Assembly: GCA_035470765.1 (NCBI GenBank)
Contig: DATIQP010000201.1
Coordinates: 1 to 42,979, forward strand
Length of the DNA stretch: 42,979 nucleotides
Direction: 5' to 3'
DNA from: Polyangiaceae bacterium
GTDB taxonomy: Bacteria > Myxococcota_A > Polyangia > Polyangiales > Polyangiaceae
The position numbers and the translations under genes are program-made. Every line of letters begins with the position of its first letter. The first letter of the stretch is position 1. The notes beneath the pieces were generated by a model. The model was given only the letters and a program-made list of their open reading frames with translations. It ran no database searches and had not been told where the DNA came from. Shown one piece after another: positions 1 to 42,979 of this stretch.

Positions 1-595
1 TGAAATAGAGGAGCAACGGGTCGCTCGCGCGCGTGGCCACGCGGGCCACCCGCGCGGGCGCCGACAGCGCGTCGTCGTACGTCGTGAAGCCCGGCGCGCC
101 GCCCACCGCCAGCCTGACGCGGAGGCGCTCGGGGGCGCGCACCTTCTCGGCCCCCTCGTAGTCGGTCACCATGTGCCGGACGTTGCCACGGGCGATGCGA
201 TCGTCGATGTCGGCCTCGGTGAGCTGCGCTGTGGCCGGGATGATGACGGCGCCGAGCTTGATGGCCGCGAGCATCGTCTCCCAGAGGGGCACCACGTTGG
301 TCAGCATCAAGAGAACGCGATCGCCGCGCTCCACGCCCTGGTCGGCCAGGTAGCGGGCGAGCCGCGTGGAGCGCTCGGCGAGCCCCGCCCAGCTGGCGGT
401 GCGCACTCCGTGCGCGTCGCTGACGAGGACGAGCGCGGGCGCCGGGTTGTCCCTGGCGACCACTTCGAACCAGTCCCAGGCCCAGTTGAACTCTTCGAGC
501 TCGGGCCAGCGAAACTCGGCGCGCGCTCGCTCGAGATCGTCGCGATTCTCGAGCAGGATGTCGCGCGCCCGTCGAAAAATGTCGGTCGGCGTCAT
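1..595 (-). CDS. AMP-dependent acyl-CoA synthetase/ligase, N-terminal part (3' end runs off the window)
   Basis: Absent from the ORF track because it is open to the window edge. The reverse complement from the ATG at 595 reads MTPTDIFRRARDILLENRDDLERARAEFRWPELEEFNWAWDWFEVVARDNPAPALVLV...GDRVLLMLTNVVPLWETMLAAIKLGAVIIPAT...ASDPLLLYF. This is the N-terminal subdomain of the ANL/AMP-binding family and ends just before the SGTTG P-loop. The + strand ORFs at 171-634 are its antisense shadows. Confidence 0.8.
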   Translation of the reverse strand, partial: MTPTDIFRRARDILLENRDDLERARAEFRWPELEEFNWAWDWFEVVARDNPAPALVLVSDAHGVRTASWAGLAERSTRLARYLADQGVERGDRVLLMLTNVVPLWETMLAAIKLGAVIIPATAQLTEADIDDRIARGNVRHMVTDYEGAEKVRAPERLRVRLAVGGAPGFTTYDDALSAPARVARVATRASDPLLLYF

Positions 596-648
596 GCTCG
601 AACGGTAGCGCACCGGCCGGCGCGCGGCTGCTAATAGTAGCCACAGCC

Positions 649-1581
649 ATGAGCCTCCACGCCCGCTTCACGATCGACAGCGACATCACGCCGCACTTCA
701 CGGCCTGCTACCTGCGCGTGGCCGGCGACGAGTGCGCGTTCATCGAGGCGCACACCGCCCACGCCCTTCCCAGGCTGCTCGCGGCGCTCGCGGCGCAGCA
801 CAAGAAGCGCGAGGACGTCCGCTGGATCTTCGTCACGCACGCCCACCTCGATCACGCAGCGGGCGCGAGCGCGCTCCTGGCCGCGTGCCCGAACGCGACG
901 CTGCTCGCACACCCGCGCACGGCGAGACACCTCATCGACCCGACGAAGCTCGTCGCCAGCGCGACGGCCGTCTACGGCGAGGAGCGCTTCCGCACGCTCT
1001 ATGGCACGGTGGCGCCCATCCCGAAGGAGCGCGTGCGTGTACTCGGCGACGGCGAGAGCGTGGATCTCGGCGGGGCGCGGCTCACGGCGCTCCACACCGC
1101 GGGCCACGCCAACCACCACTTCGCGGTCGACGATCCTGCCATCGAGACGGTCTTCACCGGCGACACCTTCGGGCTCGTCTACCCCGCGCTCCAGAAATAC
1201 GGGCGCTTCGCCATCCCCTCGACCAGCCCCACCGGCTTCGACGCGAGCGAGGCGCGAAAGAGCATCGACCGTGTGCTGTCGGTCGGCGAGCGGTTCGTGT
1301 GCCCGACGCACTTCGACGCCTGGGAGGACGCGCCCCTCATCGGCGCGCAGCTTCGCCGCTTCATCGACCGCGCCGATGGGTGGGTGGAGGACGCCGCGCG
1401 TGGCGACGAGCCGGTCGAAGCGCTCCAGGCGCGCTTCGCCCGCGCGTGGCGAGAGGCCATCGCCGAGGAGGCTCCGCGCTTCGGGCACGAGGAGTACGCG
1501 CTTCTGGCGCTCGACATCGAGCTCAACGCGCAGGGCCTCGCCTTCGCCGCCGGCGCGCGGCGACGCGAGTCCCACGAGTGA
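649..1581 (+). CDS. MBL-fold metallo-hydrolase
   Basis: 310-aa ORF with the metallo-beta-lactamase motif FVTHAHLDHAAG (HxHxDH) and a later TAGHANHH. Third-position GC is high. Confidence 0.85.
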   Translation: MSLHARFTIDSDITPHFTACYLRVAGDECAFIEAHTAHALPRLLAALAAQHKKREDVRWIFVTHAHLDHAAGASALLAACPNATLLAHPRTARHLIDPTKLVASATAVYGEERFRTLYGTVAPIPKERVRVLGDGESVDLGGARLTALHTAGHANHHFAVDDPAIETVFTGDTFGLVYPALQKYGRFAIPSTSPTGFDASEARKSIDRVLSVGERFVCPTHFDAWEDAPLIGAQLRRFIDRADGWVEDAARGDEPVEALQARFARAWREAIAEEAPRFGHEEYALLALDIELNAQGLAFAAGARRRESHE

Positions 1582-2002
1582 GGACGCCGTCCCGTCGTCC
1601 GCGGGCCGAAGAGAAGCCACCGGCCTTCAGCGGCTGTCCGAGTGGCGCTCCGGCAGCCCATTCTCGTCGAGGAACGCACTCACTCCGGCCTGCGCGGTTT
1701 CGAGCTCGCTCGCACTGCACCACGATTTCGCCGGCGCGCTCCTCCGGATGGAGGACGATGCTCCCCGCGCGAGCCTGCACGAGCAGCAAGGCGCCGAAGA
1801 TCGTGGGCCCGAAGAAGATCACGTTGACGTTGGTGGCGTTCGCCGCCACCCACAGGAAGACGACGACGTTCACCACGATGACGGCGAGGCCGCCGAGCAC
1901 CTTGAGACGGCGCGCGCGGTCGCTCCCCAGCGCGTGCGTGGGGCGGCGCAATTCGTGGGCACGGTACGGATTCACTCGGCTACGTACCATCGTACCGCGC
2001 AT
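1523..2002 (-). CDS. Hypothetical small membrane protein (possibly LapA/DUF1049-like)
   Basis: The N-terminal 90 aa contain two hydrophobic helices: LKVLGGLAVIVVNVVVFLWVAANA and VNVIFFGPTIFGALLLVQA. The C-terminal half is low-complexity and overlaps the convergent MBL gene by 59 nt, so the true 3' end or frame is uncertain. Confidence 0.35.
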   Translation of the reverse strand: MRGTMVRSRVNPYRAHELRRPTHALGSDRARRLKVLGGLAVIVVNVVVFLWVAANATNVNVIFFGPTIFGALLLVQARAGSIVLHPEERAGEIVVQCERARNRAGRSECVPRREWAAGAPLGQPLKAGGFSSARGRRDGVLTRGTRVAARRRRRRGPAR

Positions 2003-2052
2003 CCGAATCTCAGCGACCCGCGCGACGCGAGAAGCCGAATCGATACGGGTCT

Positions 2053-3717
2053 TCAGAACGAATACTTGTCCTGGCTGAGCCCATTGGGTGAGCCTCCCTG
2101 GCCTGGCGTAATCGTCGCCGTCGTGTGGGTCGGCTCGGTCCCCTGGTAGACGAGCCCGATCGAAGGTCCACCACCACCATTGCCGCTCACCCCCGCGGCC
2201 CCACCCGAGCCGCCCTTGCCGCCCGAACCCGTCCAGCCTGCGTGGGCCGTCCAGCCGCTGATCGTACCCATCGGAAACGCTGGCGACGTGTAACTAGGGG
2301 GCGATCCCCCGGTTCCCCCGGTTCCTCCGGGGCTCGGAGTGCTTGGGGTTCCCGCGGCGCCGCCTGCGCCGCCGCTGCTCGTCTCGACCGTCACGTGATC
2401 GAGAAGGAAGGGGCTCTGCAGGGCGACAATCGCGACGCTGGCGCCGCCGCCCTTTCCTGGTGTCCCGGCCAGACCCGGACAACCGCCCGCGCCACCGCCG
2501 GCCCCCGCTTCTCCCCAGCCATAGTCGCCCTGGAAGCTCTGTGGATTCACGTCCTGGTCCCTCGATGCGATGGAGAGGTCCTGCAGGCCATAAGCGCCAG
2601 CGCCACCACCACCCTGGCCGGGTTGGCCATCGCCGCCCGCCGTGCCGTCGCTCGGCGTGTAGCCGCTCGCCGTGAACGTGCCGACCGCACCGCCGGAGTT
2701 GCCGTTCGCGCCGGGGGCTCCGTCCAGACCCGGCACGCCGCCGTTGTATTGGCCGACGGAACCGCCCAGCGCGGTCTGCGCGGTCGCTGGGTTTGCATTG
2801 CCGCCGGTCGTCGGATGGCCCGACACTGCGCTCCAGTGATAGGTAATGCCGGAGGAATCCGCGATCGACTGGTACTCCCCGGCGGCGCCGCCGTTGCCGC
2901 CGTTTCCACCGTCGTGCCCGGTAGCGCCCGTGCACGTGTTCGTGCCGCCAGCGGCGCCGCCAATGTACGCGGTGATGTTGCAGAGAGTCGATGTGCACAC
3001 GCCCTTGGTCCACGAATTGTGGCCGTTCTTCGTGCTGGTGGATTCGGTGAGCGTCGTGCCGTTGGTCCCCTTGGCCCCCGCGCCGCCCGTGCCGGCATGG
3101 ATCACGGCGTTGGCGATCGTCAGTGCGGGCGAGGCAACCACGATAATGCCGATCGAGCTCTGCGAGCTGCCCGTGAAGCTGGGCGCGATGAGATCGACGG
3201 CCTCGACGCGCGTCGGATCCGTGATGTTCGTGGCGGTCGCGGCCGGGCTCGTCGTCGGCTGCACCTTGGCGTGAGAAGTACTCACGGTCCAACCTTTGGC
3301 GCAGTCGAAGTAACCAAAGATCGAGACTCCATCGGCGAGGGTGATGGTCTCGGCGTAGGTCTCGGCGCACGCGTAGACTCGCTTCTTGGCCGGTGTGGCC
3401 GCGGCGATGCCTGCTTGCAGGGAGGCGAATGGTTTCGCCTTCGTCCCGTCCCCGGCGGCGGTGCCCATCGACGAAGAAACGAAGATGCCCTCTACGTCGT
3501 TGATCACGCAGGTGTCCTCGGTGGGGAGCTTGGCGGGGTTGCAGCCGCCAGTCACCACACCACCGTCCCCGCCGTCGGCCACGCCTCCCCCATCCCCGCC
3601 GTCTCCGACGTCCCCACCGTTGGAGCTGCAAGCGGCGGCCAACAAGACCACGAGACCGAACCCGGCTCGACGCGCCATCGGCGCGCACACGGCGTTACGC
3701 ATTGAAACCCTCCTCAC
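2053..3717 (-). CDS. Secreted glycine-rich lipoprotein, function unknown
   Basis: 554-aa ORF with a lipobox signal (GLVVLLAAACSS) and an N-terminal domain (VYACAETYAETITLADGVSIFGYFDC). This is followed by about 350 aa of Gly-rich GGxGGxG/PGxxG tracts. The exact start is uncertain (candidate Met codons at residues 1, 6 and 14). Confidence 0.7.
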   Translation of the reverse strand: MRRVSMRNAVCAPMARRAGFGLVVLLAAACSSNGGDVGDGGDGGGVADGGDGGVVTGGCNPAKLPTEDTCVINDVEGIFVSSSMGTAAGDGTKAKPFASLQAGIAAATPAKKRVYACAETYAETITLADGVSIFGYFDCAKGWTVSTSHAKVQPTTSPAATATNITDPTRVEAVDLIAPSFTGSSQSSIGIIVVASPALTIANAVIHAGTGGAGAKGTNGTTLTESTSTKNGHNSWTKGVCTSTLCNITAYIGGAAGGTNTCTGATGHDGGNGGNGGAAGEYQSIADSSGITYHWSAVSGHPTTGGNANPATAQTALGGSVGQYNGGVPGLDGAPGANGNSGGAVGTFTASGYTPSDGTAGGDGQPGQGGGGAGAYGLQDLSIASRDQDVNPQSFQGDYGWGEAGAGGGAGGCPGLAGTPGKGGGASVAIVALQSPFLLDHVTVETSSGGAGGAAGTPSTPSPGGTGGTGGSPPSYTSPAFPMGTISGWTAHAGWTGSGGKGGSGGAAGVSGNGGGGPSIGLVYQGTEPTHTTATITPGQGGSPNGLSQDKYSF

Positions 3718-3825
3718 CTGTTCGAGACGCGACCGAACTTAGCGCAACGCGCGGGCCGCCGCTGCCGGAATTCGCACGCGGGAAGGGACATCCCGGCCGC
3801 CCGCGACGTACCGTATCGGGGCCAC

Positions 3826-4410
3826 ATGGGGATTCAAATCGTCTTCGCGCTCTTGTGCTTCGCCTTGGGGTCATGGCTCGTGCCGCGGTGGCGCCGCATG
3901 CGCGCGCGCGGAAGCCGCCAGGGCGCCTACTGGTTCGTCACGCCGAACCTCTTTGGCAGCTTCGCGTTCGGTGTCGCGCTCCTCTGGGGTCCAGGCCACG
4001 TCGCGCTCGCCCGATACGCAGCATGGCGCGACGCACGATACCTGGCACAACTCCCGATTCGCTGCGACCGGACCGGCCTCGAAATCCGCAACGACAGCGG
4101 TGTCCCGCGCCACGTGACGCTCGACGACGTGGCGCTCCAGAGCATCTCGCCGATGCTCGGCGTCGAGCCGCAGTCGTGGTACGTCGCGGTCGAGCCGCGC
4201 GCCCGCGACATCGCGCCGGGAGAGTCCGCGCGCTTCGAGCTGACCCCGGTCACGAACGGCCCATGCGCAGGCGAAGAGCACGTCGCGTTCGTCATCGCCC
4301 CGAGCTTCGCGCCGCGCGCGACCTGCGATCGCGCACGGTTTCACATCACCAGCGGGAATGTCGGTAGCTCGCCGGAGCTCGACACGCGAGCCACGTGCGA
4401 CTTTCGATGA
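3826..4410 (+). CDS. Hypothetical membrane protein
   Basis: 194-aa ORF with two N-terminal hydrophobic helices (IQIVFALLCFALGSWLV; LFGSFAFGVALLWGPG). No recognisable domain. Confidence 0.5.
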   Translation: MGIQIVFALLCFALGSWLVPRWRRMRARGSRQGAYWFVTPNLFGSFAFGVALLWGPGHVALARYAAWRDARYLAQLPIRCDRTGLEIRNDSGVPRHVTLDDVALQSISPMLGVEPQSWYVAVEPRARDIAPGESARFELTPVTNGPCAGEEHVAFVIAPSFAPRATCDRARFHITSGNVGSSPELDTRATCDFR

Positions 4411-4709
4411 CGTACAGCCCCCCGTCTACAGGCGATCCCGGGAAGTGATTCTGGGGATCAGGGCATTTGCGCCGGCTTGGCATGCGAGGACGACCGCCGT
4501 TGCAGTGCTGCCCCGCAACCACCACGGTTGTCCGCACGCTTGGTGCGCGGAATTCCATTCGGGCACTGGCGACATGCGGGCCTTGTCGCCTCGAGCGTGG
4601 CCAGATCGCGGCACCCTGGCAGGTTTGCGACGACAACCTCCTACCCGTCGCCGGGCTCACGGACTCGCGCTACGGGGTCCTCCGCGGGCCGATGCGCGCC
4701 GGAGTCGGT

Positions 4710-6011
4710 TCAGTTCTCGGGGACGGGCACTCCGGTCTTCGCCGGGTCGAGCACGCTGCCGAGGTTGTTCACCAGAGCGTCGCGCGTCTGCAGCTGCCCG
4801 GTCGCCCCGCCGAGGAAGTTCCACTCGATGAACTTCACGACGCTCGAGTGCTCCATCGTCACGTGGGAGACGAAGTTCTTGCGAGCGAACGGGCCGATCG
4901 CCAAAAAGGGGACGCGCGTGCCGTACGGCTTCTGATCGACCGTGCTGTCCGGCGGCGGCGCGACGTGATCGAAGTAGCCGCCGCCCTCGTCGTAGGTGAA
5001 AAGGACGAGAGTCGATTCGCGGTAGCGCGAGGACTGCACGGCATCGATGATGCTCGTGACGTAGGTGACGCCGTCGCTCAGCTTGCTGAACTGCCCGGGG
5101 TGCTCGCTCTTGTAGCCGACGGACCGCACGAAGGAGACCGCCGGCAGCGTGCCCTTGTCGAGGTCACCGAGGAAGGCCGTGTCGTCCTTCATCGTCAGCG
5201 CGTTGTCCCGGGTCGAGGCGTAGTACTCGAAGGGCACGTCGCTCGGATCGAACGTGCACGGGTAGAAGTTGATCTTGGCGGGACAATCGTCCGGGTGCAC
5301 CGCGCAGAAGCCCTGCGCGGTCGCGGTCGACTGATCGGCGTAGCCGCCGGCGTACATCGACCAAGGAACGCCCGCCTGGGTCAGCAGATCGCCGACGGTC
5401 TTGTCGGGATACTGGATCTGCGATCCTGCTCCGAGGGTACACGCGACGCCAGTGGCGCCCTGCGGCGCCTCGGTGTTGTCGCTGAAGACGAACGCCGCGC
5501 GCGCGAAGTACATGTCGTTCGACGAGCTCGCGCCGATCACCGGCTGGAAGTATCGGTCGGCGAGCGCGTTCTGCGAGGCGAGGTCCCAGTACGGCTTGAT
5601 GACCGTCGCGTCGGACGTCATCACGTTGAGCGGGCTACCGCACGACGCCGTCGCGTAGCCGTCCATCTTTCCGCCGTTCATCTCCGTCGTCTCGCACGCC
5701 GTCGAGTGATCCGGATCGTGCGTGCCCATCGCGGTGTCATCGAGGTTGCCGAGCGGCGCGCCGCTCGGATCGGCCTGAGGAGCCGCTTCGCAACACGCCG
5801 GCCCGTCGTTGCACGTCGGGTTCGAGCCCGGAGCGGCGGTGCAGTAGCGGCCGAAGTGGTTGTCGAAGGTGTGGTTCTCCTGGATGAGGACCACGACGTG
5901 CTTGATGTTCGATTGCGGGCACGGCCCCGCGCATGAGTTGTCGGGGGGCGGCAGGGCGCTCGAGGAGCAACCTGCCAGTAGAACCCCGCCCAAGAGCCAA
6001 AAGAAACGCAT
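4710..6011 (-). CDS. Phosphoesterase-family lipoprotein (phospholipase C / AcpA acid-phosphatase type)
   Basis: Contains the signature HVVVLIQENHTFDNHFG plus YFDHV and TRVPFLAIGPF, typical of the PLC/AcpA phosphoesterase family. I place the start at the internal ATG at 6011, which gives the lipoprotein signal MRFFWLLGGVLLAGCSS. The 108-codon upstream extension of the track ORF is low-complexity. Confidence 0.9.
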   Translation of the reverse strand: MRFFWLLGGVLLAGCSSSALPPPDNSCAGPCPQSNIKHVVVLIQENHTFDNHFGRYCTAAPGSNPTCNDGPACCEAAPQADPSGAPLGNLDDTAMGTHDPDHSTACETTEMNGGKMDGYATASCGSPLNVMTSDATVIKPYWDLASQNALADRYFQPVIGASSSNDMYFARAAFVFSDNTEAPQGATGVACTLGAGSQIQYPDKTVGDLLTQAGVPWSMYAGGYADQSTATAQGFCAVHPDDCPAKINFYPCTFDPSDVPFEYYASTRDNALTMKDDTAFLGDLDKGTLPAVSFVRSVGYKSEHPGQFSKLSDGVTYVTSIIDAVQSSRYRESTLVLFTYDEGGGYFDHVAPPPDSTVDQKPYGTRVPFLAIGPFARKNFVSHVTMEHSSVVKFIEWNFLGGATGQLQTRDALVNNLGSVLDPAKTGVPVPEN

Positions 6012-6125
6012 GAGGCGATTCTGGGGGAAGAGGCCTTCGCTGTCGACTCTCCCGAGCCCGACGGCGCCGTCTCCGACGCGCCCATCGTCAAGGACTCGTC
6101 CATCCTCGACGGCGGCATCGGCATC

Positions 6126-6368
6126 GTGGACGCCGCGTGTGTCTTCGACGGTGGCGCCCTGGAGTCGTGCGGAAGCTCCACCTCGTGCTTCTCGGGGACG
6201 CACTACTGCAACGTGGGCGCGTGCACCTTCGTGCCCGACCCGTGTATGTGCGATCACTCCTGCAATTGTGTCGAGAAGTCGGCCGCGGATCCCTGCGCCG
6301 GCGGCGACGCCGGCACCCGGCAGTGCAGCGATCAAAACGGGTACGTCGTGGTTTGGTGCAGCCCCTGA
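6126..6368 (+). CDS. Small Cys-rich ORF (11 Cys in 80 aa) lacking a signal peptide; possibly a 5'-truncated remnant
   Basis: GTG-initiated 80-aa ORF: VDAACVFDGGALESCGSSTSCFSGTHYCNVGACTFVPDPCMCDHSCNCVEKSAADPCAGGDAGTRQC. The frame is open back to a TAG at 5979-5981, but there is no ATG/GTG/TTG before 6126 and no signal sequence. Confidence 0.3.
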   Translation: MDAACVFDGGALESCGSSTSCFSGTHYCNVGACTFVPDPCMCDHSCNCVEKSAADPCAGGDAGTRQCSDQNGYVVVWCSP

Positions 6369-6521
6369 ACCGCGCGCGCAGGCCTTCCGAGGAGGGGTGT
6401 ACCCGCGAGATCACTGGCAAGCGGGGTTGTCAGGGCTGATCACTCGACGTTCCGGTCGAGGATGCCGCGCGCGGGGATCTTTGGCCTTTTCGGTGGCCCC
6501 GTGTTTGCACCGTAAGCTCCG

Positions 6522-6965
6522 ATGGCCATTTCGTTGACGCTGGATCCGCAAGATGGCGTCTGGACGCTCCAGCAGCGCACATCGCTGCTCGACGGCAGGA
6601 GTTTCCGGAAGTGGCGCGAACACCTGCTGGACGCGCTGAAGGAGATCGATCACCCCATCGATCTGCTCGTCGATCTCGAGGGCCTCAGCCTCCACCCCTC
6701 GGTCGTGCCGGCCTTCGCGTTCGTCCTCTGCCGCACCCCGTGGATCCGAGAAGCCCTCTATTACGGCGCGGATCGATCGATGATGGCGACGTTGAAGTTC
6801 GCGCACCCGTACGTGAGGCTCCATCCGGATCGTGCGAGCGCCTTGGCGAGGCTGGAGGATCTCCGCTGCGGTCGTCCCATGCTGCGCCGAAGCGGGACGG
6901 TCCTCGCCCCTTCCGCCGTGAACCAATTGCTCGCGGCGAACGTGAACGAGCGGAAGCGTCGCTAG
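6522..6965 (+). CDS. Hypothetical protein
   Basis: 147-aa ATG-initiated ORF with a non-repetitive, globular-looking sequence. I recognise no motif. Confidence 0.5.
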   Translation: MAISLTLDPQDGVWTLQQRTSLLDGRSFRKWREHLLDALKEIDHPIDLLVDLEGLSLHPSVVPAFAFVLCRTPWIREALYYGADRSMMATLKFAHPYVRLHPDRASALARLEDLRCGRPMLRRSGTVLAPSAVNQLLAANVNERKRR

Positions 6966-7033
6966 TCCGTCCAGAGATCATCCAGGCGACGAGCTGCTGG
7001 GCGGGGCTCCTATCGCACGCAGGCATTGCGCGA

Positions 7034-7873
7034 TCACATCCGAGCTCTCGATCGACACGACGGGCGAGTCGTCGAGGGCGCCGGTGCCGTCGCGTGCGTC
7101 GGTGTACGGCGCTCCGCCGCCCCCGGCAGGAGGGTCGTGATCTCGCAGCCGTCCTTCGTGACGACGATCGTGTGCTCGAACTGAGCCGAGCGCGAGCCGT
7201 CGACGGTCACGACGGTCCACCCGTCGCGGAGCACGCGCACCTCGGGGCCGCCGGCGTTGATCATCGGCTCGATCGTGAGCGCCATGCCGGCGCGGAGGCG
7301 CATGCCCGCGCCGCGTGCTCTGACGTGCGAAACGTGCGGCTCCGTGTGCATGCTCCGGCCGATTCCGTGCCCGCCGTACTCGCGCACCACGCTCACGCCC
7401 GCGCCGCACGCGACCTCCTCGATCGCCGCGCCGATGTCGCCGAGGCGCGCGCCGTCGCGTACGACCGCGATCCCTGCGTCGCGACACGCCCGTGCGATGT
7501 CCACGAGCCGCTGCGTCTGCGCCGACGCCTCGCCGACGACCCATGTCGCCGACGTGTCGCCGTGGAACCCGCCGAGGCACGTCGTGACGTCGACGTTGAC
7601 GATGTCGCCGGACGCCAGCACCTCGTCACGTCGCGGGATGCCGTGACAGACGACTTCGTTCCGGCTGGTGCACACGGCGGCGGGAAAACCGTGGAACCCG
7701 AGCTGGCTCGGCGTGCCGCCGAGCGCCGCGGTGTGCTCGCGCACCCACGCGTCGATTTGCGCGGTGCTGACGCCGGGACGGATGCGCTCGGAGACGAACG
7801 CGAGCGTCGTCGCGGCCGCGGCACCCGCGCGGCGCAGGGCTTCGATCTCTCGCGGACCGTGAATCGCGACCAT
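7034..7873 (-). CDS. map: Type I methionine aminopeptidase
   Basis: Carries the MetAP-I metal-ligand blocks: VCHGIP, DIVNVDVT, GGFHGDTS, GHGIG, TIEPM and AQFEHT. Start set at the ATG at 7873 (MVAIHGPREIEALR), 14 codons inside the track ORF. Confidence 0.92.
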   Translation of the reverse strand: MVAIHGPREIEALRRAGAAAATTLAFVSERIRPGVSTAQIDAWVREHTAALGGTPSQLGFHGFPAAVCTSRNEVVCHGIPRRDEVLASGDIVNVDVTTCLGGFHGDTSATWVVGEASAQTQRLVDIARACRDAGIAVVRDGARLGDIGAAIEEVACGAGVSVVREYGGHGIGRSMHTEPHVSHVRARGAGMRLRAGMALTIEPMINAGGPEVRVLRDGWTVVTVDGSRSAQFEHTIVVTKDGCEITTLLPGAAERRTPTHATAPAPSTTRPSCRSRARM

Positions 7874-7932
7874 GCTGCATCGTGGGAGCGATCTGGGCCT
7901 CCGATCCAATACCATTTCGGTAAGATGGCCTC

Positions 7933-8190
7933 GTGAGCCTGCAGCAAGTCCGCTATTTCGTCGCCGTCGCGGAAGAGGGTCACGTCGGCCGCGCGGCCGA
8001 GCGTCTCCACGTGAGCCAGCCGCCGCTCAGCCGCCAGATTCGCGCCCTCGAAGACGAGCTCGGCGCCCCGCTCTTTCAGCGCACGCCGCGCGGCATGCGC
8101 CTTCTGCCTCGCGGCCGCGTCTTCCTCGAGCACGCGCGCCGCATCCTCGCGTGCGTCGAGGAGGCGATCAACGCGGCTCGCGCCACGTGA
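7933..8190 (+). pseudogene. LysR-family regulator, N-terminal wHTH fragment only (85 aa)
   Basis: Reads [61 protein letters not shown], a canonical LysR HTH. The frame stops after 85 codons, and no effector-binding domain follows in any frame. Confidence 0.7.
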
Positions 8191-8238
8191 GCCAGAGCGG
8201 CGTCCCATCGTCGCCATCTAGGAGCACGGCTTCCGCGC

Positions 8239-9171
8239 GTGTGGTCCGCCCCAGCACGGGTCCTTGACCTGGCTCGGCGTTCTGCGATGGTGGGCGATCG
8301 GGTGGTGGTGGACTTGCGTACCAACTGGATACCGCCGTACGGATCCATGGCCATTCCCATGTCGAAGGCCGACGCCCAGGGCGCGGCGTTCGCGACCGCG
8401 CTCGGATGCACCGACGCGCCCACCGAGCTCGCGTGCCTGCGCAGCAAGTCGCCGAGCGAGCTCCTGCACGCGGTGCCGTGGAACTTCGGAGGGATGAGCG
8501 GAACGCAGGGCGCCGATTGGCTGCCGGTCGTCGACGGCTTCGTGCTGCCCGACGATCCGATGAAGCTCTTCGCTGCCGGCTCGTTCGCGAAGGTGCCGAC
8601 GCTGCTCGGCGACAACGCCAACGAAGGTTCGATCTTCTTCGCGGTGAGCCCCACTCCCCCGACGGACGACACGAGCTACGTCGCGCTCGAGGAAGCCCAG
8701 AACCCGGGACATGGCGCCGCCGTCGCGGCTCAGTACCCGGCCGCGGCGTTCAACGGCTCGTACACGGCAGCCGCCGCCGAGGCGTTTGGCGACGGGGCGT
8801 TGGTCTGTCCGGCGCGCCGCATCGCCCGCGCGCTCGCCGCATCGGGCACGCCCACCTACCGCTACGACTTCACACACGCGGTCGCCTTCGTCGTGACGGG
8901 CATCGGCGCGTTCCACAGCTCGGAGCTGATGTTCGTCTTTGGCAATGCGCTCGGCGGTGTCTCGCTGCGCGACGACGAGCTTCCTCTGTCGAAGACGATC
9001 ATGGACTACTGGGGAGCCATGGCCGCCAGCGCCGACCCGAACGGCTCCGGCCGTCTTGCGTGGCCGAAGTACGACACGGCGAACGAGACGCAGCTCGTGC
9101 TCGACCTCACGCAGTCGACAGAGTCTGCTTACAAGAAAGCTCAGTGTGACTTCTGGGATGGGCTTCAGTGA
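8239..9171 (+). pseudogene. Type-B carboxylesterase, C-terminal fragment lacking the catalytic-Ser region
   Basis: From about 8330 onward it reads like the C-terminal 280 aa of a carboxylesterase/para-nitrobenzyl-esterase: LGC...ELACLR, DNANEGS (acid residue) and GAFHSSELMFVFGN (catalytic His). The roughly 200 N-terminal residues that contain the GESAG nucleophile elbow are absent. Confidence 0.7.
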
Positions 9172-9255
9172 GCGCCGGCACCGACTGAGCTCGGAGGGCC
9201 GCGGTCGGGGCGCCCGAGGCCCGACGCTTGCATTCCCTCGTGGTGGAGGCTCGAC

Positions 9256-9687
9256 ATGGACCTTCACCAAGCCGTCGCCCAGTACCATGCCGCCGCCGAT
9301 GAGTTCGCGCGGGGGCACGCTCTGCCGGTCAAAATGATCTTCTCCCATCACGACGACGTCACCCTCGCCAATCCGTTCGGCCCGGCCGTGCACGGATGGC
9401 AGGAGGTCTCCGCGGCGCTCGACTTCGCCTCGTCTCGCTTCCGGGACGGCGAGGTCACCAGCGTCGAGACGATCGCCGCGTACGAGACGCCCGACCTGGC
9501 GACCATCGTCGAGCTCGAGCGGTGGAAGGCGAAGGTCTCCGGACGAGACGACGTGATCCGCTTCGATCTGCGCGTCACGAGCACCTTCCGCCGCGAGGAC
9601 GGCGACTGGAAGCTCGTCGCCCGTCACGCTGATCCGATCTCGAGCTTCGATCCGAACGGCCCCTTGCGCATGATCAGCTCCTCTTGA
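9256..9687 (+). CDS. SnoaL/DUF4440-like (NTF2-superfamily) protein
   Basis: 143 aa. Size and pattern are typical of NTF2-like ketosteroid-isomerase-fold proteins (...FDLRVTSTFRREDGDWKLVARHADP). Confidence 0.65.
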   Translation: MDLHQAVAQYHAAADEFARGHALPVKMIFSHHDDVTLANPFGPAVHGWQEVSAALDFASSRFRDGEVTSVETIAAYETPDLATIVELERWKAKVSGRDDVIRFDLRVTSTFRREDGDWKLVARHADPISSFDPNGPLRMISSS

Positions 9688-9745
9688 GGGCTCACACGCC
9701 CACCGACGAGATCACGCCGACGCGCGCCAGGAGCTCGGTCCAAGC

Positions 9746-10171
9746 ATGACGCCAAGCGGTGCAGGCACATGCCATGCATTTCGAGCCAGGGTGAGCCGCT
9801 GCCGTCCTTGCGTACCCTTGGCTCTGCTCGTGCTGCTCGTCGGAGGCTGCGCGCCGCTGGCCGCGCGCGGCGGCCCCATCGATGCGCGCAGGCTCAACGA
9901 CGGAGTCTTCACCGGCTCGGCCGGGCACATCGACAAGGCGACGGTGAGCCTCACGGTCCAGGACCATCGCGTCACCAGCGTGACGCTCGAGTCCTTCTTC
10001 GCCTCGCCGGTCGGCCAGAAGGCCCGCGACGTGATCCCGCAGCGAATCGTCGAGAGGCAGTCGACGAAGGTCGACGTCGTCTCCGGCGCGACCGAGGCGA
10101 GCCACGTCATCATGAACGCCGCAGACGAAGCGGTGAAGAAATCGTACGCCGCGAGCGAGATGACGCGGTGA
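9746..10171 (+). CDS. FMN-binding-domain lipoprotein
   Basis: Lipobox LALLVLLVGGCA, followed by VDVVSGATEASHVIMNAADEAV, which matches the FMN_bind motif (SGAT). An alternative in-frame GTG start lies at 9791. Confidence 0.7.
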   Translation: MTPSGAGTCHAFRARVSRCRPCVPLALLVLLVGGCAPLAARGGPIDARRLNDGVFTGSAGHIDKATVSLTVQDHRVTSVTLESFFASPVGQKARDVIPQRIVERQSTKVDVVSGATEASHVIMNAADEAVKKSYAASEMTR

Positions 10172-10181
10172 GGGCGTGCCC

Positions 10182-10955
10182 TCACGGCCCGGCGAGGCCC
10201 GCGGGCGAGTAGTGCACCATGTCGCTCCTTCGGATGTCGCCCCTGTGCCGGCGCAGCCTCTCGACGGAGAAGGGCTCGCCGTGGGCGGGGAAGATGCGGC
10301 GTGCTCCGGCTCGAATCAGCTTGTCCCAGCTCCGGTAGTACTCCTCGATGTCCTCCAGGAGGATCACGCAGTACCTCGTGCCCGCGAGCGCGGGAAGGTT
10401 CGCGGCCGCATCGCCGACGAAGCAACTGCCGTCCTCGAGCAACACCGAGATCGAGTCGTTCGTGTGGCCCGATGTCTCGATGATCCGGCCACGCAGTCCG
10501 ATGCCGATGTCCTCGAGGTTCGTCTCTCCTTCGATGAGAACGTCGGACTCTCGGCGCGTGTAGGGCGGGAACTCATGGGCGCGCCAGTGCCTGTCGAAGT
10601 CCGCCTTCGTCTTCCGCAACAGGGCGATCAGCCAGCTCGCCCGCCTGCTGACCCAGCCCGTCTCGTGAGCGCGGTCGTTGTGCCCTGCGGCCAGAAGCTC
10701 CGGCGCGCGATGCGACATGACGACGCGAACCGCCTCGTTGGCCCGCGTGATGGGGTTCAACAATCCGCAGTGATCGTCATGATGGTGGGTGAGGACGACG
10801 TGACTGATCTCGGACAAGCGGACGCCCGCTTGTTGCAGGCGCCTCGAGAACAGCGGCCAGTCGGACTCGTAGCCAGTGTCGATGAGGACGTACCCGTGGC
10901 CCGTCTGGACCAAGTAGCAACGCGTCACGCTGAGCTTCAAGGTCTCGATCCTCAT
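10182..10955 (-). CDS. MBL-fold metallo-hydrolase
   Basis: 257 aa with VVLTHHHDDHCGLL (HxHxDH) and TSGHTNDS. Confidence 0.85.
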   Translation of the reverse strand: MRIETLKLSVTRCYLVQTGHGYVLIDTGYESDWPLFSRRLQQAGVRLSEISHVVLTHHHDDHCGLLNPITRANEAVRVVMSHRAPELLAAGHNDRAHETGWVSRRASWLIALLRKTKADFDRHWRAHEFPPYTRRESDVLIEGETNLEDIGIGLRGRIIETSGHTNDSISVLLEDGSCFVGDAAANLPALAGTRYCVILLEDIEEYYRSWDKLIRAGARRIFPAHGEPFSVERLRRHRGDIRRSDMVHYSPAGLAGP

Positions 10956-11068
10956 GCGGACGCTCCTTTGCTCGACAAGAGAAGCATCCGGCGCGCCGAG
11001 TCGCGGCTCAGCGTGAGCGTGGTCGAGCCCGACGAGCAGCGTCGAGCCGCCCCGTCACTGGCCCGCGC

Positions 11069-13408
11069 TCAGCTCCGCTTCAGCCCAGGCCGGAACTGCT
11101 CGAGCTGCCTCAGCGCGTCGTTCTTCAGCGCGCCGGACGACAAAGTCGCGCCCGCCCCCGGCGCCGGGCCGCGCCCGCCTCGGTCCTGCGGACGCGCTCC
11201 GTCCTGCCTCGCGCTCGGGCGCGCGCCTTGGCCGCTCTTCATGGTCAGCGCGATCTGGTTCTTGGCGAGGTTGACCTCGAGCACGCGCACCGTGACGCGA
11301 CCTCCGGGGCTGACGACGTCGCGCGGGTCCTTCACGAACCGATCGGCGAGCTGCGAGATGTGCACGAGGCCGTCCTGGTGCACGCCGATGTCGACGAACG
11401 CGCCGAAGTTGGTGACGTTGGTGACGATACCGGGACACACCATGCCGGGCGTCAGGTCCTTGAGCTCGTGGATGTCGTCGCGGAAGCTCCAGACGACGAA
11501 CGACTCGCGCGGATCGCGACCCGGTCGCTCGAGCTCCTTGACGATGTCGTCGAAGGTGAACTGCCCCACCTCCGCGCGGAACTGGGCGTCTCGCTTCACG
11601 AACGTGGCCCCCTCGCCGACGAGGTCACCCACGTCCTTGCCCAGGCGCGCCGCCAGCTTCTCGAGCAGCGGGTAGCGCTCGGGGTGGATGCCGGTGTTGT
11701 CGAGCGGGTGCGCCGCCCCTGGGATGCGCAAGAACCCGGCCGCCTGCTCGAACACCTTGTCGGAGAGGCGCGAGACGGCGAGCAGATCGCGCTTCTCCTT
11801 GAAGACGCCCTTCTTCTGGCGGTGCTCGACGACGGCGCGCGCGAGCGACGAGCCGATGCCGGCCACCTCGGCGAGCAGGTAGGGCGACGCCGTGTTCACG
11901 TTGACGCCGACGGCATTGACGCAGCTCTGCACGACTGTCTCGAGGCTCTTCTTGAGCAGCCCCGGCGTCACGTCGTGCTGGTACTGACCGACCCCGATGC
12001 TCTTGGGGTCGACCTTCACGAGCTCCGCGAGCGGGTCCTGCAGGCGCCGCGCGATCGAGATGGCGCCGCGGATCGTGAGATCCAGGTCCGGGAACTCCTC
12101 GCGGGCGATGTCGCTGGCGCTGTACACGCTCGCTCCCGCCTCGCTCACCATGACGACGGGGATGCGTCCCTGCCCCAGCTCGCCGAGCGCCGTGCGGATG
12201 AACGCCTCCGCCTCGCGCCCCGCCGTGCCGTTCCCGACGGCCACCGACGACACGTTCGCGCTCTCGACGGCGAGCCGCAGCACCTGCTTGGCCTGCTCGC
12301 GCTCGCGGTCCGAGCCGAGGTAGATGACGTGGCTGCCCACGTACGCGCCCGACTCGCTGACGACGGCGAGCTTGCAGCCGGTGCGGATGCCGGGGTCGAC
12401 GCCGAGGACGGACTTGGCCCCGTAGGGCGACGCGAGCAGCAGCTTGCGCAGGTTCTCCGCGAAGACGTGGATCGCCGCGGCGTCGGCCACGTCGCGCAGG
12501 GCCTTCTTCACCTCGTTCTCGATGCTCGACGCGACGTACACGCGCAGCGCCAGCCGCGCGGCGCGCTTCATGACGGAGGCCGCTGGCGAGGAGGGAAGCG
12601 GGCAGGCCGCACGCTCGAACGTCGCGAGCAGGGTGGCGTCGAACGCCTCGTCGCCCGGTGCGCCGCCGATCGTCATCACGAGCTCCTCCTCCATGAACCC
12701 GCGGCGCATGGCCAGGAAGCGGTGCGACGCCTCGGGCGCCAAGAGGGCAGAGACGCGTTCGTGGTAGGCGAAGTAGCGCTCGAACTTGCTGTTCGGCTTG
12801 GCCTTCTCGCCCTTGGTTGTGCGCACGAAGCCCTCGTCGAACATGGCCCGCCGCACGTGCTCGCGCAGGTCGGCGTCCTCGGCGAGCCGCTCGATGACGA
12901 TGTCGCGCGCGCCCTCGATGGCCTGCTCGGGCGTCGCGACGTTCTTGTCCGGCGCGACGAACGCCGCGGCCTTCTCGGCGAGGGGGACCTCGCCTCCGCC
13001 CTCCTCGTGCGAGACGCGCCACATCCAGTCCGCGAGCGGCTCGAGGCCGGCCTCGCGCGCGACCATGGCCTTGGTCTTCCGCTTCAGCTTGTACGGCAGG
13101 TAGAGATCCTCGAGGCGATCGAGGTCGTAGGTGGCGAGGATCTTCTCCTTCAGCTCGGGCGTGAGCTTGCCCTGCTGGTCGATCTCCTCGCAGATGAACT
13201 TCTTGCGGTGCTCGATGGCGTCCCACGCCTGCTTGGCGTCGAGCACGTTCTGAATGGCCACCTCGTCGAGGTTGCCGGTCTGCTCCTTGCGGTAGCGAGC
13301 GATGAACGGCAGCGTGGCGCCGCCCTCGGAGAGCGCGAGGACCGCCTTGGCGGACGCCACGGGGATCGCCCCGTGCCGCGAGGAGAACCAGTCGTCGAAG
13401 GAGAGCAT
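11069..13408 (-). CDS. tex: Tex-like transcription accessory protein (S1 RNA-binding domain)
   Basis: 779 aa. The N-terminus (ATLPFIARYRKEQTGNLDE), the YqgF/RuvC-like block (VLGVDPGIRTGCKLAVV), the HhH region and the C-terminal S1 domain (GMVCPGIVTNVTNFGAFVDIGVHQDGLVHISQL) are collinear with Tex/YhgF. Confidence 0.95.
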   Translation of the reverse strand: MLSFDDWFSSRHGAIPVASAKAVLALSEGGATLPFIARYRKEQTGNLDEVAIQNVLDAKQAWDAIEHRKKFICEEIDQQGKLTPELKEKILATYDLDRLEDLYLPYKLKRKTKAMVAREAGLEPLADWMWRVSHEEGGGEVPLAEKAAAFVAPDKNVATPEQAIEGARDIVIERLAEDADLREHVRRAMFDEGFVRTTKGEKAKPNSKFERYFAYHERVSALLAPEASHRFLAMRRGFMEEELVMTIGGAPGDEAFDATLLATFERAACPLPSSPAASVMKRAARLALRVYVASSIENEVKKALRDVADAAAIHVFAENLRKLLLASPYGAKSVLGVDPGIRTGCKLAVVSESGAYVGSHVIYLGSDREREQAKQVLRLAVESANVSSVAVGNGTAGREAEAFIRTALGELGQGRIPVVMVSEAGASVYSASDIAREEFPDLDLTIRGAISIARRLQDPLAELVKVDPKSIGVGQYQHDVTPGLLKKSLETVVQSCVNAVGVNVNTASPYLLAEVAGIGSSLARAVVEHRQKKGVFKEKRDLLAVSRLSDKVFEQAAGFLRIPGAAHPLDNTGIHPERYPLLEKLAARLGKDVGDLVGEGATFVKRDAQFRAEVGQFTFDDIVKELERPGRDPRESFVVWSFRDDIHELKDLTPGMVCPGIVTNVTNFGAFVDIGVHQDGLVHISQLADRFVKDPRDVVSPGGRVTVRVLEVNLAKNQIALTMKSGQGARPSARQDGARPQDRGGRGPAPGAGATLSSGALKNDALRQLEQFRPGLKRS

Positions 13409-13581
13409 CGAGGCGCTCCTAGTAGCCGAGCGCGCGTGCAGGCGCGAGGACGAATTCGTCTACCTGATGCTCACGCAGAGTTCGACCAGGCCCCGCTCAC
13501 GCATGTCGATGATCTCGTCCCGTGTGGACACCTAGTCGCCCGCTGCGCCCATGGCGCCATCGGCTCCAAGCTGAGCGCCGG

Positions 13582-14985
13582 TCACTTCGGGGTCATCATC
13601 ACGGCGCCGCCGCTCGTCCAGTAGACGTTCGCGGCGTCGATGGCGATCCTCTCGGGGTCCGTCTGCCCGATGGCCAGAACGACGGGCGTGCCGCCGGTCA
13701 GCGGGACTTTCATCACCAAGCCGCCGTAGTAGTCGACCCAATAGGCGGCGCTGGAGTCGACGGCGATGTCGTTCGGCCCGTCCTGACCCGACGCGAGTGT
13801 GGTCGTCCCTCCGCCGGAGAGGGTCATCTCGACGACGACGCCCAAATCCGTCCAGTACAGGTTCGTCGAGTCCACCGCGAGCTGGAAGGGTGAGGACGCA
13901 TATCCCAGGCTCGTCGATGCGCCGCCACTCAGGGCAACCTTGGAAATGGCGCCCACCGTCGACCAGTAGACGTTCGTTGCATCGACCGCGATCCCGTACA
14001 CCGGCTGCTGCGAGGTCGCCAAGGTGACGGGCGTGCCGCCGCCGATCGACACCTTCAGCACGCTCTTGTCACTCGTCCAGTAGACGCTCGCTCCGTCGAC
14101 CGCGATGTCTCCCGGGAGCTGTGGATTCGAGGCGAGCACCACGGGTGTGCCCCCCGCGAGCGCGACCTTCGTGACGCCGCCGGCGTTGCCCGTGTTCAGC
14201 CAGTATGCGCTCGTCGAATCGACGGCGATACTCGCGGGAGAAGGCTGCCCTGCGGCGATTGTCTCCGGAGTGCCGCCACCGACCGCGATTCTCCTGACGA
14301 GGCCGTCGACGTAGTCGGTCCAGTAGACGTACGCGCCGTCGGCCGCGAGGCCCGACGCGTTCTCGCCCGCGGCGAGCACGACGGGCGTCGCCAAGCATTG
14401 ACACGACCATCCTCCGGACACGCACGTGCAAGCCGCCGACGAGCTGGCGTCGCAGCCGTGGTCGCTGGCGCAGGTGTCGGTCCCGGTGCACGACTGCCCG
14501 TCCACGACGAGCTGCGGGCTCGGGCATCCGGGCGGCGGACCGGCCTCCACGCAGCTCTGCTCCTGGCAACGGAAGGCAGTGCCATCGCAGGTGCACGTGT
14601 CGCATTCGGTGCCGGGCCGGCGGCAAACGAGCCCCGCTTGGCTGCAGGCAGCGCCGGGCGCCACCCCGCCCTGAAGGGCGAAGTGCGTCCCGTCGCATGC
14701 GAGCGCGGGGCCTGGGCATTGGCCGCCGGCGCTGGGCGAACAAACGAGCCCGGCTTGCGTGCACGGATCTCCAAGCGCGGCGACCTGCGGACCGAACTGC
14801 GTCCCGTCGCACACGAGCGACTTGCACGCCGTCCCATCCGGCCCCGGACACGTCAACCCAACTTGGCTTTCGCGACAGGGATCGCCTTCGTGCACGCCCG
14901 AACAGTCGCCGGCAGTGCAGCGTGTGCTGAGGACAACGAGCCCGAGCGCGCTCGACACGACCAGAAGGAAGGGCCGTTTCCTCAC
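13582..14985 (-). CDS. Secreted protein: Cys-rich N-terminal region plus six-bladed YWTD-like beta-propeller
   Basis: Has a signal peptide (MRKRPFLLVVSSALGLVVLS) and about 180 aa with around 30 Cys (repeated LVC/CDGT units). Six roughly 40-aa repeats follow, of the form IAVD(x)3(V/L)YWT...V(x)KV(x)L(x)GGTP(x)(x)LA. Confidence 0.8.
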   Translation of the reverse strand: MRKRPFLLVVSSALGLVVLSTRCTAGDCSGVHEGDPCRESQVGLTCPGPDGTACKSLVCDGTQFGPQVAALGDPCTQAGLVCSPSAGGQCPGPALACDGTHFALQGGVAPGAACSQAGLVCRRPGTECDTCTCDGTAFRCQEQSCVEAGPPPGCPSPQLVVDGQSCTGTDTCASDHGCDASSSAACTCVSGGWSCQCLATPVVLAAGENASGLAADGAYVYWTDYVDGLVRRIAVGGGTPETIAAGQPSPASIAVDSTSAYWLNTGNAGGVTKVALAGGTPVVLASNPQLPGDIAVDGASVYWTSDKSVLKVSIGGGTPVTLATSQQPVYGIAVDATNVYWSTVGAISKVALSGGASTSLGYASSPFQLAVDSTNLYWTDLGVVVEMTLSGGGTTTLASGQDGPNDIAVDSSAAYWVDYYGGLVMKVPLTGGTPVVLAIGQTDPERIAIDAANVYWTSGGAVMMTPK

Positions 14986-15054
14986 GATCTCAGGCTAGCA
15001 CCCGCTGGCCGACCGTCGCGATCTCGACTGCGCACACCCCGCGTTCCGCGGCAC

Positions 15055-15273
15055 GGTGGCCAGGTCGATTTCTACGTCGACCAGACGAAGTACGAGACCG
15101 TCACGTCGGCGAGCGTTCCCTCGAGCGCGACGTGGGAGCTCGACAAGCCGTTCTTCATCCTGTTGAACCTCGCCGTCGGCAGCAAGGACTCGTGGCCGGG
15201 GGCGCCCGACACGAGCACGATCTTCCCGGCCGAGCTGCTCGTCGACTACGTGCGCGTGTACACGCCGCAGTGA
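15055..15273 (+). pseudogene. Glycoside hydrolase family 16 (beta-glucanase) C-terminal remnant
   Basis: The last 72 codons read GGQVDFYVDQTKYETV...WELDKPFFILLNLAVGSKDSWPGAPDTSTIFPAELLVDYVRVY, the characteristic C-terminal strands of GH16 laminarinases. Only 69 nt separate it from the upstream gene, so the catalytic ExDxxE region is absent. The rest of track ORF 14398-15273 is antisense to the propeller gene. Confidence 0.55.
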
Positions 15274-15417
15274 GCCATCACATCCGCGCCGCGGAGGCTT
15301 CGGCGGGAACGGATGGGTCACGGTGCGCAGCCCATGCGTGCCGAATGATCCTCGGTGGCGTCCCGCCGTCGGCGACCCCAACTTGGTTCTATAGACCTGT
15401 TTCGCAGAGGTGATCCG

Positions 15418-16401
<984 letters not shown>

Positions 16402-16739
16402 ATCAAGCCCTCGTCACCTCGACGTGTCCACGAGGAATGAGGACAAGGACGAGAGCTTGGCGGCCCAAGAAGCTGGCGCACCTCCGCGCCCGAGAGCACC
16501 CAGATCGTGCGCGCGTCTTGTTCGATGCCGACGCCTCGGCGCAGCGGTCCCCGAGCGGCCTGCACGTGACCGATGCCGTCCCGGCAGGCGTCGCAGCGGA
16601 GCAGGCGTGGCGTTGATTGCCCCTCTCACGAGATCGATCGTCGCGCTGGACGAGGCCCAGCGCAAGCTCGGAGGCGGCGAGGACGGACGAGCGCCTCGGC
16701 GTGACCGAGTCGGTCAGGCGACGGCGAGGTCCTGGCCCG

Positions 16740-18554
16740 TCACGCCACGCGATTACCGCCACCAAGCGCCGCCTGGGGGCGCGGCTGGCGGTACAGGGCA
16801 TCGAGCGCTTCGCCGAAGCGCGCGATGGCTTCACGACGTTTGAGCTTCATGGTCGGAGTGAGGAGGCCGCTCTCGATGGTGAAGTCCTCGGTGATGAGGC
16901 CGAACGCCTGTGGCCTCTCGTAGCCGCGGAAGGACTCGGCGAACCGGGCGAGGTCGCCCTCCACGAGCTTCTTCACGTTCGGGTCGGTGGTCAGGTCTCG
17001 CGCGAGCGTCAGCCCCCTTTGCTTCGCCCACGCGCGCACCGCATCGACGTTGAGCACGACGAGCGCGACGTTGTACGGTCGGTTGTCCCCGTAGAGCATG
17101 ACATTGAGGATGTACGGAGAGAGCTTGAGCGCCTCCTCGAGCGGGGAGGGCATGACGTACTCTCCGTTCTCGAGCTTGTACTGCTCCTTGATGCGGCCGG
17201 TGATGTAGAGGAATCCGTTTTCGTCGAGATACCCGATGTCCCCGGTGCGGAGCCCTCCATCGGCGGTCAGCGCCTTCGCGGTCTCCTCCGTTCGCCCGAA
17301 GTATCCGCGCATGACGTTCGGGCCGTAGACGACGATCTCCCCGCGATTCGGCCAATCGCCGACCGACTCGTCGATGACGACTCTGACGCCCGGGATTGCC
17401 CTCCCGACGCTCCCGAACTTTCGGCCGCCAGGGTCGGGGAGGTTCCCGGTGACGAGCGGCGACGCTTCGGTGAGCCCGTACGCCTCGTAGACCTCGATGC
17501 CCATCGCGTCGATCGCCTCCGCCACGTCGACAGAGAGCGTCGCGCTCGCGCTGATCGCGTACTTCAGCCGTCCGCCGAACCGCTCGCGGACCTTGGAGAA
17601 GATCAAGCGATCGGCGAGCCTGAGCGCAAGCCTGTCCATCGCGCTGGTGGGCTCGTTCCGGAGGCGCCGTGCAGCGGTGCGGACCGCGCGGCGGAACAGG
17701 CTCTGGACGACCTTCGGACGCTCGGCGACTTGCTTGGTGACGCTCGCGTAGAGCCGGTTCCAGATCCTCGGCACCGCGACGAGGATGGTGGGGCGCACCT
17801 CGGCGAGCTCCTCGACCAGGTTCTTCACGTCGGTGCAGAGCGCGGCGGACGCTCCCGCGGCGAGCACGACGTTGAGCTCGGTCTGGCCGTAGGCATGGGC
17901 CCACGGCAAGAAGGAGAGCATGCGGTCGTCGGGGGTGAACGGGAAGATCGCGATCGTCGTGGCGATGTTCGACGTGACGTTTGCGTGCGAGAGCATCACG
18001 CCCTTCGGCAAGCCGGTCGTGCCCGAGGTGTAGATCAAGGTGGCGAGCGCATCGGGCTCCGGCGAGATCGCAGGAACGGGGTTCGCCCGTCCGCGCTCGA
18101 GGACGCCCTCGAACGTGCTGGTGCCGTCCTTCGGAGCGTCGATCGCGACGAGGTGCGTGAGGGAGGGCAGCCGCGGGCGCATCTCTTCGAGGGCGGCAAC
18201 GACGTGCGGGGTCGATCCGATGACGACCTTGGCGCCGCAATCCCCGAGGATGTGCTCCCACTCCTTCGACCTCTGCTGCTCGTACATCGCGACGAAGGCC
18301 GCGCCGAGCCCGTAGGTGGCGTAGGCGGCCACGGCCCACTCGATGCGGTTCGCCGCGACAATGGCGACTCGGTCGCCGGCGCGCACGCCGAGCCCGGCAA
18401 GGCCGGCGCGGAGCGCGTCGACGGCGGCCGACACCTCGCCGTACGTCGTCCAGGTCCTTCCGGTCGCCGTCTTCGTACCGAAGAGCGGACGGTCGCGGTA
18501 ACGCTGGAAGCTTCCCTCTGCGAGCTCGACGAGATTCCTCGGTACCGTGCTCAT
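16740..18554 (-). CDS. fadD: Long-chain-fatty-acid--CoA ligase (AMP-binding family)
   Basis: Contains the AMP-binding P-loop IYTSGTTGLPKGVMLSH, as well as YGLTE, TGDIG and the C-terminal TPTMKLKR. Start at the ATG at 18554; a GTG at 18575 is an alternative. Confidence 0.88.
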   Translation of the reverse strand: MSTVPRNLVELAEGSFQRYRDRPLFGTKTATGRTWTTYGEVSAAVDALRAGLAGLGVRAGDRVAIVAANRIEWAVAAYATYGLGAAFVAMYEQQRSKEWEHILGDCGAKVVIGSTPHVVAALEEMRPRLPSLTHLVAIDAPKDGTSTFEGVLERGRANPVPAISPEPDALATLIYTSGTTGLPKGVMLSHANVTSNIATTIAIFPFTPDDRMLSFLPWAHAYGQTELNVVLAAGASAALCTDVKNLVEELAEVRPTILVAVPRIWNRLYASVTKQVAERPKVVQSLFRRAVRTAARRLRNEPTSAMDRLALRLADRLIFSKVRERFGGRLKYAISASATLSVDVAEAIDAMGIEVYEAYGLTEASPLVTGNLPDPGGRKFGSVGRAIPGVRVVIDESVGDWPNRGEIVVYGPNVMRGYFGRTEETAKALTADGGLRTGDIGYLDENGFLYITGRIKEQYKLENGEYVMPSPLEEALKLSPYILNVMLYGDNRPYNVALVVLNVDAVRAWAKQRGLTLARDLTTDPNVKKLVEGDLARFAESFRGYERPQAFGLITEDFTIESGLLTPTMKLKRREAIARFGEALDALYRQPRPQAALGGGNRVA

Positions 18555-18900
18555 CGTGACCTCCTGTTCCTGCACGCCCAGCTCGAGCAGCTCGACGCAA
18601 TCCTGGCAGACGAGCGCAAGATGCTCGCGCTCGATCTCGCCGGCTGCGAGTGCAGTGTCATGACCGGGGGCTCCGCGCGAACAGAATGCAACCGGGAAGC
18701 CACGCGGCCGTGGTCGAGCTGCTCGCCCGAAGGCGGCGCGGACGAGTCTCTCAGCGCCCGCCAGCCCCAGGCCTCGAGCGCCCGCTGCCGCCGCTCGTCG
18801 GCGAAGGCCACTGCGAGTCGAGGTGAGTCGGCATGATCTTTTCGCCCCAGAGCGTGCTCTCGCACGACGGATCTTCGCGATCGACGGCCGCGAATGGAGA

Positions 18901-18967
18901 GGAGGTCGGAGACGGAGACGGAGAGGGAGACGGAGACGGAGCTGGAGGCGGAGACGGAGTCAGAGTC
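18901..18967. repeat. Imperfect hexanucleotide microsatellite (GGAGAC)n, about 11 units
   Basis: Direct reading gives GGAGGTC GGAGAC GGAGAC GGAGAG GGAGAC GGAGAC GGAGCT GGAGGC GGAGAC GGAGTC AGAGTC. It lies in the 580-bp apparently non-coding gap between 19155 and 18575. Confidence 0.7.
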
Positions 18968-19154
18968 GCCGCTTCACGCGCGGCACGTCCGCGCCCCGGT
19001 TATCCCCCTCCCCCGTTCGAGCGAAGCGAGAACGTGGGGGAGGCGCTCGCGCGCAGGCGGCGCGCGGAAGCGCTGCGAGCGTGCCTCACGTCACGCGGTG
19101 CAGCGCGAGCACGCCGCCGAGCACGAGCGGGTGGGGGCCACCCCCTTCCCCCTC

Positions 19155-21023
<1,869 letters not shown>

Positions 21024-21050
21024 GGCTCACTCACCTTCCTGTTCGATCGA

Positions 21051-21240
21051 GGGCCACCCCGGGCTGAAGCCCGGGGCAGGCAAAAACACCGTGATGGGAT
21101 CGCACTTCAAGCCCGCCTTCGGCGGGCTCCCGCTCGAGCCGAGCCGCGAGAAGCTCCGTGCGAGTCCGCCGAAGGCGGACTTTGGATGGCTTCGTACGAT
21201 GAGGTCTTCGCCTGCCCCGGGCTTCAGCCCGGGGTGGCCC
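21051..21240. repeat. Composite palindromic intergenic element, copy 1 (MITE/REP-BIME-like), 190 bp
   Basis: Has perfect 31-bp terminal inverted repeats: GGGCCACCCCGGGCTGAAGCCCGGGGCAGGC at 21051-21081 and its exact reverse complement at 21210-21240. Each terminus is itself a hairpin (CCCCGGGC-TGAA-GCCCGGGG). There are two internal 8-bp-stem hairpins: AGCCCGCC-TTC-GGCGGGCT (21110-21128) and AGTCCGCC-GAA-GGCGGACT (21163-21181). A second copy lies at 39047-39276. Confidence 0.75.
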
Positions 21241-21250
21241 AACTCACCGA

Positions 21251-24988
<3,738 letters not shown>

Positions 24989-25055
24989 CTTTTGCCTCGC
25001 TTTTCCCTGGGTTCCAGGATGGTTCGAAGGCCAACTGCTCAGCCAGTAGCCAACT

Positions 25056-25071
25056 GACTGACGTGTCAGTC
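25056..25071. promoter_or_regulatory. 16-bp palindrome GACTGAC-GT-GTCAGTC, candidate TetR operator
   Basis: A perfect 7+2+7 inverted repeat in the 151-bp divergent intergenic region between the activase gene (start 24988) and the TetR gene (start 25140). It is preceded by a direct repeat of GCCAACTG (25030-25037 and 25049-25056). Confidence 0.35.
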
Positions 25072-25139
25072 GAGGCAAGGCTAGAGGCGGATGAGCCAGG
25101 GGGCAACGGTAAAAAAGCTGGTAGAGTGCAGCCCTCCCC

Positions 25140-25766
25140 GTGAGCACCAAAGGCCCCGAAACCGGCGAACGAAAACGGGCCGCCGGCGGCGTCGACAAGG
25201 CGACGCGGCGCCAGCAGATCCTCCAGTCCGCCCGGGACGTCTTCGCCAAGCACGGCTACCACGCGGCCAAGGTCGAGGACATCGTCCACGCGGCCGGCGT
25301 GGCGCGCGGCACCTTCTACCTCTACTTCGAGGACAAGCGGGCCATCTTCGAGGAGATCGTCGACAGGCTGCTCGTCCGCTTCGGCATGGCGATCCAGCGC
25401 GTCGACCCGACGGGCGACGTCACCGAGGAGGTGAAGGCGAACATGCGCCGCATCATTCACCTCCTCATCGAGGAGCGCCTGACGACGAAGATGCTGCTGA
25501 GCGACGCGAACGGCGTCGACCCGGCGTTCGATCGCAAGATCCACTCGTTCTTCGAGCAGGTGCGCGCGCTGCTCGAGGAGGCGCTCCTCGACGGTCAGGA
25601 GCTCGGCATCGTCGCCGCCGGCAACGCGCGCATGCAGGCTATCTTCGTCATCGGCGCGCTCAAGGAGATCATGAACCAGGTGGTCGTGCGCGGCTGGGAC
25701 GATCCCGAGGGCGAGATCGTCGAGGCGCTCTTCGCGTTCCTGCGCGAGGGCGTCCTGTCGCTCTAG
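25140..25766 (+). CDS. TetR/AcrR-family transcriptional regulator
   Basis: Has the N-terminal HTH RRQQILQSARDVFAKHGYHAAKVEDIVHAAGVARGTFYLYFEDKRAIF. GTG start. Divergent from the activase operon. Confidence 0.9.
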   Translation: MSTKGPETGERKRAAGGVDKATRRQQILQSARDVFAKHGYHAAKVEDIVHAAGVARGTFYLYFEDKRAIFEEIVDRLLVRFGMAIQRVDPTGDVTEEVKANMRRIIHLLIEERLTTKMLLSDANGVDPAFDRKIHSFFEQVRALLEEALLDGQELGIVAAGNARMQAIFVIGALKEIMNQVVVRGWDDPEGEIVEALFAFLREGVLSL

Positions 25767-25767
25767 A

Positions 25768-26961
25768 TCAGAGCGCCAGGAGGACGACCTGGTTGGTCGT
25801 GAACGGCGTCGTCTGACCGAGCTGCGTGCCCTCGCTCCAGTAGAGGGTGGAACCGCCGGCGACGAGGTGCCAGGGGAAGTTGCGCTTGGCGGCGATGGTC
25901 GTCGGCGACGAGCAGCTCCCGAGCTGACACGTCTGGATCGAGCCGCTGTTGGGCGACGGAGTGCTGCCCGAGGAGTTGACCGCGTAGAAGAGCCGGCCGT
26001 TGGCGCCGATGACGATGTCGCCGATCGCGCCCGGAGAGGTCGGAATCACGTGCGTCGGGGTGTTGCTGCAGCCCGCGAGCGGACACGAGTCGACGAGCCC
26101 GGTGACGGCGTCGCTCCAGTAGACGGTGTGGTTGAAGATTGCGATGTCGATCACGGTGGTCGCGGGCGTGGAGAGCAGCGTCGGGTTGCTACAGCCCGAG
26201 GTGTTGCACGCGTAGACGCCATAGCCTGGAGCGCAGAACGCGACGTCGCCCGCGTCGTCCACCGCGCTCACGCTGAGCGGATGGCTCGCGCTGGCGAACG
26301 TCGACGGGCCGCCGCCGTCGAGCGGGAACTGCCGGATCACTCCCCCTCCGGCGGCGTACCCCGTCCCCAGGTGGACGAAGGTGGAGCTCGCCGCGTTCAT
26401 GTCGAAGAGGTGCCCGCTGCCCGTGCCGAGGCAGCTGCCGACCGGACACGCTCCCACGAACCCGTAGGCACCCCCCGCTACCAGGCCGTAGTTGACGTAG
26501 ACCATCCACGGATTGGAGTTCTGCGTGAAGGGGGCGATCCCGACGATGTTCTGCGCGCCCGACTGACCGTAGACCAAGGATGTGATGGGCTGCGGGCCGC
26601 TACCGCAGCCGGAGCGGGGACATGCGTAGACGACGTCGCTGCCCATGTAGAGCCTGGTGTCGTCCAGCGCGAGCGAGTCGATGGCGAGGTTCGGCTGCAT
26701 GGACGTGAAGACGGCGGGCTGGCAGAAGGCGTTGTTGCACGCCCCGCCCTGGCACGAGTGGCCGCACGCGCCGCAATTGTCAGGGCTCGACTGCGTGTCG
26801 CCGCACCCGACGGCTCCGTCCCCGGCGTCTCCGCCTGAGACGATGGGCGCGTCCGGCGAGGTGGCATCACCCGTCGGGGAGGCGTCGCCGCCGACGAATT
26901 GATCCGCGTTGCACGCGAAGAGGACCGTTGCCAAGCTCACCCAAAGCCAACCGCGCTTCAT
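25768..26961 (-). CDS. Secreted Cys-rich repeat (propeller-like) protein
   Basis: Start set at the ATG at 26961, which gives the signal MKRGWLWVSLATVLFAC. A Cys knot follows (CGDTQSSPDNCGACGHSCQGGACNNAFC), then repeated units ending in C(P/N)xxGC(S/G) with VYWSD / LYWSE motifs. The upstream 94 codons of the track ORF are low-complexity. Confidence 0.7.
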   Translation of the reverse strand: MKRGWLWVSLATVLFACNADQFVGGDASPTGDATSPDAPIVSGGDAGDGAVGCGDTQSSPDNCGACGHSCQGGACNNAFCQPAVFTSMQPNLAIDSLALDDTRLYMGSDVVYACPRSGCGSGPQPITSLVYGQSGAQNIVGIAPFTQNSNPWMVYVNYGLVAGGAYGFVGACPVGSCLGTGSGHLFDMNAASSTFVHLGTGYAAGGGVIRQFPLDGGGPSTFASASHPLSVSAVDDAGDVAFCAPGYGVYACNTSGCSNPTLLSTPATTVIDIAIFNHTVYWSDAVTGLVDSCPLAGCSNTPTHVIPTSPGAIGDIVIGANGRLFYAVNSSGSTPSPNSGSIQTCQLGSCSSPTTIAAKRNFPWHLVAGGSTLYWSEGTQLGQTTPFTTNQVVLLAL

Positions 26962-26980
26962 GGCGCTACGGTACCATCGA

Positions 26981-27838
26981 ATGATCTCGCGACGAACCTT
27001 GCGGAGCCTGGGCCTGGTCGGCCTCGCGTGCTGCCACTCGGCGCGCAACGAGCCGGGCGATCGGCGACCGGTGGCCGCGGCGACGACCGGCGATCTCGCG
27101 GCCGGCCCTCGCGACGCGGGTGCCGCGGTCGATCCCCCCGCGCCGCCGGCGACCACCGCCGAGGCTCCCGAGGCGGCGCCGCCTCCCGCGGCGACGCGTG
27201 ACGCGGTCGGGCCGTTCGAGGCGCCGATGCTCCCCGGCCGCACGGTCTGGTACGCGCTGCCGCGCGCGCTCGACGAGCACCGCCTCGTGGCCCACCTGCA
27301 CGGGCAGTGCGCCCCGCCCGTCTACTCGTGCGGCCAGTGGCTCGACGCGGGCGTGGAGCGCGGCTTCTTGGTGTGCCCGACGGGCAACGAGCACTGCACC
27401 TCGCCGATGGGCCCGGCGATGTGGGACGAGTCGTTCGCGCTCATGGATCAGGACCTCGAGCGGGGCGTCGCCGTGGTCGAGAGGCGGACCGACGGCGGCA
27501 TCGCCCGCGACGACGCGGTGCTGACGGGCTTCTCGCGCGGGGGTTGGGCGGCGATCGAGATCGTGGGGATGCACCCGGGCCGATGGCCCCACCTGATCCT
27601 GATCGAAGCGGACGTGACCATCACCAAGGCCATCCTCGACCGCGCCCAGGTGCGCAGCGTCGCGATGATCGCGGGCGAGCAAGGGACGGAGCTGCCCGGG
27701 GAGAGGAAGAGCGTCGAGCAGCTGGTCGCGCAGGGCTACCCCGCCGAGCTCCTCGTGATGCCCGGGACCGCACATTTGTATTCTACAAATATCGACGCGC
27801 TGATGCGCGAAGCCCTGGATTTCGTGCTCTCCCATTGA
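26981..27838 (+). CDS. Secreted alpha/beta-hydrolase-like protein (esterase type)
   Basis: Start at the ATG at 26981 (MISRRTLRSLGLVGLACC). A Pro/Ala-rich linker is followed by a domain with the nucleophile elbow GFSRGG (GxSxG) and a C-terminal PGTAHLY. Confidence 0.65.
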   Translation: MISRRTLRSLGLVGLACCHSARNEPGDRRPVAAATTGDLAAGPRDAGAAVDPPAPPATTAEAPEAAPPPAATRDAVGPFEAPMLPGRTVWYALPRALDEHRLVAHLHGQCAPPVYSCGQWLDAGVERGFLVCPTGNEHCTSPMGPAMWDESFALMDQDLERGVAVVERRTDGGIARDDAVLTGFSRGGWAAIEIVGMHPGRWPHLILIEADVTITKAILDRAQVRSVAMIAGEQGTELPGERKSVEQLVAQGYPAELLVMPGTAHLYSTNIDALMREALDFVLSH

Positions 27839-27883
27839 TCTTTGCTTCTGTCGCGGCGAAAGATTGGTGCTAGCATTCGCGGC

Positions 27884-28729
27884 ATGCCGTTTCCTTCGCT
27901 TCGTCGCTTCTTCTTGGCGCTGCCCGGCATCGCGCTCGCCGCGGCGCTCGTGTCCGCGTGCGGCGCCCGCGCCGACCTGCAGGATCCCGATCAGCTCGTG
28001 GTCTCCGACGGCGGCCTGCCCGACGGCGTGAAGCCTCCGCCCAACACGTGCGGCAACGGGACCTGCGACGGCACCGAGAGCTGCTCCAACTGTCCTCAGG
28101 ACTGCGGCTTCTGCAAGACGTGTGGCGACGGCACCTGCAGCGGCAGCGAGACCTGCGTGGGCTGCCCGCAGGATTGCGGCGCGTGCCCCTCGTGCGGCAA
28201 CGGCTTCTGCGACTCGACGGAGAGCTGCACCACCTGTCCGCAGGACTGCGGCAAGTGCGCCGCGTGCGGCGACGGCATCTGCCAGAGCAACGAGAGCTGC
28301 AACAACTGCCCCGACGATTGCGGCAAGTGCGCGGGCTGCGGCGACGGCCTGTGCGGCAGCACCGAGACGTGCATCTCGTGCCCGCACGACTGCGGCGTCT
28401 GCTCCTTCTGCGGCAACAACAAGTGCGAGACCTACGAGACGTGCACCAACTGCCCACAGGACTGCGGCCAGTGCACGACGCTGAGCTGCTTCCAGGCGTT
28501 CACCTGCGCGATCAAGTGCATCCAGCTCCAGGGCAACCCGCCCAGCGTGAGCGTCTCGTGCGTGGCGAACTGCCTGTCCGAGGGTTGCCCCGACACGCAG
28601 TTCTTCTTCGATCAGGCGTTCAACTGCGCGGTGCAGCAGGCCTTCGGCGGCTGCGGCGGCGACTTCAACTGCATCCAGCAGGCGTGCGCCACCGAGATCG
28701 CGGCCTGCCTCGGGTCGACCTGCCCCTGA
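27884..28729 (+). CDS. Lipoprotein with six tandem 24-aa six-cysteine repeats plus a Cys-rich C-terminal domain
   Basis: Start at the ATG at 27884 (MPFPSLRRFFLALPGIALAAALVSACG). Six copies of CG(D/N)GxCxxxE(S/T)CxxCPxDCGxCxx follow, then an 83-aa domain with 10 more Cys. Confidence 0.8.
   Translation: MPFPSLRRFFLALPGIALAAALVSACGARADLQDPDQLVVSDGGLPDGVKPPPNTCGNGTCDGTESCSNCPQDCGFCKTCGDGTCSGSETCVGCPQDCGACPSCGNGFCDSTESCTTCPQDCGKCAACGDGICQSNESCNNCPDDCGKCAGCGDGLCGSTETCISCPHDCGVCSFCGNNKCETYETCTNCPQDCGQCTTLSCFQAFTCAIKCIQLQGNPPSVSVSCVANCLSEGCPDTQFFFDQAFNCAVQQAFGGCGGDFNCIQQACATEIAACLGSTCP
28049..28480 (+). repeat. 6 x 72-bp in-frame tandem repeat (coding)
   Basis: The period is exactly 72 bp (24 codons). 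Units start TGCGGCAACGGG / TGTGGCGACGGC / TGCGGCAACGGC / TGCGGCGACGGC / TGCGGCGACGGC / TGCGGCAACAAC, and each contains TG(T/C)CC(N)CA(G/C)GA(C/T)TGCGG. Confidence 0.85.
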
Positions 28730-28736
28730 GTCGCGC

Positions 28737-29219
28737 TCAGTGCACGCAGAGCGCGTAAGCGAAGTCGCCGGTCGAGGAAGGGTCGCGGGCGGCGGTCTGT
28801 CCATCGCCGAAGCTCACGACCTTCGCCTTGCCGTCCGTCTGCTGGCTGAGCGTCCAGAAGACGTCCGCTGGCGTCGCGGGGAACGCGTTCGGGTCGATGT
28901 AGCGTAGCGTGTTCGTCCCCGAGCTCGGGTCGTACTCGAGGTGGGGATCCTCGTCGACCAGGGTCAAGAGCTCCTTGTACGTCGGCAGCCGGTACTTCAG
29001 GCCGAGCACGGTCGCGCCGCCGCAATACGACTCGGCGCTCGAGTAGTTGCCCTTCGTCGACGGCTGGCGCAGCCAGTACAACCCGGTCTTCAGATCGCGG
29101 ATGTACTGACTGTCCTTGTTGAAGACCTGATACTGGTCCGTCGGCGCGCCGACGGCGCGAGCCAAGACCGTGAAGGTGCACACGACGGCGAGCGCGAGCG
29201 GGGCGGCGAAGCGTCTCAT
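28737..29219 (-). CDS. DUF1566 (Lcl C-terminal domain)-like secreted protein
   Basis: 160 aa from the ATG at 29219, with signal MRRFAAPLALAVVCTFTVLARA. The motifs TGLYW, AESYC, YRLPTYKELLTL, VFWT and a C-terminal ALCVH match the DUF1566 pattern. Confidence 0.75.
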   Translation of the reverse strand: MRRFAAPLALAVVCTFTVLARAVGAPTDQYQVFNKDSQYIRDLKTGLYWLRQPSTKGNYSSAESYCGGATVLGLKYRLPTYKELLTLVDEDPHLEYDPSSGTNTLRYIDPNAFPATPADVFWTLSQQTDGKAKVVSFGDGQTAARDPSSTGDFAYALCVH

Positions 29220-29869
29220 TGCACGCACACGGCGTGGGCCTGCGTCGGCGGCAGGTGGACCACGTCCCCGGTGGTGAAGTTGACCAACCAGTAGTGCAGC
29301 TGCCCGGCGATGAGCGGGCGATAGTACGAGGAGGTCCAGTACAGGGCCGCCTGGACGCCGCCGTCCACGGCGAGGGCGGGCGTGACGCATGGCGGATTCG
29401 TGGAGCTGTCGAGCAGCGTCGCGAGCTCGATGCGCGTCGGCAGCCGCCAGTTCGGGCCGAGCGTCGCGCAGTAGGCCGCCGCGTCCTCGACCTTGCCGAA
29501 CGTGCTCGGCGACGAGCTCAGGTTCCATTGCAGGCCGGTGATCTGGTCGGCGGCAACGCCTTTGGTCGTCACGTACTTGGCGCCGGAGTCGGGGTTGGCG
29601 CCGCTCTCCACCTCCGCGTCGGAGCTCGGCATCGGCCACTTGGCCCAGCTCGTCGTCGGGTTGACGACGTCCGGCAGGACGACGTCGAGACCCGGCGAGT
29701 CGTCGGGGGCGTCCGCCGTGCCGCCGTCGCACGCCGCGGAGTCGCACTCGGACGCGGCGTCCTTGGTGAACTGGTCGAGGCCGAGGATCTGCTGGCACCC
29801 CGCCGCGGCGACGAGGAGCGCCGGCGCGGCCGCGAGCGCGACGCGAGCGGTGCGGTTCCTAGAAGGCAC
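29216..29869 (-). CDS. DUF1566-like lipoprotein
   Basis: GTG start and lipobox ALLVAAAGCQ. The motifs TGLQWN, AAAYCATLGPNWRLPTRIELATLLD, LYWTSS and a C-terminal HAVCVQ are present. Its stop overlaps the next start by 4 nt (ATGA at 29216-29219). Confidence 0.75.
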   Translation of the reverse strand: MPSRNRTARVALAAAPALLVAAAGCQQILGLDQFTKDAASECDSAACDGGTADAPDDSPGLDVVLPDVVNPTTSWAKWPMPSSDAEVESGANPDSGAKYVTTKGVAADQITGLQWNLSSSPSTFGKVEDAAAYCATLGPNWRLPTRIELATLLDSSTNPPCVTPALAVDGGVQAALYWTSSYYRPLIAGQLHYWLVNFTTGDVVHLPPTQAHAVCVQ

Positions 29870-30846
29870 CGCGAACCCCCGCGTAGCCCGGGCCGATTTC
29901 CGGCGTGAGCGAGAAGCCGGCCGTCGACGAGGGCGCCGCCTCGGAGTGGCTGCCGCCGGTCACGAGCCCGATGACGAGCATGACCACGCCGACGCCCGCG
30001 ACGACGAAGGCGACGGTGGAGACGTCCGCCATCGTCTTGGCGGTGTCGAGCAACGACCCCGAGTCCGTTCCGACGCAAGCGTGGTTCGGACAGGCGGTGT
30101 TCAGCTGGTTCTTCTTGTCGATGGCGACGATGGCGGTCGTCGCGCCGATGAGCACGCCGAGCCCTCCGACCACGATGCCCGCGACGCTCAGCCCGGAGAT
30201 GCCGTGGTGGACCTGCGCGAGCGCGCCGCCGTGGGGCGGCGGGACGTACGTCACGGGCGCGGGCGGCGGCGCGAGCGTGACCTCGCGGCTCTGCGCCTCG
30301 GCGAGGTCGACGCCGACGGTGACCGGCGCGCCGCCCTCGACGTGCGCGATCACCTGGTGGTGGCCGGGGTTGACCTTGCGCGGCTCGTCGAGCGAGACCG
30401 CCGGTACGGCCTCGCCGTCGACCGTGACGATGGGCGTGGCGCCGGCCGCGACGCCGGCGATACGGATGCGCAGCGACGCGATGCGCGGCTTGAGCGCGTC
30501 GGCTAGCTTCGCCGCCTCGTCCCGCGCTTCGACGGAGCGCTTCGACTCGTCGGCCAGCACGGGCATCCGGCCCACGCCGAGGCAGGTCTCCCGAGCCTCG
30601 ACGAGCATGCCGAGCTGCTCCTGCGTGTGCGCGAGCTCCACGCCGGTGATGGGCGTGTGGCCGAGGGCGTGCGCGGCCTTGAGCTTCTCGAGGGCGCCGC
30701 GGAGATCGCCCCTCGCGCGCAGCTCCTTGCCTTCCTTGTAAAGTACACGCGCCGTCTCGTAGTCCTGCGCGGTGGGGCCGGCCGCGAGCGCGCCGGAGCC
30801 GGCCGCGAGCGCTGCCGCCAGGGCCGCTCCGAAGATCAGGCGCCGC

Positions 30847-30860
<14 letters not shown>
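29859..30860 (-). CDS. Membrane-anchored protein: signal peptide, TPR-like helical hairpin, PEGA-like beta domain, C-terminal TM segments
   Basis: 333 aa from the ATG at 30860 (MTSDRRRLIFGAALAAALAAGSGALAAG). The helical repeat is YETARVLYKEGKELRARGDLRGALEKLKAAHAL. The beta segment is ASLRIRIAG...TVDGEAV...GHHQVIAHVEG. There are two hydrophobic helices near the C-terminus. It overlaps the kinase stop by 14 nt and the next gene by 11 nt. Confidence 0.65.
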
Positions 30861-32247
<1,387 letters not shown>

Positions 32248-32377
32248 CCCAAGCGCCTCCCAACGAACGCGCCCTTTGTATGCAAGCGCACCAACAGCAT
32301 GCAAAAGAGATGGCTGCGAGGCAAGGAGTCTCGACGGGGGCCCTCCGTGCGCTATGCTCGAGTCGGGGAGCTTGCGT

Positions 32378-33418
32378 ATGCGCTTATCGAGCTGGGGGGC
32401 CATCTTGGGGGGAATCCTCAGCGCCTCTTGCGGCTCCTCCGCGAGCTTCTCCTTTCCGGATGCCGGCGCGGACGGCGGCGGCGGCGGCGGCGGCAGCCCG
32501 GACGCGGGAGGCGTCGATGCGGGCGCCACGCCCGTCACCAACGGCCCCTTCAAGCCGGCCGTGGTGCTCGTCAACGGGCTGGTGAAGGGAGCTGCCGCGG
32601 CCAACTTGACGCTCGGCGACGTGCGCATCTGCATCGAAGGCGTCACCCCGTACGCGCTCCCCGACAATCGGCCCATGCCTCTCGCCAACTACCCCGGCGT
32701 CGGCGTGGGGCAAGGGATCGACCTCGGCGTGCTGCCCAACCTCCCGACGACGGCCACGATCGACGTCTTCAACGCGTCCGACCTTGCGAGCGATGCCGCA
32801 TGGACGTCGCAGCGGCTCGATTGCTCGGTGATCACGTGCTCGCAAGACGCGGGGCCCACCTGCAAGAACCACGTGACCCTCCAGGTCGCCCTCGCGCCGG
32901 CCATCAACCTCGTCGTCCTGCGCGACGCCGCGCAGGGCGTGGAGCTGCGAACGACCCCGCTCGACGGAAGCTATACGGGCACGCCCGCCACCATCCAGGC
33001 GCAGATCGCGAACTTCGCCGGATGGCACGGCGGCGACGACGTGGTCGCCGATTTCGGCGAGGTGCAACAGAAGACGCCCTCGATCACGCTCACCCCCCTC
33101 CTCGGCAGCGAGGTGGCGAGCTCGACTTCGACGCTCGTCGTGCCCGGGCAGAGCTACGAAGACTACGGCGTGTGGCTCACGCAGCTCGTCGACGGCGCAC
33201 CCGGGGACACGTTCGCCCAGTCCCTCGGCTCCATCCAGTGGGTCTCCGATCCCACGACCGCACCCAGCACCTTCTACGACGTCCGCGAGAACTACGCGCT
33301 GGTCCTGGTCGGCGATCCCAGCAACCTGCTCCTGGCGACGAACGGCCGCGACCCGTCGTTCGACGGCCGGGCGCTCCATGTGCTCGCCGTTCCATTCGCG
33401 GCAGGTGTCCACCCATGA
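32378..33418 (+). CDS. Lipoprotein of unknown function (paralog A)
   Basis: Start at the ATG at 32378 (MRLSSWGAILGGILSASCGSS), then a Gly/Asp-rich linker and a roughly 300-aa domain. It shares collinear motifs with the next gene. Confidence 0.75.
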   Translation: MRLSSWGAILGGILSASCGSSASFSFPDAGADGGGGGGGSPDAGGVDAGATPVTNGPFKPAVVLVNGLVKGAAAANLTLGDVRICIEGVTPYALPDNRPMPLANYPGVGVGQGIDLGVLPNLPTTATIDVFNASDLASDAAWTSQRLDCSVITCSQDAGPTCKNHVTLQVALAPAINLVVLRDAAQGVELRTTPLDGSYTGTPATIQAQIANFAGWHGGDDVVADFGEVQQKTPSITLTPLLGSEVASSTSTLVVPGQSYEDYGVWLTQLVDGAPGDTFAQSLGSIQWVSDPTTAPSTFYDVRENYALVLVGDPSNLLLATNGRDPSFDGRALHVLAVPFAAGVHP

Positions 33419-34395
33419 GAGGCCGTTTCCTCATCGTCCTCGCGGTGTGCGTCGACGTAGTCCTCCCCACCGGGTGCAGCGCGATGGGCCCGGCCGACAC
33501 CGGGCCTTCACCGGACGCCGGCGGCAACGACGTTTCGCTGAGTACCGACGCGAAGGTCTCGCCGACCCATCTGGTCGTCGTCAACGCCTTGGATCAGTCC
33601 CTCGGCGCGCTGAGCGACGACGACGTGCGCGTCTGCTTGGGCACGGGTCCGGGCGATCGCCCCCTCCCAGAGGATCCCACCCACCCCGTCCCGCTGAGCA
33701 ACTACCCGGGCATCCCGCTCGGAGGCGGAGTCGACCTCGGCCAGTACCTCGCTCCGTCCACGATCTACGTGATCTCCGCCAAGCTGCAGAAGGACAACTA
33801 TCCCGGCGGGCCGGCGCAGGTCGCGTGCAACGAGATCCTCTCGCCCGGGGCGAGCGCCAAGCCCTACCTCGCCGTGAGCGTTCCGCCCGGCTCGGGTCAG
33901 GCCCGCCTCGTGGTGCTGCTCGACGACACGGGCGACGGCGGCGCTGCGGCGGCCGCCGCCACGCTGGACGAAGCCACCTACGATCCGGACGACGCCGGCG
34001 CCACGGTCCACGCTCAGCTCGGCGCGTTCGGCCCGTGGGCGCGCCAGTCGGTCACGGTGGACAGCGTCGATCCGACCGACGCCTCCGCGAGCCTTGCGGC
34101 CTTCGACGGAGGGAGCGTCGCTCCGCCTCAGAGCCTGCTCGTCGACGTCTCGCCGTTCGACGGTCGCGCTCTCCGCTTCAGCTCGGCCGGCGCCGTGCCG
34201 AGCGAGCTCGTCCAGAGCTTCCAGGACATCCAGTCGGTGTCGGATCCGACCACGAGCGCGAGCGTCTTCTACGGCCAGCGCGCGAACTTCGTCTTCTTGG
34301 CGCTCGGCGCTCCAGGCGCGGCCGACGCGGCGGCGGCCCCACCGTCCTTCGAGAGCCGGGCCCTTCACATCGTCGCCATTCCGTACGTGCCCTGA
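33415..34395 (+). CDS. Lipoprotein of unknown function (paralog B)
   Basis: ATG at 33415 overlaps the upstream TGA (ATGA). Signal MRGRFLIVLAVCVDVVLPTGCS. Shared motifs with paralog A: D(V/D)R(I/V)C, P(L)xNYPG(V/I), GxDLG, IQ(W/S)VSDPTT, FY, RALH(V/I)(L/V)A(V/I)P. The first 880 codons of track ORF 30772-34395 are not coding. Confidence 0.75.
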   Translation: MRGRFLIVLAVCVDVVLPTGCSAMGPADTGPSPDAGGNDVSLSTDAKVSPTHLVVVNALDQSLGALSDDDVRVCLGTGPGDRPLPEDPTHPVPLSNYPGIPLGGGVDLGQYLAPSTIYVISAKLQKDNYPGGPAQVACNEILSPGASAKPYLAVSVPPGSGQARLVVLLDDTGDGGAAAAAATLDEATYDPDDAGATVHAQLGAFGPWARQSVTVDSVDPTDASASLAAFDGGSVAPPQSLLVDVSPFDGRALRFSSAGAVPSELVQSFQDIQSVSDPTTSASVFYGQRANFVFLALGAPGAADAAAAPPSFESRALHIVAIPYVP

Positions 34396-34414
34396 ATCTG
34401 TCACCATCGCGGCG

Positions 34415-34951
34415 ATGACTCGTCTCTGCGTCTTCTGCGGCTCCAAGACCGGGTCTCGGCCCGCGTACGTCGAGGCGGCGCGCGCCGTCGGGCGGGCGCT
34501 CGCCGCGCGTCGCGTCGGCCTCGTCTACGGCGGCGCGAGCGTCGGCGTGTTGGGCGAGCTCGCCGACGCGGTGCTGGCCGAGCGCGGCGAGGCCATCGGC
34601 GTCATCCCTCACGGCGTCTTCGATCGCGAGGTGGCCCACCGCGGGCTCACCGAGCTGCACGTCGTGACCAGCATGCACGCGCGCAAGGCGATGATGGCCG
34701 ACAAGAGCGATGCCTTCCTCGCGCTGCCCGGCGGGCTCGGCACGTTCGACGAGCTGTTCGAGGCGCTCACCTGGAAGCAGATCGGCTTGCACCAGAAGCC
34801 CATCGGCCTGCTCGACGTGGACGGCTACTTCGGCGACCTGATGGCGATGGTGCGCAGGAGCGAGCGCGAGGGCTTCCTCGACGCGGCCCCCATCGCCGTG
34901 GTCGACCCGTCCATCGACGTGGTGCTCGACGCGCTCCTGCCGAACGGATGA
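34415..34951 (+). CDS. LOG-family protein (cytokinin riboside 5'-monophosphate phosphoribohydrolase-like, TIGR00730 type)
   Basis: Reads MTRLCVFCGS...LVYGGASVGVLGELA...ALPGGLGTFDELFEALTWKQIGLHQKPIGLL, containing the GGGxxGxMG-like and PGGxGTxxE signature motifs of the LOG/YgdH family. Confidence 0.9.
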   Translation: MTRLCVFCGSKTGSRPAYVEAARAVGRALAARRVGLVYGGASVGVLGELADAVLAERGEAIGVIPHGVFDREVAHRGLTELHVVTSMHARKAMMADKSDAFLALPGGLGTFDELFEALTWKQIGLHQKPIGLLDVDGYFGDLMAMVRRSEREGFLDAAPIAVVDPSIDVVLDALLPNG

Positions 34952-34954
34952 TTT

Positions 34955-35467
34955 CTAGAGGCCGACGATGCAGTCGTACTGTTGCCGGTAGTGGACGAGC
35001 ACCGGCGGCGTGCCGTCGCTCGCGGGCACGAACGTCACGCCGATGCGCAGGTACAGCTGCGACCTCTGACCGATGCTCTGCAGCTTCGGATCCACGTCGA
35101 CCCCGGTCCACGCGGTGATGTCCGGTCCCGTGACCGTCGCGAGGCTCACTGCGGGCGCGCCGTCGAGCCCGCTCTGGGTGGCGGCGGAGGCGGCGGTGAA
35201 GACGAGCGCCGAGTCGCCGGGAGTTTGCGTCTGGAAATCGAAGAAGTGCCAGACGGGGACCTTGCCCGCCGTGCAGACACCCTCGTAATCGAGCGCGAGG
35301 CCGGGTGCGCCTGCGTCGGCGTCCGCGGCCGCGTCCGCGCCGGCCTCGGCGGGCGGGCGCACCACGACCTCGGCGTAGTACGCGGCATCCGGATCGCCGA
35401 GCGGAGGCGGCATGTCGTTCGAGCATGCGCCGAGGCACGGCAGCAGCAGGGCCAGCGCGCGACGCAT
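34955..35467 (-). CDS. Hypothetical lipoprotein
   Basis: 170 aa with lipobox ALALLLPCLGACS. No recognisable domain. Convergent with LOG (3-nt gap). Confidence 0.6.
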   Translation of the reverse strand: MRRALALLLPCLGACSNDMPPPLGDPDAAYYAEVVVRPPAEAGADAAADADAGAPGLALDYEGVCTAGKVPVWHFFDFQTQTPGDSALVFTAASAATQSGLDGAPAVSLATVTGPDITAWTGVDVDPKLQSIGQRSQLYLRIGVTFVPASDGTPPVLVHYRQQYDCIVGL

Positions 35468-35468
35468 G

Positions 35469-36290
35469 TCAGGAGAATAGCGCGAAGCGCACCTCGGCGC
35501 CGAGAGGCAGCGCGTGGAAGCGATCGAGGTCGGCGGCCGCGATGACGCCGATCAGCGGGTATCCGCCCGTGGTCGGTCCGTCCGGTCCGAGGACGATCGG
35601 CAAGCCGGACGCGGGGACCTGGATCGCGCCGACGGCCATCGGCGAGGACGACAGCGCGTCTGCGAACCCCGGCGCCCGCGGGATCGGCAGGCCCTCGAGC
35701 CGCGTTCCGGTGCGATCGCTCTGGGACCCCACGCGCCACCCTTGCCCCATCAACGATTCCACCCCCGCCTCGCCAAACGAGTCCAGATCCGGGCCCACCA
35801 CCAGGCGAACAGGATCTCCCTCGTTCCCCATTCCCATTCCTGGTTCATACACTCCACCTTCGTCCTCTTCCCCCACCAGCAGCCGATCCCCCGCGCGCAG
35901 CGCTCGGCCCTCGAAGCCGCCCAGCCCCGCCACCCGCAGCGTCGACCGGCTGCCGAGCACCGGCGGGACGTCGACCCCGCCCGCCACGGCGAGGTAGCGC
36001 ACGCGGCGCGACGCGTCCGGCTCGACGGCGAGCTCGGCGCCCGGCGAGAGCACGCGACGATCGCCGCGCTCGGTCGCGACGACGAGCTCGCTCTCCGCGG
36101 CGACGACCAGCCGTCCGCTGAGCTCGATCGCCGCCGCGCCCGCGTCGTTGCCGACCGCCGCGTTCGCGCGCGCGAGCGCCGACCGCACGAGCGCGCCCCC
36201 GCGCGGCACGCCCTGGGACGCGAAGCCCGCCCGGCCGAGGTCCTGCACGAGCGCCAGCCCCATCACCTTGCGGACGACGAGGGCGCTCAC
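35469..36290 (-). CDS. pxpC: 5-oxoprolinase subunit C (biotin-independent carboxyltransferase-like, KipA/allophanate hydrolase subunit 2 family)
   Basis: The N-terminus LALVQDLGRAGFASQGVPRGGAL and the C-terminal GPDGPTTGGYPLIGVI are typical of PxpC. The GTG start overlaps the pxpB stop (GTGA). Confidence 0.85.
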   Translation of the reverse strand: MSALVVRKVMGLALVQDLGRAGFASQGVPRGGALVRSALARANAAVGNDAGAAAIELSGRLVVAAESELVVATERGDRRVLSPGAELAVEPDASRRVRYLAVAGGVDVPPVLGSRSTLRVAGLGGFEGRALRAGDRLLVGEEDEGGVYEPGMGMGNEGDPVRLVVGPDLDSFGEAGVESLMGQGWRVGSQSDRTGTRLEGLPIPRAPGFADALSSSPMAVGAIQVPASGLPIVLGPDGPTTGGYPLIGVIAAADLDRFHALPLGAEVRFALFS

Positions 36291-36934
36291 TCGGCGCTCC
36301 GGAAGCGGACGCGATCGCCCGCTCGCAGGAGCGCGCCCTCGGCCGAGAAGAGCTCGGGGGGCACCGGCGCCGCACGCTCGAGCGAAGAGGCAGCGCGGAC
36401 CTCGACGTCGACGAGCGTCCCGACGAGGCGCCAGCCGCCGGGGCTCGCGAACGGATAGACGCCCGTGTACGGACCGGCGATGGCGACGGCGTTCTTCGGC
36501 ACGCGCGGGCGCGGCGTGCTCCGCCGCGGAACGACGAGGCGCTCGGGCAGGCCGGCGAGGTAGGCGAACCCCGGTAGAAAGCCGAGGAACGACACCTCGT
36601 ACTCGGCGCTCTGATGGAGCCGAGCGACCTCTCCGGGCGAGAGCCCGACCTCCCCGGCGACCTCCGCGAGATCGGGACCGTCGTAGCGAACGACGAGCTC
36701 GATCGTCCTGCGCGCCCTAGCGGGCGGCGCGCTCGCCGCCTCGAGCGACGCGAAGGGAACCGTCGCGAGGTCCGGCGCGGCGCGGTCGTAGTAGACGCCG
36801 ATCCACGCCTCGGTGACGATCGCGTCGATCACGCCCGGCCAGCCTCGAACGAGCTCGAGCAACCGGCTCGCGTCGCTGCCGGGCGGCCGCGCGACGCGCA
36901 CGGCGCGATCTCCGAGCTTCGCGACGCGGCTCAT
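36287..36934 (-). CDS. pxpB: 5-oxoprolinase subunit B (KipI/allophanate hydrolase subunit 1 family)
   Basis: Reads FLGFLPGFAYLAGLPERLVVPRRSTPRPRVPKNAVAIAG..TGVYPFASPGGWRLVG, which is the PxpB signature. The ATG overlaps the pxpA stop (ATGA at 36931-36934). Confidence 0.85.
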   Translation of the reverse strand: MSRVAKLGDRAVRVARPPGSDASRLLELVRGWPGVIDAIVTEAWIGVYYDRAAPDLATVPFASLEAASAPPARARRTIELVVRYDGPDLAEVAGEVGLSPGEVARLHQSAEYEVSFLGFLPGFAYLAGLPERLVVPRRSTPRPRVPKNAVAIAGPYTGVYPFASPGGWRLVGTLVDVEVRAASSLERAAPVPPELFSAEGALLRAGDRVRFRSAE

Positions 36935-37623
36935 GCGACGCCGGCCAGCGCCCGGCGGACCGCCCGCGCGATGGCGAGCGCGTGGGGGCCGTCTCCGTGC
37001 ACGCAGATCGTGTCGACCTCGTCCGAGAGCGCGAGCGCGCGCGCCGCGGCCTCGGCGGGCTCTTCGATCATCGCACCGGGCTCGCCGCGCGGCACGAGCG
37101 AGCCGTCGGCGCGGGTCGCCCGATCCGCGAAGCCCTCGCGCGCGTAGCCGAGCCCCAGCTCACGCGCCGCCTCGAGGGTCGCTCCGCGCGGCGGGCCGAG
37201 CACCGTGATCTCCGACCCGAGCGCGTCCACCACGCCGCCCAGCGCGGCGCGCGCCACCTCGAGGTCTGCGTTCGCCGCGTGGTAGAGCGCGCCGTGGAGC
37301 TTCGCGTGGTGGATCGGGACGCCGAGGGAGCGCGCTGCCGAGGCGAGCGCCCGGCACTGCTCGGCCACGCTCGCCCGCAGCGCGTCCACGCTCATCGCCA
37401 CCGACTTGCGGCCGAAGCCGGCGCGGTCGGGGTACGACGGGTGAGCCCCGGCGCGCGTCGCCGACTGCTTGCAGAATGCAAGGACTCGGCGCATCGACGC
37501 CTCGTCGCCGGCGTGACCGCCGCAGGCGACGTTCACCACGTCGGCCAGCGCGTAGAGCTCGTCCGGCTCGTCCGGCAGCTCGCCCGCGTCGACGTTGAGG
37601 AGCGCCCTGGTCACGCTCGACAT
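36931..37623 (-). CDS. pxpA: 5-oxoprolinase subunit A (LamB/YcsF family)
   Basis: Reads LNVDAGE...VNVACGGHAGD...GAHPSYPD, the LamB/YcsF motifs. Start placed at the ATG at 37623. The track start at 37653 would overlap the divergent P450 start codon. Confidence 0.85.
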   Translation of the reverse strand: MSSVTRALLNVDAGELPDEPDELYALADVVNVACGGHAGDEASMRRVLAFCKQSATRAGAHPSYPDRAGFGRKSVAMSVDALRASVAEQCRALASAARSLGVPIHHAKLHGALYHAANADLEVARAALGGVVDALGSEITVLGPPRGATLEAARELGLGYAREGFADRATRADGSLVPRGEPGAMIEEPAEAAARALALSDEVDTICVHGDGPHALAIARAVRRALAGVA

Positions 37624-37651
37624 TCTAGGCCAACCCCCTACGCTCGAGGGC

Positions 37652-38998
37652 ATGCCGTTGCCTCCCGGCCCCGCGACCCTCCCCGCCGTGCTCCTGTGGC
37701 GCTGGATCCGCCACCCGTTCGAGCTGATGGACCACTGCCACGCTCGCTACGGCGACATCTTCAAGCTCCGCTTCTTCATGCTCCCGCAGGGGCTGGTCGT
37801 CCTCTCCGATCCGCTCGACATCAAGAAGGTCTTCGCGCTCGGCCCGGACGAGGCGCACGCCGGCGAGGCCAACATCGTGCTCAGGCCCTTCCTCGGCGAG
37901 CACTCGCTCCTCTCGCTCGACGGCGCCGAGCACCTGCGCCACCGCAAGATGATCCTGCCCGCGTTCCACGGCGAGCGCATGCACGCGTACGGCCGCACCA
38001 TGATGGAGCTCGCGCGCGACTCGATCGATCGCTGGCCCGTGGGCCGGCGCTTCGCGGTCCACCGGCCGATGCAGTCCATCACGCTGCAGGTGATCCTCCG
38101 CACCGTCTTCGGCGTGCAAGAAGGGCCGCTGTTCTCCGAGCTCTCCGACGTGCTCGCGAAGGAGCTCGACGTGAGCTCGTGGCCGGGGCTGCTCTTCCCC
38201 GTGATGCAGCACGACCTCGGCCCGCTCAGCCCGTGGGGCCGCTGGACGCGCTACCGCGACCGCGCGAGCGCCCTCATCCGGGCCGAGATCCGCAAGGCGC
38301 GCGCGGCGGGCGACCCGTCGCGCACCGACGTCCTCGCGATGATGATCGCCGCGAGGGACGACCAGGGCCGCCCGCTCGGGGAGGACGAGATCCACGACGA
38401 GCTCGTCACCCTGCTCGTCGCCGGCCACGAGACGACGGCGACGTCGCTCGCCTGGGCGCTGCGATGGATCCTGCCGGACCCGGGCCTCTTGCGGCGCCTG
38501 CGGGCGGAGATCGAGAGCGCCGAGGGCGATCCGGGGAAGATCGCGAAGCTCGAGCTGCTCGACGCGACGGTCAAGGAGACCCTGCGCCTCCAGCCCGTCG
38601 TCCCGATGGTGGGCCGGGTGCTGCACGCGCCCCTCGAGGTGCACGGCTGGGAGCTGCCGCCGGGCACCGTCGTCGCGCCGTCGATCTACCTCGTGCACCG
38701 CCGGCCTTCGCTCTACCCGGAGCCCGAGCGCTTCAACCCCGACCGGTTCTCGTCCTTCAAGCCCGCCGCCTGGGAGTACTTGCCGTTCGGCGGCGGGCTG
38801 CGCAGGTGCGTCGGCGCGTCGTTCGCCCAGTACGAGATGAAGATGGTCCTCGCGTCTCTCTTGCCGCGCGTCGAGATGCGCCTGGCGACCGATCGGATCC
38901 GCGTCGTGCGGCGCAGCATCACGCTCACCCCGTCGGAGGGCCTGCCGGTCATCGTCACCGAGAAGCGGCCTGCCGCGACGGCACGGCGCGCCGCCTAG
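37652..38998 (+). CDS. Cytochrome P450
   Basis: Has the PPGP N-terminal hinge, the I-helix LLVAGHETTA, ETLR (ExxR) and the heme-thiolate loop FGGGLRRCVGASFA (FxxGxRxCxG). Start at the ATG at 37652. Confidence 0.9.
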   Translation: MPLPPGPATLPAVLLWRWIRHPFELMDHCHARYGDIFKLRFFMLPQGLVVLSDPLDIKKVFALGPDEAHAGEANIVLRPFLGEHSLLSLDGAEHLRHRKMILPAFHGERMHAYGRTMMELARDSIDRWPVGRRFAVHRPMQSITLQVILRTVFGVQEGPLFSELSDVLAKELDVSSWPGLLFPVMQHDLGPLSPWGRWTRYRDRASALIRAEIRKARAAGDPSRTDVLAMMIAARDDQGRPLGEDEIHDELVTLLVAGHETTATSLAWALRWILPDPGLLRRLRAEIESAEGDPGKIAKLELLDATVKETLRLQPVVPMVGRVLHAPLEVHGWELPPGTVVAPSIYLVHRRPSLYPEPERFNPDRFSSFKPAAWEYLPFGGGLRRCVGASFAQYEMKMVLASLLPRVEMRLATDRIRVVRRSITLTPSEGLPVIVTEKRPAATARRAA

Positions 38999-39046
38999 GT
39001 CCACGGCCCCGGTCGCCTCTCTCCCAGTCGCCGCCCTCGGGAATTT

Positions 39047-39276
39047 GGGCCACCCCGGGCTGAAGCCCGGGGCAGGCGAAGAACGCATCCCGTGATCCCG
39101 ATTCAAGTCCGCCGTCCGGCGGACTCGCAGCACACCTCACGCGTTTGCCGCTGGATCCCGCCGGTCGGCGCCCATCGCTTCGCACAAGGTCAATGAGAGC
39201 CCGCCGCAGGCGGGCTTTGGGTGGGCCGACCATCGACGGTCTTTTGCCTGCCCCGGGCTTTAGCCCGGGGCGGCCC
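39047..39276. repeat. Composite palindromic intergenic element, copy 2, 230 bp
   Basis: The left terminus (39047-39077) is identical over 31/31 nt to copy 1. The right terminus (39246-39276) is GCCTGCCCCGGGCTTTAGCCCGGGGCGGCCC, matching the inverted repeat at 29/31. Internal hairpins are AGTCCGCC-GTCC-GGCGGACT (39106-39125) and AGCCCGCC-GCA-GGCGGGCT (39198-39216). Sub-terminal blocks shared with copy 1 are CGTGAT..GAT..TTCAAG and CTTTGG.TGG...GGTCTT. Confidence 0.75.
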
Positions 39277-39281
39277 CATCC

Positions 39282-40394
39282 CTACATGATCGAAAAGCGG
39301 CGGGTCGCCATCGCGGCCCTCACCCGCTCGGTGGCGAGGCGCACCGCGGCCTCCCGCGGGATCTCGCGGCGCGATGCGACGTCGTCGAGCACGGCCTTCG
39401 TGTTCGCGCGGATCTTCTCGGCGATGGCCTCGAACGCCGCGCCGCGCGTGGCGCCGTGGTACTCCATCGCCGCGCAGATGACGCCGCCGGCGTTGGCGAT
39501 GAAGTCCGGGACGACGAGCACGCCGCGATCATGGAGCATGCGCTCGGCGCCGACGGTGAACGGGATGTTCGCGCCCTCGAGCACGAGCCTCGTCCTGAGG
39601 CGCCCGGCGTTCTCCTCGCGCACGACGTCGGGGCGCGCCGCGGGGATCCAGATGTCGCACTCGACGTCGAGGATCGCCTCGCCGTCGAGCTTCTCGGCGC
39701 GGGCATAGTCGCGCACGCTCCCGCCCTGCTGGTTGATGCGCGCGAGCTCCTCGACATCGAGCCCGCCGGCCGCGCGGATGGCGCCGCGCGAATCGCTCGC
39801 GCCGACGAGGACGCAGCCTGCCGCGACGAGGAAGCGCGCGGCGTGCTTGCCCACCGCGCCGAAGCCCTGCACCGCTACGCGCGCGCCGCGGAGCTCGAGC
39901 TTGCAGTACGGGGCCGCGACCTCCGCCGCGTGGCGGATGCCGAAGCCCGTGGCGCCGAGCGTGTCGAGCGGGATCCCACCGAGGGCCTCGGGCAGGCCCA
40001 CCGCCCGGCCGATCTCGTCCTCGATCCACGCCATGCACCCCTCGTCGGTCCCCATGTCGGGCCCGAAGACGTAGTCCGCCTCGTTGCGCAGCGCGTGAGC
40101 GAAGGCCCGGATCATCGCCTCCTTGCGGTCGGGCCGCATGTGCGGATCGCCGCGGAGGACCGACTTCCCCCCGCCGTGCGCGAGGCCGGCGGCGGCGTTC
40201 TTCATGGTCATGGCGCGCGCAAGGCGGAAGCACTCCTCGGTGCCCACGTCGACGGCCATGCGCAGCCCGCCGATGGCCGGGCCTCGCGCGACGTTGTCGA
40301 CGACGAGCGTGCCGCGCAGGCCGATCGACGGCTCGTGCACGTGGATGATCTTGGCTGGGCCCAGCTCGCCGGCGAAACGGAATGCATCTTCCAT
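39282..40394 (-). CDS. Glu/Leu/Phe/Val-family amino-acid dehydrogenase
   Basis: 370 aa with GPAIGGLRM, the catalytic-Lys block GLAHGGGKSVL and the Rossmann motif VAVQGFGAVGKH. Confidence 0.9.
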   Translation of the reverse strand: MEDAFRFAGELGPAKIIHVHEPSIGLRGTLVVDNVARGPAIGGLRMAVDVGTEECFRLARAMTMKNAAAGLAHGGGKSVLRGDPHMRPDRKEAMIRAFAHALRNEADYVFGPDMGTDEGCMAWIEDEIGRAVGLPEALGGIPLDTLGATGFGIRHAAEVAAPYCKLELRGARVAVQGFGAVGKHAARFLVAAGCVLVGASDSRGAIRAAGGLDVEELARINQQGGSVRDYARAEKLDGEAILDVECDIWIPAARPDVVREENAGRLRTRLVLEGANIPFTVGAERMLHDRGVLVVPDFIANAGGVICAAMEYHGATRGAAFEAIAEKIRANTKAVLDDVASRREIPREAAVRLATERVRAAMATRRFSIM

Positions 40395-40526
40395 GGTGCG
40401 ACGAGTTGCCGGAACCGTGCCGGCCCCGGCCCCGGACCCGCGCTTTGGCGCGGGCGCAATCGGTGCGTTTCGGGCGCGTTTCTCGCGCGTTGCGAGCCCT
40501 CGTGGCCCGGAGTAGGTTGCACGCCC

Positions 40527-42899
40527 ATGAGCAAGCTAGTCATTCGCAAGGTCGGCGTGGTCGGCGCGGGTGTGATGGGCAGCGGCATCGCCGCGCACAT
40601 GGCCAATGCGGGCCTCGAGGTCGTGCTCCTCGACATCGTTCCCCCGAATTTGACCGACGCGGAGAAGAAGAACCCGGCGGCGCGCAGCCGCTTCGCCGCG
40701 GGCGGGCTCGAGAAGGCGATCAAGGCGCGGCCCGCCGCGTTCTTCCACAAGGAGCGCGCTCGGCTGGTGTCGATCGGCAACGTCGAGGACGATCTCGCCA
40801 AGCTCTCCGACTGCGATCTGGTCATCGAGGCGATCATCGAGCAGCTCGAGCCGAAGCAGGCGCTCTTCGAGAAGCTCGAGAAGACGCTGCCCGCGCACGC
40901 AATCGTCGCGTCGAACACGAGCGGCCTGCGCATCGCGGAGATGATGAAGGGCCGCTCGGACGCCTTCAAGAAGCGCTTCCTCGTGATGCACTTCTTCAAC
41001 CCGGTCCGCTACATGAAGCTGCTCGAGCTCGTCACCGGGCCGGACACCGCCCCCGGCACGCTCGCCGAGATCCGCCGCTTCGGCGAGGACGTGCTCGGCA
41101 AGGGCATCGTCGTCGGCAAGGACACGCCGAACTTCGTCGGCAACCGCATCGGCACGCACGCCATGATGGTCGCCATCCACCAGATGCTCAAGGACGGCCT
41201 CACCCCCGAGGACGTCGACGCGCTCACCGGCGAGCCGATGGGCCACCCCAAGAGCGCGAGCTTCCGCACCGCCGACCTCGTCGGGCTCGACACCTTCATC
41301 CACGTCGCGGACAACTGCTACAACGCGCTGACCGGCGACGAGGAGCGGGACGTCTTCAAGATGCCGGACTTCATCCGCGCGATGGCGGAGAAGAAGCTGC
41401 TCGGCGACAAGACCAAGGGCGGCTTCTACAAGAAGGTGGGCAAGGACATCCAGACCTTCGACCCCTACAAGCTCGAGTACCGCGCCAAGGCCGGCGACGC
41501 GGAGATCAAGGCCGCCACGAAGTCGCTCAAGGACGTCGAGACGCCCGGCGCGCGCGTGAAGAAGCTCATGGCCGATCAGGGCAAGGCGGGCAAGTTCGCG
41601 TGGGCCGTGGTCTCGCGCTCGCTCGCGTACGCGGCGCGCCGCATCCCCGAGATCGCCGACGACGTGGTCGCGATCGATGACGCGATGAAGTGGGGCTACA
41701 ACTGGGAGCTCGGCCCCTTCGAGACGTGGGACGCGCTCGGCTTCGTCGAGACCGTCGACCGCATGAAGAAGGACGGCATCTCGCTGCCCCCCGCGATCGA
41801 GAAGATGCGCGCGAGCGGCGCGACCGCCTTCTACAAGGGCGACGAGGTCTACGATCTCAAGAAGGGCGCCTACGTGAAGCGCCACGTCGATCCGCGCAAC
41901 GCCACCTTCGAGATCCTCAAGCGCGGCACCGCCGCGGTCGCGTCGAACGCGGGCGCGGAGGCGTGGGACCTCGGCGACGGCGTGCTCGGCGTGCGCTTCA
42001 AGACGTACGTCAACGCGATCGACGACGACGTCGTGGCCATGCTGCACACCGCCGTCGGCCGCGCGGAGACCGATTTCCGCGCGATGGTCATCTCCAACAC
42101 CGGCCCGCACTTCTGCGTCGGCGCCAACCTCATGAAGGTCATGCAGGTCGTCATGGCCGGCGGCTGGGACGATCTGCGCAAGATCGTCAAGGACCTGCAG
42201 GACGCGTCGCAGCGCATGAAGTACTCGCGCGTGCCGGTCGTCGCGGCGCCGTACGGCATGGCGCTCGGCGGCGGCCTCGAGGTGTGCCTCGGCGCGGACG
42301 CGGTGCAGGCGGCGGCCGAGACCTACTGCGGTCTGGTCGAGGTCGGCGTCGGCCTCATCCCCGGCGGCGGCGGCAACCTGAACATGCTCTGGCGCGCGCT
42401 CGAGGGCGTCCCCGACGGCACCGCGATCAACACGCTGGAGTACGTGACGCAGGTCTTCAAGAACATCGCCCTCGCCAAGGTGGCGACGAGCGCGGAGGAG
42501 GCGAAGGTCTTCGGCTACTTCCGCCGCAACGACGGCATCTCGTTCGACCAGGCGCGCCTCGTCACCGAGGCCAAGGCCCGCGCCATCGGCCTCGCCGAGG
42601 CCGGCTACCACCCGCCCGCGCCGCGCGCCTACGTGCTGCCCGGCGAGAGCGGCATCGCCACGCTCAAGATGATGATCGGGACGCTGGTCGCCGGCGGCTA
42701 CGCCAGCGAGCACGACGCGAAGATCGCGGCCAAGCTCGCCGAGGTGCTCTGCGGCGGCGTCGGCGGCTCCGGCCACGAGGTCACCGAGTCGCAGATCCTC
42801 GAGCTGGAGCGCGAGGCGTTCGTGAGCCTGTGCGGCGAGCCGAAGAGCCAGGAGCGCATGCAGTACATGCTGATGAACAATCGGCCTCTCCGTAACTAG
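40527..42899 (+). CDS. Bifunctional 3-hydroxyacyl-CoA dehydrogenase / enoyl-CoA hydratase family protein (FadB/FadN-like)
   Basis: 790 aa from the ATG at 40527. The N-terminal NAD fold is VGVVGAGVMGSGIAAHMA. HFFNPVRYMKLLE and GKDTPNFVGNRIG are 3HCDH blocks. The C-terminal crotonase-like region is FCVGANL...AAPYGMALGGGLEVCL. The 357-codon 5' extension of the track ORF is antisense to the dehydrogenase gene. Confidence 0.92.
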   Translation: MSKLVIRKVGVVGAGVMGSGIAAHMANAGLEVVLLDIVPPNLTDAEKKNPAARSRFAAGGLEKAIKARPAAFFHKERARLVSIGNVEDDLAKLSDCDLVIEAIIEQLEPKQALFEKLEKTLPAHAIVASNTSGLRIAEMMKGRSDAFKKRFLVMHFFNPVRYMKLLELVTGPDTAPGTLAEIRRFGEDVLGKGIVVGKDTPNFVGNRIGTHAMMVAIHQMLKDGLTPEDVDALTGEPMGHPKSASFRTADLVGLDTFIHVADNCYNALTGDEERDVFKMPDFIRAMAEKKLLGDKTKGGFYKKVGKDIQTFDPYKLEYRAKAGDAEIKAATKSLKDVETPGARVKKLMADQGKAGKFAWAVVSRSLAYAARRIPEIADDVVAIDDAMKWGYNWELGPFETWDALGFVETVDRMKKDGISLPPAIEKMRASGATAFYKGDEVYDLKKGAYVKRHVDPRNATFEILKRGTAAVASNAGAEAWDLGDGVLGVRFKTYVNAIDDDVVAMLHTAVGRAETDFRAMVISNTGPHFCVGANLMKVMQVVMAGGWDDLRKIVKDLQDASQRMKYSRVPVVAAPYGMALGGGLEVCLGADAVQAAAETYCGLVEVGVGLIPGGGGNLNMLWRALEGVPDGTAINTLEYVTQVFKNIALAKVATSAEEAKVFGYFRRNDGISFDQARLVTEAKARAIGLAEAGYHPPAPRAYVLPGESGIATLKMMIGTLVAGGYASEHDAKIAAKLAEVLCGGVGGSGHEVTESQILELEREAFVSLCGEPKSQERMQYMLMNNRPLRN

Positions 42900-42979
42900 A
42901 TTTCCAGGTTCGCGCGTCTTTGCAGTGAGAGCAGAGGAGTCGCGGGTTGACGCGCGAGGACCGCTAGGATTTTCTTATC

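What the first reader, a model, noticed from the sequence alone, without database searches (positions are those of the whole stretch)
21051..21240. Structured 190-bp composite palindromic element with perfect 31-bp terminal inverted repeats, sitting inside an operon
**What the sequence shows.**
- The 227-bp gap between the fused-activase gene and its partner gene is almost entirely filled by an element bounded by GGGCCACCCCGGGCTGAAGCCCGGGGCAGGC and its exact reverse complement.
- Each terminus is itself a GC hairpin, with an 8-bp stem CCCCGGGC/GCCCGGGG and a TGAA or TTCA loop.
- The interior holds two 8-bp-stem hairpins that are inverted copies of each other: AGCCCGCC-TTC-GGCGGGCT and AGTCCGCC-GAA-GGCGGACT. 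The whole unit can therefore fold into a long multi-hairpin cruciform or RNA structure.
- A second copy with an identical left terminus lies 18 kb away at 39047-39276, so this is a dispersed repeat family and not a local terminator.
- There is no transposase and I see no obvious target-site duplication. It therefore looks more like a REP/BIME- or MITE-type element, or a structured ncRNA module.

**Interpretation.** Both flanking genes are on the minus strand, so the element would be transcribed within the operon mRNA. There it could act as an RNA stabiliser, a processing site, or an uncoupler of expression of the two genes. This last point is inference.
Basis: partly seen in the sequence, partly recalled or inferred. 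Interest (0 to 1): 0.7.

Follow-up and report, generated by a model that had tools for sequence, protein, structure and literature searches.

The report
Miniature IS200-family hairpin transposon copy
The 190-bp palindromic block is a transposase-less miniature copy of an IS200-type "hairpin" insertion sequence that landed between two normally abutting, co-transcribed genes of a Polyangiaceae-like myxobacterium; it is a previously undescribed family of a known kind of mobile DNA, not a new regulatory RNA.

Summary
Element 21051-21240 has perfect 31-bp inverted termini, each a GC hairpin, and two internal 8-bp hairpins. A second copy lies at 39047-39276.

It belongs to a real dispersed family. 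46 contigs from 8 metagenomes carry the terminus. 28 of them hold complete 165-241-bp copies with the same four-hairpin layout.

In L084 (588 bp) and five further lineages, the same ends flank a 134-152-aa Y1/HUH transposase (Pfam Y1_Tnp; NCBIfam IS200/IS605 equivalog). The short copies match only about 85 nt of its left end and about 78 nt of its right end. The window element is therefore a non-autonomous (PATE/MITE-like) derivative. It was presumably moved in trans by single-strand "peel-and-paste" transposition.

Supporting points:
- There is no target-site duplication.
- Every stem change but one is compensatory.
- Orthologous operons in three relatives are empty, with the two genes 5, 31 or -1 bp apart.

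Atypical points:
- The hairpin ends are true inverted repeats, which the IS200/IS605 family is said to lack.
- There are two hairpins per end.
- Short copies outnumber transposase copies about 10:1, as in REPIN/RAYT systems.

An RNA-level role in the operon remains untested. Element orientation shows no bias. Interest is moderate.

The parts
21051..21240 (-). Copy 1 of the non-autonomous element (190 bp). Its left-end to right-end polarity, defined by the transposase direction in full-length relatives, runs on the window's minus strand. This is the direction of operon transcription.
21210..21240 (-). Left-end (LE) terminal hairpin and 31-bp inverted terminus of copy 1. It has an 8-bp GC stem plus a 3-bp outer stem.
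21163..21181 (-). LE internal 'T-type' hairpin, AGTCCGCC-N3-GGCGGACT. In full-length elements it lies upstream of tnpA.
21129..21162 (-). Variable centre (34 bp). It sits where tnpA lies in the 588-bp autonomous relative.
21110..21128 (-). Right-end (RE) internal 'C-type' hairpin, AGCCCGCC-N3-GGCGGGCT. In full-length elements it encodes the TnpA C-terminus EPAEGGL plus the stop codon.
21051..21081 (-). RE terminal hairpin and 31-bp inverted terminus of copy 1.
39047..39276 (+). Copy 2 (230 bp), with polarity on the plus strand. Parts: LE terminus 39047-39077, T-type hairpin 39106-39125, C-type hairpin 39198-39216, RE terminus 39246-39276. It lies between convergent genes for a cytochrome P450 (stop codon ends at 38998) and a Glu/Leu dehydrogenase (stop codon at 39282-39284).
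21251..25249 (-). Upstream flanking gene: fused BcrAD_BadFG plus DUF2229 activase. Its TGA stop lies 10 nt from the element's left end.
19155..21023 (-). Downstream flanking gene: 622-aa partner protein, intact and 84-88% identical to orthologues. Its own ribosome-binding site AGGAAGGTGA (21031-21040) is preserved between the element and the ATG.

Best explanation
The element is a non-autonomous, internally deleted derivative of a small IS200-group insertion sequence. In IS200/IS605 terms it is a PATE (palindrome-associated transposable element), or loosely a MITE.

The full-length form is about 590 bp. Its layout is: terminal hairpin, a spacer of about 27 nt, 'T-type' hairpin, tnpA, 'C-type' hairpin overlapping the tnpA stop, a spacer of about 27 nt, terminal hairpin. 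The short form keeps about 85 nt of the left end and about 78 nt of the right end, joined by a variable centre.

**Shown**
- The short and full-length forms share the same ends.
- The transposase is a Y1/HUH enzyme.
- There is no target-site duplication.
- The hairpin stems are maintained by compensatory changes.
- The orthologous operon sites in relatives are empty.

**Inferred, by analogy with IS608 and ISDra2**
- A TnpA dimer made by a full-length copy elsewhere in the genome binds the folded end hairpins on single-stranded DNA, for example on the lagging-strand template.
- It excises the element as a single-stranded circle and inserts it without duplication. Insertion here favours T-rich/A-rich junctions, which in this 70%-GC genome occur mainly in the tiny spacers beside stop codons.
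- In this window the element landed between the activase stop codon and the ribosome-binding site of the partner gene. That turned a spacer of about 37 bp into 227 bp.
- Any effect on the operon mRNA would be a by-product of insertion, not the reason the element exists.
For: **1. Family.** The terminus occurs in 46 contigs from 8 metagenomes, mostly as +/- pairs 140-240 bp apart. Thirty complete short copies, including the two in the window, have an invariant layout. The internal hairpin starts at position 58-61, and in 26 of 30 copies one hairpin is C-type and the other T-type.

**2. Autonomous parent.**
- L084 1466-2053 has the same ends around a 137-aa ORF. The ORF hits Pfam Y1_Tnp at 3.7e-18 and the NCBIfam IS200/IS605 equivalog at 63.4 bits against a cutoff of 55.
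- Its best solved relatives are IS608 TnpA (2e-09) and ISDra2 TnpA.
- The HUH motif (HVHVV) and the Y-x-x-x-Q motif are readable in the sequence.
- More tnpA copies with these ends occur in L091 and L093, L115, L116 and L117, L121 and L122. They span 48-95% identity.

**3. Deletion relationship.** Short copies align to the insertion sequence only at positions 1 to about 83-115 and about 473-512 to 588. Window copy 2 matches the L084 ends at 85-90%.

**4. Matching subfamilies.** The L091-type terminus (loop-closing T-A replaced by C-G) and its spacer are shared by that contig's tnpA copy and by short copies from the same sample, L091 and L103.

**5. Structure under selection.**
- In 81 arms, 12 stem pairs are 99-100% paired. 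Every stem variant but one is a double compensatory change: G-C to A-T at two positions, and T-A to C-G.
- Divergent lineages keep the hairpins with different stems.
- Termini are 95% identical between copies, while spacers are 60-63% identical against a shuffled baseline of 47%. Spacer length is fixed at 26-29 nt.

**6. No target-site duplication** in 26 oriented copies.

**7. Empty sites.** In L118, L119 and L120 the partner protein is 86-88% identical. The two genes there are 5, 31 and -1 bp apart, and no element is present.
Against: - The IS200/IS605 family is described as lacking terminal inverted repeats (PMC7290912). This family has 31-37-bp inverted termini.
- No clear tetra- or pentanucleotide target is seen. 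There is only T at position -1 in 18 of 26 copies and A at +1 in 16 of 26.
- The hairpin foot lies only about 2 nt from the element end. In IS608 the cleavage sites are 19 and 10 nt away, so the cleavage geometry must differ.
- No tnpA lies in the 43-kb window, and the source genome could not be retrieved. A trans-acting transposase in this organism is therefore assumed, not shown.
- Copies differ strongly in their spacers. That fits long persistence as well as it fits recent selfish spread.
- Mobility itself was not observed.
Confidence: 0.8

Rival explanations
1. This is a REPIN/RAYT-like domesticated system. A single-copy, vertically kept IS200-type transposase disseminates the four-hairpin modules. 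The modules persist because the host uses them, for example as bidirectional terminators, insulators or mRNA 3'-end stabilisers between tightly packed genes. This rival differs from the best explanation in why the elements persist, not in what they derive from.
For: - Short copies outnumber tnpA copies about 10:1 among contigs recovered with the same terminus pattern: 28 short copies against 3 tnpA-bearing, one of them truncated.
- Each tnpA protein cluster is seen on only 1-2 contigs.
- The hairpin ends are in inverted orientation, as around RAYT genes.
- Hairpins are nearly invariant while spacers drift, even between the two copies within the window: termini 94-100% identical, spacers 62-66%.
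- 13 of 20 classifiable copies sit between convergent genes that have almost no other spacer.
- Bertels et al. 2017 describe an 'IS200 Group 3' with no duplicates but abundant flanking 16-mers (PMC5581495).
Against: - The transposase is of the IS200 type, not the RAYT type. It meets the NCBIfam IS200 equivalog, and it does not hit E. coli TnpA-REP among solved structures at E <= 1.
- There is no GTAG or CGTC tag at the hairpin feet (sequence; criterion from PMC8266576).
- Left and right spacers within a copy are not complementary, so the unit is not a REPIN-style single long hairpin by design.
- tnpA-bearing copies sit at unrelated loci in different lineages: beside YkuD, inside a MoxR/BatA operon, and after a VWA gene. 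That looks like an insertion sequence.
- The hairpins are not followed by U-tracts.
- Short convergent spacers are normal in these genomes (gene tables).
- Copy number per genome is unknown because the data are metagenomic.
Confidence: 0.2
2. This is a structured cis-regulatory or non-coding RNA module. It would be selected at this position to uncouple, attenuate or stabilise expression of the activase gene and its partner gene.
For: - Both flanking genes are on the minus strand, so the element is transcribed within the operon.
- The RNA fold is extremely stable, z = -11.3.
- Hairpin stems show compensatory changes.
Against: - Orthologous operons in three relatives lack the element and have abutting or overlapping genes.
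- The same module is scattered next to unrelated genes in 46 contigs. Most copies lie between convergent genes. In tandem contexts the element is sense in 2 cases and antisense in 3.
- There is no Rfam match. The best sub-threshold hit scores 27.8 bits against a gathering threshold of 128.
- There is no terminator- or promoter-like site in the element.
- The compensatory changes are explained equally well by DNA-hairpin recognition by TnpA.
Confidence: 0.05
3. This is a classical terminal-inverted-repeat MITE mobilised by a DDE cut-and-paste transposase.
For: It has perfect 31-bp terminal inverted repeats, small size, no ORF and many dispersed copies.
Against: - No target-site duplication of any length in 26 oriented copies.
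- The only gene ever found between these ends is a Y1/HUH transposase.
- The termini are themselves hairpins kept by compensatory changes. That is the signature of single-strand hairpin recognition.
Confidence: 0.03

Closest known systems
IS200/IS605 family insertion sequences (IS200 group, tnpA only) and their ends-only derivatives, the PATEs (palindrome-associated transposable elements)
   Same: - The transposase is a Y1/HUH enzyme with HUH and catalytic-Tyr motifs.
- Hairpins at both ends are needed for recognition.
- There is no target-site duplication.
- The autonomous element is very small, about 590 bp.
- The short ends-only copies lack the ORF (family description in PMC7290912).
   Different: - The two ends are true 31-37-bp inverted repeats. 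The family is described as having none.
- Each end carries two hairpins at a fixed spacing of about 27 nt.
- The hairpin foot lies about 2 nt from the element boundary.
- No clear 4-5-nt target was found.
- Short copies greatly outnumber tnpA copies.
REP / BIME / REPIN elements with their RAYT (TnpA-REP) transposase ('REPtron')
   Same: - GC-rich extragenic palindromes occur in inverted pairs.
- A Y1 transposase gene is flanked by the same palindromes in inverted orientation.
- Short repeats far outnumber transposase genes.
- They lie at gene 3' ends.
(PMC6006769; PMC5581495)
   Different: - There is no GTAG or CGTC tag.
- The transposase scores as IS200-type, not RAYT.
- The unit is 165-241 bp with four hairpins and non-complementary spacers. 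It is not a REP doublet forming one long hairpin.
- tnpA copies lie at different loci in different lineages.
'IS200 Group 3' of Bertels, Gallie & Rainey 2017 (RAYT-like IS200 clade)
   Same: Both have IS200-like sequence combined with abundant flanking repeats and no detected duplicates of the gene.
   Different: Membership could not be tested. No sequences or taxa of that group were available in the text read.
Salmonella IS200 left end (from my own knowledge: Beuzon et al. 1999)
   Same: IS200 has a terminal perfect hairpin near nt 12-34 and a second interior stem-loop upstream of tnpA. Here the terminal hairpin is at nt 3-31 and the interior hairpin at nt 60-79.
   Different: In IS200 the hairpins are described at the left end, as a terminator and as a structure that occludes the ribosome-binding site. 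They are not described as a mirrored pair at both ends. This comparison was not tested here.

Membership tests
IS200/IS605 (IS200 group) | Encodes a Y1 HUH transposase (TnpA) with an HUH motif and a catalytic Tyr | tested here: met
   This holds for full-length relatives, not for the window copy. Pfam Y1_Tnp hits at 3.7e-18. The NCBIfam IS200/IS605 equivalog scores 63.4 bits against a cutoff of 55. IS608 TnpA hits at 2e-09. HVHVV and AYVERQ are present in the sequence.
IS200/IS605 (IS200 group) | Hairpin (imperfect palindrome) structures at both ends | tested here: met
   There are two hairpins per end. They are conserved with compensatory changes across lineages whose TnpA is 48-95% identical.
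IS200/IS605 (IS200 group) | No target-site duplication on insertion | tested here: met
   None was seen in 26 oriented copies.
IS200/IS605 (IS200 group) | No terminal inverted repeats | tested here: not met
   The termini are inverted repeats of 31 bp (perfect) to 37 bp (95%). L121 has 64-nt arms at 88%.
IS200/IS605 (IS200 group) | Insertion 3' of a specific tetra- or pentanucleotide | tested here: inconclusive
   Only a bias was found: T at -1 in 18 of 26 copies, T at -2 in 13 of 26, and A at +1 in 16 of 26. No fixed 4-5-mer emerged.
IS200/IS605 (IS200 group) | Single-stranded circular intermediate and strand-specific 'peel and paste' transposition | not testable with these tools
   This needs in vitro or in vivo assays.
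PATE / MITE-type non-autonomous derivative | Carries only the ends of an autonomous element, has no ORF, and occurs as multiple dispersed copies | tested here: met
   Homology to the L084 insertion sequence is confined to positions 1 to about 85 and about 510 to 588. There are 30 complete short copies, and 46 contigs carry the terminus.
PATE / MITE-type non-autonomous derivative | Mobilised in trans by the cognate transposase | not testable with these tools
   Indirect evidence only: an empty orthologous site in three relatives, and insertion-sequence and short-copy ends that match within a subfamily.
REP / REPIN-RAYT (REPtron) | Conserved GTAG (or CGTC) tetranucleotide at the foot of the palindrome | tested here: not met
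   The feet read GGGCCA/CAGGC and TCA-AG/CT-C. The criterion is from PMC8266576 and PMC3733652.
REP / REPIN-RAYT (REPtron) | The transposase belongs to the RAYT / TnpA-REP clade | tested here: not met
   Its only NCBIfam hit is the IS200 equivalog. The solved relatives found are IS608, ISDra2 and Sulfolobus TnpA. No TnpA-REP chain appears at E <= 1.
REP / REPIN-RAYT (REPtron) | Single-copy transposase gene with many repeats genome-wide | tested here: inconclusive
   The ratio of short to tnpA-bearing copies is about 10:1 among contigs caught by the same pattern. The data are metagenomic and no complete genome was available.
REP / REPIN-RAYT (REPtron) | Two inverted REPs that form one long hairpin (REPIN) | tested here: inconclusive
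   The termini and internal hairpins are inverted, and the minimum-free-energy fold pairs them. But the spacers are no more complementary within a copy than between copies.
DDE-type TIR MITE | Terminal inverted repeats plus flanking target-site duplication | tested here: not met
   Inverted termini are present, but there is no duplication.
Any Rfam RNA family | Score at or above the family's gathering threshold | tested here: not met
   There are 0 hits in the whole window. The best sub-threshold hit scores 27.8 bits against 128.
Intrinsic terminator | GC hairpin followed by a T-run | tested here: not met
   No terminator-like site falls inside 21051-21240 on either strand.

The most novel reading that the evidence does not exclude
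The family may be an evolutionary intermediate between selfish IS200 elements and domesticated RAYT/REPIN systems, or an independent repeat of that transition. An IS200-type transposase would be kept at about one copy per genome in Polyangia. It would disseminate a four-hairpin module with inverted ends. Both host and element would then maintain these modules as insulators or terminators in the near-zero spacers between genes. In some cases the module even supplies the stop codon of the flanking genes.
Probability: 0.2. Interest if true: 0.6.

Novelty: new variant of a known kind. Interest (0 to 1): 0.4.

Why it matters
- **Annotation.** The result turns an unexplained "structured palindrome in an operon" into an identified mobile element with a known parent and a testable mechanism. 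That helps annotation of GC-rich myxobacterial genomes and MAGs. These repeats break assemblies and create spurious long ORFs. They also sometimes rewrite the last codons of genes.
- **Transposon biology.** The family combines an IS200-type enzyme with REPtron-like features: inverted hairpin ends, two hairpins per end, and a large excess of short copies. It could therefore show how hairpin-recognising transposases become REP/REPIN systems.
- **Natural experiment.** The insertion separates two normally overlapping or abutting, and presumably translationally coupled, genes by 227 bp of very stable structure. Comparing expression with element-free relatives would show what such insertions do to operons.

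Tried and rejected
- **Source genome.** I tried to count copies in the source genome. The exact 30-mer is absent from the 185,579 GTDB representative genomes. A looser 20-specified-base pattern gave only 68 scattered single matches with no homology beyond the pattern, so they are chance hits. The window's 622-aa protein is not on record as an exact sequence. The source genome was therefore not recovered, and per-genome copy numbers are unknown.
- **Long-hairpin idea.** I tested whether the left and right spacers of one copy pair with each other, as in a REPIN. Within-copy complementarity is no higher than between copies.
- **Third hairpin idea.** By eye, each spacer seemed to hold a third, covarying hairpin. 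Spacer folding energies are barely better than shuffles, with mean z of -0.3 to -0.8. I dropped the idea.
- **Stop-codon targeting idea.** Copies lie 1-29 nt from stop codons. But convergent spacers in relatives' gene tables are generally -26 to +46 bp. The closeness is probably genome compactness plus a T/A preference.
- **Other database searches.** Rfam at gathering and E-value thresholds and PLSDB plasmids gave nothing.
- **Literature.** A search for myxobacterial REP elements found nothing. Di Nocera's REP survey does not mention Myxococcota.
- **Weak evidence not relied on.** tblastn remnants of the TnpA C-terminus in short copies are weak (E = 0.02 to 8). Most reflect only the hairpin-encoded EPAEGGL.

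Full report
**1. Observation**

- The sequence is as described. The 31-mer GGGCCACCCCGGGCTGAAGCCCGGGGCAGGC lies at 21051-21081, and its exact reverse complement lies at 21210-21240.
- The same 31-mer starts a second element at 39047, whose far end (39246-39276) has 2 mismatches. That is four matches against 0.00 expected in shuffles.
- The inverted arms extend to 37 nt at 95%.
- Each terminus is a hairpin with an 8-bp GC stem and a 4-nt loop. Three outer pairs (GCC/GGC) lie across a small internal loop.
- The interior holds AGCCCGCC-TTC-GGCGGGCT (21110-21128) and AGTCCGCC-GAA-GGCGGACT (21163-21181).
- The element fills 190 of the 227 bp between two minus-strand genes. Upstream is a fused BcrAD_BadFG/DUF2229 activase gene (21251-25249). 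Downstream is a 622-aa partner gene (19155-21023).
- Long ORFs that cross the element in other frames have no Pfam hits. They are GC-rich artefacts.
- The unit folds at -145.7 kcal/mol as RNA, z = -11.3.
- Copy 2 lies between convergent genes for a P450 and a Glu/Leu dehydrogenase.
- A profile HMM of the family finds no further copies or fragments in the window.

**2. A real dispersed family**

- The GTDB representative genomes hold no copy.
- A metagenome scan with the terminus found 46 contigs from 8 samples, 29 of them from Ga0316628. Most carry +/- pairs of termini.
- None of these contigs is the window itself. They are about 70% GC and share only occasional 67-82% gene-level similarity with it.
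- Thirty complete short copies of 165-241 bp, counting the two in the window, share one architecture: a 31-nt terminal hairpin, a 26-29-nt spacer, an internal hairpin starting at position 58-61, a centre of variable length and sequence (11-86 nt), a second internal hairpin, a spacer, and a terminal hairpin.
- In 26 of 30 copies one internal hairpin is 'C-type' (AGCCCGCC/GGCGGGCT) and the other is 'T-type' (AGTCCGCC/GGCGGACT). The element therefore has polarity. Window copy 2 on the plus strand corresponds to copy 1 on the minus strand.

**3. The parent element**

- In L084 the same ends enclose 588 bp with a 137-aa ORF.
- The ORF is a Y1/HUH transposase. Evidence: Pfam Y1_Tnp at 3.7e-18, the NCBIfam IS200/IS605 equivalog above its cutoff, and IS608 and ISDra2 TnpA as the closest solved proteins. 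The E. coli REP-associated TnpA is not hit at E <= 1.
- HVHVV (the HUH motif) and AYVERQ (the catalytic Tyr motif) are present.
- The T-type hairpin lies upstream of tnpA, at the left end. The C-type hairpin overlaps the tnpA stop and encodes the C-terminal EPAEGGL, which many homologues conserve.
- tblastn found two more tnpA copies among the pattern-derived contigs: L093 (N-terminally truncated) and L091 (59% identical).
- A protein search found 16 clusters. Their contigs show the same two-plus-two hairpin, inverted-end architecture around tnpA at 95%, 61%, 49% and 48% identity (L115, L116, L121, L117). L122 (52%) keeps the right end, and a DDE insertion sequence has replaced its left end.
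- An exhaustive search gives 462 50%-identity clusters at E <= 1e-10. The clade is modest but not tiny.
- Short copies align to the L084 element only over positions 1 to about 83-115 and about 473-512 to 588. They are its ends joined by a variable filler, which is the definition of a PATE/MITE-type derivative (PMC7290912).
- The subfamily seen around the L091 tnpA has its loop-closing pair changed from T-A to C-G and its own spacer. It recurs in short copies from the same sample. This argues that short copies follow their own transposase lineage.

**4. Selection on structure**

- Across 81 arms the 12 stem pairs of the terminal hairpin are 99-100% paired.
- The only stem variants are double compensatory changes, plus a single G·G mismatch: G-C to A-T at pair 11/22 (L116, both ends), G-C to A-T at pair 13/20 (L080 and L097, and also L122), and T-A to C-G at pair 15/18 (L091, L103).
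- Internal hairpins show the same behaviour: C-G or T-A between the two types, AGTCGGCC/GGCCGACT in L074, and AGTCCGAC/GTCGGACT in L117.
- Termini are 95% identical between copies. Spacers are only 60-63% identical, against a shuffled baseline of 47%. Spacer length is nevertheless fixed.
- Even the two copies within the window have 94-100% identical termini but only 62-66% identical spacers.
- Spacers of the two arms are not complementary and hold no significant third hairpin. The conserved objects are therefore four hairpins at fixed spacing. This is what a hairpin-binding protein would require.

**5. Insertion behaviour**

- No target-site duplication is present.
- Flanks show T at -1 in 18 of 26 copies and A at +1 in 16 of 26, in a 70%-GC background. 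The two are statistically independent of each other.
- I used a crude GC3-based gene call. Of 20 classifiable copies, 13 lie between convergent genes, 5 lie between tandem genes (2 sense, 3 antisense to transcription) and 2 lie in apparently divergent contexts. Stop codons lie 1-29 nt from the ends.
- Spacers between convergent genes are tiny in these genomes in any case (gene tables). I therefore do not claim stop-codon targeting.
- For window copy 1 there is a clear empty-site comparison. In three relatives the partner protein is 86-88% identical. The activase and partner genes there are 5 bp apart (L118), 31 bp apart (L119) or overlapping by 1 bp (L120), and those 50 kb contain no element.
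- On the transcribed strand the window reads: TGA, then TCGGTGAGTT, then the element, then TCGATCGAAC, then AGGAAGGTGA, then GTGAGCC, then ATG. The insertion therefore fell in a spacer of about 37 bp and left the downstream ribosome-binding site intact.
- The element's left-to-right polarity matches the direction of operon transcription.

**6. Mechanism**

The shown steps are listed under the best explanation. The rest is inferred from established IS608 and ISDra2 biochemistry (Ronning 2005; Barabas 2008; summarised in PMC7290912 and PMC8266576):
- A TnpA dimer supplied in trans binds the folded hairpins on single-stranded DNA.
- It cleaves at the ends, forms a single-stranded circle and integrates without duplication.

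Which hairpin of each end is the binding site is unknown. How cleavage sites about 2 nt from the hairpin foot are selected is unknown. Whether the inverted symmetry lets either strand be used is also unknown.

**7. Comparison with known systems**

- The family meets the core IS200/IS605 criteria: a Y1 transposase, end hairpins and no target-site duplication. It violates the 'no terminal inverted repeats' description, and no defined 4-5-nt target could be shown.
- It resembles REPtron/REPIN systems in its inverted palindromic ends around the transposase gene and in the roughly 10:1 excess of short copies. It lacks the GTAG tag and a RAYT-type enzyme.
- Its tnpA copies sit at unrelated loci in different lineages, one of them inside a MoxR/BatA operon. 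That is insertion-sequence-like behaviour.
- Bertels et al. describe a RAYT-like 'IS200 Group 3'. This may be the nearest published concept, but membership could not be tested.
- No Rfam family, plasmid sequence or paper found describes this element.

**8. Verdict**

- The ncRNA and operon-regulation reading is unsupported but not excluded as a side effect.
- Novelty: a new variant of a known kind.
- Interest is moderate at 0.4. The main value is better annotation and a possible intermediate between IS200 and REPIN/RAYT systems.

Noticed in passing
L071 862-1070; L076 461-649; L084 1466: Flanking ORFs with GC3 of 0.94-0.99 run into the element and end at the TGA or TAA in the terminal-hairpin loop (element positions 15-17). 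This adds tails such as '...APG*'. It happens on both sides of L071 and on one side of L076. In L084 the TAG stop of the YkuD gene uses the element's first G. The element can therefore replace the last codons and the stop codon of genes.
   Followed up: partly
L107 1535-1723: This 189-bp copy (63 codons) lies in frame inside an open frame of more than 1343 aa. The frame joins a protein ending in a MYXO-CTERM-like tail (GCSC...RRLRARQD) to a lipoprotein-signal-like N-terminus. No stop codon appears even when the element is removed in silico. It may be a read-through fusion or an assembly or frame artefact.
   Followed up: partly
window 21198-21250 versus 39037-39089: The two window copies share a 53-nt, 91% inverted match that extends 10 nt beyond the left terminus. 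The flanks TCGGTGAGTT and TCGGGAATTT agree at 7 of 10 positions. This may be chance, or a hint that the target or the true left boundary lies further out. Other copies do not show such flank conservation.
   Followed up: partly
L091 5945-6973: Elements are clustered here. A 171-bp short copy is followed 31 bp later by a tnpA copy whose upstream (left) end is replaced by, or abuts, another short copy of about 330 bp. This suggests that elements insert next to one another.
   Followed up: partly
L102 5076-5501: This 426-bp copy has an expanded centre that contains a hexanucleotide microsatellite. It translates as (PV)n in one frame and (GR/GQ)n in another.
   Followed up: no
L116 9878-10460: A full-length tnpA element (61% identical TnpA) sits on the opposite strand inside a MoxR-DUF58-BatA/VWA gene cluster. 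The autonomous form therefore also inserts within operon-like clusters.
   Followed up: no
proteins P0143, P0145, P0154, P0167 and others: About twenty of the best 150 relatives of the transposase are 250-320 aa long and contain two Y1 stretches. They may be tandem-domain, single-chain 'dimer' Y1 transposases.
   Followed up: no
window 28047-28474 and 13596-14349: The first region holds a 72-bp-period tandem repeat, seen as four overlapping 212-nt units at 71-73% identity. The second holds degenerate direct repeats spaced about 111-243 bp apart, with a further copy at 26094. Both are unrelated to the finding (D1-D3).
   Followed up: no
L112 837-1352 and 1647-2561: Two genes have similar C-termini (...VVP...G.G....F). 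The first is followed by a left-end half-copy of the element. The second is followed by a solo, degenerate terminal hairpin. Solo terminal hairpins also occur in L114, and an internally deleted mini-copy occurs in L073.
   Followed up: no
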